Shown: positions 1-64,000 of the stretch, piece by piece | Position numbering within the stretch: position 1 is the first letter of the stretch | How the letters are laid out: the number at the start of each line of letters is the position of its first letter | NCBI GenBank assembly: GCA_049324755.1 | Contig: JBMOMZ010000067.1 | Coordinates: 1,280 to 65,279 of the forward strand | Direction: 5' to 3' | Length of the DNA stretch: 64,000 nucleotides | Source: Pseudomonadota bacterium | Lineage (GTDB): Bacteria; Pseudomonadota; Gammaproteobacteria; Enterobacterales; Permianibacteraceae | Notes under the pieces: generated by a model | What the model saw: the letters and a program-made list of their open reading frames with translations, nothing else | Databases searched by the model: none | What the model was told of the DNA's origin: nothing | Program-made: the position numbers and the translations under genes

Positions 1-675
1 GGCGACAAATGCCTGATGCGCTGGTTGGTATTTCCCGGCCTGAAACAGGGTATGTCCGATGCTGGTGAGGAGTGCCGGGCTTACCTGTCGCTGAAGTAAT
101 CGGTCGACCAGCTGCAAGGCGGCTGCGGTTCGTCCCGTCTCTCTCAGCAGGCGCAACTTGGCTATCTGAAGCTCGTCTGACTCCGGCGTATCACCAAGCG
201 TTGCCAGGGCTGCATCGGTTTGTTGAAGCCGTGCCAGGATGTCACTGAGCCCGATACGCAGCTTGGAGTTTTGCGGGGCGGCGTTGAATGCGGCCTGGGC
301 AATGGCCAGCGCCTCTTCCAGTCGCTGTTGCTTAACCAGCAAAGCTGCCAGGTTGTGGCCAGCCGACGATTGTTTGGCATCCTGACGCAAGGCTTCCCGA
401 TAGTAGTGTTCTGCAGACGTGAGATCCCCGCTCTGTTCGTAGGCCAGTGCCAGGTTGTGACTGCGGTCGGCTCTTGCGCCACCAAGCGCAATGGCTTTGA
501 GAAAGCTGGCAACGGCGCCGCCGGGATTGCCGGTTTGGGTTTCCAGCATGCCCAACAGGTCGTGAGCTTCGGCCGACGAGGGCGTTTCGACCAGCAATCG
601 ATTGATGGCTTGACGGGCAGCCGGAATGTTGCCGGTCTGCAAGAGGCGGAAAATCTCAGGTAGCAGCAAGGCCAT
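1..675 (-). CDS. TPR-repeat protein; C-terminal part lies outside the window
   Basis: Own reverse-strand translation from ATG (complement of 673-675) gives MALLLPEIFRLLQTGNIPAARQAINRLLVETPSSAEAHDLLGMLETQTGNPGGAVASFLKAIALGGARADRSHNLALAYEQSGDLTSAEHYYREAL... It stays open to nt 1 (225 codons) and shows a recurring ~34-aa A/L/Y/G pattern typical of TPR. It is absent from the ORF track only because it has no stop in the window. The + ORF 220-663 is its shadow. Confidence 0.7.
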   Translation of the reverse strand, partial: MALLLPEIFRLLQTGNIPAARQAINRLLVETPSSAEAHDLLGMLETQTGNPGGAVASFLKAIALGGARADRSHNLALAYEQSGDLTSAEHYYREALRQDAKQSSAGHNLAALLVKQQRLEEALAIAQAAFNAAPQNSKLRIGLSDILARLQQTDAALATLGDTPESDELQIAKLRLLRETGRTAAALQLVDRLLQRQVSPALLTSIGHTLFQAGKYQPAHQAFVA

Positions 676-845
676 GGGGCTTAGGGTGGCTATCGAAACG
701 GGTGGTTAGGGTGACAAGTTGCGACACGACGGTCAAAGGGGCTCGTTGGATTTCTGTGTAGGCAGTAACCATCCGAGCCGGTAAAATCTCGCCCCTTGTC
801 CGCAGTCCCCGCTGTTACCCCGACGAAAACGAAGGTTCCATCCCC

Positions 846-1944
846 ATGTTTGAAGCAACCGGTGTCAAAGAAAAGCTCAAAGACCAGCGCGAACGGCTGG
901 AATCGATGCGGAGGTATCTTTGACTACGACCGCAAGGTCGAACGTCTGCAGGATGTCAACGCCGAGCTGGAGCAGCCCAATGTCTGGGACAACCCGGAAC
1001 GGGCGCAGGAATTGGGTCGCGAACGGGCCCAGCTGGAGGCCACGGTCGGCATGATCGACCGGCTCACCGCCAGTCTCGATGATTCCGAAGGGTTATTGGA
1101 GATTGCCATCGAGGAAGGCGACGATGTCACCATCGATGGCGTCGGTAACGACCTGCTGGCGACCGAAGCGGAGCTGGCCAAGCTCGAGTTCAAGCGGATG
1201 TTCTCGGGTGAGATGGACCACGCCAACTGCTACCTCGACATTCAGGCCGGTTCGGGCGGCACCGAGGCGCAGGACTGGGCCCAGATGCTGCAACGGATGT
1301 ACCTGAAGTGGGGCGACAGCAAGGGCTTCAAGACCGAAGTGGTGGAAGAGTCGGCCGGTGACGTTGCCGGCCTCAAATCGACCACCATCCGGTTCGAAGG
1401 CGAATATGCCTACGGCTGGCTGCGCACCGAAACCGGCGTGCACCGGCTGGTCCGCAAATCGCCGTTCGATTCCGGTAACCGCCGGCATACCTCGTTCACC
1501 GCGGTGTTCGTGTCGCCGGAAGTCGACGACAAGATCGAAATTGAAATCAATCCGGCCGATCTGAAAACGGACACCTACCGGTCCAGCGGTGCCGGTGGTC
1601 AGCACGTCAACAAGACCGATTCGGCGGTGCGTATTACCCACGTGCCGACCGGTGTCGTGGTGGCCTGCCAGAACGAACGCTCGCAGCACGCCAACCGTGA
1701 CCGGGCGATGAAGATGCTGAAAGCGCGGCTGTACGAGCTGGAAATCCAGAAGCGCAACGCCGCCAAGGATGCGCTGGAAGCAACCAAGTCTGATATCGGT
1801 TGGGGCCAGCAGATTCGGTCGTATGTGCTGGATCAGTCGCGCATCAAGGATTTGCGCACCGACTATGAAGAGAGTGACACCCAGCGCGTGCTGGATGGCG
1901 ATCTCGACCCGTTCATGGAAGCCAGTCTGAAGAAAGGCCTGTAA
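846..1944 (+). CDS. prfB: peptide chain release factor 2, produced by programmed +1 frameshift (join 846..920, 922..1944)
   Basis: Frame-0 ATG at 846 encodes [25 protein letters not shown], then an in-frame TGA at 921-923. The +1 frame continues [29 protein letters not shown]... It carries SPF (RKSPFDS) and GGQ ([17 protein letters not shown]) motifs and stops at 1942-1944. Confidence 0.95.
909..924 (+). other. prfB +1 recoding site (SD-like GGAGG followed by TAT CTT TGA C)
   Basis: cgGAGGtatCTTTGAc. This is the canonical RF2 autoregulatory slippery site CUU UGA C with an internal Shine-Dalgarno-like element 3 nt upstream. Confidence 0.9.
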
Positions 1945-2000
1945 GCGAGGCTTGCCAGTTTTTCGCTGGGTAGAAAGCGAAACCAAACCGTGAGAAAAAA

Positions 2001-3515
2001 ATGAGCGAACAAGCACAACAACCGGCAGAACAACTCGACGAGAACCAACAGATCGCGGTGCGCCGGGAAAAGCTGGCCGCGCTGCGTGCACAGGGCAATG
2101 CCTATCCGAATGACTACCGTCGCGATGCCCTGGCGCAGGAGCTGAACGACAAGTACGGCGCGGTCGAAAAAGACGCGCTGGAAGCACAGGCGGTCAAGGT
2201 CAAGCTGGCCGGCCGGATCATGACCCGCCGGTTGATGGGCAAGGCGAGCTTCTGCCATATCCAGGACATGAGCGGCCGCATTCAGGTTTACGTGCGCGGT
2301 GAAGATCTGCCGGAAGGCGTTTACGAATCGTTCAAGCATTGGGACATCGGCGACATCATTGGCGTCGAGGGCACGCTGTTCAAAACCAAAGTCGGCGAAC
2401 TGTCGGTGCATGCGACCAGCATCCGGATGCTGACCAAGGCGCTCAAGCCGCTGCCGGACAAGTGGCATGGCATGACCGATACCGAAGCCAGGTATCGCCA
2501 GCGTTATGTCGACTTGATCGTCAATGAAGACTCGCGCCGCACGTTTGTGCTGCGCTCGAAAATCATCGACGCGATCCGCCGCTTCATGACCGGCGAAGGC
2601 TTCCTCGAAGTCGAAACCCCGATGATGCACCCGATCCCGGGTGGCGCCGCCGCGCGGCCGTTCCTGACCCATCACAATGCGCTGGATATGCAGCTTTACC
2701 TGCGTATCGCGCCCGAGCTGTACCTGAAGCGGTTGACCGTCGGCGGCTTCGAGAAAGTGTTCGAAATCAACCGCAATTTCCGCAACGAAGGCATCAGCAC
2801 CCGGCACAACCCGGAATTCACGATGATGGAATTCTACTGGGCCTATGCCGATTACCATGATCTGATGGACTACACCGAGCGGCTGTTCAAGTTCGTCGCC
2901 GAGCAGGCGCTGGGCACCAGCCAGTTCCATTCGCAGGGTGTCGATTACGATTTCAGCAAACCGTTTGATCGCCTGTCGGTGCTCGATGCCATCGTCAAGT
3001 ACAACCCGGGCGTCACCAAAGAGGAATTGGCGACACTGGAAGGCGTGCGTGCGGTTGCCCAGCGTTTGAAAGTGCATGTCGACAAGAACGCTGGTCTTGG
3101 CAAGGCCCAGATCACGGTGTTTGAAGAAACGGTTGAAGCCAAGCTGATGCAGCCGACCTTCATCTGCGATTACCCGGTCGAGGTGTCGCCGCTGTCGCGC
3201 CGCAATGACAAGAACCCGGACGTGACCGACCGCTTCGAATTGTTCGTCGGTGGTCGCGAACTCGCCAACGGTTTCTCGGAGTTGAATGACCCGGATGATC
3301 AGGCCGACCGCTTCCGTGCCCAGGTCGAAGCAAAAGATGCCGGTGACGAAGAAGCCATGTTCTTCGATGCCGATTACATCAACGCGCTTGAATACGGTCT
3401 GGCACCCACCGCTGGCGAAGGCATCGGCATCGATCGCTTTGTCATGCTGCTGACCAATTCGGCCAGCATCCGCGATGTGCTGCTGTTCCCGCTGATGCGG
3501 CCGAAAGCCGACTGA
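2001..3515 (+). CDS. lysS: lysine--tRNA ligase (class II)
   Basis: 504-aa ORF. It has an N-terminal OB anticodon-binding region ([19 protein letters not shown]) and class II motifs ([53 protein letters not shown]). It lies directly downstream of prfB, as in the enterobacterial prfB-lysS operon. Confidence 0.95.
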
Positions 3516-3530
3516 CGCTGGTAAAGAAAT

Positions 3531-3556
3531 GAGCGGCGCCTGACCGCTCTTTTTTT
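3531..3556 (+). terminator. rho-independent terminator after lysS
   Basis: gagcgg-cgcctga-ccgctc hairpin followed by a T7 run, 16 nt after the lysS stop. Confidence 0.75.
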
Positions 3557-3627
3557 GTCTGTGCGCCGAAGATGTCTCGTGTTGATGAGGTCAGGGGCGC
3601 GCGCCAGCAGTGACTTGGCTACTGAAA

Positions 3628-3658
3628 CAGAAAACGGAGGCATGGCCTCCGTTTTCTG
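3628..3658. terminator. 14-bp stem hairpin between convergent lysS and HDOD genes
   Basis: cagaaaacggaggc-atg-gcctccgttttctg perfect stem. On the minus strand it is followed by tttcagt. Likely terminator for the HDOD gene. Confidence 0.55.
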
Positions 3659-3675
3659 TTCGCGGCAAACACGGT

Positions 3676-4509
3676 TCAGCGGAACAGCTGCTTGGCTTCG
3701 GCAATTTCCCCGCCGATCTCTTCCATGTCGTGGACATGGACATCGGTGGCAAGACCGAGCCGGGCAAACGCCGGCACATGGTTCCAGTCGATGCCGCCGA
3801 GGGCGTTGTCACTGCCGGCATAGCTTTGCAGCTTGGCGACGGTGACCACATCGACGTAATCGACCTTTTCCGAGCGACGGCCGAAATCGACGCAGCCTTC
3901 CGGCACCGACACGAGCTCCGGCGGAAAACTCCAGGCTTTCAATATGGCGGTGCCGACCTGCGGATGCAGCTTGTCGATGACCCGCTCGAGAATGTCCGGG
4001 TGCGCCATCATTTCCGGCGACTCTTCGGCCAGCGTCAGGATCGGCAGAATGCCGATTTCATGCACCAGCCCGGCCAGCATCGCCTGATCCGGTTTCAGCT
4101 TGGTGTAGTGGCTGGTGAGTACATGGCAGATGGACGCGACTTCGGTTGAGTGTTCCCAGACCTGGCGCAGCTTGGCATCGACCACGTCGGAAGTGGCCTG
4201 GAACATCTGCTGCATCGCGAGGCCGGTGACGAGGTTGCGAACAAAGGTGATACCGAGCCGGGTGATCGCGAGCTGCAGGTTGTCGACCTGGACCCGGCCG
4301 CGCAGCAGCGGGCTGTTGGCGACCTTGATGATGCGGGCGGCGAGGGCGGCGTCCTGGCCGACGACGGTGGCCAGTTTGCTGGCCGAGACATCCGGGTCAT
4401 CGACCGCTTCCCGGATCCGTAGCGCGACTTCGGGCAGGGTCGGCAGGTTCAGCCGGTCGCTCTTGATGGCATCCAGCAGTTCGTTGAGAAATTGTTGTTC
4501 GAGGCTCAT
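3676..4509 (-). CDS. HDOD domain-containing signalling protein
   Basis: 277-aa ORF. The pattern LPTLPEVALRIREAV...VANSPLL...ITRLG...LAGLVHEIGILPIL matches the HDOD (HD-related output domain) layout. Confidence 0.8.
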   Translation of the reverse strand: MSLEQQFLNELLDAIKSDRLNLPTLPEVALRIREAVDDPDVSASKLATVVGQDAALAARIIKVANSPLLRGRVQVDNLQLAITRLGITFVRNLVTGLAMQQMFQATSDVVDAKLRQVWEHSTEVASICHVLTSHYTKLKPDQAMLAGLVHEIGILPILTLAEESPEMMAHPDILERVIDKLHPQVGTAILKAWSFPPELVSVPEGCVDFGRRSEKVDYVDVVTVAKLQSYAGSDNALGGIDWNHVPAFARLGLATDVHVHDMEEIGGEIAEAKQLFR

Positions 4510-4562
4510 GAGATTTCCTGTAGCAGCGAGCGGCCGTCATCACCGAAAAGGGCGGCCGACAA

Positions 4563-5453
4563 CTAGTGATGCAGTTCTAGTATAGGCGCCTCTGGCAACG
4601 CCAGCTGCAGCGACTCGGTTTGCGCCGGGTCATTCAGCGTTATCAGTAATAGCTGATTTTCGCCAACGCTGCTGCTGCGGACCAGTTCACCGACCTCGCG
4701 GTCGCCGCTGCGGATCGCCGTGCCCGGAACAAGCTCACCGGCGAATCGGCTGTGGCCCGTCTGCAGATGGGTTTTGATTTTGCCGCGGTACTCCATCCGG
4801 GCGACGATTTCCTGACCGGTGTAGCAGCCCTTGCTGAAACTGACGCCACCAATGCCGGGCAAATTGACATGATGCGGCAGCAGCTTTTCGCTGGTCTCCG
4901 GATACACGCTGGGTTCTCCGACCAGCAGTTCGGCCAGAAACCACTCGCTCGCCGCACCGGAGCTGCCGGGCAAGGCCGGGGCCGCTACGTCGCTGCCGAC
5001 CAGCACCAACTGCCGGCTACGCTGCGCGACCGCTGCGAGCGGCCAGGCTGCCGGTACGGTTTCCGTGCCGAGCAGCCCCCAGATTTGAAACGCCTCGCTG
5101 GCATCGCTCAACTGGGCTTTGAAGAACACGGCGTATTTCTTCAATGCATCCAACAGGGGCTGCACCACGGTCCGTGGCATCACCAGCAAAAAATCCTGTT
5201 CGCGTCGCAGCAGGCGAAACAGCGCCCGCATCCGGCCCTGCGGCGTGCAGCTGGCGGCCCAGGTCTGGCTGCCGACGGACAGCGCCAGCACGTCGGCGGT
5301 CAATTGTCCTTGCAGGAATTTGCCGGCATCCGGGCCGCTGATCTGCAGCACGCCGAGTTGGTCGCGGCCGGCGTCCGGACGATCCAGCCGGTAATGCCGG
5401 CCTTCAGCTGGCAGGCTGGTGACGAATGATGCAATTGACAGGAATCCGGTCAT
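4563..5453 (-). CDS. ygfZ: tRNA-modifying / Fe-S cluster repair folate-binding protein YgfZ
   Basis: Trimmed to the internal ATG (complement 5451-5453, MTGFLSIA...). It has a GcvT-like fold region and the C-terminal KGCYTGQEIVARMEYRGKIK signature. It is divergent from sdhE, as in E. coli. Confidence 0.8.
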   Translation of the reverse strand: MTGFLSIASFVTSLPAEGRHYRLDRPDAGRDQLGVLQISGPDAGKFLQGQLTADVLALSVGSQTWAASCTPQGRMRALFRLLRREQDFLLVMPRTVVQPLLDALKKYAVFFKAQLSDASEAFQIWGLLGTETVPAAWPLAAVAQRSRQLVLVGSDVAAPALPGSSGAASEWFLAELLVGEPSVYPETSEKLLPHHVNLPGIGGVSFSKGCYTGQEIVARMEYRGKIKTHLQTGHSRFAGELVPGTAIRSGDREVGELVRSSSVGENQLLLITLNDPAQTESLQLALPEAPILELHH

Positions 5454-5527
5454 GGACTGACACCCATTGGTACAATCGGGACGAAACTTTTCGCACCGAA
5501 ACGAGGCCGACATTGTACGGGAAGACT

Positions 5528-5779
5528 TTGACTGACGTGGAGCAGCGCCGACTCCGCTTTCAATGCCGCCGCGGCATGTTGGAACTGGACGTGATCCTGC
5601 AGCCCTATTTTGACAAGGCACTGGAACGACTCGATGAAACCGCTTGGCATGAGTTCATTGCGCTGTTGTCGGAGCCGGATCCGGACATTTATAGCTGGTT
5701 GATGGGCTATGCCCAGCCGGAAAACCCTGCGCACGCCAGGGCAATTGCCGCGATCCGTGCCAGCCTGCCGGCGACCTGA
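5528..5779 (+). CDS. sdhE: FAD assembly factor SdhE (YgfY/CptB family); start uncertain
   Basis: Motifs LRFQCRRGMLELDVIL (RGxxE) and DPDIYSWLMG. The first ATG of the ORF (5426) would give a long extension overlapping the ygfZ start. In-frame TTG 5528 or GTG 5537 gives the usual ~83 aa. Confidence 0.8.
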   Translation: MTDVEQRRLRFQCRRGMLELDVILQPYFDKALERLDETAWHEFIALLSEPDPDIYSWLMGYAQPENPAHARAIAAIRASLPAT

Positions 5780-6247
5780 GTGCCGATGCGTCATTCGACA
5801 GTGGCCAGCGAATTCCCGTTGCGTGCCTCCCCAGGCTTGCGCCGCTTCAGTGCGGCGGTGCATGTCGGACTGGCCATGCTGCTGATGCTGGCGCTGTGGT
5901 CGCGCTGGCCGCTGCTCTTGTTGGCAGTCGTGCCGCTGTTGACCGGATTTGCGCTCCGACTGGATCGCCATTTCGCGTTGCGTGCGACCGGCGCCGTTCG
6001 CGCGCTGCGCCATGACGCCGACGGTTGGTCGGTGGCAACGTCGGCGGGCGAGTGGCAGCCGATTCAGCTGACTGCCGGAACGACCGTGACCCATCGCGTC
6101 ATTGTGCTGGCCTGGGCGGCCGGCCCGCTGCGTTCACGGCATCTGCTGGTGACGCCGGGCATGTTGCCGCAAGGCGAGTTTCGGCGTTTGTGCCGGCTGC
6201 TTTGGCAGACCACGCCCGTCGTCACGAGTGGCGCGCAATCGGTATAA
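5780..6247 (+). CDS. YgfX/CptA-family inner-membrane protein
   Basis: 155-aa ORF immediately after sdhE with two N-terminal hydrophobic helices (VHVGLAMLLMLALWSRWPLLLLAVVPLLTGFAL). The position and topology match ygfX of the E. coli ygfY-ygfX operon. The start may instead be ATG 5786. Confidence 0.6.
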   Translation: MPMRHSTVASEFPLRASPGLRRFSAAVHVGLAMLLMLALWSRWPLLLLAVVPLLTGFALRLDRHFALRATGAVRALRHDADGWSVATSAGEWQPIQLTAGTTVTHRVIVLAWAAGPLRSRHLLVTPGMLPQGEFRRLCRLLWQTTPVVTSGAQSV

Positions 6248-6280
6248 TGTCCGCCAAGTTTTTTTCGTCGGATCCATTCC

Positions 6281-6586
6281 ATGACCCAGTACAAAGAGTT
6301 GTTGCAGCAAATCGAAACCCTGAAGAAACAAGCCGAAGAAGTGCGTCAGCGGGAGATCGCGGAGGTCATCAAAGACATCAAGGCGATGATGGCCGAGTAC
6401 GGCATCACCCCGGCCGATCTCGGTTTTTCCGTGGCCGGCCGTGGTGCCAAGAGCAAGCCGGCTGCCGCAGCCAAGTACCGTCATCCGGAATCGGGCGAAA
6501 CCTGGTCCGGCAAGGGCCGGGCGCCGAAATGGCTGCAGGATGCCGAAGCCAACGGTCAGCGTCGCGAGCAGTTCCTGATCGGCTGA
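6281..6586 (+). CDS. H-NS family nucleoid-associated protein
   Basis: 101 aa with an N-terminal coiled coil (LLQQIETLKKQAEEVRQREIAEVIKDIKAMM) and a C-terminal DNA-binding motif (YRHPESGETWSGKGRAPKWL). Confidence 0.85.
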   Translation: MTQYKELLQQIETLKKQAEEVRQREIAEVIKDIKAMMAEYGITPADLGFSVAGRGAKSKPAAAAKYRHPESGETWSGKGRAPKWLQDAEANGQRREQFLIG

Positions 6587-6614
6587 TGGTCGGGCGCGCA
6601 GGTCGCGTCTGAAT

Positions 6615-6645
6615 AAAAACGCCCGCAAGCGCGGGCGTTTTTTAT
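6615..6645. terminator. bidirectional rho-independent terminator (H-NS gene / nadB)
   Basis: aaaaa-cgcccgc-aagc-gcgggcg-tttttt, symmetric with A and T tracts. Confidence 0.8.
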
Positions 6646-6665
6646 TCAGTCAAAAGCGAGCTGGC

Positions 6666-8267
6666 TCACGGCGTCAGGATGGTTTGCCGTTTGCCGCCAT
6701 CCGGCAACAGATTCGGGTGATCGCGGTTGTAATGCAGGCCTCGGCTCTCCTTGCGTGCCATTGCCGAGCGCACGATGAGTTCGGCCACTTGCACGAGGTT
6801 GCGCAGCTCGAGCAGGTCATTGCTCACGCGGAAGTTGCGGTAGTACTCGCGGATTTCTTCCTGCAACAGTTGAATCCGGCGCTGGGCCCGCTCCAGTCGC
6901 TTGTCGGTGCGAACGATGCCGACGTAATCCCACATCAGCTGACGCAGTTCATGCCAGTTGTGCGAGATCACAACTTGCTCGTCGGAGTCGGTCACCCGGC
7001 TTTCGTCCCAGACCGGCAGTTCCGGCGGGGCCGGTACCCGGTGCCATTCGGCCAGGATGTCTTCGGCGGCGGCCTCGGCAAACACCAGGCATTCCAGCAG
7101 TGAATTGGACGCCATCCGGTTGGCGCCGTGCAGACCGGTCCAGGCCACTTCACCGACCGCATAAAGTTGTTCGAGATCGGTGCGCGAGCGCAGATCGACC
7201 AGCACACCGCCGCAGGTGTAGTGCGCGGCCGGCACCACCGGGATCGGTTGCCTGGTCAGATCAAAGCCGTACTTCAGGCATTGCTCGTAAACGGTCGGGA
7301 AATGGCTGGTGATGAACTCGGCGCTCTGGTGGCTGATGTCGAGGAACATGCTGTCGGCACCGAGCCGTTTCATTTCGTTGTCGATGGCGCGGGCGACGAT
7401 GTCGCGCGGCGCCAGTTCGGCGCGGTCGTCGTATTCCGGCATGAAACGGCTGCCATCGGGCCGGCGCAGGTAGGCGCCTTCGCCGCGCAGCGCTTCGGTG
7501 AGCAGGAAGGTTTTGGCTTGCGGGTGATACAGGCAAGTCGGGTGGAACTGGTTGAACTCGAGGTTGGCGACCCGGCAACCGGCACGCCACGCCATCGCGA
7601 TGCCGTCGCCGGATGATACGTCCGGATTCGACGTGTACAGATAGACCTTGCTGGCGCCGCCGGTGGCAAGCACGACAAAGCGCGCCGAAATCGTTTCCAC
7701 TTCACCGCTCGCCAGATTCAGGACATAAGCTCCGACACAGCGTTTGCCCGGCAGGCCCAGCTTGTGCGTGGTCAGCAGATCGATGGCGATGTAGCGCTCG
7801 AGCAGGTGAATGTCTGGCTGGTTTTTGACCGCCGCGACCAGCGAGGTTTCGACGGCCCGGCCGGTGGCGTCGGCCGAATGCACGATGCGCCGGTGCGAAT
7901 GGCCGCCTTCGCGGGTCAGGTGCCATTGCGGCTGGCCGTCAAGGCCGGGTTCGGTCGAGAAGCTGACGCCCTGTTCAACCAGCCATTCGATGGCGGCGCG
8001 GCTGCGTTCGACGGTATGGCGCACGGTGGCTTCGACGCAGAGGCCGGCGCCGGCAACCAGCGTGTCCTGGACATGCGACTCGACGCTGTCCTTGTCGTCG
8101 AGCACGGCGGCGATGCCGCCCTGGGCATAAAAGGTCGAGCCTTCGGTCACGGCGGCCTTGGCCAGCACCGCGATTTTGCCGCGGTGGGCGAGTCGCAGCG
8201 CGGTCGACAGACCGGCCGCGCCCGAACCGATGACCAGAACATCGAAAGCGTGTTGACGCCCCGTCAT
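6666..8267 (-). CDS. nadB: L-aspartate oxidase
   Basis: 533 aa with an FAD-binding N-terminus ([15 protein letters not shown]) and succinate dehydrogenase/fumarate reductase-like flavoprotein motifs ([21 protein letters not shown]). It is divergent from rpoE, as in E. coli and Pseudomonas. Confidence 0.95.
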
Positions 8268-8442
8268 GAAACATCCCCAACGAAAACCGGCTGCCGCCGG
8301 CAGAACGGCCGCTTATACGAGGCTGGCGCCGCTGCGATGACTGGCCCAGAATAGTCGTTTCCGACTGGAGCCCGTCGGGCCGGCATTTTACGCGCTGGCT
8401 GGCGGCCGGTGGGGCGGAATCCGGCAAAGTTTTGATTTGGCC

Positions 8443-8470
8443 GGAACTTGCATCCCGACGTCCAGTCTCA
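8443..8470 (+). promoter_or_regulatory. sigma-E (AlgU/RpoE)-type autoregulated promoter of rpoE
   Basis: GGAACTT (8443-8449), 16-nt spacer, TCTCA (8466-8470). This matches GAACTT-N16/17-TCnnA and lies ~55 nt upstream of the rpoE ATG. Confidence 0.6.
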
Positions 8471-8522
8471 CTCCACCAATTTATGGCCCGTTTTGGCCGT
8501 TTGGGAAATCAATTTAGCCAGT

Positions 8523-9113
8523 ATGGGCGACTACAAAACCGGGCCTGACACCGACGCGGAACTGGTCGCGCGGGTGCAGCGCGGCGACAAGCGCGCGTTT
8601 GATTTGCTGGTGCGCAAATACCAGCAACGCATCATGGCGCTGATCAGCCGCTACATCCGCAACCGCTCGGAAATTGCCGATGTTGCGCAAGAGGCCTTTA
8701 TCAAAGCCTATCGTGCGCTGCCCAATTTCCGCGGGGACAGTCAGTTCTACACTTGGCTGTACCGCATCGCGATCAACTCCGCCAAGAACCATCTTGCCTC
8801 GCAATCGCGCCGGCCGCAGACCGCCAGCGTCGATGGCCTGGAGCCGGAACAACTGGCCGATCTGGCCGGTCAAACCGACAATGCCAGCCCGGAGCGATTG
8901 CTGCTGACGGCAGAACTCAAGCGTGAGATCGATGCCGCCATTGCCGAATTGCCGGAAGAACTGCGCACGGCGCTGCTGTTGCGCGAAATTGACGGCTTGA
9001 GCTATGAAGAAATTGCCGAGGTCATGGAATGTCCAATCGGTACGGTGCGGTCTCGCATATTCCGGGCACGCGACGCGGTAGATCGCCGGGTCGCGCCGTT
9101 GATGGAAACCTGA
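8523..9113 (+). CDS. rpoE: RNA polymerase sigma factor RpoE/AlgU (ECF sigma-24)
   Basis: Trimmed to ATG 8523 (MGDYKTGPDTDAELVARVQRGDKRAFDLLVRKYQQRI...). Region 2 (FYTWLYRIAIN) and region 4 (LSYEEIAEVMECPIGTVRSRIFRAR) are present. 196 aa. Confidence 0.95.
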   Translation: MGDYKTGPDTDAELVARVQRGDKRAFDLLVRKYQQRIMALISRYIRNRSEIADVAQEAFIKAYRALPNFRGDSQFYTWLYRIAINSAKNHLASQSRRPQTASVDGLEPEQLADLAGQTDNASPERLLLTAELKREIDAAIAELPEELRTALLLREIDGLSYEEIAEVMECPIGTVRSRIFRARDAVDRRVAPLMET

Positions 9114-9165
9114 GGGCTGGCGGAACACTATGACGTCCAATAAGCAACAAGCGGGTGGTGATTCA

Positions 9166-9798
9166 ATGAGCGTGTCGGAGCAGCATGGTCTGCAACTGTC
9201 CTGTTTCATGGACGGTGAGATCCCGGCCAAGGCCGAACTCGACTCCCTGAGCCAGGATGCGGCGGCACGCGCCGTCTGGAGCCGCTACCACCTCATCCGC
9301 GATGCCGTGCAGAACGAACTGCCGGCGCACTACTGCGATCTCAGCGAGCGCATCAGCGCGGCGCTTGCCGACGAGCCGACCGTGTTGGCGCCCCGGCCAC
9401 GGCCGATCACCGGCTGGCAGAAAGCGGTCGGCTTTGCCGTGGCGGCATCGGTGTTCGCAGTCGCCATCGTCAGTTTCCAGAACGTGCAACAGCCAGCGGC
9501 GGAATCGGCCGTGGCCGAGGTCGCGCCGAATCCGGTCATGGCGGCGCCGGTCAGTCAGGTCGCCGATGCGCCGGTGCTGGTGGATGAAGAGCGGGCACGA
9601 CTGGAGGACATGCTCATCAACCACACCGAAGCCGTGTCCGCCAACGGTTTGAATGTCATGTTGCCGTATGCCCGGGTGGTGTCGGATCGCATTGAGATCC
9701 CGTTGGAGGAGTCGACCGAAAACGCACCGTTGGCCGCCGAGCAAAATGGCAACGGCGGCGAGCCGACCGCGGTGTCGGCGGCGCCGGATCAACCTTGA
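9166..9798 (+). CDS. rseA: anti-sigma-E factor RseA/MucA
   Basis: N-terminal anti-sigma domain (LSCFMDGEI...WSRYHLIRDAV), a central TM helix (AVGFAVAASVFAVAIVSF) and a periplasmic tail. It lies directly after rpoE. An upstream ATG at 9130 is also possible. Confidence 0.85.
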   Translation: MSVSEQHGLQLSCFMDGEIPAKAELDSLSQDAAARAVWSRYHLIRDAVQNELPAHYCDLSERISAALADEPTVLAPRPRPITGWQKAVGFAVAASVFAVAIVSFQNVQQPAAESAVAEVAPNPVMAAPVSQVADAPVLVDEERARLEDMLINHTEAVSANGLNVMLPYARVVSDRIEIPLEESTENAPLAAEQNGNGGEPTAVSAAPDQP

Positions 9799-10820
9799 TG
9801 CAGGTATTCAGCATGCGAGCGTGGAGTCGGTCGCTGTCGGTGCTGCTGCTGTCGCTGTCACCGCTGCTGGCAGCGGCTGTCGAGCCGGACCCGAAAGCCT
9901 TGCTTGACGGCATGGTGCGGGCGTTTCGTGAACGCAATTACGACATGTCGTTCGTCTACATTCGTGATGGCAAGATCGAACCGATGCGCCTGATCCACGC
10001 GCTCGATGACGGCCGCGAACGCGAGCGCTTGGTGCACCTCAACGGTCAACCGCGGGAAGTCATCCGGGAAGACGACACCATCACCGCCTATCTGGCCGGC
10101 GCCCAGCCGGTCATGCTCGACAAAGCCGATGGCAATGTGGTGTGGACCCGGGCGCTGCTCGGCAATCTGCAGCAGATGGGCCAGCACTATCAGCTCAGTG
10201 ATGGCGGGCCGGCCCGCATTGCCGGGCGCGATGCCCGCGAGATTGTGATCCGTTCGCTCGATGGCGAGCGTTACGGCTACCGGCTCTGGGTCGACAATGT
10301 CAGTGGTTTGCTGCTGCGGTCGGATCTGCTCAGTCGCAGCGGTCACATTCTCGAACAGTGGCAAGTGGTATCACTGCAACTGAAAGAGGCCATTCCCGAA
10401 GCCGATCTGCGGGTTGGCTTCGAGGTCAGCGCGCCGGATGGTGTCCGGGTCTTGTCGGCCAAAGCCACGAGCGAACCTTTGCAGGCGGTGGCCTGGCAGG
10501 TCGGTTGGTTGCCGGACGGTTTCACCTTGCGCAGTCAGCAGTTGCAGCAGCGCAAGGACAGCGTGACCCCAGTGCAGCACTTGCTGTTTTCCGATGGGGT
10601 CGCGTCGATCTCGGTTTATGTCTCGACGCCGCCGCAAGGCATTTCCAGCATGGAACGCACCTGGCGCAAAGGTGCGATGACGATCGTCGAGACCGCCAAT
10701 CGCGAGCGTCGCGTTACCGTGGTGGGGGACATTCCGAGCCAGACGGCGCGACGCATTGCCGGCTCGGTGACCGCGGCGAAAACCGGTTCGGCTGAGGTCG
10801 CCGCGGACAAGTCCTTATAG
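9798..10820 (+). CDS. rseB: sigma-E regulatory protein RseB/MucB
   Basis: Signal peptide (MRAWSRSLSVLLLSLSPLLAAA) and MucB/RseB layout. The start overlaps the rseA stop (TGATG). It is the third gene of the rpoE operon. Confidence 0.85.
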   Translation: MQVFSMRAWSRSLSVLLLSLSPLLAAAVEPDPKALLDGMVRAFRERNYDMSFVYIRDGKIEPMRLIHALDDGRERERLVHLNGQPREVIREDDTITAYLAGAQPVMLDKADGNVVWTRALLGNLQQMGQHYQLSDGGPARIAGRDAREIVIRSLDGERYGYRLWVDNVSGLLLRSDLLSRSGHILEQWQVVSLQLKEAIPEADLRVGFEVSAPDGVRVLSAKATSEPLQAVAWQVGWLPDGFTLRSQQLQQRKDSVTPVQHLLFSDGVASISVYVSTPPQGISSMERTWRKGAMTIVETANRERRVTVVGDIPSQTARRIAGSVTAAKTGSAEVAADKSL

Positions 10821-10852
10821 TTGCGGCGGCGACTGGCACGGTACGCATCAGC

Positions 10853-11365
10853 ATGTCGGAGACGACGATGGTCTCGCAACCCACGATCGAGCAACGGGCC
10901 CGGGTCGCCGCGATCCGCGACGGTCGACTGGGCTTGTCGCCGCTCCGTCGTGCGGATTGTGCCCGCTGTGCCAGCGGCCAAGGCTGTGGCGCCCAGCTGT
11001 TCGGGCCACGGCCGTCCGCTTCGGCATTGCTCTGGCTGCCATCGCCGTTGGCGTCAACGCTGCGTGTCGGTGATGAAGTCAGGCTGAGCGTTTCGGCGGC
11101 CTTGTTGCAGCGTTCGAGTCTGGTGCTGTATGCGTTGCCGCTGCTGTGCATGTTGCTGGTGGTGGCGATTGCCGCGGCACTGCAACTGGCGGAGCCGATG
11201 CAGGCGCTGGTCGCGCTGCTGAGTCTGGCGCTGTCGATGCTGCTGCGGCGGCGCTATCAGGCACGCCACCGTGCCTCTGATGCGGCGTTGATCGGGGTCG
11301 CCTCCGTGCCGTGTGCGTCGGTGGCGCGGCCCGAGCATGACGGCGATGGCAGTCCCCCTCCCTGA
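10853..11365 (+). CDS. rseC: RseC/MucC family (SoxR-reducing system) protein
   Basis: Cys cluster CARCASGQGCG followed by two TM helices (SLVLYALPLLCMLLVVAIAAAL, ALVALLSLALSMLL), as in E. coli RseC. Confidence 0.75.
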   Translation: MSETTMVSQPTIEQRARVAAIRDGRLGLSPLRRADCARCASGQGCGAQLFGPRPSASALLWLPSPLASTLRVGDEVRLSVSAALLQRSSLVLYALPLLCMLLVVAIAAALQLAEPMQALVALLSLALSMLLRRRYQARHRASDAALIGVASVPCASVARPEHDGDGSPPP

Positions 11366-11408
11366 CATACTTCTTTACCATGCACTGGCTGACAATTCGT
11401 ATCACAAC

Positions 11409-11436
11409 GGAACAGTCTTGCCAGTGTCCTATCCAA
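11409..11436 (+). promoter_or_regulatory. candidate sigma-E-type promoter upstream of degP/mucD
   Basis: GGAACAG, 16 nt, TCCAA, ~47 nt upstream of ATG 11483. This is a weaker match than the rpoE promoter. Confidence 0.35.
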
Positions 11437-11482
11437 GCGGTCGTTGGTTTTTTCTTTTCAAGTGAACAGGTGTAAACGGAAG

Positions 11483-12781
11483 ATGCGTTCATTGCTGAAA
11501 TCGATCGTTTTTGCGGCAGTTTGCCTGCTCGCCGTGCCGGCTCGTGCGGCCGTGAATCTGCCGGATTTCTCGTCCCTGGTGGAGGAGATCAATCCGATTG
11601 TCACGTCGATCAGTACCGAGGTGAAAGTGTCGGGGCGACTGCGTGACGGGCCGAGTGGATCCGGCTTCATCATCTCGGCGGACGGCTTCGTGCTGACCAA
11701 CCAGCATGTGGTCGCTGAAGCCGATACCATCAAGGTGCACCTGAAAGATGGTCGGGTATTTCCGGCCAAGAAAATCGGTCAGGACGAAGACACGGACGTG
11801 GCGCTGCTGAAGATCGAGGCCAAGAATCTGAAGGCGGCCAAGATTGGCAAGCTGGATGCGCTGAAGCCGGGGGCGTGGGTGCTGGCATTCGGTGCGCCGT
11901 TCGGGTTTGAGCATTCGGTGTCGGCCGGTATTGTCAGTGCCAAGGGCCGCAGCCTGCCGTTGAATCGCTACGTGCCGTTCATCCAGTCTGACGCGGCCAT
12001 CAACCGGGGCAATTCCGGTGGTCCGCTGGTCAATGCCAATGGCGAAGTGGTTGGCATCAACTCGCAGATACTCTCGTCCAACGGCGGCTCGATCGGCCTG
12101 TCGTTCTCGATTCCGATCGATTTGGCCATGGATGTTGCCCAGCAATTGAAGACCACCGGCAAAGTCGCCCGTGGTTTTATCGGCATCGGTTATCAGGATG
12201 TGTCGGATGAGCTGGCCAGCAGTTTCGGCATGGACCGGCCGCGTGGTGCGGTGGTGACCCAGACCGAGAAGGGCGGCCCGGCCGACAAGGCCGGGATCAA
12301 GGCCGGTGATGTGATTGTGTCGATCGATGGTCAGCCCATCGAGAAGTCTGGCGAGCTGCCGTTCCTGGTTGGCAGCCTGCGTCCGGGCAAGGCGGTCAAG
12401 GTCGAGTATTTGCGTGATGGCAAGGTTCGTACTGCCAACCTGACCATTGGCGAACAAAAGGCGGACGACACCGTCGCGGCCAACGAGCAGAGCGGCAGTG
12501 GCCAGATCCGGCTGGGTGTCGTGGTGTCCGAGTTGCCGGACGAGATGCGCCAGGAGCAGGACATTGAAAACGGGGTCCTGGTTCGTCAGGTCGAGGACGG
12601 CCCGGCGGCCGATGCCGGCATTCGCCCCGGCGATGTCATCCTGTCGCTGAACCGGCGTGAGGTCGAGTCGGTCGCCCAGTTCCGGGAGCTGGTCAGCAAG
12701 CTGCCGCGTGGCAAGCCGGTTGCGGTGCATGTGTTGAGCCGCGGTGGTGCCCGGTTCCTCACCCTGCGGGTACCAGAATGA
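11483..12781 (+). CDS. degP: periplasmic serine endoprotease DegP/MucD (HtrA family, two PDZ domains)
   Basis: Signal peptide MRSLLKSIVFAAVCLLAVPARA. Catalytic motifs TNQHVV, DVALLKI and GNSGGPLVN. Two PDZ-like regions (GFIGIGYQDV..., RLGVVVSELP...). Confidence 0.9.
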   Translation: MRSLLKSIVFAAVCLLAVPARAAVNLPDFSSLVEEINPIVTSISTEVKVSGRLRDGPSGSGFIISADGFVLTNQHVVAEADTIKVHLKDGRVFPAKKIGQDEDTDVALLKIEAKNLKAAKIGKLDALKPGAWVLAFGAPFGFEHSVSAGIVSAKGRSLPLNRYVPFIQSDAAINRGNSGGPLVNANGEVVGINSQILSSNGGSIGLSFSIPIDLAMDVAQQLKTTGKVARGFIGIGYQDVSDELASSFGMDRPRGAVVTQTEKGGPADKAGIKAGDVIVSIDGQPIEKSGELPFLVGSLRPGKAVKVEYLRDGKVRTANLTIGEQKADDTVAANEQSGSGQIRLGVVVSELPDEMRQEQDIENGVLVRQVEDGPAADAGIRPGDVILSLNRREVESVAQFRELVSKLPRGKPVAVHVLSRGGARFLTLRVPE

Positions 12782-12838
12782 GCCACGGCTTGGCTATCAA
12801 GTCGGTAATGGCTCGGGTTTTAGGGTAAAATCAGCGAC

Positions 12839-12877
12839 TTGCGGCGGGCCGAGGTGGTCCGCCGCAATGGTTTTTTT
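12839..12877 (+). terminator. rho-independent terminator after degP
   Basis: ttgcggcgggcc-gaggt-ggtccgccgcaa stem (one mismatch), then aatgg and a T7 run. Confidence 0.6.
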
Positions 12878-12937
12878 GCCCTGAACCTGATTTTGGCGAC
12901 GCCGGCCGGTAGCCGGTGGCCTGGTACCCGGACTTCC

Positions 12938-14743
12938 ATGTCGTACATTCAACAGATTCGCAATTTCTCGGTTATTGCCCACATCGACCACGGCAAGTCG
13001 ACCCTGTCCGATCGGCTCATCCAGCGCTGCGGCGGTTTGGAAGACCGCGAAATGCAGGACCAAGTGCTCGACAATAACCCGATCGAGCGCGAGCGCGGCA
13101 TCACCATCAAGGCGCAGAGCGTCACGCTGAATTACAAAGCCAAAGACGGCCAGATCTACCAGCTCAACTTCATTGATACCCCGGGCCACGTCGATTTCTC
13201 GTATGAAGTCAGCCGTTCGCTGGCAGCCTGCGAAGGCGCGCTGCTGGTGGTCGATGCCGCCCAGGGGGTCGAAGCGCAAACGCTGGCCAACTGCTACACC
13301 GCGCTGGAGCAGAATCTGGAAGTGCTGCCGGTACTGAACAAGATCGATTTGCCAACGGCCGATCCGGAACGGGCGGCGAAGGAAATCGAGGAAGTGATCG
13401 GTCTGGAAGCGCAGGACGCCGTGCGCTGCTCGGCCAAAGAAGGCATAGGCATCGACGATTTGCTGGAGCGGATTGTCACCGGCATCCCGTCGCCGAAAGG
13501 CGATGAGAACGCGCCGCTGCAGGCGCTCATCATCGATTCCTGGTTCGACAATTACTGCGGCGTGGTCTCGCTGGTGCGGGTGGTCAACGGCACGGTGCGC
13601 AAGGGTGAGAAGCTGCAGGTGATGTCGACCGGCCGCGCTTACGAAGTGACCGAGCTCGGCATTTTCACGCCGAAGAAAAAACCGCTCGATCACCTGAAGG
13701 CCGGTGAAGTTGGTTACATCATTGCCGGCATCAAGGAGATCAAGGGCGCGCCGGTGGGCGACACCCTGACCACCGCCAAGAATCCGTCCACGGAAGCCTT
13801 GCCGGGGTTCAAAAAAATCAAGCCGCAGGTCTACGCCGGTTTGTTCCCGGTATCGTCTGACGATTACGAGGCGTTTCGCGATGCGCTCGACAAGCTGAGC
13901 CTGAACGACGCGTCGTTGTTCTACGAGCCGGAAAACTCGACCGCGCTCGGCTTTGGTTTCCGCTGCGGCTTCCTTGGCATGCTGCACATGGAAATCATTC
14001 AGGAGCGATTGGAGCGGGAATACAATCTCGACCTGATCACTACGGCACCAACGGTTGTGTACGAAGTGCTGAAAACCAACGGTGATGTGGTCTATTGCGA
14101 AAATCCGTCACGCCTGCCCGAGCTTGGGGTCATCGACGAGATGCGCGAGCCGATTTGTGAGGCGCATATTCTGGTGCCGCCGGAGCACCTGGGCAGCGTC
14201 ATTACGCTGTGTCAGGAAAAGCGCGGCGTGCAGACCAAACTGCTCTATGTCGGCCGTCAGGTTTCCTTGACCTACGAACTGCCGATGGCGGAGGTTGTGC
14301 TCGACTTCTTTGATCGGCTGAAATCCTGCTCGCGCGGTTATGCCTCGCTGGATTACAACTTCATCCGGTTCCAGGCGGCCAATCTGTGCCGGCTCGACAT
14401 CATGATCAACGGCGACAAGGTCGATGCGCTGGCCATCATCACGCACCGCGACAATGCGTTCTATCGCGGTCGGGAACTGGTCGAAAAGATGAAGGAGCTG
14501 ATCCCGCGCCAGATGTTCGAGGTCGCCATTCAGGCCTCGATTGGCAACCAGATCATTGCCCGTTCGACCGTCAAGGCAATGCGCAAGGACGTGTTGGCGA
14601 AGTGCTACGGCGGCGATATTTCACGCAAGAAGAAGCTGCTGGAAAAGCAGAAAGAAGGCAAGAAGCGCATGAAACAGGTCGGCCGGGTGGAGATCCCGCA
14701 GGAAGCTTTCCTTGCCGTGCTGCAAGTGGGCAAAGACAAGTAA
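12938..14743 (+). CDS. lepA: elongation factor 4 (LepA)
   Basis: Trimmed to ATG 12938 ([27 protein letters not shown]). GTPase G1-G4 motifs ([12 protein letters not shown]) and the LepA C-terminal domain are present. Confidence 0.95.
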
Positions 14744-14821
14744 AGCGATTACGGTTGTGCTGTTCAACATGGCTGTACCGCCGGCTGTCATGGCAACAGA
14801 CTCCAATAACAGGTGCTAGGC

Positions 14822-15709
14822 ATGGATTTTTCACTGATTCTTTTTGTGGCAACCGCAATCAGTGGTGTCATTTGGCTGTTTGATGCCTGGCTGCTGGCGC
14901 CGCGCCGGCGTCTGGCGGCAACCGCTGGTCAGGTGGCCAGCGAGGCCGGCACCAGTGTGACTGCTCCGGCGTTGAAAGAGCCGGCCCTGGTTGAGCAGGC
15001 GAAAGCCTTTTTCCCCATTCTGCTGGCGATCTTCCTGCTGCGCTCGTTTCTGTTCGAGCCATTCCGGATCCCGTCCGGCTCGATGAAGCCGACGCTGGTG
15101 GAAGGCGACTTTATTCTGGTCAACAAATTCAGCTACGGCATCCGCTTGCCGGTACTGAACCAAAAGGTCGTCGAGCTCGGCAGTCCGGAGCGTGGCGACG
15201 TTGCCGTTTTCCGGTTTCCGCAGAACCCGAGCCAAGACTTCATCAAACGGGTCGTCGGATTGCCCGGCGATCGCATCCGGTATGCTGACAAGAGGCTGTT
15301 TGTCGAGCCTGCCTGTCTGGCACAGCGTGACTGTCAGCCGGCCTTTCAGGTCAACCGGGAGCTCGTTGCAGCCAGCGGCTTTGACGACAACGGCGTTCCG
15401 GCTGATATTTGGCAGGAGACGCTCGGTAGCCATAGCCACCAGATCCTGATTCACCCGGACCGCGCCGATCCTGAGCCATACTTCTATCAGCGTCGCAACG
15501 AATGGGTGGTACCGGAAGGGCATTACTTTGTCCTCGGTGACAACCGCGATCGCAGCCACGATGGTCGGTTTTGGGGTTTCGTCCCCGATGAGAACCTGAA
15601 AGGGCGTGCAGTTGCGGTGTGGCTGCATCTCGATTTCGGTTTGGATATCCCCTTCCTGGGCTGGGTGCCAACCGGGGTCAGCTTCAGCCGGATCGGCGGT
15701 ATTCAATAG
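14822..15709 (+). CDS. lepB: signal peptidase I
   Basis: Motifs IPSGSMKPTL (catalytic Ser), KRVVGLPGD and GDNRDRSHDGRFWGFV. GTG 14813 is an alternative start. Confidence 0.9.
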   Translation: MDFSLILFVATAISGVIWLFDAWLLAPRRRLAATAGQVASEAGTSVTAPALKEPALVEQAKAFFPILLAIFLLRSFLFEPFRIPSGSMKPTLVEGDFILVNKFSYGIRLPVLNQKVVELGSPERGDVAVFRFPQNPSQDFIKRVVGLPGDRIRYADKRLFVEPACLAQRDCQPAFQVNRELVAASGFDDNGVPADIWQETLGSHSHQILIHPDRADPEPYFYQRRNEWVVPEGHYFVLGDNRDRSHDGRFWGFVPDENLKGRAVAVWLHLDFGLDIPFLGWVPTGVSFSRIGGIQ

Positions 15710-15756
15710 CCGTCTGCTTGCAAAGGTCATACAACAGATTGACGGGAGCCAGAAAA

Positions 15757-16125
15757 ATGAAGCAACAACAACGTGGCATGACAATTTGGAGCTGGCTGTT
15801 TGTGCTTGGCACGATTGGTGTCATTGCCTTGGTGACGATGAAACTGTTTCCGATCTACATGGAAAACATGTCGGTTAAAAAGGCCGTGAATCAGGTTGCG
15901 CAAGGCGAGGGGGCCGCCAGTTTTAATAAACGTACCGCTTGGGCGGCGTTGACCAAGCAGTTCTATGTTGATGAAGTCAAAAGTGTCGAGGAAGACGACG
16001 TTGCGGTGGAAACCAACGATGATGGCGTCCGGGAGCTGGTGGTTGCCTACGAAGTTCGCACCTCGCTGATGTACAACGTCGACATGGTGGTGTGGTTTGA
16101 AGAACGTGTTCCGTTGAAGGAATGA
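15757..16125 (+). CDS. DUF4845-like small membrane-anchored protein
   Basis: Trimmed to ATG 15757 (MKQQQRGMTIWSWLFVLGTIGVIALVTMKLFPIYMEN...). It holds the conserved slot between lepB and rnc in Pseudomonas-like genomes. Confidence 0.7.
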   Translation: MKQQQRGMTIWSWLFVLGTIGVIALVTMKLFPIYMENMSVKKAVNQVAQGEGAASFNKRTAWAALTKQFYVDEVKSVEEDDVAVETNDDGVRELVVAYEVRTSLMYNVDMVVWFEERVPLKE

Positions 16126-16808
16126 GCGACATTCTCCTTTCGGCGTTCCAGCGGCGGCTGGGCCATCAGTTTGCCAACGAGGCGCTGCGCGATCAGGCGC
16201 TGACCCATCGCAGCGCCTCATCGAAACACAATGAACGGCTGGAGTTTTTGGGCGACGCCCTGCTTGGTCAAATCATCTCTACCCAGCTTTATCAACGCTT
16301 TCCGGATGCCAGCGAAGGCGAAATGAGTCGGATGCGTTCCAGCCTCGTCAAGGAAAAAACCCTTGCCGAGCTGGCTTCGGCGCTGCAACTCGGTGATGTG
16401 CTGCATCTGGGCTCCGGTGAGCTCAAGAGCGGTGGCTTCCGCCGTGAGTCGATTCTTGCTGATGCCCTGGAGGCCATCATCGGTGCGGTGTATCTCGATG
16501 CCGGATTTCCTGTCTGTGAGCAGATGGTACTGAGGCTGTTTGCCGAGCGGCTGAACCAATTGCCCGATACCGGCACCGACAAAGATGCGAAAACCCGTTT
16601 GCAGGAGGCGCTGCAGGGAGCACGGCTGCCGCTGCCGCAGTACGAGTTGCTGGCGACTTACGGCGAAGCACATGCCCAGACCTTCCATGTTCGTTGCACG
16701 CTGCATGATGGCAACATGGCTGAAGGCCGCGGCAGCAGTCGTCGTCGGGCCGAACAGCAAGCAGCCGAAGTGCTGCTGCACCAGTTTTCCGAGCAGGTAA
16801 AGTCATGA
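16122..16808 (+). CDS. rnc: ribonuclease III
   Basis: [10 protein letters not shown] signature and a C-terminal dsRBD ([11 protein letters not shown]...[14 protein letters not shown]). ATGA overlap with the upstream gene. Confidence 0.95.
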
Positions 16809-17698
16809 CCCAAAAATGCGGCTATGTCGCCATCGTTGGCCGGCCCAATGTCGGCAAGTCGACGCTGATGAACCGGCTGATCGGCCAGAAGATCAGCATC
16901 ACCTCGCGGCGTCCGCAAACCACCCGGCATCGCATTCTCGGCATTCATACCGAAGGCGATACCCAGATCCTGTTCGTTGACACGCCCGGTCTGCACAAGC
17001 AGGAAGCGCGTGCGATCAACCGGTACATGAACCGGGCGGCGGCGTCTTCGGTGGCCGATGTCGATGCCATCATCTGGGTGGTCGACGGGTTGACCTTCAA
17101 CGAAGACGACGAGTTGGTGCTGGAGCGTTTGCAGGACGCCGAAGCGCCTGTGCTGTTGTTCGTCAACAAGGTCGATACCATCCACCCGAAAGAGCAGTTG
17201 CTGCCGCATCTGGCCATACTCGGCAAGAAGCGCGATTTTGCTGAAATCGTGCCCGGCTCGGCCCAGTCCGATCGCAACGTCGACACCTTGCTGAAAGTGC
17301 TCGGCAAGTACATTCCGGAGAACGAGCACATCTTTGGTCCGGACGAGGTCACCGATCGCAGCCAGCGCTTTCTGGCGGCCGAATTCATCCGGGAAAAGCT
17401 GATGCGCAGCCTCGGTGCCGAGTTGCCGTATGCGACCACGGTCGAGATCGAACAGTTCAAGCATGATGAAACCGGCCGGGCGGAAATTCATGCCGTGATA
17501 TTCGTCGAGCGCCCCGGTCAGAAAGCAATTGTGATCGGTGAAAAGGGCGAACGCATCAAACAAATCGGTCAGGATGCCCGGCTCGACATGGAGAAACTGT
17601 TCGGTTGCAAGGTGTTTCTCGAATTGTGGGTCAAGGTCAAGGATGGCTGGGCCGATGACGAGCGCGCCTTGCGCAGTCTCGGCTATACCGAAGAATAA
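16805..17698 (+). CDS. era: GTPase Era
   Basis: [14 protein letters not shown] and NKVD motifs plus a KH domain C-terminus. ATGA overlap with rnc. Confidence 0.95.
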
Positions 17699-17716
17699 GC
17701 ATCCGGCAGCAGGGCC

Positions 17717-18502
17717 ATGGATTCGCGCGCCTATATCCTGCACCTGACGCCGTGGCGCGATACCAGTGTGCTGATGGATGTGCTGTGCCGGGAACGCGGC
17801 CGCCTGCGGGTCGCCGCACGCGGCATCAAAGGCAGGAAGCGTTCGCCACTTGCCGGTCTGTTGCAACCGTTTGTGCCTTTGCATATCCAGCTCAACCGGC
17901 GACGCGATTACTACTATCTGACCGATGCCGATGCGCTGGCGCGCCCCTGGTCACTGGTGGCGGATGCCGGTCTGTGCGCGCTGTACTGCAACGAGCTGCT
18001 GCTGCGTTTGCTGCCGGAGCACGATGGTCACGACAGCCTGTTCGATGCCTACGAGCGCAGTTTGCAGGCACTCAGTGTCGCCGCGGATGAGCCGCAGAGC
18101 GCGCGCGTGCTGCGCACGTTCGAATGGACGTTGCTGAGTGAGCTCGGTTATGGCATTGCGCTCGACACCGACGAAAACGGCGTGACGCTGCAGCCCGAGC
18201 AGCGTTATCAGGTTCACCCGGAGCGAGGCATTCATCTCGCTGACGTGCAGATCGGCAGTTTCCTTGGCCGTGACTTGCTGGCCTTTGCCGATCATAATTG
18301 GGCACAGCAGCCGGCCGAAGCCAAGCGCTTGCTGCGTCAGCTGCTGGCGAGTCATCTCGGTTCCAAACCGCTGCAGACGCGCGAGCTCTGGCGGGCACGG
18401 CAGGTGTTGAAACAACTGGCGGACGAGGGCGTAGCCGCAGCCGCATCTGAACCGGGTGCAGCGGACGCCATGGCGCTTGGCCCGATGTCACCCATCAAAT
18501 GA
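17717..18502 (+). CDS. recO: DNA repair protein RecO
   Basis: 261 aa with an OB-fold N-terminus ([19 protein letters not shown]). Position era-recO-pdxJ. Confidence 0.85.
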
Positions 18503-18512
18503 AGCGAGTCAC

Positions 18513-19295
18513 ATGAACGTCAATCAGCTCCATCGCGGCCCCTGCCTGCTCGGGGTCAACATCGATCACATCGCGACGGTGCGCAACGCCCGCGGCGGAC
18601 GTTATCCGGAACCGGTACAAGCCGCGTTGCTGGCCGAGCAGGCTGGCGCTGACGGCATTACCGTGCACTTGCGCGAGGATCGCCGGCATATCCGCGATCG
18701 CGACGTCCGCGTGTTGAAGGAAACGCTTGGCACCCGGATGAATCTGGAAATGGCGGTCACCGAGGAGATGCTGGCGATTGCCACTGAGATCAAACCGACC
18801 TATTGCTGTCTGGTGCCAGAAAAACGTGCCGAGCTGACCACTGAAGGCGGTCTTGATGTTGTCGGCCATGCAGCCCAGATCAAGGCGGCTTGTGAGCGCC
18901 TGGCGGCGCAAGGCATTCTGGTGTCGCTGTTCATCGATGCAGACGAAGCGCAGATCGAAGCAGCGGTGCGCTGTGGCGCGCCGTACATTGAATTGCATAC
19001 CGGCGCCTATGCCGAAAGCGAAGGCGAGGCGCAGAAGCGGGAACTGCAGCGGATCGCCCATGCGGCAAAGTTCGCTGCCCGGCGCGGCTTGATCGTCAAT
19101 GCCGGTCATGGCCTGAACTATCACAATGTCCAGGCCATTGCGCGGTTGCCGGAACTGTACGAACTCAACATTGGTCACGCCATTGTCGCGCGCGCGCTGT
19201 TCGTTGGCTTGGAACAGGCGGTGCGCGAAATCAAGCGTTTGATGGAGGAGGCGCGGCCATGGCCGTCGTCGGCATCGGCACCGATCTCGTTGTAA
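18513..19295 (+). CDS. pdxJ: pyridoxine 5'-phosphate synthase
   Basis: Trimmed to ATG 18513. Motifs [28 protein letters not shown] and HTGAYA. Confidence 0.9.
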
Positions 19296-19642
19296 TCAAG
19301 CGCATCGAAGAGGTGCTCGGCCGACACGGCGATCGCTTTGTCGAGCGGGTCTTGCACGCCAACGAGTTGCTGCGTTTTCAGGAAACCCAGCATCAGGCCC
19401 GTTATCTGGCCAAGCGGTTCGCGGCCAAGGAGGCGGTGTCCAAGGCGCTCGGTACCGGCATCGCCGAAGGCGTCAATCTCAATGACATCGAGATCGCCAA
19501 TGACGAGCGCGGCAAGCCGCATGTGCGCCTGCATGGCGGCGCGCAGGAGCGTCTGCAGGCAATGGGCGCCCGCCATTGCCATCTCAGCATCAGCGATGAG
19601 CGCGATCACGCGCTGGCGTTTGCAGTGCTGGAAACCGAGTGA
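19259..19642 (+). CDS. acpS: holo-[acyl-carrier-protein] synthase
   Basis: 127 aa with [13 protein letters not shown] and [14 protein letters not shown] motifs. It overlaps the pdxJ 3' end by 37 nt. Confidence 0.9.
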
Positions 19643-19686
19643 GCGAGAACAGTAACCGCGCTTGCTGCGCGGCAGAACCCGTAACG

Positions 19687-19717
19687 AAAAGCCCGGCAAT
19701 GCCGGGCTTTTCGTTTT
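19687..19717. terminator. bidirectional terminator (acpS / metalloprotease)
   Basis: aaaagcccggc-aat-gccgggctttt followed by cgttttt. It abuts the protease stop codon on the other strand. Confidence 0.8.
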
Positions 19718-22700
19718 TCAGTGCAGGCGTCGCTGGCGTGACAAGAGTCCGAGCAGCGCAAGCGTAGCAAGTGCCAGGCTACCGCCGCCGCCACCGCCAC
19801 CACTTGACGGTGGCGGTGTGCTGTTGCGAACGGTGATGGTTACGGTGTCGCTGGCCGATTGACCGAGGTTGTCGGTCACGGTCAGTTGCAGGGTCAACGA
19901 GCTGTCGCTGTCAACGCTCGGGGCGGTAAATGTTGTGCTGGCGGCAGCACTGTTAGCCAGTGTCACCGATGGACCACTGAGTTGCTGCCAACGATAGCTG
20001 GCAATGCTGCCATCGCTGTCTGTACCAGTGCCGTTCAAGGTTACCGTGGCGCCTTCAGTTACCGTTTGATCCGCGCCGGCATTGGCTGTCGGGGCCTGGT
20101 TTTCCGCAGGCGATACGGTGATGACAATCTGATCGCTGGCCTTTTCCTGGGCGGTGTCGCTGACGGTGAGCTCGAACACCAGTGAGGTACTCAATGCTAC
20201 GGCTGGCGCGGTAAAGCTGGTGTCTGCGCTGTTGTTGCTCGTGAGCGTTACGGTTGGCCCGGACAACTGCCGCCAGCGGTAGCTGGCAATCGCGCCGTCG
20301 CTGTCGGCAGCGATGCCGGTCAGGTTCACCACCGCTCCCTGAATGACCACTTGGTCTGCCCCGGCATTGACGGTCGGTACCGCGGTCACGGTCCAGACAA
20401 AGCTTTCAACCGCGTTGGCCTGCGTATCGTCGCTCTTGGCCGGTGCTACCGCGTTGACACCGAGACCGCGCCGCGCAAACGCTTGACGAAACAACTCCAC
20501 ATCATTCGGCGTTTCATTCGGTTGCAAGGCGGCTACCGCATCAAGCTGGGCGTCGCGAGCCTCGATGAAGTCCGGTTCGAATACTGCCGTGTTCTTCATG
20601 CCCTGCACCAGGTATTCGCGCATCCGCGATTGCGCCGCCTGGTAACCGCGGTTTCGCAGCAGATTGACGTAGGCATCCCACAGCGCGCTGGCCCAGATTT
20701 CACCGGTGTTGTGCACCTCGCTGTTGTTGCTGCCACTGCCGCCGTCGGGCAGGACAACGCCATTGCTGATGTGGCGGAAACTCAGCGCATTGCTATCGGG
20801 ATCGCTGCTGTACGGGAAACGACGCAAGCCATTGCCGAAATCATTGACCGCGTAGCCGGAAAAGCCGTAGCTACCGGCCCAGTTGCCTGCATCGCTCGCG
20901 GCTGACAAGGCCAGCATGGCGGCGAAATCCGACCAGCCTTCGTCCATGCCATTGGCCTGGCTGGCTGCGCCGATGTTCATGATGCGGTTGGTGAGGTAAT
21001 GGCCCCACTCGTGCGCGACCAGCGCCGAATCCAGCGCGCCGTCAATCGGCGTGGCGGTGCTGCGGCTGAGCGCGGCGTTGACGGTGCCGCCGGTCATGGC
21101 GGATTTGATGGCATTGCCGTCATCCTGGCTGATCAGCAGCGCACCGATGTTGATCACGGTGGTATTGCCGTCCGGCAAGCCCATGGTCAGCGTGCCGCTG
21201 GTGTTGTTGGCGACCAGAACCGCGAGCGCACCGGCGCTTTGCGCGCGTTCGACCTTGTCAATGAAGTTGCAGTTGCCGCGATCAACCAAGGCGATCTTGC
21301 CGCTGAGTGCCGCGGCATTGGTCAGCGCCTCGCAGCCATCGGTGGGACTCAGGCCGGCACCGTCCTGCATCAGCACGAGCTCGCCGCCGGTCGTGAAATT
21401 GTCCGGACCAAAGCTGGCGTGACCCGACGCATAACTGCCGGTCACGGCGCCACTGACGGTGACCGACGACTCGGTCGGGCCATCGAACAGGAACACCTGC
21501 ATGCGCGGCGAAGCAAACGCCGGCACGCTCATGTTGGCATTGTTGCTGCCGTCGAAATCCTGAATCTCGACCAGCATCCGATTGGCATCGGTCGCGGTAC
21601 CGGTCGTAAAGCCGGCGTCGTGAAAATAGTCGTGCAACCAGTTCACGACGTAAAACGCTTGCGTCATCGCAGCGTTCTGATTGCTCACGCTGGTGCGGAC
21701 ATCGGCATTGCCATCGAATGTCCAGTGAAATTGCCCGGCCGCACTGACCGGGCCACGGCGATCACCGGTGTTGAACCCATCAGCGCCGCTGATGTCGAGA
21801 TAGACCTCGGCGTGATGTCCGGTCAGGGTCGTGGCACCTTCCGGCAGCCACGGATTGCTATGGCTGGTCGCAAGCTCTTCGATGCTCAAATCGTTGGCAC
21901 TGATGTAGGTCGGCGTTAACTCGCCGGCCGGCAACGGGGTCAGATCGCCATAAGGGCTGTCGATGGGGCGCAGCGCATTGTCCGGATGATTGGCGTCATG
22001 GCCGTAGACGCGGTAACTGAAACTGGCATCGCGGGTCAATGAGCGGCGCAGCAGCAGCTCGCCCTGATCACTCAGCACGATCTGCCACAACCGGCTGCTG
22101 CGTTCGCCACTGCTGACTGCAATTTCATAGGACCAGGCCGGCAGCAGTGCCGCGCCTTGTTTGGCATACACCGCCATGGCGCGGACCTCACGAACAGGAC
22201 CGCTGCTGCTGTGCCAATGCAGCTCGGGGCCGGCGGCTCGCCATGTCGTCACCGATGGCGCGCGGGTTTCCAGTGCGGCGGCAGCGAGGCTCAGCAGGCG
22301 CGCGGCTTGCGCTGGCGCTTTGCTGTGGCGGCGGATCGGCGCCTGCGCAGCCGGTTCGCCGCTGACCATGCGCAAGCGCGCTGCGTTGTCGACCAAGGCC
22401 GTGAGCCTGCCATGCAACACCGGCACGCCATCGAAGGCTTGCTGCCAGCTGTAACGGGTGGCGCCGCTGCGCAGGGGTTCAATGCGAGCCTCACCGAGCG
22501 CATGACTCGCGCTGCCATCCAGCCCCTGTATCGGCGCGATGAACTGCTTCAGTTGTTCGGCTTGCGCCGCTGTTGCCGTTTTGGTGAGGACGCCGGTGCC
22601 GGGCGCGGCGATGCCATCAAAGCGGACATAACGTGGCTGACCGCTGTCGCTGCGGTGGAGCACGGTAACGGCCGAACTGGCATCGACCCCGGCGGCAGAC

Positions 22701-22744
22701 ATCAGCGCCAGGCCAATCGCAAGCGCTACAGCGGCATTTCGCAT
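19718..22744 (-). CDS. secreted M36 (fungalysin)-like zinc metalloprotease with PA domain, two PKD-like repeats and GlyGly-CTERM tail
   Basis: Trimmed to ATG (complement 22742-22744), signal peptide MRNAAVALAIGLALMSAAG. HExxH is VAHEWGHYLTNR, with GMDEGWSDF downstream (fungalysin-type). PA domain: GKIALVDRGNCNFIDKVERAQSAGALAVLVANN. There are two ~89-aa repeats (NAGADQ...DSDG.IASYRW.QLSGP.VTL...). The C-terminus is SSGGGGGGGSLALATLALLGLLSRQRRLH. Confidence 0.85.
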   Translation of the reverse strand: MRNAAVALAIGLALMSAAGVDASSAVTVLHRSDSGQPRYVRFDGIAAPGTGVLTKTATAAQAEQLKQFIAPIQGLDGSASHALGEARIEPLRSGATRYSWQQAFDGVPVLHGRLTALVDNAARLRMVSGEPAAQAPIRRHSKAPAQAARLLSLAAAALETRAPSVTTWRAAGPELHWHSSSGPVREVRAMAVYAKQGAALLPAWSYEIAVSSGERSSRLWQIVLSDQGELLLRRSLTRDASFSYRVYGHDANHPDNALRPIDSPYGDLTPLPAGELTPTYISANDLSIEELATSHSNPWLPEGATTLTGHHAEVYLDISGADGFNTGDRRGPVSAAGQFHWTFDGNADVRTSVSNQNAAMTQAFYVVNWLHDYFHDAGFTTGTATDANRMLVEIQDFDGSNNANMSVPAFASPRMQVFLFDGPTESSVTVSGAVTGSYASGHASFGPDNFTTGGELVLMQDGAGLSPTDGCEALTNAAALSGKIALVDRGNCNFIDKVERAQSAGALAVLVANNTSGTLTMGLPDGNTTVINIGALLISQDDGNAIKSAMTGGTVNAALSRSTATPIDGALDSALVAHEWGHYLTNRIMNIGAASQANGMDEGWSDFAAMLALSAASDAGNWAGSYGFSGYAVNDFGNGLRRFPYSSDPDSNALSFRHISNGVVLPDGGSGSNNSEVHNTGEIWASALWDAYVNLLRNRGYQAAQSRMREYLVQGMKNTAVFEPDFIEARDAQLDAVAALQPNETPNDVELFRQAFARRGLGVNAVAPAKSDDTQANAVESFVWTVTAVPTVNAGADQVVIQGAVVNLTGIAADSDGAIASYRWRQLSGPTVTLTSNNSADTSFTAPAVALSTSLVFELTVSDTAQEKASDQIVITVSPAENQAPTANAGADQTVTEGATVTLNGTGTDSDGSIASYRWQQLSGPSVTLANSAAASTTFTAPSVDSDSSLTLQLTVTDNLGQSASDTVTITVRNSTPPPSSGGGGGGGSLALATLALLGLLSRQRRLH
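19721..19822 (-). other. GlyGly-CTERM-type sorting signal (predicted rhombosortase substrate tail)
   Basis: Gly run + Ser, a hydrophobic helix (LALATLALLGLL), then a basic cluster (SRQRRLH) at the extreme C-terminus. Confidence 0.65.
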
Positions 22745-22819
22745 GTTTTCCTCCGGTGGCCGGCAATCGGGCGGCCGGTTTTGTTCAGTGGCGGTCAATC
22801 TTTCTACGGCAACAGCGCG

Positions 22820-24220
22820 CTACCGGGCCAGCAGATCGGCCACGCACGCGGTGATTTTTTTCACCATCGGAATGTGCAGGAACTCGTTCGGCCCGTGCGC
22901 GTTCGAATGCGGGCCGAGCACGCCGGTAACAACGAACTGGGCGTTCGGCAGCCGATCGGACAAAAAGCGCATGAACGGGATGGTGCCGCCGCAGCCATAG
23001 GCGACCGCCGGCTTGCCGAAATAGCGCTGGGACACTTCCTGCAGCTGCTCATTCAGTTTCGGCGTGAACGCCGGCGCGTTCCAGCCGGTATCGGCACCGG
23101 TGATGTCGAAGCTCACTTTGGCGCCATAAGGCGGATCGCGTTCGAGCAGTTTTTTCAGTTCCGCCGCGCAGTGCTTGGCGTCCAGATCCGGTGGCAAGCG
23201 CAGGCTCAGTTTCACGGCCGTGTAGGGCCGCAGCGTGTTGCCGGCATTGGCCAGCGCCGGTATGCCGTCAACGCCGGTGACGCACAGCGTCGTGCGCCAG
23301 GTGTTGTTCAGCAGTTGTTCGCTGTAATCGCGGGTGACCGGCCGCATGCCGCGGACGAACGGATAGGACTTGGCAATTTCCTCATGCAACACTTCAGCTG
23401 CATAAGCCGATTCGGCGACGCGATAGGTCGGGATATTGGTTTTGAGAAACTCCGGCAGGATTTCACCGGTGTTGCTGTTCTCGATGCGGTCCAGCAGTTC
23501 ACGCAGGATCCGGAACGACGACGGCACAATGCCGCTGGCGGCGCCGGAGTGCACACCTTCGGTCAGCACTTCCACTTTCAGGGTACCGAGCATGTTGCCG
23601 CGCAGGGAGGTGGTCGACCAGAACTGCTCGTAATTGCCGCACATTGAATCGAGGGCGACCACCAGTTCCGGCTGGCCGATGCGCGCCGACAAGGCTTCCA
23701 TGTAGGCGGGCAGATCCGGCGAGCCGCTTTCTTCCGAGCATTCGATCAGCATCACGGTGCGGCCAAACTGGCGGCCGGATTGCAGCAGCCAGTGCAGGGC
23801 GGCGAACGAGGCGAAGATCGCATAGCCGTCATCGGCGCCGCCGCGGCCATATAACTTGTCGTCACGTCGCACCGGCTCCCACGGTGCCAGCCCTTCCGCC
23901 CAACCGCTGAATTCCGGTTGCTTGTCGAGATGGCCATAAACCAGGGTATTGCCCTGACCGTTGCCGGGCACGTCGACCAGCAATACCGGTGTGCGACCGG
24001 GCAGCCGATGCACTTCCAGCTTCATGTCCGGCAGCGGATGCTTGCGGCACCAGTCGGCGACGAGCTCGATCGCGCGATCCATGTGGCCGTTTTTCGCCCA
24101 ATCGGGATCAAAATGCACCGACTTGTTCGGGATGCGGATGTACTCGGCCAGGGTCGGCAGGATGTCCTGTTCCCAGAACTTTTCCAGAAACTCAGGGATC
24201 GAATGGTTAGCAGTTGTCAT
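22820..24220 (-). CDS. M20 family metallopeptidase (dipeptidase-like)
   Basis: 466 aa. Motifs [31 protein letters not shown] and the C-terminal HGPNEFLHI are typical of the M20/ArgE/DapE/CPG2 clan. Confidence 0.8.
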
Positions 24221-24421
24221 GCGCGGTCTCCTGCGACGGTTTCTAGAAGATTGGTCCGCGGTCCGGCCAGTTGTACAGGTTGGTCAGACCAGCGAAAAAA
24301 GCCTGACTGGCATAATACCGCGTCCATCGCCGGGGCTACACCATTGAGCCTTGGTGACTTTGTCCACGTATCAGACGGCGATTGTTTCAACTTGATGAAC
24401 GTAGCGCCGCCGGAGTCCTCG

Positions 24422-24940
24422 ATGTCCAGACCGTCTTCTTTCAACCGGGAGCAATTGTTGGAGTGTGCCGAAGGCCGCATGTTCGGCCCCGGTAACGCTC
24501 AGCTGCCGGCCCCCAACATGCTGATGTTTGATCGCATTACCCACATCAGCGACGAGGGCGGCGAGCACGGAAAGGGTGAGATCATTGCCCAGCTCGATAT
24601 CAAGCCGGATCTCTGGTTTTTCGCCTGCCATTTCAAAGGCGATCCGGTCATGCCGGGTTGCCTCGGTCTGGATGCCATGTGGCAGCTGGCCGGTTTCTTC
24701 CTGCCCTGGAAAGGTTTGCCGGGCCGCGGCCGCGCACTCGGTGTTGGTGAAGTGAAATTCTTCGGTCAGATCCTGCCGACCGCCAAGCTGGTCGAGTACC
24801 GCATCCAGATCAAACGGGTCATTGCCCGCAAGTTGAATCTGGTCATCGGCGACGGCAGCGTCAGCGTCGACGGCAAACAAATTTACACGGCCACCGATTT
24901 GCGGGTCGGCCTGTTCAGCAACATGGCGGAGTTCGCGTAA
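24422..24940 (+). CDS. fabA: 3-hydroxydecanoyl-ACP dehydratase / trans-2-decenoyl-ACP isomerase
   Basis: Trimmed to ATG 24422 ([39 protein letters not shown]...). Active-site region [24 protein letters not shown]. 172 aa. Confidence 0.95.
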
Positions 24941-26157
24941 TGCAACGCGTAGTGATTACCGGCATGGGCATCGTCTCCTGCCTGGGTAACAACCAACAGG
25001 AAGTGCTCGAATCGTTGAAGGCCGGCAAGTCTGGCATCCGCACCGACCAGAGCCATATCGACAAGCAATTCCGCAGCCAGATCAGCGGCGTGCCGCAAAT
25101 TGATCTGGATGCGCTGATTGATCGCAAGCTCAAGCGCTTCATGGGCGACGGCGCCGCGTATGCCTATTTGTCGATGAAAGAAGCCATCGAACAGGCCGGC
25201 CTGACCCAGGAACAGGTCAGCTCGCTGCGCACGGGGCTTATCGCCGGTGCCGGCGGCCACTCGCCGCGCAATGAATTCGATGCGATCAAAACCCTGGAAG
25301 AGCGCGGCCTGCGCCGGGTCGGCCCGTACATGGTGCCGCGGGTGATGGCGTCGAGCATTTCGGCCAACCTCGCGACCGCATTCCAGATCAAGGGCATCAA
25401 CTATTCGATCTCGTCGGCCTGCGCCACCAGCGCCCACTGCATTGGCAATGCGATGGAGCAGATCCAGCTCGGCAAGGCCGATGTGATGTTTGCCGGCGGC
25501 GGCGAAGAGTGCTTCTGGTCGTTCAGCATGATGTTCGACGCCATGGGCGCGCTGTCGACCAAGTACAACGACACTCCGGAAAAAGCCTCGCGTGCCTATG
25601 ACAAGAATCGCGACGGTTTCGTCATCGCGGGCGGTGGCGGCATTGTTGTGCTGGAGTCGCTGGAGCATGCATTGAAGCGCGGTGCCAACATCATCGCCGA
25701 AGTGGTCGGTTACGGAGCTACCTCAGACGGTGCCGACATGGTCGCGCCGAGCGGCGAAGGCGCGGCACGCTGCATGCGGCAGGCGCTGGCGACCTGCAAG
25801 CTGCCGGTCGATTACATCAACACCCACGGCACCTCGACGCCGGTCGGTGATGTCGCCGAGCTCGGTGCCATCCGCGCCGTATTCGGCAAGGAAGTGCCGC
25901 CGATCAGCTCGACCAAGTCGCTGTCCGGTCACTCGCTCGGTGCTGCTGGCGTGCAGGAAGCCATCTACAGCCTGTTGATGATGCAGAACGATTTCATCTG
26001 CGCCTCGGCCAATATCGAAGAGCTGGATCCGGAAGCCGCCGATCTGCCCATCGTGCTGGAAACCCGTCATGGCGTGAAGCTCAACACCGTGCTGTCGAAC
26101 AGCTTCGGTTTTGGCGGCACCAACGCCACGCTGGTGATGCAGCGCTTCCAGAAGTAA
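24940..26157 (+). CDS. fabB: beta-ketoacyl-ACP synthase I
   Basis: 405 aa with active-site Cys context [21 protein letters not shown] and GHSLGAAG. It follows fabA with a TAATG overlap. Confidence 0.95.
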
Positions 26158-26175
26158 GCCTTACAGCCTGAAAAC

Positions 26176-26201
26176 AAAAAGCCGGCGCTGCCGGCTTTTT
26201 T
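26176..26201. terminator. bidirectional terminator (fabB / MCP)
   Basis: aaaaagccggc-gct-gccggctttttt. Confidence 0.8.
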
Positions 26202-26218
26202 GTTGGCTGTGGCATTGG

Positions 26219-27835
26219 TTACACCGTAAACCGTGCCGACAAGCCCACCAGTTCCTGCACTTCTTTGCGCATCTCGCCACAGGCCTGTCGCACCCGCTCG
26301 TTGCAGCGGGCGACGGTGCCGCTCAGTTCATGGATGCGCACCATGTTGCGGCTAATGGTTTCCGACACCGCGGCCTGCTGTTCGGTCGCAGTAGCGATCT
26401 GGGTCGTCATTTCGGCAATGGTGTGGCTGGCGCGATCAATTTCGTCAAGCTGCGAGCCAGCCTGATTGGCAATGGTCAGTGAATTGCCGGCGCTGTTGCG
26501 ACTGGTCTGCATGCTGTCGACCGCAGCCTGCGACTCGCGCTGCAATTGCTGAATGATGCCGGCAATTTCCTTGGTCGACTCCTGGGTCCGCTGGGCGAGG
26601 TTGCGGACTTCATCGGCGACCACGGCAAAACCCCGGCCTTGGTCCCCGGCGCGGGCCGCTTCAATGGCAGCATTCAAGGCCAGCAGGTTGGTTTGTTCGG
26701 CAATGCCGCGGATGACATCCAGCACCTGACCAATCGAGCCCGCTTGCTGGTCGAGCCGAGTGATGACGTTATTGGCCTCTTCGATATGATGCTGCAACTC
26801 CTGCATGGCGTTGGCCACGCTGGACACGGCCTGACGGCCGCCTTCGGTGGATTGGCTGACAACTTTCGCGGCTTCGGCCGCCGCGCTGGCATTGCGCGCT
26901 ACCTCGGTAATGGATGCACTCATCTGGGTGCTGGCGGCGGCAACCTGATCCGATTCCCGCTGCTGCTCCATGCAGGCATTGGTCGCTTCGCCGATTTCGT
27001 TGGTCACGGCGCCGGCCTGCTTGGCGGTTTGTTCGACCACGCCACTCACGCTGCGCAGCACATCGCGAAAACGCGCCAGCATCTGGTTGAACGCCTTGCC
27101 GGCTTCGCCCCATTCATCGTCGCGGTTGCTGTCGACCGTCAGGGTCAGATCGAGCTGTTGCTCGGCCCGTTTCATGGTGTCATTCAAGGCCAGCAACGGG
27201 CCGGAAATACTGCGGTAGAGCCACCAGCCTGCGGCCAGCAAGATCGCGGTGATCACGATGCTCATCAGGATGAAGAAGAAGCGCAGCGAGCTGTAGTCGG
27301 CTGCCACGGTCTCGCGCTGCTCGGCGGCAACGCGCAGCTGCAGGTCGATGAGTTTGGTGATGTGGGCGCTGATCGGATCAATCTGCTGATACAGCGGACC
27401 GTCAAACTGACTGAGCTCGCTGCTGGCATTTCCCTGTTTTCCGGCTATGCTGCTCTGGATAGCCACAATGGCCTGGTCGGCAGCACGAAACAGTGGCTCG
27501 GCTTCGCGCACCAGCACCCGCTCCTCGTCGGTCAGCTTGGTGGCGGTGTAGCGCTGCCATTCTTCCCGGATCACCTTATTGGCGTTATTGAGCTCACTGT
27601 TGACCTGTTCGGCGCTGAACAGGCCGGCATTACCCTTGTTTACCGCGTCGATCACGAACACGGCATAAGCATCGGCAATCAGCTTTAACTGTTTCAGTGG
27701 TACCACACGGTCGTCATAAATGCTGGCGACACTGGCATTGATGCTACCAAGGCTGCGGATGGCGATGACAGAAATCAACGCCAGCAGCACAACGGGAACA
27801 GCAAGACTGAACAGCAAGCGGGATTTGACAGTCAT
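26219..27835 (-). CDS. methyl-accepting chemotaxis protein
   Basis: 538 aa with an N-terminal TM helix, a helical sensor, a second TM helix ([22 protein letters not shown]), HAMP, and the conserved signalling hairpin [34 protein letters not shown]. Confidence 0.9.
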
Positions 27836-27909
27836 AACGGCATCCCTCAGACGCGACGGCTATCCCTGTCTGTTACTGCATCCTGATGCCGCAAGTGTAG
27901 TCCGGGATT

Positions 27910-27933
27910 AAAAAAAAGGCCCCATTCGGGGCC
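27910..27933 (-). terminator. rho-independent terminator downstream of the small heat-shock gene
   Basis: The minus strand reads ggcccc-gaat-ggggcc followed by a T8 run. Confidence 0.7.
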
Positions 27934-28029
27934 GGAGATGAAACCGGGATACCGCGCAAGCTGGCACCCCCGTCAGGAGATGGGTTGGGCTCAGGGACTG
28001 ACGGCAGTGTCAGTGCCTGCCGAACCAGG

Positions 28030-28476
28030 TCAGCGGCTTACACGGATACGCTTTTCGACGCTGGCACTGCGCTTCGGGATACGGATTTCCAGCACACCAT
28101 GACTGGACGTGGCCGAGATCTCATCGGTGTTGGCGGTGTCCGGCAACGCGAACTGACGGTAGAAACTGCCATAACTGCGCTCAATCCGATGGAAGTTGGT
28201 TTCATCCGACTCCTTCGAGAACTCGCGTTCGCCCTTCAAGGTCAGCACACCGTTGCTGGTGGTAATTTCAATCTTGTCCGGATCGATACCCGGCAAGTCG
28301 GCCAGCAGCACAATTTCCTTACCGTTATCTTTGACATCAACCGAGGGCAACCAATTGCCGCTGTAAAGCTCGCCCTTACTGTCGCCTGCGCGCGGCAGCC
28401 GGTTATCGAACAGTTGGTTGATTTCCCGGTGCAGTTGGTCAAACATGGACCACGGTTGGTAACGCATCAGCGTCAT
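28030..28476 (-). CDS. Hsp20/alpha-crystallin family small heat-shock protein (IbpA-like)
   Basis: Trimmed to ATG (complement 28474-28476): MTLMRYQPWSMFDQLHREINQLF...WLPSVDVKDNGKEIVLLADLPGIDPDKIEITTSNGVLTLKGERE...GVLEIRIPK. Confidence 0.9.
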   Translation of the reverse strand: MTLMRYQPWSMFDQLHREINQLFDNRLPRAGDSKGELYSGNWLPSVDVKDNGKEIVLLADLPGIDPDKIEITTSNGVLTLKGEREFSKESDETNFHRIERSYGSFYRQFALPDTANTDEISATSSHGVLEIRIPKRSASVEKRIRVSR

Positions 28477-28658
28477 GACACGTCTCCTCCTGACTAAGCA
28501 GAGTGAGGTAACGAGGCATGGCAACAGCGAAACTGCCATGCTTCAAACTAGCATGCTGTGCGGCGTAACAAATTGACCCGGATCAACCGTGCGCGAGCTC
28601 CATCTGGCAAATAGATAGGGACGGTCAAATCGACTTCAAGAGCGAGGTGGAAACCAAC

Positions 28659-30074
28659 ATGGAACGCGTCGAACTGCGCTGCTGGGGTGGGGTCGGGGAG
28701 GTCACCGGCTCCTGCTATGAAGTCTCGCTGGGCAAGGAGCGGGTGCTGCTGGATTGCGGCTTGCTGCAAGGCGGCGCCAAGGAAGATGCCCGCAATTATG
28801 ACACTTCCCCGTACGACGCACGTCGCATCGATGCGGTCGTGCTGAGCCATGCCCATCTTGACCATTCCGGGCGCTTGCCGCGGCTGCAGAAGGAGGGGTT
28901 TCGTGGCCCCATCTATACCCACCGGGCCAGCCGCGATCTGTGCAGCATCATGTTGCGTGATTCCGCCCATCTGCAGGAGGCCGACGCCGAGATCGAGAAT
29001 CGCAAACGGGCGCGCAAGGGCCTGAAGTCGATTGAACCGCTCTACACTCAGGTTGATGCCGAGCGGGTCATGAAGCAGTTCCATGGCATGGAATACGGCG
29101 TCTGGCAGGCGCTGACGGAGCGCATGTCGGTGCGGTTGCTCGATGCCGGCCACATCCTGGGTTCAGCCATTGTCGAGCTTAAGGTGCGTGCGCCGGAGCG
29201 CGAACGCACGCTGGTGTTCTCCGGCGATCTTGGCCAATACGGCGCGCCCATCCTGTGCGATCCGAAAACCGTCGAGCACGCTGATCTGCTGCTGATGGAA
29301 AGCACCTATGGTGATCGTGATCACCGCGATTTCGCCGCCACCATTGAAGAGATTGGCGATATCTTCCGCAGCGAGCAATCGCAGCGCGGCAATATCCTGA
29401 TCCCGGCGTTTGCCGTTGGCCGCAGTCAGGAATTGCTCTACCTGATGGCCAAGCATTACCGCGATTGGGGGCTGCATAAGTGGCAGATATTTCTCGACAG
29501 CCCGCTCGCCATTGATGCCACCAATATCTACCTGCGCCATCACGGCTTGTACGACGGCGACGCCGTCAGATTGCTTGGCGAAGGTGACCCCGACCGCGCT
29601 TTGCGCCGCCTGCTGCCCAACCTGCAATTCACCCCGGCGCCGGAGCAGTCGCAATCCATCAATCGCATCCACAGCGGCGCCATTGTCATCGCCGGCAGCG
29701 GCATGTGCACCGGCGGCCGCATCAAGCACCATCTGAAGCATCTGGTCTGGCGCGATACGACGCAAGTGATCATGATCGGCTATCAGGCACGCGGTACGCC
29801 GGGTCGCGCCCTGGTCGAAGGCCGCGACTTTATCCGGCTTTGGGGCGAGGCCATCCGCGTTCGTGCCCGGGTTCACACCATTGGTGGCCTGTCGGCACAT
29901 GCCGGCCAACGCGATCTGCTGCGCTGGTATGAAAGCTTCAAGGAGTTGCCGCCGGTCATGCTCGTGCACGGCGAACAACAGGCGCAGGAAGGCCTGCAAG
30001 CCAAGCTGCGCGAGTTGCACCCGGGCGTGTCGGTGGAGATAGCCAAGCGGGAGCAGGTGGTGTTGTTGAAGTGA
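28659..30074 (+). CDS. MBL-fold metallo-hydrolase with beta-CASP / RNA-specificity domain
   Basis: HxHxDH motif (SHAHLDHSGRLP), beta-CASP motifs (ESTYGDRDH, IPAFAVGRSQELL) and C-terminal LSAHAGQRDL. GTG 28647 is an alternative start. Confidence 0.85.
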   Translation: MERVELRCWGGVGEVTGSCYEVSLGKERVLLDCGLLQGGAKEDARNYDTSPYDARRIDAVVLSHAHLDHSGRLPRLQKEGFRGPIYTHRASRDLCSIMLRDSAHLQEADAEIENRKRARKGLKSIEPLYTQVDAERVMKQFHGMEYGVWQALTERMSVRLLDAGHILGSAIVELKVRAPERERTLVFSGDLGQYGAPILCDPKTVEHADLLLMESTYGDRDHRDFAATIEEIGDIFRSEQSQRGNILIPAFAVGRSQELLYLMAKHYRDWGLHKWQIFLDSPLAIDATNIYLRHHGLYDGDAVRLLGEGDPDRALRRLLPNLQFTPAPEQSQSINRIHSGAIVIAGSGMCTGGRIKHHLKHLVWRDTTQVIMIGYQARGTPGRALVEGRDFIRLWGEAIRVRARVHTIGGLSAHAGQRDLLRWYESFKELPPVMLVHGEQQAQEGLQAKLRELHPGVSVEIAKREQVVLLK

Positions 30075-30138
30075 GGAGAAACTGAGGCTGCTGGTGTTGT
30101 TAGCCAACGCCGAAGTGCTTGTATGCACTGAGCGGCAA

Positions 30139-30335
30139 AGCCCCCACCCCAACCCGTCCAGCCACCAACAGAGTTGGTGTCGTTCGAGTGGCAAATTCGT
30201 CAACTGTGACGAATTTGAATTCCCACTCTTACCCCCCTGGCAGGGGAGGGAGCAAATCCATGCAAACCGACACAGCTGGTGAGATGGGAGCGAAACAGTT
30301 CCTCCCCTGTCAGGGGGAGGCTAGGTGGGGGCTTT
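30139..30335. repeat. G/C-rich REP-like composite element (family 1), interrupted copy
   Basis: gcccccaccccaaccc ... cccctggcaggggagggag ... ctcccctgtcagggggaggctaggtgggggc. The arms are near-identical to the element at 32752-32866. The left arm is split by ~70 nt containing a perfect 11-bp hairpin. Confidence 0.7.
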
Positions 30336-30408
30336 TGCCGAGACACTCTTGCAGCCCGCTTGCTTTCCCTACACGATGCCATCAATCCAAATTTGATCGG
30401 TCACCGCC

Positions 30409-30759
30409 ATGTCCACCCTGATCACGATCCTGACCGTTTTCATCGCCCTCCAGCACCTCGGCTTCCTCGTGCTGGAAATGTGTTATTGGGATCACCCGGT
30501 CGGCCGCAGAATCTTCCGGCAAACGCCCGAGCAATCGGCCAATTCGAAAGTGCTGGCCGCCAATCAGGGGCTCTACAACGGCTTTCTCGCCGCCGGCTTG
30601 GTATTCGGCTTGTTCTGGGCTGGCCAGGCCACGCTGGTGTTCTTTCTGGCTTGCGTGCTGATTGCCGGCATCTACGGCGGCCTGACCGCCAAGCGCAGCA
30701 TTCTGTACGTGCAGGGCCTGCCGGCGGCGATTGCGCTAACTTTGGTTGGGCTGGCATGA
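30409..30759 (+). CDS. DUF1304-like small membrane protein
   Basis: 116 aa with four hydrophobic segments. Motifs [13 protein letters not shown] and [13 protein letters not shown]. Confidence 0.7.
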
Positions 30760-31202
30760 GTGACCCCATCCTGCCACCCATTGACGGCGCGTTGGAGATT
30801 TCCCGCGCGGTGCAACTGCCGCTGCGCGAAATCGAACTGACGGCGATGCGCTCGCAAGGTGCCGGTGGCCAGAACGTCAACAAGGTTTCCAGCGCCATCC
30901 ACCTGCGCTTCGATATCCGCGCCTCGTCACTGCCGGATTTCTACAAGGAGCGGCTGCTGGCGCTGTCCGATCAACGGATCAGCAAAGACGGCGTCGTGGT
31001 CATCAAGGCGCAGGAAACCCGCAGTCAGGAACAAAACCGCGCCGACGCGCTGGAGCGGCTGCAGGAACTGATCAAATCGGTTGGTGTCGTCCGCAAAACC
31101 CGCAAGGCCACCAAACCGACCCGCAGCTCACAAACCAAACGGATGGACAGCAAAACCAAACGCGGCAATATCAAGGCGATGCGCGGCAAACCGATCGAGT
31201 AG
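30756..31202 (+). CDS. arfB: alternative ribosome-rescue factor ArfB (peptidyl-tRNA hydrolase, class I RF domain)
   Basis: ATG 30756 overlaps the upstream stop (ATGA). It has a GGQ motif ([21 protein letters not shown]) and a basic C-terminal tail ([33 protein letters not shown]). 148 aa. Confidence 0.9.
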
Positions 31203-31240
31203 GGTGGGTCATGACCCACCGTGTTTTATTGCGCCCTACG
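31200..31240. repeat. REP-like element containing a perfect 18-bp palindrome
   Basis: tagggtgggtcatgacccacc gtgttttattgcgccctacg. ggtgggtcatgacccacc is self-complementary, and the gtaggg/ccctac ends pair. Confidence 0.6.
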
Positions 31241-31253
31241 CTTGATATCTTAG

Positions 31254-31763
31254 CTATACCTTCATGACTAGAAGACTTCTTTCACCAGAAAAATATTTTC
31301 CCCAGAAAACCCAAGTCGACATCAAATTCTCTACGATCTCAAATGTCAATCCTTGCCGGTTTGTAAAACTCCAAGCAAGTAGCTGGGGTGGTGCGTCCCA
31401 ATGATCACTCTGGCCTTTATCTCTCAAACACAGCTGATGGGAGTCTCTGGCGTTGTGCTTTAGCTCATTTGAATACAGTCTAACAATGTCAAGCGCCTGA
31501 CCTTCATCAGGGTAAATTGTTTTGATATGCGGAATGAGTAAGCTCCCCTTTTGATAGGAGAGTTCATCAGCAACCTTGTCAGTCACGTGGTTTATCGTCA
31601 GACATGCATTAACTAAATATCGATAGACTTGTACTGCTTGTGCCTTGTCTATGCTGGCGGTGGATTGGTGGATTCTGTAAAAGTCAGTGACATTTTTGTG
31701 TGCAATTTCTCGAAAGAAACCAAGCGGACTATTAAGGTTTAGTTCGTTCATATTGGTAGGCAT
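31254..31763 (-). CDS. hypothetical protein, low-GC orphan (possible DUF4145/HEPN-like motif)
   Basis: 169-aa ORF with no overlapping competitor. The local composition is AT-rich (31561-31620 hand count 23/60 G+C) inside high-GC DNA. An AT-rich upstream region lies at 31764-31810. Motif R95-x3-N99-x3-H103 (VRLYSNELKH). Confidence 0.6.
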   Translation of the reverse strand: MPTNMNELNLNSPLGFFREIAHKNVTDFYRIHQSTASIDKAQAVQVYRYLVNACLTINHVTDKVADELSYQKGSLLIPHIKTIYPDEGQALDIVRLYSNELKHNARDSHQLCLRDKGQSDHWDAPPQLLAWSFTNRQGLTFEIVENLMSTWVFWGKYFSGERSLLVMKV

Positions 31764-31825
31764 CCTGTTTTGTTGAACAATTTGTGGAGCAGTACCTAAA
31801 GAGCGTTGTGTCGCATTCAGCTAAT

Positions 31826-31860
31826 CCGGCGCAATGCGCTTCGCTTATTGACGCCCTACG
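31826..31860. repeat. REP-like hairpin ending in the ttattgacgccctacg repeat
   Basis: ccggcgcaat-gcgcttcgctt-attgacgcc imperfect hairpin. Its 3' 16 nt repeat the ttattgcgccctacg at 31226-31240. Confidence 0.55.
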
Positions 31861-31863
31861 ATT

Positions 31864-32709
31864 TCATTTACTCCACTCACAATCATCCAAAAACAAATCC
31901 GCACCGAGCCGGTCAGCGTTAGCCGGGTCATAAGCATAGTCGCGCAGTTCGGTGATGCCGATGTGCGCCAACGCCTGTTCATCCAGCAGAGCTTGGCCGG
32001 TATAGCTGGTCGGCTGCTCCAGAATGGCAATGGCCGCATCGGCCATGATCTCCGGCTTGCGGCACATGGCAAACGCATCTTTGCCCATCAGTGCGTGCTC
32101 GATGGCGGCGGTGGCGATAATGGTGCGCGGCCACAGGCAGTTGACGGCGATCTGGTGCGGTTTGAACTCTTCGGCCATGCCGAGGCTCAGCATGGTCATG
32201 CCGTATTTGCTTAGCGTGTAGGGGCCGTGCGCGGCCAGCCAGCGGGTGTCGAGGTTCAGCGGCGGCGACAAGCTCAGGATATGGGCGTGTGAGCTTTTCT
32301 TCAGGAACGGCAGCGCGGCGTGGGCGGTGAGATAAACGGCGCGGGCGTTGATGCTCAGCATCCGGTCGAATACGTTCGGCCTAGTGTCTTCGACATTGGT
32401 CAGGCTGATCGCGCCGGCATTGTTGACGATGATGTCGAGACCACCAAAGGTGTCGGCGGCTTGTTGCATCAGCGTGAATACCTGCGCGTGATCGCGCACG
32501 TCGATTTGCAGCGGCAGGGCTTTGGCGCCGAGCGCGCGGACTTCGTCGGCGACGGTGTGGATGGTGCCTTCCAGTTTCGGATGCGGCTCGGCGGTTTTGG
32601 CGGCGATGACGATATTGGCGCCACGCTTGGCGGCGGCGAGCGCGATCGCGCGGCCGATGCCGCGGCTGGCGCCGGTGATCAGGATGGTGCGGTTTTGCAG
32701 GTTGGACAT
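31864..32709 (-). CDS. SDR family oxidoreductase
   Basis: Trimmed to ATG (complement 32707-32709): MSNLQNRTILITGASRGIGRAIALAAAKRGANIVIAAKT... It has the TGxxxGxG and YTLSK (YxxxK) motifs. Confidence 0.85.
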   Translation of the reverse strand: MSNLQNRTILITGASRGIGRAIALAAAKRGANIVIAAKTAEPHPKLEGTIHTVADEVRALGAKALPLQIDVRDHAQVFTLMQQAADTFGGLDIIVNNAGAISLTNVEDTRPNVFDRMLSINARAVYLTAHAALPFLKKSSHAHILSLSPPLNLDTRWLAAHGPYTLSKYGMTMLSLGMAEEFKPHQIAVNCLWPRTIIATAAIEHALMGKDAFAMCRKPEIMADAAIAILEQPTSYTGQALLDEQALAHIGITELRDYAYDPANADRLGADLFLDDCEWSK

Positions 32710-32751
32710 TTGGCTATCCCTTTCTTGTTCGGTGAGCATTTTCTCGTAATT

Positions 32752-32866
32752 CCCCCCACCCCAACCCTCCCCCTGGCAGGGGAGGGAGTGGTCCCGTTCG
32801 TTCGTTCGCTGAGAGGCGAACCATACCGTCCCTCCCCTGTCAGGGGGAGGCTAGGTGGGGGCTTGG
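32752..32866. repeat. G/C-rich REP-like inverted repeat (family 1), compact copy
   Basis: ccccccaccccaaccctccccctggcaggggagggag, ~45-nt loop, ctcccctgtcagggggaggctaggtgggggc. The arms are ~32-nt imperfect reverse complements. Confidence 0.7.
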
Positions 32867-32893
32867 CCGAGCCAACGTTTGCAAATGGATTAC

Positions 32894-33106
32894 TCAATAA
32901 TGCGGCGGCGGTGGTTCCTGTTCCGGGGCCAGCGAGTCTGGCGAGTGCTGCAGGCTGATCAAATCGTCGCGCAGCCGTTGCAGCATTTTTTCCAGGTTGA
33001 TGATCTGCAGCTGCTGGGCGCGCAGCGCTTCGTCGAGTTCCAGAATGGTTTGTTCCTGGAATGCCAGCTTGGTTTGCAGATCGATGATCAGATCGTGATC
33101 GGTCAT
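32894..33106 (-). CDS. slyX: SlyX family protein
   Basis: 70-aa coiled-coil protein MTDHDLIIDLQTKLAFQEQTILELDEALRAQQLQIINLEKMLQRLRDDL... It forms the tail of track ORF 32894-33490, and its ATG overlaps the upstream gene stop (ATGA-type coupling). Confidence 0.75.
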   Translation of the reverse strand: MTDHDLIIDLQTKLAFQEQTILELDEALRAQQLQIINLEKMLQRLRDDLISLQHSPDSLAPEQEPPPPHY

Positions 33107-33594
33107 GCGTTCAGCTCCAGTGCTTTGGCGATGTCGGCGTCGATCTCTTCCGGTTTGGTCGCGGTGGCGTAGCGGGCGATGACCTTGCCATCGCGGCCGA
33201 CCAGAAACTTGGTGAAGTTCCATTTGATCGCTTCGGTGCCGAGAATGCCCGGCGCGGAGGATTTCAGGAACCGGTAGACCGGGTGCGTATTGTCGCCGTT
33301 GACATCGATTTTCTTGAACAGCGGGAAGGTGACATCGAAGGTTGTGCTGCAGAAGGTGGCAATGTCGGCGTCGGTACCGGGCTCTTGCGACAGAAACTGG
33401 TTGCACGGAAAACCAAGCACGGCAAAGCCTTTGTCTTTGTATTTGCGGTGCAGCGCTTCCAGCCCTTCGTATTGCGGGGTGTAGCCGCACTTGCTGGCGA
33501 CGTTGACCACCAGCACCACTTTGCCGGCGAATTCGCGCAGCGACACTTCGGTGCCGTTGTTGAGCAGGGCGGTGTGGTCATGCAGGGTGGTCAT
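33103..33594 (-). CDS. glutathione peroxidase
   Basis: 163 aa with motifs NVASKCGYTPQY, LGFPCNQF and WNFTKFLV. Confidence 0.9.
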   Translation of the reverse strand: MTTLHDHTALLNNGTEVSLREFAGKVVLVVNVASKCGYTPQYEGLEALHRKYKDKGFAVLGFPCNQFLSQEPGTDADIATFCSTTFDVTFPLFKKIDVNGDNTHPVYRFLKSSAPGILGTEAIKWNFTKFLVGRDGKVIARYATATKPEEIDADIAKALELNA

Positions 33595-33743
33595 GGCGGG
33601 CCTCGATTGGGTTGAACAAGGGTTGGGTGACTGGCAAGTCTGTGGAAACGGTACGTTACCAGATTGGCACGACCAGTTGGCTTAGCAAAGCGGGTGGGAT
33701 TTGTTACGCTCCCGGTTCCCGCATCGTAACGCCTTCCGATTCC

Positions 33744-35201
33744 ATGAAGCCGATTGTTTCCCTGCTTTCCCTGAGCTTGTCCGCCCTGCTGGCCGCCGTG
33801 TCGTTCGCCAACCCGGCACATGCCGCCGACGCGCTGTTCAGCGAGCGCGAGCTGCAAACCGCCGCCTGGATCCGTGATGCCGCCGGTGACGACAACAAGT
33901 CCTACGCCATTGTCGAATCACTGACCACCGAGGTCGGCCCGCGCATGGCCGGTACCGAAGCCGATCTGCGTGCCGTGGCCTGGGCCGAGGCCAAGTTCAA
34001 GGAGCTCGGTTTCGACAGGGTCTGGAAGGAGCCGGTGACTTTCCCGACCTGGCAGCGCGGCGCCGAGCGTGCCGAGGTGCTGGCACCGTTTCCGCAGCCG
34101 CTGGTGATCACGGCGCTGGGCGGTTCGGTGGCGACGCCAGCCGGTGGCCTGCAGGCGGAAATCGTCGGTTTTGCCAGCCTTGAGGCGCTCAAGGCGGCGC
34201 CGGCCGAACAGGTCGCCGGCAAGATCGCGTTCATCAACCGGCACATGGACGCGCACCGCGATGGCCGAGATTACGGTCCGGCCGTGGGCGCCCGCAGCAA
34301 TGGCGCAGTCGAGGCGGCACGCAAGGGCGCGGTGGGTCTCGTGATCCGCTCGGTCGGCACCGATTCCGACCGGCTCGCCCACACCGGCACCATGCGTTAC
34401 GACGCCGGCGTCATCAAGATCCCGGCGGCAGCGCTGTCGGTGCCCGATGCCGATCTGCTGGCCAACATGCTCAAGCGCGGCAAGCCGGTGACGCTGAAAC
34501 TGGAGATCGGTGCGCAACCGGGGCCGATGTTCACCTCCTACAACGTCATTGGCGAAATCACCGGTACCGAACGGCCACATGAGTACGTCCTGATCGGCGG
34601 CCACCTGGACTCCTGGGATCTCGGCACCGGTGCAGTCGATGATGGCGCCGGCTGTGCCATCACGATGGCGGCAGCCGAATTTCTGAACCGGCATGGTCTG
34701 AAACCGAAACGCAGCATTCGGGTGGTGCTGTTTGCCAACGAAGAGCAGGGCCTGTATGGCGGCAACCAATACCGCGATGCCCATGCCAAGGAGATCAAGA
34801 AAATCCAGGCCGCGGCCGAAGCGGATTTTGGTCAAGGCCCGGTGTACCAGCTGCACTCGCGGGTCAAACCAGAAGCGCTGCCGCTGGTCAAACAGATGCA
34901 GCAAGTGTTGGCGCCGCTCGGTGTTGAGCCCGGCGGTAACGATGCTTTCGCCGGCCCGGATCTGCGCGCGCTGATCATGTCAGGCACCGCTGCGTTCGGT
35001 TTGGCGCTCGATGGCCTGGATTATTTTGACCTGCACCACACCGCCAACGATACCTTCGACAAAATCGAACCGGCGCGGATCAACCAGAGTACGGCTGTCT
35101 ACGCGACGTGGGCCTGGCTTGCAGCCAATGCGCCGAGCGATTTCGGTTCCGGCAGCGACTACCTGCTGGGCAAAATCAAGGCCGAGCAACGCGGCGACTG
35201 A
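33744..35201 (+). CDS. M28 family metallopeptidase (secreted aminopeptidase-like)
   Basis: Trimmed to ATG 33744, signal peptide MKPIVSLLSLSLSALLAAVSFANPAHA. Zinc-ligand motifs GGHLDSWDLGTGAVDDGAG and FANEEQGLYGG, then a late HHTANDTFD. Confidence 0.85.
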   Translation: MKPIVSLLSLSLSALLAAVSFANPAHAADALFSERELQTAAWIRDAAGDDNKSYAIVESLTTEVGPRMAGTEADLRAVAWAEAKFKELGFDRVWKEPVTFPTWQRGAERAEVLAPFPQPLVITALGGSVATPAGGLQAEIVGFASLEALKAAPAEQVAGKIAFINRHMDAHRDGRDYGPAVGARSNGAVEAARKGAVGLVIRSVGTDSDRLAHTGTMRYDAGVIKIPAAALSVPDADLLANMLKRGKPVTLKLEIGAQPGPMFTSYNVIGEITGTERPHEYVLIGGHLDSWDLGTGAVDDGAGCAITMAAAEFLNRHGLKPKRSIRVVLFANEEQGLYGGNQYRDAHAKEIKKIQAAAEADFGQGPVYQLHSRVKPEALPLVKQMQQVLAPLGVEPGGNDAFAGPDLRALIMSGTAAFGLALDGLDYFDLHHTANDTFDKIEPARINQSTAVYATWAWLAANAPSDFGSGSDYLLGKIKAEQRGD

Positions 35202-35265
35202 GCGCGTATAAGCGCCTCGCTGGCACCGATTCGCGGATACAGATACCACAGACAGGAAAACGACC

Positions 35266-36033
35266 ATGACTGGCAGCATTCACTACGAGGTCCGCGACCG
35301 GATCGCCCATCTGGTGATCAACCGGCCGGACAAGCGCAATGCGCTGACCACGCAGATGTACTTGCAATTGACCGCTTATCTCGCCGAAGCCGAGCACGAC
35401 GCCACGGTGCGGGTCATTTTGTTCCGTGGTGAAGGCGGCCATTTCTCCGCTGGCAACGATCTGGCCGATTTTCTCAACCAACCGCCGATCGATGCCGACA
35501 GTCCGGTGATGAAGTTCCTGTTTGCGGTGGCCAGCGCGCACAAGCCGCTGGTGGCGGCTGTCGAAGGTGTGGCCGTCGGTATTGGCACCACGCTGCTGCT
35601 GCATTGCGATCTCAGCTATGCCGCGCGCGATGCCAAACTCAGTTTGCCGTTCGTCAACTTGGGGTTGGTGCCGGAGGCGGCATCGAGTTTGTTGTTGCCG
35701 CAACTGTGTGGCCATGCCCGTGCCGCCGAGCTGCTGTTGCTCGGCGAACCCTTCAGCGCCGATACGGCGAAGGATTGCGGCATCATCACGGCGGTGACCG
35801 GGGTTGGTGAAGCACTGGCGACCGCCGAGCTTGCCGCGCGCAAACTGGCAGCAAAACCGCCGGCCGCACTGCGCGCCAGCAAAGCGCTGCTGAAACGACA
35901 CCTGAGAGGTGCGGTATCCGATACCTTGCTGGTGGAAGCCACCGAATTTCGCGAGCGTTTGCAGAGCCCTGAAGCAAAAGAAGCGTTCAAGGCCTTTCTG
36001 GAAAAGCGGGCGCCGGATTTTTCAAAGTTCTGA
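35266..36033 (+). CDS. enoyl-CoA hydratase/isomerase family protein
   Basis: 255 aa with crotonase-fold motifs (INRPDKRNAL, FSAGNDLADF, VAAVEGVAVGIGTTLLLHCD). Confidence 0.85.
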   Translation: MTGSIHYEVRDRIAHLVINRPDKRNALTTQMYLQLTAYLAEAEHDATVRVILFRGEGGHFSAGNDLADFLNQPPIDADSPVMKFLFAVASAHKPLVAAVEGVAVGIGTTLLLHCDLSYAARDAKLSLPFVNLGLVPEAASSLLLPQLCGHARAAELLLLGEPFSADTAKDCGIITAVTGVGEALATAELAARKLAAKPPAALRASKALLKRHLRGAVSDTLLVEATEFRERLQSPEAKEAFKAFLEKRAPDFSKF

Positions 36034-36067
36034 GCGGGAGTGCTGGCGGGCGCTGGTGAGCCGCAAC

Positions 36068-36097
36068 AAAAAAGCGAGTCGACGACTCGCTTTTTTT
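36068..36097. terminator. bidirectional terminator
   Basis: aaaaaa-gcgagtc-gac-gactcgc-ttttttt between convergent genes. Confidence 0.8.
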
Positions 36098-36233
36098 ATT
36101 TGCCCAGCTTGGCGGACGCGGGGGAGGTTGGCTGGTCGGTGCCAGCAGCTTCGCGCTTGCGACGCAATGACAAAGCGTCGGAGTGGTGTTGCTGGCGTTT
36201 TTGCAGAATGTTCAACAAACGATGGGAAATCAT
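36096..36233 (-). CDS. small basic protein (45 aa); possibly the family annotated as PA3496-like envelope integrity protein
   Basis: Internal ATG (complement 36231-36233) is preceded by gaagga 4 nt upstream: MISHRLLNILQKRQQHHSDALSLRRKREAAGTDQPTSPASAKLGK. The longer 80-aa version runs through AT-richer, non-coding-looking DNA. The family name is from memory only. Confidence 0.4.
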   Translation of the reverse strand: MISHRLLNILQKRQQHHSDALSLRRKREAAGTDQPTSPASAKLGK

Positions 36234-36363
36234 AAATCCTTCAAAGGTGTGTGGCACTTGCGCGCCGGTAGTTTCACTATAGACCGCGATAATGAAGTTT
36301 GCATGACGCACCGGCCTGCTGCCTCGGTCATTTCGCATGTCCGTTGCAGCGTGCCAGTGGATA

Positions 36364-36392
36364 TGGGACCGGTTTGGTAGGAATCAAGTTCC
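36364..36392 (-). promoter_or_regulatory. candidate sigma-E/AlgU-type promoter for the small basic protein gene
   Basis: The minus strand reads GGAACTT-gattcctaccaaaccgg(17)-TCCCA, immediately downstream of the stop of the 153-aa gene. Confidence 0.35.
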
Positions 36393-36407
36393 CGCGCGGT
36401 TACGGGA

Positions 36408-36869
36408 TCAGGCCACCCGGAACTGCTGCCCGGTCTGGTTATTGGTGCGCAGCTGGGTTTCGACGAACAGCGCTTTCATGTGATCCGGCACATTCAGGCC
36501 CTGGCCGCCAAACACCAGTAACTTGCGTTGCGGGCTGCGGTCGGCCACCAGGCGGCGCAGCAGCGCCCAGGTCGAGACGATCTTGAATTCGTCACGCAGG
36601 TTTTCGAACAGATACACCGCGAAATGCGGCCGGCTGACGATGTGCTGCAGTGCCTGTTCAAACGTCGCCGTGTTTGGCACGACGATATGCGGCATGTCGA
36701 TGCGGGAGAGGCCGCGCCCCGGCTCCCAGACATAGCAGGCACGCGAGGTAAAGTCGTTGTAGCGGAGCAGTTCGTCGCGCAGCAGCGCGGTGTTGTCACA
36801 ATGCAGATCCAGCGCGTTGTGGCCAGCGCTGAGCGCCATTTCCAGCATGTTGCGCAGATTCGACATCAT
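36408..36869 (-). CDS. hypothetical protein co-transcribed with the diguanylate cyclase
   Basis: 153-aa ORF, 36 nt downstream of the GGDEF gene, with high-GC codon usage. The sequence CYVWEPGRGLSRID...FEQALQHIV...AVYLFENLRDEF...RKLLVFGGQGLNVPDHMKALFVETQL recalls, from memory, the non-ATPase N-domain of a ~500-aa AAA+ family. Confidence 0.6.
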   Translation of the reverse strand: MMSNLRNMLEMALSAGHNALDLHCDNTALLRDELLRYNDFTSRACYVWEPGRGLSRIDMPHIVVPNTATFEQALQHIVSRPHFAVYLFENLRDEFKIVSTWALLRRLVADRSPQRKLLVFGGQGLNVPDHMKALFVETQLRTNNQTGQQFRVA

Positions 36870-36905
36870 TGCCTCCCGGATTTGCCGGCAGGCAAACCCT
36901 TATCG

Positions 36906-37808
36906 TCATGCGGCCACGTGCACCCGGTTACGTCCTTCATCTTTGGCGCGATACAGCGCGCGATCCGCCAGTTCAAGCAGTTGCTCGCTGCTGGCGTTGC
37001 GCTGGTAACCGGTCAGGCCCGAGCTGATGGTCACATTGATGACATTGTCATTGCAGCGAACTGGAGCACATTCAATGGCAGCGCGCAGGCGTTCGGCCAG
37101 AATTGCGGCGGACTTCACATCGGTGTTGCGCAGCAGGATCACGAACTCATCACCGCCGTACCGGAACACGGCATCGGAGCTGCGGGTCAGTTCGGTCAGG
37201 CGCTTGGCGACAACCCGCAGGGCTTCGTCGCCGGCAGCATGGCCGAACCGGTCGTTGATGGATTTGAAGTGGTCGATGTCGATCAGCAACAGGCTGAACG
37301 GGCCGCCGTGGCGCTGGGCAAGGCCCAGTTCGGTCGTCAGGGTCTGCTCCAGCGCCGCCCGGTTGCCAACACCGGTCAGCGCATCCTGACGGGCCGCGCG
37401 CAGCGCCTCACGGTAGAGCAGGGCATTACGCAGCGGGTAGCCGAGCAGGGACAGGCTGGTTTCGATGATGAGCAGTTCGGCGTCGGCGAACGGCTGCTGG
37501 CGCGACAGGCGCAGATCGCCCAGCGGTTGTTGGCCGATTTCCAGCTGGTATTGCGCCTGATGGCGGCCGGCGGCACCGTGCTTGAACTGGGTCTGGCCCC
37601 GCACCGCAAAGCTCAGTTCGTCGACGCCGACCAGCTTGGTCAGGTTGTCGAGGTAAGTGCTCAGCACCTCGGCCAGATCGAGGCTGCGTGGCAGCTCACG
37701 TGCCAGCCGGGTGCACAGGTCTTCCAGCCGCTCGATCGCCGCCGGCAGTTGCCGGAAATGCGCCGCGGCCGGCAGACCAATGACTTTGCGCAAGGTGGGG
37801 CTGGACAT
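36906..37808 (-). CDS. diguanylate cyclase (GAF-like N-domain + GGDEF)
   Basis: Trimmed to ATG (complement 37806-37808). Motifs DALTGVGNRAALEQ, LLLIDIDHFKSINDRFGHAAGDEALR, the RYGGDEF active site, and an RxxD-type I-site candidate (RSSD) upstream of GGDEF. Confidence 0.9.
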   Translation of the reverse strand: MSSPTLRKVIGLPAAAHFRQLPAAIERLEDLCTRLARELPRSLDLAEVLSTYLDNLTKLVGVDELSFAVRGQTQFKHGAAGRHQAQYQLEIGQQPLGDLRLSRQQPFADAELLIIETSLSLLGYPLRNALLYREALRAARQDALTGVGNRAALEQTLTTELGLAQRHGGPFSLLLIDIDHFKSINDRFGHAAGDEALRVVAKRLTELTRSSDAVFRYGGDEFVILLRNTDVKSAAILAERLRAAIECAPVRCNDNVINVTISSGLTGYQRNASSEQLLELADRALYRAKDEGRNRVHVAA

Positions 37809-38070
37809 CGCTTTCACTCCGGAGCACGGCAACGACCCGACTGACGACCGACAGCGTGGCGTTGCCCGGTTCGCTGTCACGAACGGTGTTAGCGAGAACC
37901 GTGCCAGGGTTCAGAATAAAAATTGGCGCATTATAAATCAACGATTTATTAACGGAATGAGGTGCATTCTTTGAAGCAGGTCAGGGTTTTGACAGAGAAC
38001 CGGCAGCCAGTTGGCTGCCGGTGTCGGGAAAAAGCCGGGAATTTGGCACAAAACAGCCGTGCAAATTGGC

Positions 38071-38817
38071 CTATTGCGCGTCAACGGATTGACCGTGGAC
38101 CTCGCGGCTGTCGGGCCCGAGCAGCCACAGGTAGCTCGGCAGGATGTCTTCCGGTGTTTTCAGTTTGCTGGCGTCTTCGGCCGGGAAAGCGGCGGCGCGC
38201 ATCTTGGTGCGGGTGCCGCCTGGGTTGATGCAATTGACCCGGATATTGGAGTTCTCGTCGAGCTCGTCGGCGAGCACCTGCATCATGCCTTCGGTGGCGA
38301 ACTTGGATACCGCATAGGCGCCCCAGAACGCTTTGCCTTTGCGGCCGACGCCACTGCTGGTGAACAGCACCGAGGCATCGCTGGAGGCTTTCAGCAGCGG
38401 CATCAGGCTCTGGGTCAGCAGGAACGCCGCGTTGACGTTGATTTGCATCACTTCCAGCCAGACATTCGGTGCGTAGTGCTCGATGGGCGCCCGCTCGCCA
38501 AGCACGGCGGCGTTGTGCAACAGGCCGTCGAGCCGACCGAATTCCTGTTGCAGCGTTTGCGCGAGGCCAACGGTGTCGTCCGGGGTAACGGTCAGCAGGT
38601 TCATCGGCACGATGGCCGGCTGGGCGCCACCGGCGGCGACAATCGCGTCGTAAACCGCTTCCAGTTTTTTCTGCTGACGGCCGAGCAGGATGACCGTCGC
38701 GCCGTGTTTGGCGCAACCGAGCGCGACGGTTTTGCCGATGCCATCACCGGCGCCGGTGATCAGGATGACGCGATCGTTCAAGGCGTCGGCGGCGGGTTGG
38801 TAGTGTTTGTGATCCAT
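38071..38817 (-). CDS. yciK: YciK family SDR oxidoreductase
   Basis: Trimmed to ATG (complement 38815-38817): MDHKHYQPAADALNDRVILITGAGDGIGKTVAL... It has a YAVSK catalytic motif. 248 aa. Synteny with ubiG and the HAD phosphatase. Confidence 0.85.
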   Translation of the reverse strand: MDHKHYQPAADALNDRVILITGAGDGIGKTVALGCAKHGATVILLGRQQKKLEAVYDAIVAAGGAQPAIVPMNLLTVTPDDTVGLAQTLQQEFGRLDGLLHNAAVLGERAPIEHYAPNVWLEVMQINVNAAFLLTQSLMPLLKASSDASVLFTSSGVGRKGKAFWGAYAVSKFATEGMMQVLADELDENSNIRVNCINPGGTRTKMRAAAFPAEDASKLKTPEDILPSYLWLLGPDSREVHGQSVDAQ

Positions 38818-38852
38818 GAGCAGTTCCTGCGCGTGCGGGTTTTCAATCGACG

Positions 38853-39692
38853 TTAGCCGGCAAACGAGCCGGTCGCCAGTTTCAGTTGGGTGACAAGGCG
38901 GGTTTGCCAGCGCTGCCAGCCACCCAGTTGCAAGCGATAGTGTTGCAGCGCGTAGCCGTCCGCTTCGGTGGCGGTGAGCCAGCGGCTGCGCAAGGCCAGC
39001 AGTATCAGCACCGGTGCCAGCCGCTTGGCGCTGGCACGGTTCAGGCGCTGCAGGCCGCTGTCCAGCTGTGCGCGCTGGTGTGCCGTTTGCGCGCGGAAAA
39101 CCGCGCGCAAGTCGGTGTCGCGTTGCTGACAAAGCTGATCGGCGCTCAAGCCATGTTCAGCCAGCTGCTTGTACGGCAAATAGACGACGTGCGCGCTGGC
39201 GTGGCGGGCAAAATCGTGGACCAGCTGACTGTATTCCAGAAAACCGCCGATCGCCTTGGCGCTGTCGCTGGTCAGTACCACGTTCAGGGCATAGGCAAGC
39301 AGTTGCAGCAACAGCTCGCCACGCTGTTGCAGAAAGCCGTCGAGTTCGGCTTGTTCGGCAAAGCCGGCGAAATCAATGTCCTGTTCGACGGTGTCGAGCA
39401 GGGCGTTCAGCAGTGGTGTGATCGCCGGGATGTGTGCGCGCAGCGGTGCCAGTGCTTGCAAACTCGGGTGCGTGCTGGGCGCGTCGGCAGTCAATTGTGT
39501 GCGCCACCATTGCAGCTGGGTTTCCGCCAGCTGGCGCTCGCTGGCGCGATGCGGAATGTCGCAGACGCGCTGGTGAAAGGCAAAAATGCCGAGCAGCGCC
39601 AGCTCGGTATCGGCGTCGAGACCACGGAGTGCGCAGGCCAGATCACTGTGCGGCGGCGCAACGTCCTGCCGGCAAAATTGGCGGGCGTCCAT
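38853..39692 (-). CDS. squalene/phytoene synthase-fold protein with degenerate Asp-rich motifs
   Basis: 279 aa. The isoprenoid-synthase-like helices align by eye with CrtB/SQS (FAFHQRVCDIPH vs YAWCRxxDDxxD; QLVHDFARHASAHVVYLP vs QLxNIxRDxxxDxxxGRxYLP), but the Asp residues are replaced. Confidence 0.65.
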   Translation of the reverse strand: MDARQFCRQDVAPPHSDLACALRGLDADTELALLGIFAFHQRVCDIPHRASERQLAETQLQWWRTQLTADAPSTHPSLQALAPLRAHIPAITPLLNALLDTVEQDIDFAGFAEQAELDGFLQQRGELLLQLLAYALNVVLTSDSAKAIGGFLEYSQLVHDFARHASAHVVYLPYKQLAEHGLSADQLCQQRDTDLRAVFRAQTAHQRAQLDSGLQRLNRASAKRLAPVLILLALRSRWLTATEADGYALQHYRLQLGGWQRWQTRLVTQLKLATGSFAG

Positions 39693-39693
39693 G

Positions 39694-40590
39694 TCAGCGC
39701 TCCGAACGGGCAGACAGGGTGAAACCGATGGCGTACTGCATGCCGGGCGCCAGAATCAGCGCATGATCGTTGGCGATGGCGGTTTCGACACAGACAAACT
39801 GGCGCCAGTCATCACCGCGCAGATCGCCAAGGCGAGCCGCTTTGTCGAGCCATGGTGTCCAGACGACGGTGTCGGTGTTGCCATGCTGCTGCAATTGCAG
39901 GCAGTGATCGCCGTCGTGAATGTGCACGGTGCCGTGGCCGCGCCGGTAGATGCGGTCGGTTTCCCGGTCAAAGGTCAGCGCACCGTGCTGCAACGGCTGC
40001 TCGCCGGTCAGCTGATCGACATAGCCAACGCCATCGAGGTCACTGATGTGCGTGGTGCCGATGTCGCGGACGGCAAAATAACTGTGCAACGCGCCGGCCG
40101 CCGGCCAGGCGTGATCGTCGGTGTTGTGCATCAGCAGTTGCACCGACAGCACGTCGCTCAGGCGGATTTGCAATTGCAAGGCAAAGCGGTGCGGCCAAAG
40201 TGTGCGGCTGCTCTCGTCATCCTGAATGGCCAGCGTGACGGTGAGCGCATCGTCGTGATGCTGGGCGGATTGCAGCTGCCAGTGCCGGGTACGAACAAAA
40301 CCGTGGGCGGGCAGGGCGCTGTCGAGCGTGCCGAACCACGGCCAGCAGATCGGCACACCGGCGCGCAGCGCCTTGCCCGGCACCACTTGCAGTGACGGAT
40401 TGCGCCAGATCAGCGAGCGACCGTGTTGGTGACAGTCGAGCAACTGGCCGCCGTACAACGACAGGGTTGCCTGCAGCTCGCCGTGTTGCAAATGCAACAG
40501 CGGATAACCGGGCGCCAACTCGCTGACTCGAATGCCAGCAACAGACGCGGCGGTGGCGAGCGACAGGCTCGCGGAAGCGGGTTCAGCCAC
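39694..40590 (-). CDS. D-hexose-6-phosphate mutarotase (aldose 1-epimerase family, YeaD-like)
   Basis: Motifs GGQLL, IWRNP, RAGVPICWPWFG, HGFVR, ALHSYF and DTVVWTPW. I chose the GTG start (complement 40588-40590), 2 nt after the upstream stop. TTG at 40629 is the track start. Confidence 0.8.
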   Translation of the reverse strand: MAEPASASLSLATAASVAGIRVSELAPGYPLLHLQHGELQATLSLYGGQLLDCHQHGRSLIWRNPSLQVVPGKALRAGVPICWPWFGTLDSALPAHGFVRTRHWQLQSAQHHDDALTVTLAIQDDESSRTLWPHRFALQLQIRLSDVLSVQLLMHNTDDHAWPAAGALHSYFAVRDIGTTHISDLDGVGYVDQLTGEQPLQHGALTFDRETDRIYRRGHGTVHIHDGDHCLQLQQHGNTDTVVWTPWLDKAARLGDLRGDDWRQFVCVETAIANDHALILAPGMQYAIGFTLSARSER

Positions 40591-40592
40591 GG

Positions 40593-41294
40593 TTACAGCT
40601 CCACGGAACCGAGACCATTCTGATGCCAATGTGCAATCAGATCGATCAGTTGTTCGGTTCGGTCAAGGTAGTGATCGGCGAGCCAGCGCTGCGGATCTTC
40701 GCTTTCGTCAATGAAGCCCCAGAGTGCGCATACCGTACGCATGCCGGCGCGACGACCGGCTTCGATATCGCGCTCGGCATCGCCGACATAGCAACAGCTG
40801 GCGGCATCGACGCCAGCCATCTGAGCGGCATGGAACATCGGCGCCGGATCCGGTTTGCGCTGCGGCAGGCAGTCCCCGGCGACAACGCAAGCTGCGCGCT
40901 GCCAGAGCTGCAGATGCTCCATCACGGCGCGGGTCAGGTAACCGGGTTTGTTGGTGACTACGCCCCAGCGCAGATCGTTTTGTTCGCAGTAGCGCAGCAC
41001 CTGATCGAGGCCGGTGAAGAGCATGGTTTCTTCGATCAGGCATTGCTCGTAGAGCGCAAGGTAGCGATCCCGAAAGGTCGTGAAGGCCGGATCGGTCGGT
41101 TCCATGTCGAAACCGAGTTTGAGCAGACCGCGGGCACCATGCGAGACCTGCGGCCGAATCGCTTCATACGGCAAGGGTTTGCGGCCGCGCTCGACCAGCA
41201 GCTGGTTCAGCGCTTTCGCCATGTCCTGCGAGGTGTCCAGCAAGGTGCCGTCCAGATCGAACAGCACGCATTGCAGGGGAAGGACCGAGTTCAT
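40593..41294 (-). CDS. HAD-IA phosphatase (phosphoglycolate phosphatase-like; MupP-like by position next to ubiG)
   Basis: DxDGTL motif (VLFDLDGTLLDT), VTNK and GDAERDIEAGRRAGM. It lies downstream of ubiG, as does PA3172 in P. aeruginosa. Confidence 0.8.
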   Translation of the reverse strand: MNSVLPLQCVLFDLDGTLLDTSQDMAKALNQLLVERGRKPLPYEAIRPQVSHGARGLLKLGFDMEPTDPAFTTFRDRYLALYEQCLIEETMLFTGLDQVLRYCEQNDLRWGVVTNKPGYLTRAVMEHLQLWQRAACVVAGDCLPQRKPDPAPMFHAAQMAGVDAASCCYVGDAERDIEAGRRAGMRTVCALWGFIDESEDPQRWLADHYLDRTEQLIDLIAHWHQNGLGSVEL

Positions 41295-41313
41295 AGTGTC
41301 TTCTATCTGGTTT

Positions 41314-41375
41314 TGTAGGAGCGGCCGTGGGCGCGGGTTTATGAAAGGAGAATCGCGGCCAAGGCCGCTCCTACA
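41314..41375. repeat. convergent REP pair (tgtaggagcggcc ... ggccgctcctaca)
   Basis: 13-nt perfect terminal inverted repeat, with each half resembling a Pseudomonas-type REP unit (gtaggagcggcc-n4-gcgcg / cgcggcc-aa-ggccgctcctac). Confidence 0.75.
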
Positions 41376-41378
41376 AAC

Positions 41379-42086
41379 TCAATCGACCGGCCGGGTATGG
41401 ACGATGTAATTGACATCGACACCGGGGCCGAGCGAGTAGACCTTGGTCAGCGGGTTGTAGTGCATGCCGATCATGTCGCCGACGCGCAGGCCGGCATGGC
41501 GGGCCCAGGTGCCGAGCTCCGAAGGCCGAATGAATTTGGCATATTCGTGGGTGCCTTTCGGCAGCAGGTTCAGAATGTATTCGGCGCCGACAATGGCAAA
41601 CAGAAACGCTTTCGGGTTGCGATTGATGGTCGAGAAGAATACGTGCCCGTTTGGTTTCACCAGCTTGGCACAAGCCGCGATGACTGACGCCGGGTCCGGC
41701 ACATGCTCGATCATTTCCATACAGGTGACGACATCGAAACGGCCCGGCTGCTCATCGGCCAGTTGCTCGACGGTCATCTGCCGGTAATCGACGCTGCGAC
41801 CGCTTTCAAGCAGGTGCAATTTGGCGACCGACAGCGGTGCTTCGCCCATGTCGATGCCGGTCACCTGCGCGCCTTCACCGGCCAGCGCTTCGCTCAGGAT
41901 GCCGCCACCGCAGCCGACGTCGACCACGCGCTTGCCGGCGAGTGGTCCGGTTTTCTGCAGAATCCAGCCGAGACGCAGCGGGTTGATGTCATGCAGCGGT
42001 TTGAATTCGCTGTGCCGATCCCACCAGCGGGCGGCAAGCGCTTCGAATTTGGCGATTTCGGCGCGGTCGACATTGGTGTGGGTCAT
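41379..42086 (-). CDS. ubiG: bifunctional 3-demethylubiquinol 3-O-methyltransferase / 2-polyprenyl-6-hydroxyphenol methylase
   Basis: 235 aa with a SAM motif ([15 protein letters not shown]), [10 protein letters not shown] and the typical N-terminal [14 protein letters not shown]. Confidence 0.95.
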
Positions 42087-42111
42087 GGCGCGTGTCCTGT
42101 AAGTGAGTATT

Positions 42112-42178
42112 TGTGGCAGCGGGCTTGCCCGCGATGTTCTTGCAATTGAAAAGAATCGCGGGCAAGCCCGCTGCCACA
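42112..42178. repeat. convergent REP pair (tgtggcagcgggcttgcccgcgat ... atcgcgggcaagcccgctgccaca)
   Basis: 24-nt perfect inverted repeat separated by 19 nt. Confidence 0.85.
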
Positions 42179-42185
42179 GCGTAAT

Positions 42186-43517
42186 TTATGCGTGTGCTTT
42201 CAAAGTGTTTTGCACATCGCCCTGCCAGCGCTGCACTTTTGCCCGCAGCGCCGTTTCATCAATGGTTAGCAGTTCGCGGTTGCGCATCAGCGCTTGCCCG
42301 GCGACCCAGACATCGCTGACCTGTTCCCGTTGTACGGTGTACAGCAACGAATAGAGCGGGTTGTACACCGGTTGCTGCAACAGTCCGGAAAGGTCGACGG
42401 CGATCAGATCCGCGGACTTGCCGACTTCCAATGAGCCGATTTCGTTTTCGAGGCCCATGGTACGGGCGCCGCCGAGTGTCGCCATGTACAGCATCTGTTC
42501 GGCAGGCATCGCCCGCGGATCGCCGGCGACGGCTTTGCCGAGCAGCGTCGCGGTACGCAGCTCGCCGAGCAGATCCAGATCGTTGTTGCTGGCGGCGCCA
42601 TCGGTGCCGAGGCCAACATTGATGCCCGCGGTCCGCAGTTTCGCCACCGGCGAAAAACCGCTGGCGAGTTTCAGGTTCGATTCCGGGCAGTGCACGGTCT
42701 GGACGCCGTTTTCTTTCAGCAGCGCGATATCGGCATCATTCAGATGCACCGCATGCACGGCGACAAACTGCGGGCCGAGCAGGCCGAGCTGGTTGAGCCG
42801 CTCCAGTGGCCGCATGCCGTACTGCTTGAGCGAGTCCTCGATTTCCTGCGCACTTTCGTGCACGTGCATGTGCACGATGAGACCGAGTTCTTCGGCGTAG
42901 GTGGCAACCTGGGTCAGCAGCGCATCATCGACGGTGTACGGTGCATGCGGGCCAAACGCGGCGTTGACCAGCGGCAGGTTCTTGCAGCTATCGTGCAGTT
43001 CCAGCACCCGGTGAATGCCGGCTTTGCCATCGGCGGCGCCGGGCATCGGGAAGCTCAGGATCGGGCTTGCCATCAGGCCGCGCAGACCGGCTTTCTGGAT
43101 CACGGTGGCGGCGCGGTCGGCATAGAAATAATTGTCGGTGAAGGCGGTGACGCCGCCGCGGATTTGTTCGGCGCAGGCAAGCTCGACGCCGTCGGCGACA
43201 AACTCCGGCGTCACCAGCGCTTTTTCCAGCGGCCAGATCCGGTGATTGAGCCAGTCCATCAAGGCCATGTCTTCGCCACAGCCGCGCAGCAGCGTCATCG
43301 CGGCATGGTTGTGAGCGTTGACGAGGCCGGGCAACAGCACGTGATCGGCCAGATGCTGTTGCTGGCGGGCGCGTACCGTGCCAAGCAGTTCGCGACGTGG
43401 GCCGACGGCGACGATACGGCCAGCCGCGATGGCCACGGCCCCCTCGTCAATGACGGTGGACGCCGGGGCGACGGGCAACAACCAGCGGCCACTGAGCAGC
43501 AGATCGGCTTCGATCAT
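42186..43517 (-). CDS. mtaD: 5-methylthioadenosine/S-adenosylhomocysteine deaminase (TRZ/ATZ amidohydrolase)
   Basis: Trimmed to ATG (complement 43515-43517): MIEADLLLSGRWLLPV... Motifs PGLVNAHNHAAM, HMHVHES and GTDGAASNNDLD. The position equals PA3170 next to ubiG. Confidence 0.85.
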   Translation of the reverse strand: MIEADLLLSGRWLLPVAPASTVIDEGAVAIAAGRIVAVGPRRELLGTVRARQQQHLADHVLLPGLVNAHNHAAMTLLRGCGEDMALMDWLNHRIWPLEKALVTPEFVADGVELACAEQIRGGVTAFTDNYFYADRAATVIQKAGLRGLMASPILSFPMPGAADGKAGIHRVLELHDSCKNLPLVNAAFGPHAPYTVDDALLTQVATYAEELGLIVHMHVHESAQEIEDSLKQYGMRPLERLNQLGLLGPQFVAVHAVHLNDADIALLKENGVQTVHCPESNLKLASGFSPVAKLRTAGINVGLGTDGAASNNDLDLLGELRTATLLGKAVAGDPRAMPAEQMLYMATLGGARTMGLENEIGSLEVGKSADLIAVDLSGLLQQPVYNPLYSLLYTVQREQVSDVWVAGQALMRNRELLTIDETALRAKVQRWQGDVQNTLKAHA

Positions 43518-43611
43518 GTTGGTATCGAACGGGAATCGGTCAGGACGGCGAGTATACCGGGCGGCATGATCCGGCGTCATGCACGGCCGCCGGCAACCGT
43601 GGCCCGGCGCT

Positions 43612-44286
43612 TCACTGCAGATCCTCGCTGTCCTGCCAGAGCACCTGTTCGACCCGGAAGCCGGCATTGACGCTGTCGCTGTTCAGCTGCTGCGCGACCT
43701 CCAGCACCGCTGGCAAAGCGCTCTGGGTGCTGATCCGGACCAGCTGATCGGTGTCCGGTCGCCGTTCGATCTTGTGCAACAGCCAGCCGGTCTGGCGGCA
43801 ATCGTCCAGCCCAATCACGTAGTAGCGATGGCCCTGCGGCGAGAGGGCGGTTTGCACGGGTGCGAAGTGCCATACCTTTCGGACCTGCCAATCCAGCATC
43901 TGCACGGCCTCGCCGCCCCGTTCGAAATGGCCGCGATAGAGTGCGGCGCGGAACTGCCGCAGTGGGTCCCTGGCGCCCGGCTTCAGCCGCCAGAGGTCGA
44001 ATCGCTCAGGTTCCAGTGTCAGCAAGCCGCCGGCGGCGAGCAAGGCATGAACCTGCTGCGGAGCGGATTCACCGATCGGGTCGAGCTCCAGCACCACCTG
44101 CCAGTCATGCGGATGCCGGTACAGCGGCAGATGCGAGGCAAAGACCCGGCCCGGCTCGCCGAACAGCACCATGCCGTGCACGCCGTGGGCGTGGTTTGGC
44201 GCCGCTGCCGCTTCCGGTTCGGCTGCCTGCCCGCAGAAAGCGGCGAAAAAGCCAGCGAAAAGGGCGTTTTTTAACCAGTTCTGCAT
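43612..44286 (-). CDS. hypothetical secreted protein, His-rich N-terminal segment
   Basis: Trimmed to ATG (complement 44284-44286). Signal-peptide-like MQNWLKNALFAGFFAAFCGQAA, then PNHAHGVHGMVLFG...ASHLPLYRHPHDWQ. I recognise no family. Confidence 0.6.
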   Translation of the reverse strand: MQNWLKNALFAGFFAAFCGQAAEPEAAAAPNHAHGVHGMVLFGEPGRVFASHLPLYRHPHDWQVVLELDPIGESAPQQVHALLAAGGLLTLEPERFDLWRLKPGARDPLRQFRAALYRGHFERGGEAVQMLDWQVRKVWHFAPVQTALSPQGHRYYVIGLDDCRQTGWLLHKIERRPDTDQLVRISTQSALPAVLEVAQQLNSDSVNAGFRVEQVLWQDSEDLQ

Positions 44287-44414
44287 CTGTTTTCTCCCGC
44301 ATTCGCCGGTGGAGTGGGACACCCCCGGCATGCTACCATCACCGGCTTTGTGGGCGCCGGTTTTCAGCTGTCGCAAACCCAATAAAATCAATAGCTTAAA
44401 GGGCAAAAATCCAG

Positions 44415-46994
44415 ATGACCGAACTCGCCAAAGAGATCCTTGCCGTCAGCATCGAAGACGAGCTGCGCACGTCCTATCTCGACTACGCGATGAGCGTTAT
44501 CGTCGGCCGGGCCCTGCCCGATGTCCGCGATGGCCTGAAGCCGGTGCACCGCCGCGTGCTGTTCGCGATGAATGTGCTCGGCAACGACTACAACAAGGCC
44601 TACAAAAAATCGGCCCGTGTGGTCGGTGACGTCATCGGTAAATACCACCCGCACGGTGATACCGCCGTCTACGACACCATCGTCCGGATGGCGCAGCCGT
44701 TCTCGATGCGCTATGTGCTGGTCGACGGCCAGGGCAACTTCGGTTCCATCGACGGCGACAACGCGGCCGCGATGCGTTACACCGAAGTGCGCATGGACAA
44801 GATCGCCCATGAACTGCTGGCGGATCTCGACAAAGAGACGGTCGATTTCGTCGACAACTACGACGGCAGCGAGCAGGAGCCGTCGGTATTGCCGACCCGG
44901 GTGCCGAACCTGCTGGTCAACGGTTCGAGCGGTATCGCGGTCGGCATGGCGACCAATATTCCGCCGCACAACCTGCGCGAAGTCATCAATGGCGTACTGG
45001 CCTTGATGGACAACCCGGACATCGATGTCGAAGGCCTGATGGAACACATCCCGGCGCCGGACTTCCCGACTGCCGGCATCATCTGCGGTCGCGCCGGCAT
45101 CGTTCAGGCGTACAAAACCGGTCGGGGCCGCTGCGTCATTCGCGCCCGCCACGAACTGGAAGAAGAAGGCCAGAAAACCAACATCATCGTCACCGAGCTG
45201 CCGTATCAGGTGAACAAAGCCCGGCTGATCGAGAAAATCGCCGAGCTGGTGCGCGAGAAGAAAATCGAAGGTATCACCGGCCTGCGCGATGAGTCCGACA
45301 AGGACGGCATGCGCATGGTCATCGAGCTGCGCAAGAACGAGCTGCCGGAAGTGGTGCTCAACAATCTTTACGCGCAGACCCAGATGCAGACCACGTTCGG
45401 CATCAACACCGTTGCGCTGGTTGATGGTCAGCCGCGCACGCTGGCGCTGAAAGAGTGTCTGGAAGAGTTCGTTCGCCACCGCCGTGAAGTGGTGACCCGC
45501 CGTACCGTTTATGAATTGCGCAAGGCGCGCGAAAAGGCCCATACCCTCGAAGGTCTGGCGGTTGCGATTGCCAACATCGATGAAGTGATCGAGCTGATCA
45601 AATCCTCGCCGACCCCGGCCGAGGCGAAAGAGCGTCTGGTCGCCAAGCCCTGGCAGCCGGGTGGCGTCATGGCGATGCTGGATCGCGCTGGTGCGCAAGC
45701 TTCGCGGCCGGAAGATCTGGAAGCGCAATACGGCTTTGTTGACGGTGGCTATCACCTGTCGCCAGTACAGGCCCAAGCCATTCTGGAACTGCGTCTGCAC
45801 AAGCTGACCGGTCTCGAGCATGAAAAACTGCTCGACGAATACAAAGAGCTGCTGACCGAAATCGGCGAGTTCCTGCACATCCTCGGCAGCAACGCCCGCC
45901 TGATGGAAGTGATCCGCGAAGAGCTGATCAAGATTCGCGACGAATACGGCGACGAGCGTCGCACAGAAATCTCCAACACCGCCGAAGACATCGACATCGA
46001 AGATCTGATCGCCGATGAAGAGGTGGTCGTGACGCTGTCGAACGAGGGCTACGTCAAATACCAGCCGCTGTCGACCTACGAAGCGCAGAAGCGCGGCGGT
46101 CGCGGCAAATCGGCGACCGATCTGAAAGACGAAGACTTCGTCCGCAAGCTGATCGTCTGCAAGACCCACGATTACCTGCTGTGCTTCTCGACGCGCGGTC
46201 GCCTGTACTGGCTCAAGGTTTACAACCTGCCGGAAGCCGGTCGCGGCGCTCGCGGCAAACCGATCGTCAACCTGCTGCCGCTGCAGCCGGACGAGAAAAT
46301 CACCTCGCTGTTGCCGGTGCGCACCTTCGATGCCGAGCACCAGATTTTCATGGCGACCAAGTCGGGCGTGGTCAAGCGCACCGCGCTGGACAATTTCTCG
46401 CGGCCGCGTAGCGCCGGCATCATCGCCGTCGATCTGCGCGACGACGACGAGCTGGTCGGTGTCGACATCACTTCGGGCAACGACGATGTGATGCTGTTCT
46501 CCGATGTCGGTCGTGTCGTGCGCTTCAACGAAACCAAGGTTCGCGAAATGGGCCGTCTGGCCCGTGGCGTCCGTGGTATCCGTTTGGGCGAAGGCGAGAC
46601 CGTGATCAGCCTCATCGTTGCTCATGACGGCACCGACATCCTGACCGCGACCGAGAACGGTTACGGCAAGCGCACCGCGCTCGAGGCCTATCCGGTCAAG
46701 GGCCGTGGCGTCCGCGGCGTGCTGTCAATCAAGGTCAGTGAACGTAACGGCAAAGTCATCGGTGCGGTCGCGGTCAAATCCGGTGAACACATCATGCTGA
46801 TTTCCGACAAGGGCACGCTGGTGCGCACCCGCGTCGCCGAAGTGCGCGTGATGGGCCGGAATACGGCAGGTGTCCGCCTGATGCGGATGCTGGAAGGCGA
46901 GCATCTGGTTGGTCTGGAATCGATCACGGTGGTTGATGAAGGTGACAACGAAGACGTCGTGTCGCCGCTCGTCAGTGACGATGCCGAAGAGTAA
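44415..46994 (+). CDS. gyrA: DNA gyrase subunit A
   Basis: 859 aa. QRDR region [30 protein letters not shown], active-site [10 protein letters not shown], a C-terminal beta-pinwheel and an acidic tail. Confidence 0.97.
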
Positions 46995-47017
46995 TTTCCC
47001 GGCTTTCGCGTAATGAC

Positions 47018-47097
47018 GTAGGTTGGGCTGAGCCTAGGCGAAGCCCAACACCTCCCGAAATGTGCTGTTGGGCTTCATTTCATTCAGCCCAACCTAC
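47018..47097. repeat. convergent REP pair (gtaggttgggctgagc...gaagcccaaca / tgttgggcttc...cagcccaacctac)
   Basis: Two inverted copies of a gtaggttgggc-type unit between gyrA and serC. Confidence 0.75.
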
Positions 47098-47114
47098 AGC
47101 GGTAAGTGACGGCA

Positions 47115-48194
47115 ATGCGTAAATACAATTTCTGTTCCGGCCCGGCGGCGATGCCGGAAGCCGTGCTGAAACGGGCCCAGGCCGAGTTGCTCGACTGGAA
47201 CGGCCACGGCTGTTCGGTGATGGAGATCTCGCACCGCTCCGATGCCTTTGGCGAGCTGGCGGCGAATGCCGAACGCAAGCTGCGTGCGCTGATGAATATC
47301 CCGGACGATTACGCGGTGTTGTTCTGCCACGGCAGCGCCACGCACCAGTTCGCGATGATTCCGATGAACCTGCTGGCCGAAGGCAAGACCGCGGATTACC
47401 TGACCACCGGTATTTGGTCCGACAAAGCGGTCAAAGAGGCCAAGAGATTCGGCAGCGTCAACGAGATCAAGGCACTGGTCGAACGCGATGGCGTGTTCAC
47501 CGTGACCGACCGCAGCGAGTGGAAGCTCAGCGCTGACAGCGCTTATCTGCATTACTGCCCGAACGAAACCATCGGCGGCGTCGAGCTGCATTCGATTCCG
47601 GCTGCAGGCCGTACACTCGTTGCCGACATGTCGAGTTGCATTCTGTCGCGCCCGATCAATGTCCGCGATTACGGCCTGATTTACGCTGGCGCCCAGAAGA
47701 ACATCGGCCCGGCCGGCATGACCATCGTGATCATCCGTAAGGATCTGATGGGTAAGGCCGCGGCGCGCACGCCGACGCTGTTCGATTACAAGGTGCTGGC
47801 TGATAACGGCAGCATGTACAACACGCCGCCGACCTGGGCCTGGTATCTGGCCGATTTGGTGTTCGACTGGATTGCCGAGCAGGGTGGTGTGCTAGCGATG
47901 GAACAGCACAATGCGGCCAAGGCCGATGCGCTCTATGCCTGCATTGATGCCAATCCGTTCTATCGCAATCCGATTGCCAAGCCGTACCGCTCGCGGATGA
48001 ACGTGCCGTTTCGTTTGCACGACGAGTCGCTGAACGACAAGTTCCTGCAGGAGTCGGAGGCGGCAGGCTTGCTCGCGTTGGCCGGTCACCGGTCGGTCGG
48101 TGGCATGCGCGCCAGCATTTACAATGCGATGCCGATGGCCGGCGTGCAGGCGCTGATCGATTTCATGGCCGATTTCGCCAAGCGCAACGGTTGA
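47115..48194 (+). CDS. serC: 3-phosphoserine/phosphohydroxythreonine aminotransferase
   Basis: ATG 47115 (MRKYNFCSGPAAMPEAVL). Motifs GSATHQF, YAGAQKNIGPAG (PLP lysine) and GGMRASIYNAM. Confidence 0.95.
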   Translation: MRKYNFCSGPAAMPEAVLKRAQAELLDWNGHGCSVMEISHRSDAFGELAANAERKLRALMNIPDDYAVLFCHGSATHQFAMIPMNLLAEGKTADYLTTGIWSDKAVKEAKRFGSVNEIKALVERDGVFTVTDRSEWKLSADSAYLHYCPNETIGGVELHSIPAAGRTLVADMSSCILSRPINVRDYGLIYAGAQKNIGPAGMTIVIIRKDLMGKAAARTPTLFDYKVLADNGSMYNTPPTWAWYLADLVFDWIAEQGGVLAMEQHNAAKADALYACIDANPFYRNPIAKPYRSRMNVPFRLHDESLNDKFLQESEAAGLLALAGHRSVGGMRASIYNAMPMAGVQALIDFMADFAKRNG

Positions 48195-48203
48195 TGGGAT
48201 TTT

Positions 48204-48276
48204 CTGTGGGAGCGGCTTTAGCCGCGATTATGTTGCTGTTTGAATAAGCGCATCGCGGCTAAAGCCGCTCCCACAG
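48204..48276. repeat. convergent REP pair (ctgtgggagcggctttagccgcgat ... atcgcggctaaagccgctcccacag)
   Basis: 25-nt perfect inverted repeat, sequence-related to the 42112-42178 pair. Confidence 0.85.
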
Positions 48277-48366
48277 AATCCGATTTACAAGGCGGCGTGA
48301 GCCGCCTTCTTTCCAGATGAACGTGCTGCCGGAGGATCGCCGACAGCCCAGCAACAGGTGAGCACA

Positions 48367-49476
48367 ATGAGCATCGATTTCTCGAAACTGGTGGTGGAAG
48401 GCGTCCGGACATTGCATCCGTATCAGCCGGGCAAACCGATTTCCGAGCTGGAGCGCGAGCTCGGGATCACCGACATCATCAAGCTGGCCTCGAACGAGAA
48501 TCCGCTCGGGCTGTCGCCGAAAGCGAAAGCGGCGATTGAAGCCGAGATCAAGGACATCGCGCTGTATCCGGATGCCAACGGTTTCTACCTGAAGGACGCC
48601 ATCTGCAAGCGTTTCGGCCTTAAGCATGAGCAGCTGACGCTCGGCAACGGTTCGAACGATGTCATGGATATCGCCGTGCGCACCTTTGTCGGCTCTGGTG
48701 ACGAGGTGGTTTGTTCGCAGTACTGTTTTATCGCGTTTCCGATCAGCGCCCAGGCGCAGGGTGCCAAGATCATCAACGTGCCGGCGAAAGCGGATTTCGG
48801 TCACGATCTCGCCGCGATGCGCGCCGCGATCACGCCGAAAACCAAGCTGGTTTACGTGGTCAACCCGAACAACCCGACCGGCAACTGGCTGCGTGCGGGC
48901 GAGCTGAAAGCCTTCCTCGACAGCGTGCCGGAAAACGTGATCGTCGTATATGACGAAGCCTACTTCGAATACGCCGACGGCACGCCGGAATATCCGGATG
49001 CGTTTGCTTGGCTCAATCAATATCCGAACCTGATCGTGCTGCGCACGTTCTCGAAAGCTTATGGCCTCGCTGCACTGCGTGTCGGTTTCTCGGTGGCGCA
49101 AGCCGAATGCGCCGGCTACATGAACCGGGTCCGGCAGCCGTTCAACGTCAACTCGCTGGCGCTCGCGGCGGCGGTCGCTACGATGAACGATACCGACTAC
49201 ATCAAACGCGTGGTTGAACTGAACAAGAAGGGCATGCAGCAGTATCAGCAGGCCTTCGAAGCGCTGAAGCTCAATTACATTCCGTCGCTCGGCAATTTCA
49301 TCACGGTCGATTTGGGCCGGCCGGCGGCGCCGGTGTATCAGGCGATGCTGCGCGAAGGCGTGATCGTCCGGCCGATTGGCAATTACGGGTTGCTGAACCA
49401 CATCCGGATTTCGATTGGCTTGCCGGAGCAGAATGAGCGTTGCATCCGGGCGTTGACGAAGGTGTTGGCGGCTTGA
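48367..49476 (+). CDS. hisC: histidinol-phosphate aminotransferase
   Basis: Motifs LASNENPLG, NPNNPTG and RTFSKAYGLAALRVGF (PLP lysine). GTG 48358 is an alternative start. Confidence 0.9.
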   Translation: MSIDFSKLVVEGVRTLHPYQPGKPISELERELGITDIIKLASNENPLGLSPKAKAAIEAEIKDIALYPDANGFYLKDAICKRFGLKHEQLTLGNGSNDVMDIAVRTFVGSGDEVVCSQYCFIAFPISAQAQGAKIINVPAKADFGHDLAAMRAAITPKTKLVYVVNPNNPTGNWLRAGELKAFLDSVPENVIVVYDEAYFEYADGTPEYPDAFAWLNQYPNLIVLRTFSKAYGLAALRVGFSVAQAECAGYMNRVRQPFNVNSLALAAAVATMNDTDYIKRVVELNKKGMQQYQQAFEALKLNYIPSLGNFITVDLGRPAAPVYQAMLREGVIVRPIGNYGLLNHIRISIGLPEQNERCIRALTKVLAA

Positions 49477-49526
49477 GATTGGTCTCGTAATTCTCCGCCG
49501 CTCTGCAATTCTCTCTCTGCAATTTT

Positions 49527-49652
49527 CCCCCTCTCCCCACCCCCTCCCCCGCGAGGGGGGAGGGGCTCAAATGGATAAGGTGCGATTCGCCGAGTCAATG
49601 CTTCTGGCGGCGACGTCCGACTGGGGGAGGGCCGGGGAGAGGGTGAAACCTC
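49527..49652. repeat. G/C-rich REP-like element (family related to 30139/32752 but distinct)
   Basis: ccccctctccccaccccctcccccgcgaggggggagggg ... gggggagggccggggagagggtgaa. There is an internal palindrome cccctcccccgcgaggggggagggg. Confidence 0.6.
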
Positions 49653-49890
49653 CCGGTTGCAGCGGTTGCTCGCTGCCAAAGTCACTGGCTGTCTTGCTTT
49701 GGTCCTGCGGTCGGACGCGCCTCAATGCACCGGTCCCTGAAACTCCCGTACACAGTTTTCGGTCCAAAACCCCGCCCAATCGTCACCCAACTCGCGTAGA
49801 ATCGCGCCCGCTTTCCGGCACCCCGGCCGGACCGGTTCATTTCCCGTCGGCGGCTCCTGTTTGCCGATGGCCATATAAAGGATGTCAGCC

Positions 49891-50595
49891 ATGACCAAAG
49901 CGGTCCCCGTCATTGCCATCGACGGTCCCGGCGGTTCCGGCAAAGGCACCATTGGCCTGTTGGTGGCCAAGGCGCTGAAGTTCCATTTTCTCGACAGCGG
50001 CGCGCTGTACCGGCTGGTCGGCCTCGCCGCCAAGCACCATGGCATCGCGCTGGACAATGAAGAAGCGTTGACCGTGCTGGCCGGCCATATGGACGTGGCG
50101 TTTGCCGCCGGCGCCAATGGCGAGCCCAAGGTCTATCTGGAAGGCGAAGACGTCACCAGCGACATCCGTTCCGACGAGGTCAGCCAGCTGGCTTCACAGG
50201 TCGCTGCCTTTCCGCGGGTCCGTTCGGCGCTGTTCGACCGCCAGCGCGCCTTTGCCAAGGCGCCAGGGCTGGTCGCCGACGGCCGTGACATGGGCACCGT
50301 GGTGTTCCCGGATGCCGATGTGAAGATTTTCCTGACCGCTTCGGCCGAAACCCGCGCCGAACGGCGCTTCAGGCAGTTGCAGGCAATGGGTTCCGGCGCT
50401 AGTATTGGCGACCTTTTGACCAGCATCCGGGAACGCGACGAGCGGGACCGTAACCGTGCGGTGGCGCCTTTGCGACCGGCGGACGATGCCATTGAGATCG
50501 ACAGCTCCCACCTGAACATCGATCAGGTGCTGCAGCGGGTGCTCGACGTGGTCCGGGACCGTCTTTCATCAGACCAGATCCCGAACTTAAGCTGA
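49891..50595 (+). CDS. cmk: (d)CMP kinase
   Basis: [21 protein letters not shown]-loop. AAGGA lies 8 nt upstream of ATG 49891 (ATG 49882 is also in frame). RDERDRNR motif. Confidence 0.9.
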
Positions 50596-50897
50596 GCATG
50601 CCGGACTGGGTGAGCAGGAAGGGCAGTCTCGGCTGACCCTGAACGAACAATAAAAGGCTGCGCCGGTCCTTCCGTGATCCGCGCGGCCTTGTGCTTTTCC
50701 GGTGTCCGGTCGGGTGACGGTGCCGGTGAAGCAAAACGAATTCCGTGATTTGTCATCGCTGACACTTCGCGGTGGGCGGTTCCCTTCAAGGATTGAAACG
50801 GAACCATGTGCAGCAAGCCATCTCGTCGGGACGACAGAGGTGTTTTGTATACCGTTTAAATGAACTCTTTCGTTTAAACGTTTTCAGGACAGTCGCA

Positions 50898-52571
50898 ATG
50901 AGCGAATCATTCGCCAAACTTTTTGAAGAATCCCTGGTAGCAGTCGAAATGCGTTCGGGTGCCGTGGTCCGTGGCGTCGTGGTTGACGTCGGCCCGGATG
51001 TGGTCACCGTGCACGCAGGCCTGAAGTCGGAAGGCGTGATTCCGGTCGAGCAGTTCAAGAACGAAGCCGGCGAAATCGAAGTCAAAGTCGGTGACGTGGT
51101 TGACGTGGTGCTCGAAGCCGTCGAAGACGGTTACGGTGAAACCCGCCTGTCGCGCGAAAAGGCCAAGCGCCAGGAATCGTGGATCGCTCTCGAGCGTTCC
51201 TTCACCGCTGGCGAAGCGGTTACCGGCATCATCACCGGCAAAGTCAAAGGCGGTTTCACGGTCGACATCAAGACCATCCGCGCCTTCTTGCCGGGCTCGC
51301 TCGTTGACGTCCGTCCGGTGCGCGACACCACCCACCTCGAAGGCCGCGAACTCGAGTTCAAGGTCATCAAGCTCGACCAGAAGCGCAACAACGTTGTCGT
51401 TTCGCGCCGCGCCGTTATCGAAAGCGAATCGAGCGCCGAACGCGAACAACTCCTTGGCCAGCTGCAGGAAGGCATGGAAACCAAGGGCGTGGTCAAGAAC
51501 CTCACCGATTACGGTGCGTTCGTTGACCTCGGCGGCATCGACGGTCTGTTGCACATCACCGACATGGCCTGGAAGCGCGTCAAGCATCCGTCGGAAGTGG
51601 TCGAAGTCGGCCAGGAAATCACCGTCAAGGTGCTCAAGTTCGATCGCGAGCGCAACCGCGTGTCGCTGGGCCTGAAGCAACTGGGCGAAGATCCGTGGGT
51701 CCAGATCAGCCGCCGTTACCCGGCTGGCGCCAAGCTGCGCGGCAAGGTCACCAACCTGACCGATTACGGCTGCTTCGTCGAAATCGAAGAAGGCGTCGAA
51801 GGTCTGGTGCACGTTTCGGAAATGGATTGGACCAACAAGAACATTCACCCGTCGAAAGTCGTTTCGGTTGGCGACGAAGTGGAAGTCATGGTTCTCGAGA
51901 TCGACGAAGAGCGTCGTCGTATTTCGCTGGGTATCAAGCAGTGCCAGGCCAACCCGTGGCAGACCTTCTCGGCGACCCACAACAAGGGCGACCGCGTCTC
52001 CGGCAAGATCAAGTCGATCACCGATTTCGGTATCTTCATCGGTCTGGACGGCGGCATCGACGGTCTGGTTCACCTGTCCGACATCAGCTGGAACGAGTCG
52101 GGTGAAGAAGCTGTTCGCAAATACAAGAAAGGCGACGATGTTGACGCCGTGGTCCTGGCCGTTGACGCCGAGCGCGAGCGCATCAGCCTGGGCATCAAGC
52201 AGGTCGAGAACGATCCGTTCGCGAACTACCTGGCTGCGCACGGCAAAGGCACCATCGTTTCGGGCAAGGTCACTGCGGTTGACGCCAAAGGCGCCACCAT
52301 TGATCTGGGCGAAGGCGTGGAAGGTTACATCCGCGTTTCCGAACTGACCCGCGACCGCATCGAAGATGCCCGCAGCGCAGTGAAGGAAGGCGAGACCATC
52401 GAAGCCAAGTTCGTCGGTGTTGACCGCAAGAACCGCACCATCTCCCTGAGCGTTCGCGCCAAGGACGAGCATGAAGAAGCTCGCGCCATTGCCGAACACA
52501 GCAAGGAAGATGATGTGGCCCCGGCAACCCTGGGCGACCTCATCAAGGCCCAGATGGCCAACCGCGAGTAA
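50898..52571 (+). CDS. rpsA: 30S ribosomal protein S1
   Basis: Trimmed to ATG 50898 ([13 protein letters not shown]). Six S1 repeats (e.g. [27 protein letters not shown]). 557 aa. Confidence 0.97.
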
Positions 52572-52613
52572 GCCTTGCGTCCCGAAACGGGACACCAGGT
52601 GGGAGCAATCCCG

Positions 52614-52645
52614 AAAAGAGCCGGCAACCGCCGGCTCTTTTTTTT
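52614..52645 (+). terminator. rho-independent terminator after rpsA
   Basis: gagccggc-aacc-gccggctc followed by a T8 run. Confidence 0.8.
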
Positions 52646-52888
52646 GCCCCGGGTCGGCCGGCGCTGGGCTTTTCCCCTGACGGCGAAGGTTTTGTGGAAA
52701 GGCGAAGCACTTCCGCTGCCCGCGGAAAGCCGTTTGGCCGTCCAAATACCCCGAATCAACACCATTCGGCGGCAATTTTGCCCACTACCCGAAAAAATTC
52801 ACCTAAGTCGTTGACCGGGCGTGCATTTCTGCTTTTGTCGCGCCATAATGCCGAAACTGTAACCCCTTGACGGCAAAAGGAAAGCCGG

Positions 52889-53215
52889 ATGACCAAGTCG
52901 GAGCTCATTGAGCGGCTTGCCGGTATGCAGAGCCAGCTCAATGCCAAAGATGTCGAGCTCGTCGTAAAGACTTTGCTTGAGCACATGGCGCAGGCCCTGG
53001 CCAAAGGCGAGCGGATCGAGATCCGCGGCTTTGGCAGCTTCTCCTTGCACTATCGTGCTCCGCGCGTCGGCCGCAATCCGAAAACCGGCGAGTCGGTGAT
53101 GCTGGACGGCAAATACGTCCCGCATTTCAAGCCGGGCAAAGAACTGCGTAGCCGAGTCAATGGCGGCGTCGATATCATCGCCCTTGATGATGACGACGAA
53201 GACGACGAGGATTGA
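52889..53215 (+). CDS. ihfB: integration host factor subunit beta, with poly-acidic C-terminal extension
   Basis: [11 protein letters not shown]...[29 protein letters not shown]...[11 protein letters not shown], then [13 protein letters not shown]. Confidence 0.95.
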
Positions 53216-53514
53216 AACCGGTGCGGCGTTTGCTGATTTTCATCGTAGTGGTGCTGCTGCTCATTGGCGGTTGGCTGTTCTCGGCCGCCAATGGTGGTGA
53301 GGTGACGGTCAATTACCTGCTCGGCACCTTGCAGGGCCGCTTGTCTTACTGGCTGCTCGGGGTGTTTCTCGGCGGGTTTGTGGTCGGTGTGCTGTATTGC
53401 GGCGCGTCGCTGGTGCGGGCGCGGCTGGTCAATCGTCGGCTGCGTGACCGCTTGGTACAGACCGAGCAAGAGTTGCAGAAACTGAACGCGGCTGCCGCCA
53501 AGGCAGGTCGCTGA
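53212..53514 (+). CDS. lapA: lipopolysaccharide assembly protein LapA (DUF1049)
   Basis: Two TM helices ([34 protein letters not shown]) and a C-terminal coiled coil. The start is TTG 53212 (overlapping the ihfB stop) or GTG 53221. Confidence 0.75.
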
Positions 53515-53557
53515 TTCTTCTACCGGTATCGCTCTCACCGGTGACAGGCCGGGTGGC

Positions 53558-54718
53558 ATGACACTTTCTTTCTGGTTGTGGGTCTTGTTGGCGGCGGCAC
53601 TCGGCTGGGTGTTTGGCCGCCGTTATGACCGCCACAAGCAGGCGCGCCGTTCGGCCGAACGGGCCAAGCGCTACTTCAAGGGCCTGTCGTATGTGCTGAA
53701 TGATCAGCCGGACAAGGCCATCGATTTATTCGTTGAGCTGGTCAAGGTCGACCCTGACACCGTCGATACCCATTTCGCGCTCGGCAATCTGTACCGGCGC
53801 CGCGGCGAAACCGAACGCGCCATTCGCATTCACCAGAACATTCTGTCGCGCTTGTTGTTGCCGCCGGCGCACCGGGCGCATGCCCAGTTCGAGCTTGGGC
53901 TGGATTATTTCGCCGCCGGCATTCTGGATCGCGCCGAAGCCATTTTTGTCGACCTGCAACAGGATGCGATTTACCGTCGTTCCTGCCAGAAAGAACTGCT
54001 GGCGCTCTACCAGCAAACCCGTGAATGGGGCAAGGCGGCCGATGTCGCCGATGCCATGCGGCAAGAAGGTGCGGCCGATGCCGGGCCGATGCTGGCCCAC
54101 TTCTATTGCGAACTGGCAGAACAGGCGCTGCAGCAAGGCGAGTTCGCGCTGACACGGCAACGGCTGACGACGGCGTTGGAGCTCGACCCGCGCTCGGTAC
54201 GTGCCAGCCTGGTGCTGGCGCGGGTGGCCCGTGCCAGCGATGATGATGCGGCATTCGTGGCGGCGGTCGAGCGGGTGTTGCAGCAGGATGCGGCGCTGTT
54301 CGTCGAAGTGCTGCCGCTGCTGGAACAATGGGGCGCCAGCCATCCCGAGCAAGAACGGCAGTTGCTGCAGCAGGCCATTCAGGCGGGGGCCGGTGCCAGC
54401 GTGGTACTGGCATTGGCTGAGCGCATTCGTGTTGCGGACGGTGATCGGGCAACCGGCGAATACTTGATTGCGCAGTTGAAGCTGCGGCCGAGTTTGCGCG
54501 AGCTCCAGCGCTTGGTGGAGCTGCATGTGCAGCATGCCAGCGGCAGTACCAAAGAGAGCCTGGCGCTGCTGCAGGATGTGCTGCAACGCCTGGTTGCGCG
54601 TTTGCCGCGTTACCGGTGCCGGCGCTGCGGATTTCAGGGCCAGCACATTCACTGGCGTTGCCCGGGTTGCAAAACCTGGAACAGCGTGCGGCCGGTGACC
54701 GGTATTGAAGGCGAGTAA
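53558..54718 (+). CDS. lapB: lipopolysaccharide assembly protein LapB (YciM)
   Basis: N-terminal TM helix, TPR repeats, and a C-terminal rubredoxin-type metal site YRCRRCGFQGQHIHWRCPGCKTWNS. Confidence 0.9.
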   Translation: MTLSFWLWVLLAAALGWVFGRRYDRHKQARRSAERAKRYFKGLSYVLNDQPDKAIDLFVELVKVDPDTVDTHFALGNLYRRRGETERAIRIHQNILSRLLLPPAHRAHAQFELGLDYFAAGILDRAEAIFVDLQQDAIYRRSCQKELLALYQQTREWGKAADVADAMRQEGAADAGPMLAHFYCELAEQALQQGEFALTRQRLTTALELDPRSVRASLVLARVARASDDDAAFVAAVERVLQQDAALFVEVLPLLEQWGASHPEQERQLLQQAIQAGAGASVVLALAERIRVADGDRATGEYLIAQLKLRPSLRELQRLVELHVQHASGSTKESLALLQDVLQRLVARLPRYRCRRCGFQGQHIHWRCPGCKTWNSVRPVTGIEGE

Positions 54719-54876
54719 GCGGTTTTGGATTGCAATGCCTGTTGCGACGGGTGCGTGGACCGCTCAGCTTCCATCACCGTGAACAACAGAAGAGGAGAGG
54801 GTGAACCTCTCGGCTGGCCGAGCCATTCGGTAGTGGCGCCAGCGTCGACATTCCCATCGGTATACGAGACCAAACC

Positions 54877-55569
54877 ATGATCGATCCGAAAATCATTGTG
54901 GCCCTGGATTACGACCAGCAAGCCAAGGCCTTGGCCTTGGCCGATCAGCTCGACCCGGCGCAATGCCGGCTGAAGATCGGCAAGGAGATGTTCACCAAAT
55001 TCGGGCCGGAGTTGGTGCGGACCATACAGCAACGCGGCTTTCAGGTATTTCTCGATCTGAAATTTCACGACATTCCCAACACCGTTGCCGGTGCGGTCAA
55101 AGCCGCCGCCGACCTCGGCGTCTGGATGGTTAATGTGCATGCCAGCGGCGGTCCGAAGATGATGGCGGCCGCACGCGAAGCCTTGCAGGGCTATGGCGCC
55201 CAGCGGCCGCTGTTGATTGCCGTCACCGTGTTGACCTCGTTCGATGCCGAGCAGTTGGCGGCCATCGGCATCAACCGCAGTCTCGACGAACATGTGCTGG
55301 CGCTGGCCAAGCTCACCGAGCAGGCCGGTCTGGATGGGGTGGTCTGCTCGGCGCGGGAAGCGAGCGCCTTGCGGGCACAGTCGGGCGCCGGCTTCTGTCT
55401 GGTGACGCCAGGTATTCGTCCGGCCGGCAGTGCCGCCGGTGATCAGGTCCGCACCCTGACGCCACAAGAGGCTCTCCAGGCCGGCAGCAGTTATCTGGTG
55501 ATTGGCCGCCCCATCACCGGTGCGTCGGATCCGCTCAAGGCTTTGTGCGAGATTGCTGAATCGCTGTAA
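54877..55569 (+). CDS. pyrF: orotidine 5'-phosphate decarboxylase
   Basis: Motifs [18 protein letters not shown] and LVIGRPIT. Confidence 0.95.
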
Positions 55570-55714
55570 GACACGCTGGAGCGCAGGTAACCGGTCTTCC
55601 TACCATGCGCCCCGTGCCCCGGACGGCACCTGACACGCAGGAAGCGTGTCAGGCCGCAAGCGCAAGGATGCGCCGCTGCGGCACTGATTCCCCTACGGAT
55701 ATGGAGACCCTCAC

Positions 55715-56032
55715 ATGCGTAATCTGATTGCTGCTGCCGCGTTCACCCTGTTCGCCGTTATCGCTCCGGCGCACGCCAATTCGGCGCCGGCCGCCAAAGC
55801 CACTGAGCAAGTGGTGACCGAAGCGAAAGCCGAAGCCCGGCTGAACATCAACACCGCTTCCGCCAAGGAAATCGCCAAAGGCATGAAAGGCATAGGCATC
55901 AAGAAGGCCGAAGCCATCGTCGCCCACCGCGAAGCCAATGGCCCGTTCAAGTCGGTAGAGGACTTGCTGAAAGTCAAAGGTGTTGGCCCGGCGACGCTGC
56001 ACAAGAATGCCGCCCGGATCGCCGTCAAGTAA
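55715..56032 (+). CDS. comEA: ComEA family helix-hairpin-helix DNA-binding protein
   Basis: Signal peptide, then LNINTASAKEIAKGMKGIGIKKAEAIVAHREANGPFKSVEDLLKVKGVGPATL. Confidence 0.85.
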   Translation: MRNLIAAAAFTLFAVIAPAHANSAPAAKATEQVVTEAKAEARLNINTASAKEIAKGMKGIGIKKAEAIVAHREANGPFKSVEDLLKVKGVGPATLHKNAARIAVK

Positions 56033-56048
56033 GTCGGTGCGGTGCAAC

Positions 56049-56076
56049 AAAAAAGGCCTCGAATGAGGCCTTTTTT
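56049..56076 (+). terminator. rho-independent terminator after comEA
   Basis: aaaaaa-ggcctc-gaat-gaggcc-tttttt. Confidence 0.8.
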
Positions 56077-56178
56077 CATGGTTTGCCAGTTTCCTGGCGT
56101 GTCAGAAAATTTTCCAAATTTTTAAGGACTTTGCTATAGTCGCGGCCGGTTTAGCCACGGCGATTGGAGAGGGCACGG

Positions 56179-57636
56179 ATGTCCACCTTAGCGTGCAGCA
56201 CCTTGCTGCCAGTCATTTTGTCCGGCGGAGCGGGTACAAGGCTTTGGCCATTGTCCCGCGAGATGTACCCCAAGCAGCTGTTGCCTCTGGTCGGTGAGCA
56301 CAGCTTGGTGCAACAAACCGTTCAGCGAATTCAACACAGCGACTGGCCGGTACAGGTAGCCGAGCCCTTGATTATCGCCAATCAGGAACATCGTTTCCTG
56401 ATCGCCGAACAATGCCGGGCCGTAGGTGTCTCCGCGCGCATTGTTCTGGAGCCGATTGGCCGCAATACCGCGCCGGCGATGACAGCGGCAGCGATGTTGG
56501 CGGGCGAAGGCAGCGACGGTTTGCTGCTGGTCATGCCGGCTGACCACATCATCAAGGACAGCAAGGCGTTTCAGCAGGCGGTAGCCAAAGCCATTCCGGT
56601 GGCACAGGCTGGCGCCATCGTGACGTTCGGCATTGTGCCGACCGAACCGCACACCGGCTATGGCTATCTGCGCACCGGCAAACCGGTGGCAGACGGCGTG
56701 GTGGCGCTTGATGCGTTTGTCGAAAAGCCCAGTCGCGAACGTGCCACGCAATTTCTGCAGCAGGGTGGTTACTTCTGGAACGGCGGCATTTTCCTGGTGC
56801 GCGCGGATGTCTGGCTGCGTTGCGTGGAGGCGCTGCAGCCGGCGATGTTGCAAGCCTGCCGTGACGCATGCAGCAAGGCGAGTCATGACCTGGATTTTGT
56901 CAGGTTGGACAAGGCGGCCTTTGAGCAATCGCCATCCGACTCGATTGATTACGCCGTGATGGAGCGATTGCCGGAGATCAGCAACGGCCCCGCCGCCGCC
57001 GTGGTACCGCTACAAGCGGGGTGGTCCGATTTGGGGTCCTGGCCTTCCGTAGCCGAGCAATTGCCTGCTGACGAAAACGGCAATCGGACCCGCGGCGATG
57101 TCGTCAGCATTCAATCACAAAACAATCTGGCGCTCGCCGAGCGACGCATGATTGCACTGGTTGGCGTTGAGAACCTGATTGTGGTGGAGACCGCTGACGC
57201 CGTGTTGGTGGCGGACAGTCGCCACGCACAAGCGGTCAAAGATGTGGTGCAGCATCTCAACAAGCTCGGCCGTGACGAGGCGTTGACTCATCGCCGTGTC
57301 TATCGGCCCTGGGGCAACTATGAAGGCATTGATGAAGGCCCGCGCTTTCAAGTCAAGCGTATCACGGTCAACCCCGGCGCTTCCTTGTCGTTACAGATGC
57401 ATTACCACCGTGCCGAGCACTGGATTGTTGTGACCGGCACCGCAGAAGTGACCTGTGGTGAGGAAACTTTCCTGCTGACCGAGAACCAATCGACGTTCAT
57501 TCCGCTCGGAAAGACGCATCGGTTATGCAATCCCGGAAAGGTTCCGTTGGAAATGATAGAGGTTCAATCCGGTGCCTATCTGGGAGAGGACGATATTGTC
57601 CGGTTTTCGGATGTCTATGGCAGACAAGCAACATAA
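56179..57636 (+). CDS. manC: mannose-1-phosphate guanylyltransferase / mannose-6-phosphate isomerase (type II PMI-GMP)
   Basis: Trimmed to ATG 56179. Motifs ILSGGAGTRLWPLSR, GYGYL and FVEKP, with a C-terminal cupin (LSLQMHYHRAEHWIVVTGTAEV). Confidence 0.9.
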   Translation: MSTLACSTLLPVILSGGAGTRLWPLSREMYPKQLLPLVGEHSLVQQTVQRIQHSDWPVQVAEPLIIANQEHRFLIAEQCRAVGVSARIVLEPIGRNTAPAMTAAAMLAGEGSDGLLLVMPADHIIKDSKAFQQAVAKAIPVAQAGAIVTFGIVPTEPHTGYGYLRTGKPVADGVVALDAFVEKPSRERATQFLQQGGYFWNGGIFLVRADVWLRCVEALQPAMLQACRDACSKASHDLDFVRLDKAAFEQSPSDSIDYAVMERLPEISNGPAAAVVPLQAGWSDLGSWPSVAEQLPADENGNRTRGDVVSIQSQNNLALAERRMIALVGVENLIVVETADAVLVADSRHAQAVKDVVQHLNKLGRDEALTHRRVYRPWGNYEGIDEGPRFQVKRITVNPGASLSLQMHYHRAEHWIVVTGTAEVTCGEETFLLTENQSTFIPLGKTHRLCNPGKVPLEMIEVQSGAYLGEDDIVRFSDVYGRQAT

Positions 57637-57652
57637 CAGGGATGCTTAGAAA

Positions 57653-58759
57653 ATGGCGCTGATATTCTTGGTTGCAGGCGCGCGACCAAATTTCATGAAG
57701 ATTGCTCCGATTGTTCGTGCACTCGAGGAACGCTCCGACCGATTCCGGTATCGGATTGTTCACACCGGCCAACATTTTGATCATGAAATGAGCGATGTTT
57801 TTTTTGAAGAACTCGGTATTCCCACTCCGGACTACCATCTCGGCTGTGGTGGCGGCAGTCACGCTCAGCAGACTGCCAAGATTATGGTGGCTTTCGAAGA
57901 AACCTGTCAGAAAGAACGACCGGACTGTGTGCTAGTTGTCGGCGATGTCAACTCCACGCTGGCCTGTTCGATCGTCGCAAAGAAAATGGGGATTCGTGTA
58001 GCGCATGTTGAGGCGGGTTTGCGCAGTGGCGACATGAGTATGCCGGAAGAGATTAACCGGCTAGTCACAGACTCAATTTCAGATTGGTTTTTTGTCACCG
58101 AACCGTCCGGATATGAAAACCTGATAAAAGAGGGAAAGTCGCCTGACGTCGTTTTCGATGTTGGCCACGTTATGATCGACAACTTGCTGTACCAACATAA
58201 AAAGCTTGAGCAAACCGATAAGTCACAATTCATCAGTGAGCCCATCAAGAAACAGCTAGGTCGATATGGCGTTGTTACACTTCATCGGCCATCTAATGTT
58301 GATGATGCCGTCGTTTTTTTGCGCATCATGACAGCACTGAATACTGTTGCTGAGTCAATTTCGCTCGTATTCCCCGTGCATCCGCGAACGCGGCAGATGA
58401 TTGAAAAGTGTGGGATTACGCCTCACCAGAATATCCTGCTTACGAAGCCCCTATCCTATATGGATTTTTTAAATCTCTGGAAGGATGCAGTTGTCGTGAT
58501 GACCGATAGTGGAGGTTTGCAAGAGGAAACTACGGGATTAGGTGTGCCGTGCTTAACGCTTCGAGAAAATACCGAACGGCCAGTCACGGTAGAGCAGGGC
58601 TCAAATGTTTTGGTGGGTACGAGCACACATATGATTGTTGATGCGGCATTTATGACCCTGGTTGGTGGAGGCAAGACCGGAAGGAGGCCTGCCCTGTGGG
58701 ACGGTGCGGCTTCTAGGAGGATTGTAGGTCGATTATCAGATTTATTTTCACAATGCTGA
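57653..58759 (+). CDS. wecB: UDP-N-acetylglucosamine 2-epimerase (non-hydrolysing)
   Basis: Motifs GARPNFMKIAP, VVGDVNSTLA, HVEAGLRS, PEEINR and DSGGLQEETT. The drop in GC begins here. Confidence 0.9.
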   Translation: MALIFLVAGARPNFMKIAPIVRALEERSDRFRYRIVHTGQHFDHEMSDVFFEELGIPTPDYHLGCGGGSHAQQTAKIMVAFEETCQKERPDCVLVVGDVNSTLACSIVAKKMGIRVAHVEAGLRSGDMSMPEEINRLVTDSISDWFFVTEPSGYENLIKEGKSPDVVFDVGHVMIDNLLYQHKKLEQTDKSQFISEPIKKQLGRYGVVTLHRPSNVDDAVVFLRIMTALNTVAESISLVFPVHPRTRQMIEKCGITPHQNILLTKPLSYMDFLNLWKDAVVVMTDSGGLQEETTGLGVPCLTLRENTERPVTVEQGSNVLVGTSTHMIVDAAFMTLVGGGKTGRRPALWDGAASRRIVGRLSDLFSQC

Positions 58760-59156
58760 TCGCGGTTTAGTGGTGATAATGGAAATGCATTGTTGAGGTG
58801 TTTTGGTGCTTTACATGATTCACGCATACCTGATTCAAATCTGCACTAAGCCCCTCAAATTCTGCGAACAAGCTTCGTGAAACAGGAGGTAAATGCACCA
58901 TAAGCCTGATTAATATTTTACATGTTTAAACTTTGGAGCAGGCATTGCTCATTAAAATCTAGCTGTATGCAGTTATGTAATGCTGTAAGAATTTCATAGA
59001 CTAGTGATGTAAAGAGCAGTATACGAATTAATATTTCTAAGGCGTACATTAAATCGCATTAACAAATTTTGAAACTTTAACCAACAGGCGTAGAACTTCC
59101 GGAGTCGCTAGTCGGTTCATCTGCTCCGGACCAAATTAAGACTCTAGAGAATCCAC

Positions 59157-59975
59157 ATGCGAACTTTTTCTGCGAAGCCGACGGCGCTGTTTCAATGCAT
59201 ATGGCGGAATCGCTCATTAATAGCTGCTTCAGCGAGACGAGAGGTTGTCGGTCGCTATCAAGGCTCGATATTCGGATTGCTCTGGTCGTTTTTCAATCCT
59301 CTTTTGATGTTGGCTGTTTATACTTTCGTGTTCACCGAAGTCTTCAAGGCGAGGTGGAGTTCGAATGGGTATGTGAAGGTTGAATTTGCTTTGGTACTGT
59401 TTGCGGGGTTGATTGTCTTCAATATATTCTCGGAATGCATTAATAGGGCACCTAATCTGATACTTGCTAATCCAAATTATGTAAAGAAGGTTGTGTTCCC
59501 GCTTGAGGTTTTGCCAGTAATAATTTTGATATCCTCACTGTACCATGCGTTGGTTGGTATGTTTGTTTGGTTTGTTGCATACATCATTTTTGTAGGTATG
59601 CCAAACTGGTCCGCTGTACTGTTGCCGCTATTGCTTCTTCCTTTTTCATTATTTGTGCTGGGTCTGAGTTGGATCCTTGCTTCGCTGGGGGTTTTTCTTC
59701 GTGATGTATCACAGTTTGTGGCGGTCATAACGACGGTTTTGCTTTTCATGAGTCCGATATTCTATCCGGTAAACGCTTTGCCAGAAATATACCACGGTAT
59801 CGTATATTTCAATCCAATCACGCCGATTGTGGAAATGGTTCGCGAAATTCTCTACTGGGGAATTTGGGTGAGAGTAGAGGTGATCGCTGGTTACTGGCTA
59901 TTCTGCATGCTAATCGCATGGATTGGATTTGCGTGGTTTCAAAAAACTCGTAAGGGATTCGCAGATGTCCTTTGA
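59157..59975 (+). CDS. wzm: O-polysaccharide ABC transporter permease (ABC-2 type, Wzm)
   Basis: 272 aa. The N-terminus IWRNRSLIAASARREVVGRYQGSIFGLLWSFFNPLLM is typical of Wzm/TagG/KpsM, followed by six hydrophobic segments. Confidence 0.85.
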   Translation: MRTFSAKPTALFQCIWRNRSLIAASARREVVGRYQGSIFGLLWSFFNPLLMLAVYTFVFTEVFKARWSSNGYVKVEFALVLFAGLIVFNIFSECINRAPNLILANPNYVKKVVFPLEVLPVIILISSLYHALVGMFVWFVAYIIFVGMPNWSAVLLPLLLLPFSLFVLGLSWILASLGVFLRDVSQFVAVITTVLLFMSPIFYPVNALPEIYHGIVYFNPITPIVEMVREILYWGIWVRVEVIAGYWLFCMLIAWIGFAWFQKTRKGFADVL

Positions 59976-61353
59976 AACGGCGATAATGGTAAGTGGCGTA
60001 AGTAAGTGCTTCAACATCTATGAATCACCTCGTGATCGATTGAAACAGTTTATCTTTCCCCGGTTGCAACAGGTTTTATCGCTAGAAAAGAAAAAGTATT
60101 TCAGAGAGTTTTGGGCGCTTAAAAGTGTTTCGTTCGACGTGTTCAGAGGCGAAACAGTTGGCATCATAGGTCGGAACGGTAGCGGCAAATCCACACTATT
60201 GCAGATCATTTGTGACACGCTGAGTCCATCGGAAGGGGCTGTTTCTGTGAGAGGCAGGGTCGCTGCCTTGTTGGAGCTGGGGTCTGGTTTCAATCCCGAG
60301 TTTTCGGGGATGGAGAATATCCGTATCAACGCAGCAGTGTTGGGGTTGTCTGACGATCAAATATCTGAGCGACTGGATCGGATCATTTCTTTCTCTGAAA
60401 TTGGGCAATTTATTCACCAGCCTGTGAAGACTTATTCAAGTGGAATGATGGTGAGATTGGCATTTTCAGTCGCTATCAATGTCGACCCCGATATCCTTGT
60501 GATTGATGAAGCTCTTTCGGTAGGTGACGAGCGTTTTCAACGAAAATGTTTGTCAAAAATTGAGTCATTGAAGCGAGATGGGGCAACAATCCTGTTCGTA
60601 TCGCACTCTGGCGCCCAGATTGTGGAATTGTGCGACCGCGCAGTGCTATTAGACAGCGGTCGTCTATTAATGGTTGGACCGCCGAAAGATGCCATAAAGG
60701 AGTATCAAAGGCTTCTGTATTCCCCTGAGTCAGAAAGGGAAAACATACGGAATAGGCTTTTGAGTAAAAAAACGGGGACATCAAATTTTGTTGATGTTAA
60801 TTACTCTTTTTCCGAGGTCGAAACCGCTGCTGATAATCGCGGGGAATCTGAAGAAAGGGAAACATTTGACCCCACATTTGTTTCCACCAGTGAAGTCATT
60901 TTTGAGTCACATGGACCGGTTATTTCGCCACCGGTCATATTGACATTGAGTGGTGAGCAGGTAAACGGGCTCGTTAGGGGGCGAAGATATCGAGTTAGAT
61001 ACTCGGTTTCTTTTTGTCGTTCAGCGAGTAATGTCAGATTTGGTATGTCTTTTAGAACTGCAACTGGCGTTGCAATAAGTGGTGTCTTGTCGTCGCCCTC
61101 ACTATTGGAGTCTATACCTGCAGTTAGGGAGGGGGCGATTGCAAATGTGACATTTGAGTTTTCTTGCCGCCTCAATACGGGCGTCTATTTCCTTAATGTA
61201 GGAGTCTTTGGTTGTGTTGGTGAAGAGGAGGTGGTTCTGCATCGTCGTGCAGAGACCATTGTATTTAGGGTGCTTCCTGTTCAGAGAAACATCGTAACCG
61301 AAGCGGTATGCTTTGAGTATCAGCCGTTAATAGAGTTATTCCAAGATGAGTAA
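59965..61353 (+). CDS. wzt: O-polysaccharide ABC transporter ATP-binding protein Wzt with C-terminal carbohydrate-binding-type domain
   Basis: ATG 59965 overlaps the wzm end by 11 nt. Walker A GRNGSGKST, signature YSSGMMVRLAF, Walker B ILVIDEALSVGD. About 215 extra C-terminal residues form beta-rich sequence (RYRVRYSVSF...GVYFLNVGVF...IVFRVLP). Confidence 0.85.
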   Translation: MSFETAIMVSGVSKCFNIYESPRDRLKQFIFPRLQQVLSLEKKKYFREFWALKSVSFDVFRGETVGIIGRNGSGKSTLLQIICDTLSPSEGAVSVRGRVAALLELGSGFNPEFSGMENIRINAAVLGLSDDQISERLDRIISFSEIGQFIHQPVKTYSSGMMVRLAFSVAINVDPDILVIDEALSVGDERFQRKCLSKIESLKRDGATILFVSHSGAQIVELCDRAVLLDSGRLLMVGPPKDAIKEYQRLLYSPESERENIRNRLLSKKTGTSNFVDVNYSFSEVETAADNRGESEERETFDPTFVSTSEVIFESHGPVISPPVILTLSGEQVNGLVRGRRYRVRYSVSFCRSASNVRFGMSFRTATGVAISGVLSSPSLLESIPAVREGAIANVTFEFSCRLNTGVYFLNVGVFGCVGEEEVVLHRRAETIVFRVLPVQRNIVTEAVCFEYQPLIELFQDE

Positions 61354-64000
61354 TAGATTGCTTGTGTCGTCGCCAAATGGCGGTGGGATTTTCCTGATAG
61401 ACCGTGGCGTTATTTATCGGATTGATGCCAGGAGTGCGACGGGGTTATATGTTTCTTCTAAAGCGCTACTGCGTTGCTTTCAGCCTAGTTCATTGACGTT
61501 TCTAGATAGATATTCTGAGTCTACCGTATTGTCCCATGTGGTAGATGGAGTTGATGATATCCATGACGTTACGTTGCTTGATTCATTCGTATATGTTGTC
61601 AGCACCGGGAAAAATCAAATCATAAAACTCAATCTTCAAGGTGAGGAGAGTCAGCGGTGGGTTTTTCCTGGCGAACCCGATTCCTGGCACATTAACAGTA
61701 TAACTTGCTGGAACGGGCGGATAATTTTCTCCGCCTTCGCTGATGTTCGCAGGCATCGAGGGTATAAGGGCGCAAGTGATGGTGCCGGTTTCGTGCAGGA
61801 TTTGCTATCTGGGGAAAGGATTATCAAGGGGCTATCGCAACCCCATAGCTTGACTCCATTTAATGGAAATCTGTTGATTGCAAACTCAGAAAAGAAAGAG
61901 GTTTTGTGCTTTTCTCCGTCTACGGAATTGTTGTGGAGGATGAGATTTGATGGCTATGTTAGAGGAATTGCAGTATCCGAAGATTCTCTCTATGTCGGTT
62001 TGAGTCGCTCTCGTAATATTGATGATGCGGGGCTTCAATCGGCACAAATTGTTGAAGTTGGTTTGGAGGATTTTTGCGAGCGTTGGCGTTCTGACATACC
62101 AGCTAACGAGATTTACGATATTAGAGTAATTCCGCCAGAGGCGGATCTGGTTGCTCTGTTGTCTAGCACGACCGCAGATTCTGTCAGCTATTGTGTTTCC
62201 GAGAATGAATCCGCTAACCGACTTGTTGAAGAGCGTATTGTGTGGGCGCAGTCAATGGAGTCCGAGCTGCAGGCCGCGCGCGGGTTGGTAGAAGAACGAA
62301 CGCTTTGGGCGCAGTCGCTGGAGTCCGAGTTGCAGGCCGCGCGCGGGTTAGTGGAAGAACGAACTGCTTGGGCACAGTCATTGGAATCTGAAGTAAAGAG
62401 TATAGGGAAACTGCTGGAAGAGCGTACTGCGTGGGCGCAGTCGCTGGAGTCCGAGTTGCAGGTGGTTCGCGGGTTGGTAGAAGAGCGAACGGTTTGGGCG
62501 CAGTCATTGGAATCCGAAGTAAAAAGCACAGTGCATCTGCTGGAAGAGCGTACTGCGTGGGCTCAGTCGCTGGAGTCTGCTCTGAAGGCAGCTCAGGAAT
62601 TGATTAGAGACAAAGATGCTTTGGCTGACTCCTTAAATGCTGTGATTGCCGAGCAAACAAGAGCTGCTAGACAGCTTGAGCATGCGCTCGCCGAGCGTGA
62701 TCAGTTAGTACATAGTCTTTATGCCTCTAGGTCTTGGCGCATTACGCAGCCATTACGTAATATTCGGCATTATGCTTCTAAGGCAACGTATCTACTACGG
62801 AAATTGCCAAATGGGTTCAAGTATCTTGCTCGTCGTGATTTTTCTGGATTCCTTGGTCGTTTAAAGGCTATTAGACGGGATAGTGCGTTCTATCAAGTTG
62901 CAAATCAAACGTATGAGCAGAAAGTAGGGTTGCGTTGGGGCGTCATCGCTACTCGCCACACAGCATTCATAGGACATTTAGTCAAATCTCGATTGCAAAA
63001 ACACGGCTGGTCAGTTGATTTGTTTTTTACTGAGCAACAGCAGTACGACCATGACTTTTATGTCGTGATATGTCCGCAAATGTTCAAATCTCTTCCCCCT
63101 GGAGAGAAAAGAATTTCTTTTCAAATGGAGCAATCCGTTAGTTCGCGTTGGTTTACATCTGATTATTTGGATGTGCTAAATAACTCGCTTGCTGTTCTGG
63201 AGTATTCACTCAAGAATATTGAGTTCCTTAGCGAGAAGGGAATTGCTTACCCGCATGTCCACTACTTGCCTGTTGGCGCAGATCCTTCATATATCAAAAG
63301 TGGTAAAAAAATAGATAAAAAATATGACGTTCTTTTCTATGGAGATGCCAATAGCTCGGCTCGTCGAAGAGAGCTTCTAAAAGTCCTTCGAGAAAATTTT
63401 CAGGTAAAGATTTGTAGTGAAGTTTTTGGCGAAGAAATGACAGAGGAAATTCGCCAGGCAAAGGTTGTCGTGAATTTGCACTACTACGAAAACGCCCTAC
63501 TCGAAATGCCACGCATCCAAGAGTGTATATCGTTGGGCGTGCCGGTCATATCAGAGTCTTCTCAGGACCAGTCCGACTATCCAGAAATCTTGGGGGCCGT
63601 TAGATTCTTTGCTCAGGGCGATACAAACGGAATGATCGAAACCGTTAGAAAGTGTCTTGAAAGCCCTATTCCTGAGAATGAGGTTTCTCGGTCTGCTATT
63701 CTAGGCTCAGAGCGGTTCGCGTTTATGTTTGACCGTTTCTTGGTCGCTATGGGGTATTTATCATCAAACAAACTAGCTGTGGATGGCTTACCCTTGCCAG
63801 TAGATGTGAAAAGAGTCGCACTATCAATGCCTGAGACTATCGCTCGACGAAGGATATTCGAGGCTAATCGTCCATTGAATTGTGCCGTTTTCGATGGTGT
63901 GAGGCTTCGTCCTGGCTGGGTTGGGTGCGGGCTTTCCTATGCAAATCTCGCGCGGCATGCATTGAAAAACAAGTTGAGTAGACTTACTGTTCTTGAGGAT
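61346..64000 (+). CDS. multidomain O-antigen biosynthesis protein: DUF4915/TIGR03032-like domain, repeat coiled coil, GT-B-like domain, GT25 domain (3' end outside the window)
   Basis: My own translation from ATG 61346 (overlapping the wzt stop, ATGAGTAA) is open for 885 codons to nt 64000. It is not in the ORF track because it has no stop. Motifs are listed in the findings. Confidence 0.8.
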   Translation, partial: MSNRLLVSSPNGGGIFLIDRGVIYRIDARSATGLYVSSKALLRCFQPSSLTFLDRYSESTVLSHVVDGVDDIHDVTLLDSFVYVVSTGKNQIIKLNLQGEESQRWVFPGEPDSWHINSITCWNGRIIFSAFADVRRHRGYKGASDGAGFVQDLLSGERIIKGLSQPHSLTPFNGNLLIANSEKKEVLCFSPSTELLWRMRFDGYVRGIAVSEDSLYVGLSRSRNIDDAGLQSAQIVEVGLEDFCERWRSDIPANEIYDIRVIPPEADLVALLSSTTADSVSYCVSENESANRLVEERIVWAQSMESELQAARGLVEERTLWAQSLESELQAARGLVEERTAWAQSLESEVKSIGKLLEERTAWAQSLESELQVVRGLVEERTVWAQSLESEVKSTVHLLEERTAWAQSLESALKAAQELIRDKDALADSLNAVIAEQTRAARQLEHALAERDQLVHSLYASRSWRITQPLRNIRHYASKATYLLRKLPNGFKYLARRDFSGFLGRLKAIRRDSAFYQVANQTYEQKVGLRWGVIATRHTAFIGHLVKSRLQKHGWSVDLFFTEQQQYDHDFYVVICPQMFKSLPPGEKRISFQMEQSVSSRWFTSDYLDVLNNSLAVLEYSLKNIEFLSEKGIAYPHVHYLPVGADPSYIKSGKKIDKKYDVLFYGDANSSARRRELLKVLRENFQVKICSEVFGEEMTEEIRQAKVVVNLHYYENALLEMPRIQECISLGVPVISESSQDQSDYPEILGAVRFFAQGDTNGMIETVRKCLESPIPENEVSRSAILGSERFAFMFDRFLVAMGYLSSNKLAVDGLPLPVDVKRVALSMPETIARRRIFEANRPLNCAVFDGVRLRPGWVGCGLSYANLARHALKNKLSRLTVLED
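62222..62599 (+). repeat. six in-frame tandem 63-bp (21-aa) repeats encoding coiled coil
   Basis: Units at 62222, 62285, 62348, 62411, 62474 and 62537 encode L[VL]EER[IT]xWAQS[LM]ES[EA][LV].... They are exact multiples of three heptads. Confidence 0.9.

Follow-up and report, generated by a model that had tools for sequence, protein, structure and literature searches.

The window, by which we mean the whole 64,000-nt stretch of DNA analyzed, ends in genes for a glycan ABC exporter and its sugar precursors, all on the plus strand. Precursor supply is represented by manC (nt 56164 to 57636), encoding a GDP-mannose pyrophosphorylase/mannose-6-phosphate isomerase (TIGR01479, 660.9 bits, above the cutoff; Pfam NTP_transferase and MannoseP_isomer), and by a wecB-type UDP-GlcNAc 2-epimerase gene (nt 57653 to 58759; PF02350, 358 bits; TIGR00236, 301 bits). 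The ABC-2 permease of the exporter is encoded by wzm (nt 59157 to 59975; PF01061, 100.9 bits), and its ATPase is encoded by wzt (nt 59923 to 61353, with an uncertain start codon; PF00005, 77.9 bits). Wzt carries a C-terminal carbohydrate-binding module (CBM) of the Wzt_C type at amino acids 327 to 455 (about nt 60901 to 61287; PF14524, 73.1 bits). These profile matches confirm the neighbors named in an initial annotation of this DNA, which had been made from the letters alone. We found no genes for APS kinase, CysD/N, or sulfotransferases in the window.

The gene that we analyzed (nt 61346 to 64000, plus strand) begins at an ATG within the wzt stop region, ATGAGTAA, giving an 8-nt overlap, and frame 1 then continues for 885 sense codons with zero stops up to the window edge, as first reported. 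The database protein P0001 is 100% identical across all 885 amino acids and has a total length of 1038 amino acids. Thus, the full-length product is 1038 amino acids long, and a single gene ends approximately 460 nt beyond the window, with no frameshift or early stop. The protein had been called giant, which does not hold, as 1038 amino acids is an ordinary size for such proteins. We propose that it joins a chain terminator, a molecular ruler, and a polymerase.

Domains of the 1038-residue protein

The N-terminal domain (amino acids 1 to 267; nt 61346 to 62146, plus strand) matches the DUF4915 profile PF16261 at amino acids 67 to 263 with 59.8 bits (E = 3.5e-16; cutoff, 35 bits), a match that spans only profile positions 94 to 308 of 316. 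Its TIGR03032 score is 46 bits, far below the cutoff of 251.5. We therefore class the domain as a divergent member of DUF4915 that falls outside the TIGR03032 equivalogs; of the two family names first given to it, DUF4915 stands and TIGR03032 is rejected. Canonical TIGR03032/DUF4915 proteins, which are about 335 amino acids long and of unknown function, share this Pfam family. The motif R-x-Y-K...G-L-S-Q-P-H-S...S-E defines the subfamily that we analyzed. DUF4915 is mentioned nowhere in the literature that we searched.

An AlphaFold2 (AF2) model of this domain (pLDDT, 92.7; pTM, 0.91) has 24 strands and predicts with high confidence that it is a six-bladed beta-propeller, the kind of fold that the initial annotation had in mind. 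Foldseek returned only generic six-bladed matches in the PDB, mostly nonenzymatic and YWTD type (TM about 0.65), and a search of PDB sequences gave as its sole enzyme match a weak, NHL-like one to the lyase PAL (E = 0.02). Among 36 homologs, 29 positions are invariant and are rich in His, Asp, Asn, Arg, Lys, and Glu. By topology, all of them are predicted to lie in D-to-A loops, at A-strand starts, or in B-to-C loops, which, given the strand order of the model, would place them on one face of the propeller, surrounding its central tunnel. Stand-alone propellers keep all 30 conserved positions at 32 to 39% identity, and 21 of these 30 are independent of the search pattern.

We asked whether the propeller might be noncatalytic, serving for oligomerization, as a scaffold, for docking (e.g., of Wzt), or as a lectin that sequesters the chain end, with termination achieved by other means or absent. 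The best structural matches, to ligand-binding YWTD, nidogen, and BtuG-type propellers, agree with such a role, and translational coupling to wzt would fit a stoichiometric partner. However, about 30 polar or charged residues are invariant on one face of proteins that are only 30 to 49% identical, this face is also found in stand-alone soluble forms that lack the coil and in some cases a nearby wzt, and the operon linkage with PAPS synthesis in Bacteroidota (see below) lacks obvious sense for a scaffold. We consider a noncatalytic propeller very unlikely.

The propeller is followed by a coiled coil of approximately 195 residues (amino acids 268 to 462; nt 62147 to 62731, plus strand), and the AF2 model begins a helix at amino acid 268. 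This segment contains no proline and has a hydrophobic periodicity of 3.50 residues (z about 21), with none at 3.6 residues. Within it are the six 21-residue repeats noted initially, which we could verify at amino acids 293 to 418 (nt 62222 to 62599, plus strand; starts at amino acids 293, 314, 335, 356, 377, and 398); the DNA itself repeats at nt 62243 to 62577 with a period of 63 nt and a superperiod of 126 nt. The equivalent segment measures 46 to 450 amino acids in 100 homologs. The coil ends in the junction motif SRSWRITQPLRN (amino acids 461 to 472; nt 62726 to 62761, plus strand), also noted initially, whose SWRxT core recurs in 100 of 180 long homologs regardless of the downstream set of glycosyltransferases (GTs).

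Two GT modules had been proposed for the remainder, and both are recovered as folds, with family profiles below their cutoffs. A GT-B, GT4-like module (amino acids about 530 to 802; nt 62933 to 63751, plus strand; pLDDT, 86.5) matches PimA (2gej; E = 5.6e-9), BshA, MshA, and a methylmannose-polysaccharide mannosyltransferase in Foldseek, while PF13524 reaches 22.9 bits against a cutoff of 25. A GT25-like GT-A module starts at about amino acid 823 (nt 63812 to 64000, plus strand, amino acids 823 to 885 being in the window) and extends to about amino acid 1010, past the window edge. It aligns to the GT25 domain of COLGALT1 through the EDD motif, and its fold matches COLGALT1 and a beta-1,4-galactosyltransferase; PF01755 gives 21.3 bits against a cutoff of 24. 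The family assignments of both modules thus apply at the level of predicted fold.

Terminator position and the Wzt CBM

The propeller is N-terminal in all examined carriers (about 95 homologs and 55 of 55 genome loci), and the GTs that follow the coil vary (GT2, GT4, GT25, and WbsX-like). Cultured carriers include Chitiniphilus shinanonensis DSM 23277, Pseudomonas putida (CP029693), and Luteimonas spp. Homologous coils elsewhere have a methyltransferase, or a sulfotransferase plus a methyltransferase, in the propeller's slot. A gene for Wzt lies immediately upstream on the same strand in 30 of the 32 long forms whose available upstream sequence is long enough (the exceptions are loci L014 and L045), commonly with an overlap of 4 or 8 nt. 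Where measured, this Wzt is at least 457 amino acids long and so has a C-terminal extension.

The CBM of the window is 44 to 49% identical to CBMs paired with DUF4915 in Chitiniphilus, Pseudomonas, Dickeya, Rhizobiaceae, and Nitrosospira system 2, which are unrelated taxa with differing GT sets, and to those of two stand-alone-propeller loci (L053 and L005). In contrast, its identity to the CBM of the Nitrosospira sulfotransferase/methyltransferase system is 30%, over 83 amino acids only. Judged by these identities, the Wzt CBM and the propeller are inherited together, and it is the GTs that vary. The Chitiniphilus and Luteimonas clusters, which are complete, contain no methyltransferase, and no terminator-type kinase or sulfotransferase is found within 10 kb on either side; by gene content, DUF4915 is the only terminator candidate there.

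This arrangement resembles known terminator-ruler systems. The WbbB protein of Klebsiella pneumoniae O12 and Raoultella terrigena, which combines a GT99 beta-Kdo terminator, a coiled coil, and a GT102-GT103 polymerase, likewise has an N-terminal domain in the terminator position, a coiled coil, and two C-terminal GT modules, and its locus also has wzm and wzt with a CBM (PMC11231755). The window protein differs in having a six-bladed propeller instead of GT99 and modules that are GT4-like and GT25-like by fold instead of GT102 and GT103, and a PDB search found none of the solved WbbB fragments to be similar to it in sequence. ORF6 of K. pneumoniae O7 (methyltransferase-kinase, coiled coil, and two GT2 modules) and WbdD of Escherichia coli O8/O9a (methyltransferase-kinase and coiled coil, recruiting the WbdA polymerase) carry a module that caps with a small group at the far end of their coiled-coil ruler, as we propose here. 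In contrast to both, the window protein has no kinase or methyltransferase domain, and its putative donor is PAPS instead of ATP or SAM. The window gene follows wzm and wzt, as wbdD does. Stand-alone coil versions in Dickeya (P0017) and Nitrosospira (P0097) parallel WbdD, and a homolog with a methyltransferase and DUF4915 ahead of the coil (P0169) parallels its methyltransferase-kinase pair. ORF7 of K. pneumoniae O4, a GT137 alpha-Kdo terminator with a previously unclassified fold and an attached coiled coil, is essential for export through a Wzt CBM. We rejected GT137 as the identity of DUF4915, since GT137 has a double beta/alpha/beta fold with a C-terminal coil whereas DUF4915 is all beta and N-terminal.

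The initial annotation was thus right about the architecture, and its proposal that DUF4915 is a capping module read by the Wzt CBM is supported by position, synteny, and CBM co-inheritance; from this comparative evidence, we think a capping role likely. The gene product is probably a one-chain machine for an ABC-exported glycan, most probably an O-polysaccharide. In this model, the two C-terminal GT modules would lie near the membrane and lengthen a lipid-linked chain in which two sugars alternate, and the coiled coil, as a putative rigid ruler, would keep propeller and polymerase a set distance apart. A growing nonreducing end that reached the propeller would be modified, elongation would stop, and the modified end would be the epitope that the Wzt CBM requires for export. 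Some relatives may add a second mark with a methyltransferase.

Sulfate activation genes and a possible chemistry of the proposed cap

No chemistry had been put forward for the cap, and the gene neighborhoods examined here newly point to sulfation. APS kinase genes occur at 14 of 60 loci. In five Bacteroidota loci, a stand-alone propeller gene lies directly 3' of cysD-cysNC, which encode PAPS synthesis. This is the gene logic of nodP-nodQ-nodH in rhizobia and raxP-raxQ-raxST in Xanthomonas, where cysD-like and cysNC-like PAPS synthesis genes are paired with the gene for a PAPS-consuming sulfotransferase, although NodH and RaxST are classical alpha/beta enzymes and DUF4915 is a propeller without their motifs. 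In two Kryptoniota loci, the propeller gene is directly 3' of an APS kinase open reading frame that is cut at the block end; only this upstream frame, and no cysD, was seen. In L041, L053, and L060, the order is wzm, an APS kinase gene, wzt-CBM, and then immediately the propeller gene; as far as L041 and L053 are sequenced, they contain no classical sulfotransferase. In Nitrosospira, DUF4915 takes the position that Sulfotransfer_2 holds in a sister system. Among motif-positive long forms, an APS kinase gene falls within the fetched block only for L001 (it also does for L059 and L060, which are motif negative), so sulfation by long forms would need housekeeping PAPS. We found no fusions of DUF4915 to APS kinase.

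Since stand-alone propellers with the same conserved residues lie beside PAPS genes, the propeller would most likely move a sulfuryl group from PAPS onto the terminal sugar, with the His/Asp/Arg/Lys-rich face at the central tunnel as the putative active site. We hold this chemistry tentatively, at somewhat below an even chance. The whole reading, a length-measuring polymerase whose product is capped through the propeller with sulfation as the likeliest chemistry, seems to us evenly balanced. On this reading, the DUF4915 propeller may represent a novel type of enzyme that adds sulfate.

A six-bladed propeller is capable of such chemistry, as the aryl sulfotransferase of E. coli (EcAST/ASST; PDB 3ELQ) has a catalytic domain of this fold, which transfers the sulfuryl group independently of PAPS through a sulfo-histidine in an active site of basic His and Arg residues (PMC13426309). 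It differs from DUF4915 in using an aryl sulfate donor and in having an extra beta-sandwich domain (PMC13426309). The profile search of PDB sequences detected no relationship between the two, and aryl sulfotransferase was also absent from the top 50 fold matches. EcAST is periplasmic.

We also considered that DUF4915 caps the chain by other chemistry, adding a sugar, an ulosonic acid such as Kdo, a phosphate, or another small group, with the PAPS linkage of stand-alone homologs reflecting a different or secondary role. Architecture, synteny, and CBM data fit this equally well, PAPS genes are seldom near long forms, one homolog (P0089) has a classical sulfotransferase domain alongside DUF4915, and the terminators GT99 and GT137, characterized earlier, proved to be GT families that were new and had unforeseen folds (PMC11231755). 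Against it, every conserved residue is common to stand-alone and fused forms, from which one chemistry is expected for both, and the stand-alone forms are tightly tied to PAPS synthesis (cysD-cysNC-DUF4915 and wzm-APSK-wzt-DUF4915), while nucleotide-sugar or Kdo pathway genes do not recur with DUF4915. To our knowledge, there are no Leloir glycosyltransferases of propeller fold. A nonsulfate cap is thus unlikely in our estimation.

DUF4915 could instead be an accessory to sulfation, either a metal-dependent hydrolase that removes inhibitory PAP (CysQ-like) or a binding module for the sulfated chain end, with capping by a separate classical sulfotransferase or methyltransferase. A PAP phosphatase would be equally plausible as the product of the gene that follows cysD-cysNC, many catalytic six-bladed propellers are metal-dependent hydrolases, the sole enzyme match in the PDB sequence search is the weak one to PAL, and a helper would suit both P0089 and Pseudomonas putida. 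However, no classical sulfotransferase was found in the Chitiniphilus and Luteimonas clusters, in the window, or in what is sequenced of L041 and L053, which would leave the helper without a partner and the ruler's distal tip without a terminator, and the CBM is co-inherited with the propeller rather than with any sulfotransferase. We regard an accessory role as improbable.

Two gene arrangements would be unexpected if DUF4915 is a sulfotransferase: in P0089, DUF4915 and a Sulfotransfer_2 domain sit together at the coil tip, and in the P. putida cluster, Sulfotransfer_3 is encoded by a gene of its own.

The proposed ruler gene and the domains of its product

The proposed ruler gene, on the plus strand at 61346-64000, had been described as an uninterrupted 885-codon open reading frame (ORF) that runs to the window edge and overlaps the wzt stop. 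We found that frame 1 is open for 885 codons, that the ATG at 61346 lies within the last codons of wzt, as ATGAGTAA, and that the overlap is 8 nt; the ORF was missed by the ORF track because the ORF listing omits frames running off the window. The concern that a stop or frameshift might lie just past the edge is settled by P0001, the database protein that matches this ORF, which comes from an NCBI metagenome-assembled Pseudomonadota genome, is 1038 aa long, and is 100% identical across all 885 window residues. According to P0001, the gene continues for 153 codons beyond the window and closes with a complete GT25-like module. Its neighbours are rpsA, lapB, pyrF, manC (56164-57636), a wecB-type epimerase gene (57653-58759), wzm (59157-59975; PF01061 in Pfam), and wzt (59923-61353; PF00005 and PF14524 in Pfam), the last with a Wzt_C carbohydrate-binding module (CBM). 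The longest wzt ORF opens at a TTG and overlaps wzm by 53 nt (59923-59975). Since wzm and wzt overlap by only ~10 nt in homologous loci, the true wzt start probably lies further downstream.

The N-terminal part of the protein had been assigned to the DUF4915/TIGR03032 family, of which the DUF4915 half stands. The score against PF16261 (DUF4915) is 59.8 bits (E=3.5e-16, aa 67-263 against profile positions 94-308 of 316; 59.4 bits with the full-length protein), above the gathering threshold of 35, whereas the NCBIfam hypothetical equivalog TIGR03032 gives 46.1 bits over aa 112-229 only, under its cutoff of 251.5. An AlphaFold2 model of aa 1-267, built on 36 homologs, is all-beta, and its 24 strands make a six-bladed propeller (pLDDT 92.7, pTM 0.91), in line with the beta-propeller-like N-domain that had been anticipated; a helix begins after the propeller, at residue 268. 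In Foldseek searches, the predicted fold matched generic YWTD, LRP6, nidogen, and BtuG propellers (TM ~0.65, 10-17% identity), and matches of this kind to a model say nothing about chemistry. When PDB sequences were searched, the sole enzyme found with the N-domain profile was the lyase PAL, through an insignificant NHL-like match, and the whole protein gave a weak match to GT25/COLGALT1; PPR matches in the PDB sequence search were spurious.

Across 36 sequences of 30-49% identity, 29 positions are invariant, and the conserved motifs of the propeller are PNxGG, Q46, DxHD, T..N, DSxHxN, F..RxYK, LSQPHS, SE, RG, GLSxSR, and ExY. With the strand order read as blades, every one of the 29 invariant positions is assigned to a D-to-A loop, an A-strand start, or a B-to-C loop, and so all of them would sit on the face that surrounds the central tunnel, a placement taken from strand order and not measured on coordinates. 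Catalytic propellers have their active sites on this face, and we consider it very unlikely that DUF4915 is non-catalytic.

The six 21-aa coiled-coil repeats predicted by the initial annotation are present within aa 268-462, a segment that has no proline and a hydrophobic periodicity of 3.50 residues (z ~21) that is absent at 3.6. This coil separates the propeller on one side from two glycosyltransferase (GT) folds on the other. At the DNA level, the repeats form a 63-nt tandem unit with a better-conserved 126-nt super-period (62243-62577), the repeat matches being 71% and 87%, respectively. The better match of the super-period indicates that 42-aa units have been duplicated recently, and ruler length, and presumably glycan length too, may therefore be evolving by repeat gain and loss. 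The coil ends in a junction motif (aa 461-472, nt 62726-62761, plus strand), SRSWRITQPLRN, whose SWRxT core is shared by 100 of 180 long homologs. In its extended form, S-x-S-W-R-x-T-x-P-L-R, the motif marks the coil end in these 100 proteins independently of the GT set behind it, and it may act as a conserved hinge or serve to bind the membrane or a partner. Homologs have between 46 and 450 aa from propeller to junction motif, a spread that a coil acting as an adjustable spacer would be expected to show.

Behind the coil, a GT-B-like domain followed by a GT25-type domain had been proposed, and both are recovered as folds although not as Pfam families. The model of aa ~530-1010 (pLDDT 86.5) contains one GT-B module and one GT-A module. 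In the fold search, the GT-B module resembles the GT4 enzymes PimA, BshA, MshA, and methylmannose-polysaccharide mannosyltransferase, and it matches the two-Rossmann GT-B fold (PimA 2gej, E=5.6e-9, TMt 0.52); a canonical EX7E motif was not evident in this module by inspection. The GT-A module resembles in fold the GT25 domain of COLGALT1 and a beta-1,4-galactosyltransferase, and its EDD motif aligns with FEDD of COLGALT1. Since PF13524 (Glyco_trans_1_2; 22.1-22.9 bits) and PF01755 (GT25; 21.3 bits) score under their cutoffs of 25 and 24 bits, respectively, the family assignments of both modules hold at fold level only.

Association of the propeller with Wzt and its CBM

A genome search with a pattern made from the invariant residues, confirmed on the window and on loci L001-L003, matched 55 species-representative genomes, among them Gamma-, Beta-, Alpha-, and Zetaproteobacteria, Bacteroidota, and Kryptoniota. 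Cultured carriers include Chitiniphilus shinanonensis DSM 23277, P. putida CP029693, Luteimonas spp., and Nitrosospira sp. Nsp1. When the profile search was run exhaustively, it returned ~4000 sequence clusters. The initial annotation had raised the question of whether DUF4915 genes generally co-occur with wzt-CBM, and for long forms, in which a coil follows the propeller, they do: a Wzt gene lies immediately upstream on the same strand in 30 of the 32 that have enough upstream DNA (loci L014 and L045 being the other two), and wherever its length was measured, this Wzt segment spans 457 aa or more. The order of wzt-CBM and then DUF4915, with no gene between, is seen in P. putida, Dickeya lacustris, Chitiniphilus, Luteimonas, Nitrosospira, and one metagenome contig, frequently with the same 8-nt overlap as in the window.

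Among 120 homologs, DUF4915 always starts at about residue 5 and is followed by the coil and then by a varying GT set, which can be GT2, GT4, GT25, or WbsX-like. The exact C-terminal half of the window protein is common to 14 homologs, and the Dickeya and Nitrosospira proteins consist of propeller and coil only, in which they resemble WbdD. A search with the coil region also found proteins with other content in the N-terminal slot: ahead of a homologous coil, P0104 has a methyltransferase and P0078 a sulfotransferase plus a methyltransferase, while the slot holds a methyltransferase and then DUF4915 in P0169 and DUF4915 and then a sulfotransferase in P0089. We also observed that DUF4915 and a WbsX-like module are joined in one chain in P0030, P0035, P0038, P0042, P0043, P0046, and other long forms, and that DUF4915, a 280-aa SAM methyltransferase (Methyltransf_23/MetW-like), and a WbsX-like protein (PF14307, GH99-like) form a conserved cassette (L005, 5327-7998; L009, 1463-4717; L041, 4854-7999; L053, 4996-7998; L063, 10001-15435).

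The window CBM is 44-49% identical to the DUF4915-adjacent CBMs of Chitiniphilus, several Pseudomonas, Dickeya, a Rhizobiaceae MAG, and the second of two Nitrosospira systems, and it is equally similar to the CBMs of L053 and L005, two loci with stand-alone propellers, which lack the coil. The GT sets differ among the loci whose CBMs resemble that of the window. With the CBM of the adjacent Nitrosospira system, which pairs Sulfotransfer_2 with an MT-coil-GT protein, the identity is 30% over 83 aa only. By these identities, the CBM appears to travel with the propeller and not with the polymerase. A sequence search found no solved CBM detectably similar to that of the window. The Chitiniphilus and Luteimonas clusters contain no methyltransferase, and no terminator-type kinase or sulfotransferase lies within 10 kb of them, so the propeller is the only terminator candidate there. 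Together, the modular architecture, the synteny, and the CBM co-inheritance argue, in agreement with the initial annotation, that DUF4915 probably makes a cap that is read by the Wzt CBM. In such a system the distal module would add a non-reducing terminal residue required for CBM binding and export, and the length of the coil would set the modal chain length; the shared inheritance of CBM and propeller and the variation in coil length lend this indirect support.

Nitrosospira sp. Nsp1 (L063, 1-15435) has two complete Wzt-CBM systems in tandem with one visible wzm ahead, the first with Sulfotransfer_2 plus the MT-coil-GT protein and the second with a DUF4915-coil protein plus acyltransferase, MT, and WbsX-like genes. 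As the two CBMs are only ~30% identical over 83 aa, this layout suggests that a single permease may serve two ATPases of different cap specificity, and this Nitrosospira would be expected to make two glycans. The D. lacustris locus (L002, 8515-12193) is a two-gene island of wzt-CBM and a gene for a 730-aa DUF4915-coil protein, flanked by amino-acid ABC transporter genes and by fis-dusB-prmA, and neither a wzm nor a glycosyltransferase gene lies close by. The island may be orphaned or a remnant, or it may serve a locus elsewhere in the genome. In L003 (3871-8615), toxin-antitoxin-like genes (Polbeta/HepT, NTase) are scattered among rml genes, and between wzm and wzt of a close homolog locus lies a DUF1016/YhcG nuclease-like gene.

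Comparison with characterised terminators

Termination by a coiled-coil ruler is the accepted route to a defined length and an export signal for ABC-transporter-dependent O-antigens and related glycans, and to our knowledge the characterised terminator chemistries are only a handful, namely, methyl, methyl-phosphate, beta-Kdo, and alpha-Kdo. The WbbB/WbdD-like ruler architecture first proposed for the window protein is upheld by the propeller, the coil with its 21-aa repeats, the two GT folds, and the adjoining wzm and wzt-CBM genes. A single chain would hold terminator, ruler, and polymerase, as it does in WbbB and in ORF6 of K. pneumoniae O7. The window protein shares with the WbdD/WbbB/ORF6-O7 class both a coil-separated distal module and a wzm/wzt-CBM locus, and it departs from that class in the identity of the distal enzyme. 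The distal propeller gave no match to the known capping families (methyltransferase, kinase, GT99, and GT137) in Pfam, PDB sequence, and fold searches, and there is a substantial chance that it represents a new enzyme class. Identity with GT137, the K. pneumoniae O4 terminator, was considered and rejected, as GT137 is beta/alpha/beta with a C-terminal coil whereas the propeller is all-beta and N-terminal. In the O4 system, deletion of orf7 abolishes export, and over-long und-PP-linked chains build up. In the literature searched, 8 million papers outside which lies the 2019 terminator survey (Mann, Kimber and Whitfield, Glycobiology), we found no mention of DUF4915 or TIGR03032 and none of a propeller linked to both Wzt and a coiled coil in a glycan-termination context.

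DUF4915 would add a widespread terminator-position module to the known set, and a Pfam DUF would gain a concrete, testable role. O-antigen loci would be annotated better, and the terminal epitopes that dominate recognition by antibodies and phages would become predictable; glycoengineering would gain new parts for defined-length chains.

Candidate chemistry of the propeller

Genes for APS kinase, the enzyme that makes PAPS, occur in 14 of the 60 loci retrieved and cluster around short stand-alone propellers. In five Bacteroidota loci, cysD, cysNC, and DUF4915 lie on one strand with unrelated genes beyond, a gene logic like that of nodPQ-nodH and raxPQ-raxST, in which a cysD-like gene and a cysNC-like gene are followed by a PAPS consumer. 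In two Kryptoniota loci, the propeller gene comes immediately after an APS-kinase ORF that is truncated in the sequence retrieved. In Methylophilaceae L041 (2813-3461), Pseudomonadota MAG L053 (2936-3623), and L060 (5953-6498), an APS kinase gene sits inside the exporter operon, with wzm on one side and wzt-CBM, immediately followed by the propeller gene, on the other; judged by gene content, it would be a dedicated PAPS supply for an ABC-transporter-dependent glycan. The other operon genes in L041 and L053 encode a methyltransferase and a WbsX-like protein, and no classical sulfotransferase was found in the sequenced part of either locus. Stand-alone homologs include those of Deefgea chitinilytica and Zestomonas insulae. 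At 32-39% identity, none of the 30 conserved positions is lost in the stand-alone proteins, and the search pattern had not imposed 21 of these positions. A single chemistry should therefore be common to the fused and the stand-alone forms. We tentatively propose, from the linkage to cysD, cysNC, and APS kinase only, that DUF4915 may carry out PAPS-dependent sulfuryl transfer.

Classical PAPS-dependent sulfotransferases carry 5'-PSB and 3'-PB motifs on an alpha/beta fold, and DUF4915 cannot belong to that family because its fold is not the classical one. EcAST, a PAPS-independent aryl sulfotransferase, is a six-bladed propeller that transfers sulfuryl groups via a histidine (PMC13426309), and DUF4915 shares with it only the general six-blade fold class. 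A likeness to ASST or EcAST, including the environment of the catalytic His436, was found neither up to E=10 in the PDB profile search nor among the top 50 Foldseek matches. If sulfation is true, the propeller would be a new sulfotransferase fold class, and its product would be a new glycan export signal.

Several observations count against sulfation. A search of the window for cys and sulfotransferase genes found none, the sole match being an unrelated methyltransferase gene at 41577-41936. PAPS genes are rarely near long forms, classical sulfotransferases are also present in P0089 and in the P. putida cluster, and none of the 66 relatives examined of a stand-alone member is a DUF4915-APS kinase fusion. 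We consider it unlikely that DUF4915 caps by another chemistry and quite unlikely that it has an accessory role, such as PAP hydrolysis. Under the sulfation proposal, to which we give somewhat less than even confidence as a whole, ruler-fused propellers would cap ABC-exported glycans with a terminal sulfate (plus methyl in some lineages) that is read as an export signal by a dedicated Wzt CBM subfamily, and the stand-alone copies in Bacteroidota cysD-cysNC operons and behind APS kinase in Kryptoniota would sulfate other substrates.

The propeller module is not restricted to O-antigen or CBM systems, since L059 (1-20935), the contig of P0169, is a capsule-type locus in which the 1644-aa MT-DUF4915 protein, also with a DUF4214 domain, is encoded. 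The L059 transporter is KpsM/KpsT-like, without a CBM, and the locus also holds KpsC/KpsS-like Capsule_synth genes, Poly_export, an APS kinase, a sulfatase, and a large polyketide synthase.

What the first reader, a model, noticed from the sequence alone, without database searches (positions are those of the whole stretch)
62222..62599. Six phase-perfect 63-bp tandem repeats encode the coiled coil: a potentially length-variable ruler
The six units each encode 21 aa, which is three heptads: 62222 LVEERIVWAQSMESELQAARG, 62285 LVEERTLWAQSLESELQAARG, 62348 LVEERTAWAQSLESEVKSIGK, 62411 LLEERTAWAQSLESELQVVRG, 62474 LVEERTVWAQSLESEVKSTVH, 62537 LLEERTAWAQSLESALKAAQE. Gain or loss of a unit therefore preserves both reading frame and heptad register. 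Non-adjacent units share identical stretches: ~31 nt between units 2 and 4, and 26 nt between units 4 and 6. Units 3 and 5 also share the SLESEVKS variant, suggesting a 126-bp higher-order repeat and recent recombination. If the coiled coil is a ruler as in WbdD/WbbB, unit copy number would quantise O-antigen modal length. It could vary between strains or within populations by recombination or slippage. The minus-strand track ORFs 62188-62529 and 62214-62507 are mere shadows of this array.
Basis: partly seen in the sequence, partly recalled or inferred. Interest (0 to 1): 0.65.

Follow-up and report, generated by a model that had tools for sequence, protein, structure and literature searches.

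The report
Repeat-built coiled-coil O-antigen ruler
Six old, diverged 21-residue repeats make up most of a roughly 25-nm coiled-coil rod that separates an uncharacterised beta-propeller domain from a WbbB-type O-antigen polymerase, so this is very probably a known kind of sugar-chain 'molecular ruler', built in an unusually modular way.

Summary
Six in-phase 63-bp units lie at 62222-62599, with the stated 31-nt and 26-nt shared runs and a 126-bp higher-order period.

They sit in a 1038-aa gene (61346 to beyond the window end) that follows wzm and a wzt with a Wzt_C sugar-binding module. The gene reads: DUF4915 six-bladed beta-propeller, about 170 aa of uninterrupted heptad coiled coil, an SRSWRITQPLR junction, then a GT1-like and a GT25-like module. 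The last 500 aa are 41% identical (E 1e-128) to Raoultella terrigena WbbB, a prototype single-protein polymerase/terminator/ruler. The ruler reading is therefore supported by homology and architecture, not by experiment.

The "recent, slippage-prone" part is not supported. Units are 57-81% identical, synonymous divergence is near saturation (pS about 0.67), and the peptide core is under purifying selection (pN/pS 0.14).

No second allele exists in public data, so copy-number variation of this array is untested. In relatives, rulers do vary by whole repeats. Two Dickeya proteins are identical at 596 of 597 aligned residues but carry 6 versus 12 copies of a 14-aa unit. Among related linkers with significant repeats, 22 of 25 have periods that are multiples of seven.

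DUF4915 in the terminator slot is the new element.

The parts
59157..59975 (+). wzm, the ABC-2 permease of the O-antigen exporter
   Evidence: Pfam ABC2_membrane, E 9.6e-29. An identical gene is called in L001.
59965..61353 (+). wzt, the ATP-binding subunit with a C-terminal carbohydrate-binding module (Wzt_C)
   Evidence: Pfam ABC_tran 1.5e-21 and Wzt_C 3.1e-20. The 462-aa gene call comes from L001. It is 41% identical to R. terrigena Wzt, with only weak similarity in the sugar-binding part. It overlaps the next gene by 8 nt.
61346..64000 (+). WbbB-like multidomain gene. It runs off the window; the full product, P0001, is 1038 aa.
   Evidence: Translation, full-length P0001 and alignment with 13 homologues of the same architecture.
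61346..62140 (+). DUF4915 / TIGR03032 domain (aa 1-265): a six-bladed beta-propeller and the candidate chain-terminating module
   Evidence: Pfam PF16261, E 3.5e-16. AF2 gives pLDDT 94 and 24 strands. Foldseek top hits are YWTD/NHL-type propellers. There are 18 invariant residues across 96 sequences.
62141..62722 (+). Helical linker (aa 266-459). The regular heptad coiled coil runs from about aa 287 to 460.
   Evidence: AF2 helices 266-367 and 375-459. The register is constant and the hydrophobic classes are mod-7 positions 1, 2 and 5.
62222..62599 (+). Six 63-bp (21-aa, three-heptad) tandem units (aa 293-418) with core L[VL]EERTxWAQSLESE[LV]
   Evidence: The core has pN/pS 0.14 and mean pS is 0.67.
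62306..62577 (+). 126-bp (42-aa) higher-order repeat, 2.2 copies, 87% matches
   Evidence: TRF; identity at offset 126 is 0.74.
62306..62336 (+). 31-nt exact repeat, with its partner at 62432-62462. This is the longest substrate for unequal recombination.
   Evidence: The Logan contig L001 breaks here.
62411..62436 (+). 26-nt exact repeat, with its partner at 62537-62562
62726..62758 (+). Junction motif SRSWRITQPLR (aa 461-471) at the proximal end of the coiled coil
   Evidence: Found in 52 hits of the protein search and in 31 genome loci, including WbbB as SLSWKLTMPVR. T467, P469 and R471 are invariant.
62933..63751 (+). GT1-like glycosyltransferase module (aa 530-802)
   Evidence: Weak Pfam Glyco_trans_1_2 hit. 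AF2 pLDDT is mostly 80-94. It aligns with WbbB residues 592 onward.
63803..64000 (+). Start of the GT25-like module (aa 820 to about 1010; only aa 820-885 are inside the window)
   Evidence: Weak PDB sequence hits to procollagen galactosyltransferase 1, a GT25 enzyme to my knowledge. PF01755 is precomputed for P0006 and P0007. It aligns with the WbbB C-terminus.
62188..62529 (-). Antisense shadow ORFs (62188-62529 and 62214-62507); not genes
   Evidence: Listed mechanically. They lie inside the homologue-supported plus-strand gene, and their translations are repeats of the antisense frame.

Best explanation
**What it is.** The six repeats are the main building blocks of a parallel, oligomeric coiled-coil spacer. 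They supply 126 of about 170 residues, or 18 of about 24 heptads. That is roughly 19 nm of a 25-nm rod, using the standard rise of about 0.15 nm per residue.

**Where it sits.** The spacer belongs to a single-polypeptide O-antigen assembly enzyme of the WbbB type, in a horizontally acquired, low-GC, ABC-transporter-dependent O-antigen cluster of a Permianibacter genome.

**How it most likely works (inferred from WbbB and WbdD).**
- The C-terminal GT1-like and GT25-like modules polymerise the lipid-linked glycan at the membrane.
- The rod holds the N-terminal DUF4915 beta-propeller at a fixed distance from them.
- Only chains long enough to reach the distal module are capped.
- Capped chains are then recognised by the Wzt carbohydrate-binding module and exported.
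- Rod length therefore sets modal chain length. Each 21-aa unit is worth about 3 nm and can be gained or lost without disturbing frame or heptad phase.

**How the array evolved.** It arose by ancient duplications, the last one a 126-bp double unit. It is now kept by purifying selection on the peptide. It is a slowly evolving modular ruler, not a hypermutable switch.

**Shown versus inferred.** Shown here: the repeats, the heptad continuity, the helical prediction, the WbbB homology, the gene context, and repeat-number variation in relatives. Inferred: the oligomeric state, ruler function in this protein, and DUF4915 acting as terminator.
For: **Repeats and coiled coil**
- Repeats and phase were reproduced.
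- One heptad register holds from aa 287 to 460. Mod-7 classes 1, 2 and 5 are 76%, 96% and 58% hydrophobic. There is a 3.5-residue spectral peak that two control domains lack, and there are no prolines.
- AF2 predicts helix for 266-367 and 375-459.

**WbbB homology**
- P0001 residues 533-1033 are 41% identical (E 1e-128) to the 1107-aa ORF of R. terrigena NBRC 14941.
- The first 404 residues of that ORF match PDB 5fa0/5fa1 at E 3.9e-272.
- That ORF follows wzm and wzt, just as the window gene does.
- The SxSWxxTxPxR junction motif is shared.
- Wzt carries the Wzt_C module.

**Domain swapping at the distal end**
- The same polymerase module is fused through a coiled coil to methyltransferase-like or WbbB-type (GT99) N-terminal regions in other genomes; these were identified by reading the sequences, not by domain search.
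- That places DUF4915 in the terminator slot.
- DUF4915 genes sit directly behind a wzt with Wzt_C, with an 8-nt overlap, in three unrelated loci.

**Published basis**
- A coiled-coil ruler is described as characteristic of terminator proteins and as established for E. coli O9a WbdD and K. pneumoniae O12 WbbB (PMC11231755).
- Insertions or truncations in the WbdD coil shift modal chain length (PMC5082667).

**Modularity in relatives**
- Linker length ranges from 63 to 458 aa in 52 related proteins carrying the junction motif.
- 25 of 54 linkers have significant tandem repeats, and 22 of those 25 have periods that are multiples of 7.
- 526 of 563 spacings of the W-motif are multiples of 7.
- Two Dickeya proteins are identical at 596 of 597 aligned residues but have 6 versus 12 copies of a 14-aa unit.
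- P0049 and P0064 are identical at 1446 of 1448 positions apart from an 84-aa (3 x 28) indel.
- Pseudomonas and Raoultella WbbB orthologues (90-94% identical) differ by indels in the coiled coil, including tandem duplications.

**Age and selection**
- Mean pS is 0.67 and core pN/pS is 0.14.
Against: - There is no experimental or population data for this protein. No second allele was found in any collection searched.
- The AF2 monomer model breaks the helix at residues 368-374 and has low confidence (pLDDT 44-66) across the linker. A folded-back hairpin is therefore not excluded.
- Glycines end units 1, 2 and 4, with a fourth glycine at the second-last residue of unit 3 (residues 313, 334, 354, 376).
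- DUF4915 has no known activity. Foldseek finds only generic propellers, and no paper mentions the family. It could be a binding domain and not a terminator.
- About 1.8 kb of the source contig beyond the gene was not seen, so a separate terminator gene cannot be excluded.
- Some natural indels in WbbB rulers are not heptad multiples: 18 and 4 aa in Raoultella, 40 and 62 aa in Pseudomonas.
- The copy-number differences seen in relatives could in part be assembly collapse.
Confidence: 0.72

Rival explanations
1. The coiled coil is only an oligomerisation or scaffolding element that brings the polymerase modules and the propeller into one complex. Chain length would then be set by kinetics or stoichiometry, and repeat number would have no quantitative effect on it.
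For: The region has the wide hydrophobic seam (three hydrophobic positions per heptad) typical of oligomerising coils. Linker lengths in homologues vary widely, from 63 to 458 aa, with no obvious constraint. To my knowledge, stoichiometry also influences chain length in the WbdA/WbdD system (King et al. 2014, cited in PMC11231755).
Against: Oligomerisation needs only a few heptads, not about 24. In both tested prototypes, rod length does determine chain length (PMC11231755, PMC5082667). Wide length variation between serotype-specific clusters is what a tunable ruler predicts.
Confidence: 0.13
2. The repeats fold back into an antiparallel helical hairpin or bundle. The propeller would then lie close to the glycosyltransferases, and unit number would not translate linearly into distance.
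For: The AF2 monomer model gives helix 266-367, a break at 368-374, then helix 375-459. Glycines end three units, with a fourth in unit 3.
Against: pLDDT is below 50 at the break, and monomer predictions of parallel coiled coils commonly fold back as an artefact (my own knowledge). A single uninterrupted heptad register runs across the whole 170 aa, including the predicted turn. Homologous arrays with the same motif have no glycine at unit boundaries. WbdD is a parallel trimer (PMC5082667).
Confidence: 0.08
3. The array is a hypermutable contingency locus. Frequent slippage or recombination would change unit number within populations and switch O-antigen length on short time scales.
For: Exact 31-nt and 26-nt repeats lie 126 bp apart. 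The array has a higher-order repeat structure. A related Dickeya array shows 6 versus 12 copies.
Against: Units are only 57-81% identical, and synonymous divergence is near saturation. The truly polymorphic Dickeya array has 96%-identical units. The two independent assemblies are identical as far as they overlap. A 31-nt repeat is near the lower limit for efficient homologous recombination (my own knowledge).
Confidence: 0.05
4. The conserved core (EERTxWAQSLESEL) is a repeated docking site for a partner protein or for the lipid-linked glycan. Its copy number would then matter through valency and not through length. This is not exclusive of the ruler model.
For: The core is under strong purifying selection while the unit tails are relaxed (pN/pS 0.14 versus 0.66). 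The same W-containing motif recurs at 40-50% identity in arrays attached to DUF4915 and in proteins with methyltransferase or sulfotransferase domains. That is unusual for a plain spacer.
Against: The closest full-length homologues (P0002-P0010) have entirely different linker sequences, so the motif is dispensable for this enzyme type. The motif's hydrophobic residues fall on the heptad seam, so coil stability or oligomer specificity explains the conservation.
Confidence: 0.1

Closest known systems
WbbB (Klebsiella pneumoniae O12 / Raoultella terrigena), a single protein combining polymerase, terminator and coiled-coil ruler
   Same: It has the same C-terminal GT1-like and GT25-like polymerase module (41% identity over 500 aa). 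The SxSWxxTxPxR junction motif is shared. A central coiled coil occupies the same position. The gene order wzm-wzt-gene is the same. Tandem duplications also occur in the WbbB coil.
   Different: The N-terminal module is a DUF4915 six-bladed beta-propeller and not the GT99 beta-Kdo transferase. The coil is longer, about 170 aa against roughly 100 aa by my reading of the WbbB sequence. It is also built from six 21-aa units carrying a motif that WbbB lacks. The Wzt sugar-binding part is only weakly similar, which suggests a different terminal residue.
WbdD (E. coli O9a / K. pneumoniae O3), a kinase-methyltransferase terminator on a trimeric coiled-coil ruler
   Same: A catalytic or candidate-catalytic head is held away from the membrane-proximal polymerase by a long coiled coil. 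Terminated chains are exported by a Wzt with a carbohydrate-binding module (PMC5082667, PMC11231755). Stand-alone DUF4915-coiled-coil proteins in Dickeya copy the WbdD layout.
   Different: In the window the polymerase is fused to the ruler and not recruited to it. The head domain is unrelated. No sequence similarity to WbdD was tested or found.
K. pneumoniae O7 ORF6 (methyltransferase-kinase, coiled coil, two GT2 modules)
   Same: It has the same terminator, coiled coil, polymerase fusion logic. Its orthologues exist with or without the C-terminal glycosyltransferase modules (PMC11231755). The DUF4915 family shows the same pattern.
   Different: Both the head and the polymerase modules differ.
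ERTAWAxSLDxEL repeat arrays in uncharacterised proteins with methyltransferase, sulfotransferase or no recognised head domains (P0049, P0078, P0086, P0100, P0104, P0107)
   Same: They share the W-containing core motif at 40-50% identity, and motif spacing is in heptad multiples. One pair shows whole-unit copy-number differences between near-identical alleles.
   Different: Their period is 28 aa (426 of 563 spacings), whereas the window's is 21 aa, which is rare (20 of 563; only P0166 also has five in a row). Their arrays reach more than 20 copies. Their head domains differ.

Membership tests
WbbB-type single-protein O-antigen polymerase/terminator | A C-terminal GT1 + GT25 polymerase module homologous to WbbB | tested here: met
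   41% identity over P0001 533-1033 versus L073 ORF 592-1105, E 1e-128. The L073 ORF matches PDB 5fa0/5fa1 over its first 404 residues, which to my knowledge are the WbbB GT99 structures.
WbbB-type single-protein O-antigen polymerase/terminator | A central coiled coil between the distal module and the polymerase | tested here: met
   Continuous heptad register from aa 287 to 460. AF2 predicts helix for 266-459 except residues 368-374.
WbbB-type single-protein O-antigen polymerase/terminator | An N-terminal GT99 beta-Kdo transferase as chain terminator | tested here: not met
   The N-terminus is a DUF4915 beta-propeller. Nothing in P0001 residues 1-530 aligns significantly with the WbbB N-terminal domain.
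WbbB-type single-protein O-antigen polymerase/terminator | Encoded next to wzm/wzt, with a carbohydrate-binding module on Wzt | tested here: met
   wzm at 59157-59975 and wzt with Wzt_C at 59965-61353. The order is the same in L073.
Coiled-coil molecular ruler (WbdD/WbbB paradigm) | Changing coil length changes O-antigen modal chain length | not testable with these tools
   This needs LPS gels of engineered repeat variants. The published basis covers only WbdD and WbbB (PMC5082667, PMC11231755).
Coiled-coil molecular ruler (WbdD/WbbB paradigm) | A chain-terminating activity at the membrane-distal end of the coil | tested here: inconclusive
   DUF4915 occupies that position. It has 18 invariant residues and co-localises with a wzt carrying Wzt_C in three loci. 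Its activity is unknown.
Coiled-coil molecular ruler (WbdD/WbbB paradigm) | A parallel oligomeric (dimer or trimer) extended rod | not testable with these tools
   Only monomer AF2 was available, and it gives a low-confidence hairpin.
Canonical heptad coiled coil | 3.5-residue hydrophobic periodicity in one register, no helix breakers, predicted helix | tested here: met
   One caveat: there are four glycines, and the seam has three hydrophobic positions per heptad (a-d-e or g-a-d).
Slippage-prone contingency tandem repeat | Near-identical DNA units | tested here: not met
   Units are 57-81% identical, the longest exact repeat is 31 nt, and pS is 0.36-1.0. The polymorphic Dickeya array shows 96% matches between units.
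Slippage-prone contingency tandem repeat | Copy-number polymorphism among close relatives | tested here: inconclusive
   No second allele of this gene was found. L001 is cut inside unit 2. Polymorphism is seen only in related families.

The most novel reading that the evidence does not exclude
DUF4915 / TIGR03032 may be a previously unrecognised, beta-propeller class of O-antigen chain terminator, or at least of terminal-residue handling module. It would be carried at the tip of rulers assembled from heptad-multiple repeat cassettes.

Natural gain and loss of whole cassettes would then tune O-antigen modal length in discrete steps between strains. Examples are 6 versus 12 units in Dickeya and the six 21-aa units here. 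If so, chain length could be predicted from sequence.
Probability: 0.35. Interest if true: 0.72.

Novelty: new variant of a known kind. Interest (0 to 1): 0.5.

Why it matters
O-antigen chain length affects serum resistance, phage susceptibility and vaccine epitope display. In ABC-transporter-dependent systems it is set by a coiled-coil ruler, according to studies of WbdD and WbbB.

This locus and its relatives add three things:
- The polymerase/ruler chassis is reused with different head modules, among them one (DUF4915) that no paper in the searched library mentions.
- Rulers are commonly built from tandem cassettes whose periods are multiples of seven residues.
- Near-identical alleles differ by whole cassettes.

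Together these give a simple, testable rule for reading modal chain length from sequence. They also provide natural strain pairs, such as the two Dickeya genomes, on which to test it. Finally, they nominate DUF4915 for biochemical work as a new terminator.

Tried and rejected
**Searches for a second allele, to test copy-number variation**
- The 5.8-billion-protein search found only the window's own protein; the next best hit is 45-51% identical.
- The GTDB genome scan gave a best identity of 64%, and only over the C-terminal half.
- An exact-protein look-up of P0001 found nothing on record.
- Two metagenome DNA scans, one with a flank 26-mer and one with the shared 26-mer, returned no hits.
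- The only other occurrence, L001, is truncated inside unit 2, which I read as a k-mer assembly break.

**Sequence and literature searches**
- A PDB sequence search with P0001 gave only weak GT25-like hits and no WbbB match, because only the WbbB N-terminal (GT99) part appeared among PDB hits.
- Pfam and NCBIfam have no family for the repeat. The hits on homologous arrays are generic coiled-coil models: crescentin rod, DUF1319 and TBCA_PH.
- Searching the paper library for DUF4915 and for TIGR03032 found no papers.
- The primary WbbB and WbdD ruler papers and the 2020 review are not in the held library. Statements about them rest on PMC11231755 and PMC5082667.

**Structure**
- Foldseek with the propeller found only generic six-bladed propellers. 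The match to the ManT beta-propeller mannosyltransferase (7qsg, rank 16) is no better than those, so I did not use it as evidence.
- The monomer AF2 model of the whole protein cannot decide rod against hairpin.

**Readings considered and rejected**
- An RNA or other non-coding explanation: the repeats are in frame, and the peptide is under purifying selection.
- Genes on the minus strand: those ORFs are shadows.
- A collapsed assembly as the origin of the array: units are too diverged to collapse, and a second assembly agrees up to 62335.


Full report
**1. Observation**

The window holds six head-to-tail units of exactly 63 bp, starting at 62222, 62285, 62348, 62411, 62474 and 62537.

Tandem Repeats Finder reports period 63 (score 259). 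It also reports a stronger period of 126 at 62306-62577, with 2.2 copies and 87% matches (score 418). The repeat finder agrees.

- a 31-nt identical run between units 2 and 4 (62306-62336 and 62432-62462)
- a 26-nt run between units 4 and 6 (62411-62436 and 62537-62562)
- the SLESEVKS variant shared by units 3 and 5

The units are far from identical: 36-51 of 63 nt, or 57-81%.

A second public assembly, Logan contig L001 from SRR32167792, is 100% identical to window 53554-62335. It ends 30 nt into the 31-nt repeat. That is what a k=31 assembly graph would produce (assuming Logan's k of 31), so I read it as an assembly break and not as variation.

The minus-strand ORFs at 62188-62529 and 62214-62507 exist only as antisense shadows.

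**2. The gene and its surroundings**

The array lies in an ORF that starts at 61346 and runs off the window. The full product, P0001, is 1038 aa.

Upstream genes, in order:

| Gene | Coordinates |
|---|---|
| manC | 56164-57636 |
| UDP-GlcNAc 2-epimerase | 57653-58759 |
| wzm | 59157-59975 |
| wzt, with a Wzt_C carbohydrate-binding module | ends at 61353 |

- wzt overlaps the start of the big gene by 8 nt.
- GC falls from about 0.60 to about 0.45 from roughly 58 kb onward.
- The backbone is Permianibacter: its GyrA clusters at 90% or more with Permianibacter proteins.

This is therefore a horizontally acquired, ABC-transporter-dependent O-antigen cluster.

**3. Anatomy of the protein**

- **aa 1-265: DUF4915 / TIGR03032**. 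With a 96-sequence alignment, AF2 gives a confident six-bladed beta-propeller (pLDDT 94, 24 strands). A helix begins at residue 268 in that model and at 266 in the full-length one. Foldseek finds only generic YWTD/NHL-type propellers. Eighteen residues are invariant in the family, among them D71, H73, D112, H115, N117, H167, R206, S220, R223, E255 and Y257.
- **aa 266-459: helical** in the full-length model, with a low-confidence break at 368-374.
- **aa 287-460: one unbroken heptad register.** Mod-7 classes 1, 2 and 5 are 76%, 96% and 58% hydrophobic. The hydrophobicity spectrum peaks at 3.5 residues, unlike the two control domains. There are no prolines and four glycines.
- **The six repeats (aa 293-418)** supply 18 of about 24 heptads.
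- **aa 461-471: SRSWRITQPLR**, a motif conserved in all homologues.
- **aa 530-802:** a GT1-like module.
- **aa 820 to about 1010:** a GT25-like module.

**4. It is a WbbB relative**

The GTDB scan returned 80 loci that match the C-terminal half. One is Raoultella terrigena NBRC 14941.

- There, a 1107-aa ORF follows wzm and wzt.
- Its first 404 residues match PDB 5fa0/5fa1 at E 3.9e-272. To my knowledge those entries are the WbbB GT99 beta-Kdo transferase.
- P0001 residues 533-1033 align to residues 592-1105 of that ORF at 41% identity, E 1e-128.
- WbbB has the same junction motif, SLSWKLTMPVR, at the end of its coiled coil.

According to PMC11231755, WbbB carries two C-terminal glycosyltransferases that polymerise the O12 repeat and an N-terminal glycosyltransferase that caps it with beta-Kdo. 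The same paper says the coiled coil "has been established to be a molecular ruler" in E. coli O9 and K. pneumoniae O12, and that only terminated chains are exported, via the module on Wzt. PMC5082667 summarises the WbdD experiments: a parallel trimer holds the catalytic heads about 200 Å from the membrane, and insertions or truncations raise or lower modal chain length.

**5. The head module is swapped**

In other genomes the same polymerase module is fused through a coiled coil to different N-terminal regions. I identified these by reading the sequences, not by a domain search.
- Methyltransferase-like: L002-L006, L008, L012, L013, L018, L023.
- WbbB-type (GT99): Raoultella L073 and Pseudomonas L076, L078.
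- DUF4915: the window, with L017 and L025 matching over the full protein length.

DUF4915 therefore sits in the slot that known terminators occupy.

DUF4915 genes directly follow a wzt with Wzt_C, with an 8-nt overlap, in three unrelated contexts:
- the window
- the closest homologue's locus L082, which also carries rmlBDAC
- Dickeya L084, where the protein is DUF4915 plus coiled coil only, the WbdD layout

The window's Wzt is 41% identical to R. terrigena Wzt overall, but only weakly similar in the sugar-binding part. That fits a different terminal residue. No paper in the library mentions DUF4915 or TIGR03032.

**6. Age of the repeats and selection on them**

- Nei-Gojobori comparison of the six units gives pS of 0.36-1.0, with a mean of 0.67.
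- pN is 0.09 in codons 1-16 (ratio 0.14) and 0.51 in codons 17-21 (ratio 0.66).
- The units are therefore old duplicates. The core L[VL]EERTxWAQSLESE[LV] is conserved at the protein level, and the unit tails are free to drift.
- The last event was a 126-bp double-unit duplication, and its copies are now 13% diverged.
- The longest exact repeat, 31 nt, is marginal for homologous recombination (my own knowledge).

The array is not a hypermutable locus. By contrast, the Dickeya array that really differs between genomes has 42-bp units with 96% matches.

**7. The motif is a family**

- The core W-motif recurs at 40-50% identity in long arrays. These are attached to DUF4915 or sit in proteins with methyltransferase or sulfotransferase domains.
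- An exhaustive phmmer search of 1.84 billion representative proteins found 75 clusters at E of 0.001 or better.
- Across all retrieved proteins, 526 of 563 spacings between consecutive motifs are multiples of 7. Spacing 28 dominates (426 cases). Spacing 21 is rare (20 cases), and besides the window only P0166 has five in a row.
- The closest full-length homologues have entirely different linker sequences. The motif is therefore one of several interchangeable coil cassettes and not a requirement of the enzyme.

**8. Do such rulers vary?**

| Comparison | Result |
|---|---|
| Linker length in 52 related proteins carrying the junction motif | 63 to 458 aa; the window has 203 |
| Linkers with a tandem repeat stronger than all 100 shuffles | 25 of 54; 22 of those 25 have periods of 14, 28, 42, 56, 63 or 70 |
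| Dickeya sp. CSL RW240 (P0018) vs D. aquatica (P0045) | 596 of 597 aligned residues identical; 6 vs 12 copies of a 14-aa unit |
| Metagenomic P0049 vs P0064 | 1446 of 1448 identical; one clean 84-aa (3 x 28) indel |
| Raoultella WbbB orthologues (90-94% identical) | an 18-aa tandem duplication and a 4-aa indel in the coil |
| Pseudomonas WbbB orthologues (92% identical) | indels of 40 and 62 aa in a coil made of 21-bp sub-repeats |

So the "length-variable ruler" idea is well supported for the family. Two caveats apply. Assembly collapse could contribute to some of these differences, and some indels are not heptad multiples. For the window's own array no comparison is possible.

**9. Verdict**

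The structural and functional reading, a coiled-coil ruler of the WbbB/WbdD kind, is strongly supported by homology, architecture and context, but it remains an inference for this protein.

The dynamic reading, recent recombination or within-population slippage, is not supported by the divergence of the units.

Three things are new relative to the literature I could reach:
- a DUF4915 beta-propeller in the terminator slot
- the cassette-like, heptad-multiple construction of these rulers
- whole-cassette differences between near-identical alleles

I rate this a new variant of a known kind, with interest 0.5.

Noticed in passing
window 62222-62599: There is a GC mosaic inside the array. Units 1, 2 and 4 have GC3 of 0.71-0.81 and unit 6 has 0.57. 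Units 3 and 5 have 0.29-0.48, close to the rest of the gene (about 0.42). The host backbone is GC 0.60 and the island 0.45. The 'ELQAARG'-type units may come from a GC-rich donor, or from gene conversion.
   Followed up: partly
window 61346-62140: DUF4915/TIGR03032 is a confident six-bladed beta-propeller with 18 invariant residues. It sits where WbbB has its GT99 terminator. It is always directly downstream of a wzt with Wzt_C, with an 8-nt overlap in the window, L082 and L084. No paper in the searched library mentions it.
   Followed up: partly
window 62726-62758; L073 ORF aa 495-505: A conserved motif, S-x-S-W-x-[LIV]-T-x-P-[LV]-R, marks the membrane-proximal end of the coiled coil. It is present in WbbB, in DUF4915 proteins and in the methyltransferase-like fusions. 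It is also present in stand-alone DUF4915-coil proteins that have no glycosyltransferase modules. Its function is unknown; it may be a membrane or partner anchor.
   Followed up: partly
L084 11013-11279 (Dickeya sp. CSL RW240); P0045 (D. aquatica): Two Dickeya DUF4915-coiled-coil proteins are identical at 596 of 597 aligned residues but carry 6 versus 12 copies of a 14-aa unit. The DNA unit is 42 bp with 96% matches. This is a natural strain pair for testing the ruler rule.
   Followed up: partly
L076 and L078 (Pseudomonas spp.), WbbB-type ORFs: These orthologues are 92% identical, yet their coiled coils differ by 40 and 62 aa. The L078 coil is built from 21-bp (one-heptad) QQxLAEQ sub-repeats, with 120- and 144-bp higher-order repeats.
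   Followed up: partly
L073, L067, L071 (Raoultella spp.): The prototype R. terrigena WbbB carries an 18-aa tandem duplication (AE.AEREKL..TLAQLQD) in its coiled coil. Two congeneric orthologues that are 90-94% identical lack it. 18 aa is not a heptad multiple.
   Followed up: partly
P0049 vs P0064; P0078, P0086, P0100, P0104, P0107: Very long arrays of a 28-aa ERTAWAKSLDxEL repeat (more than 20 copies in the longest) occur in uncharacterised proteins with methyltransferase, sulfotransferase or no recognised head domains. One near-identical pair differs by exactly three units.
   Followed up: partly
L001 end = window 62335: The only other public contig carrying this locus stops 30 nt into the 31-nt intra-array repeat. 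I read this as a k=31 assembly break. It shows how such rulers get truncated in short-read or unitig collections and so escape protein databases.
   Followed up: yes
window about 57600-64000: A low-GC (0.44-0.47) O-antigen island abuts a GC 0.60 backbone just after pyrF, a ComEA-like gene and manC. The backbone is Permianibacter by GyrA clustering.
   Followed up: partly
L082 12844-15348: In the closest homologue's locus an 834-aa protein with no Pfam hit directly follows the DUF4915 gene. A GT2 and a GtrA-like gene come after it. Whether the window's contig has an equivalent beyond 64000 could not be seen.
   Followed up: no
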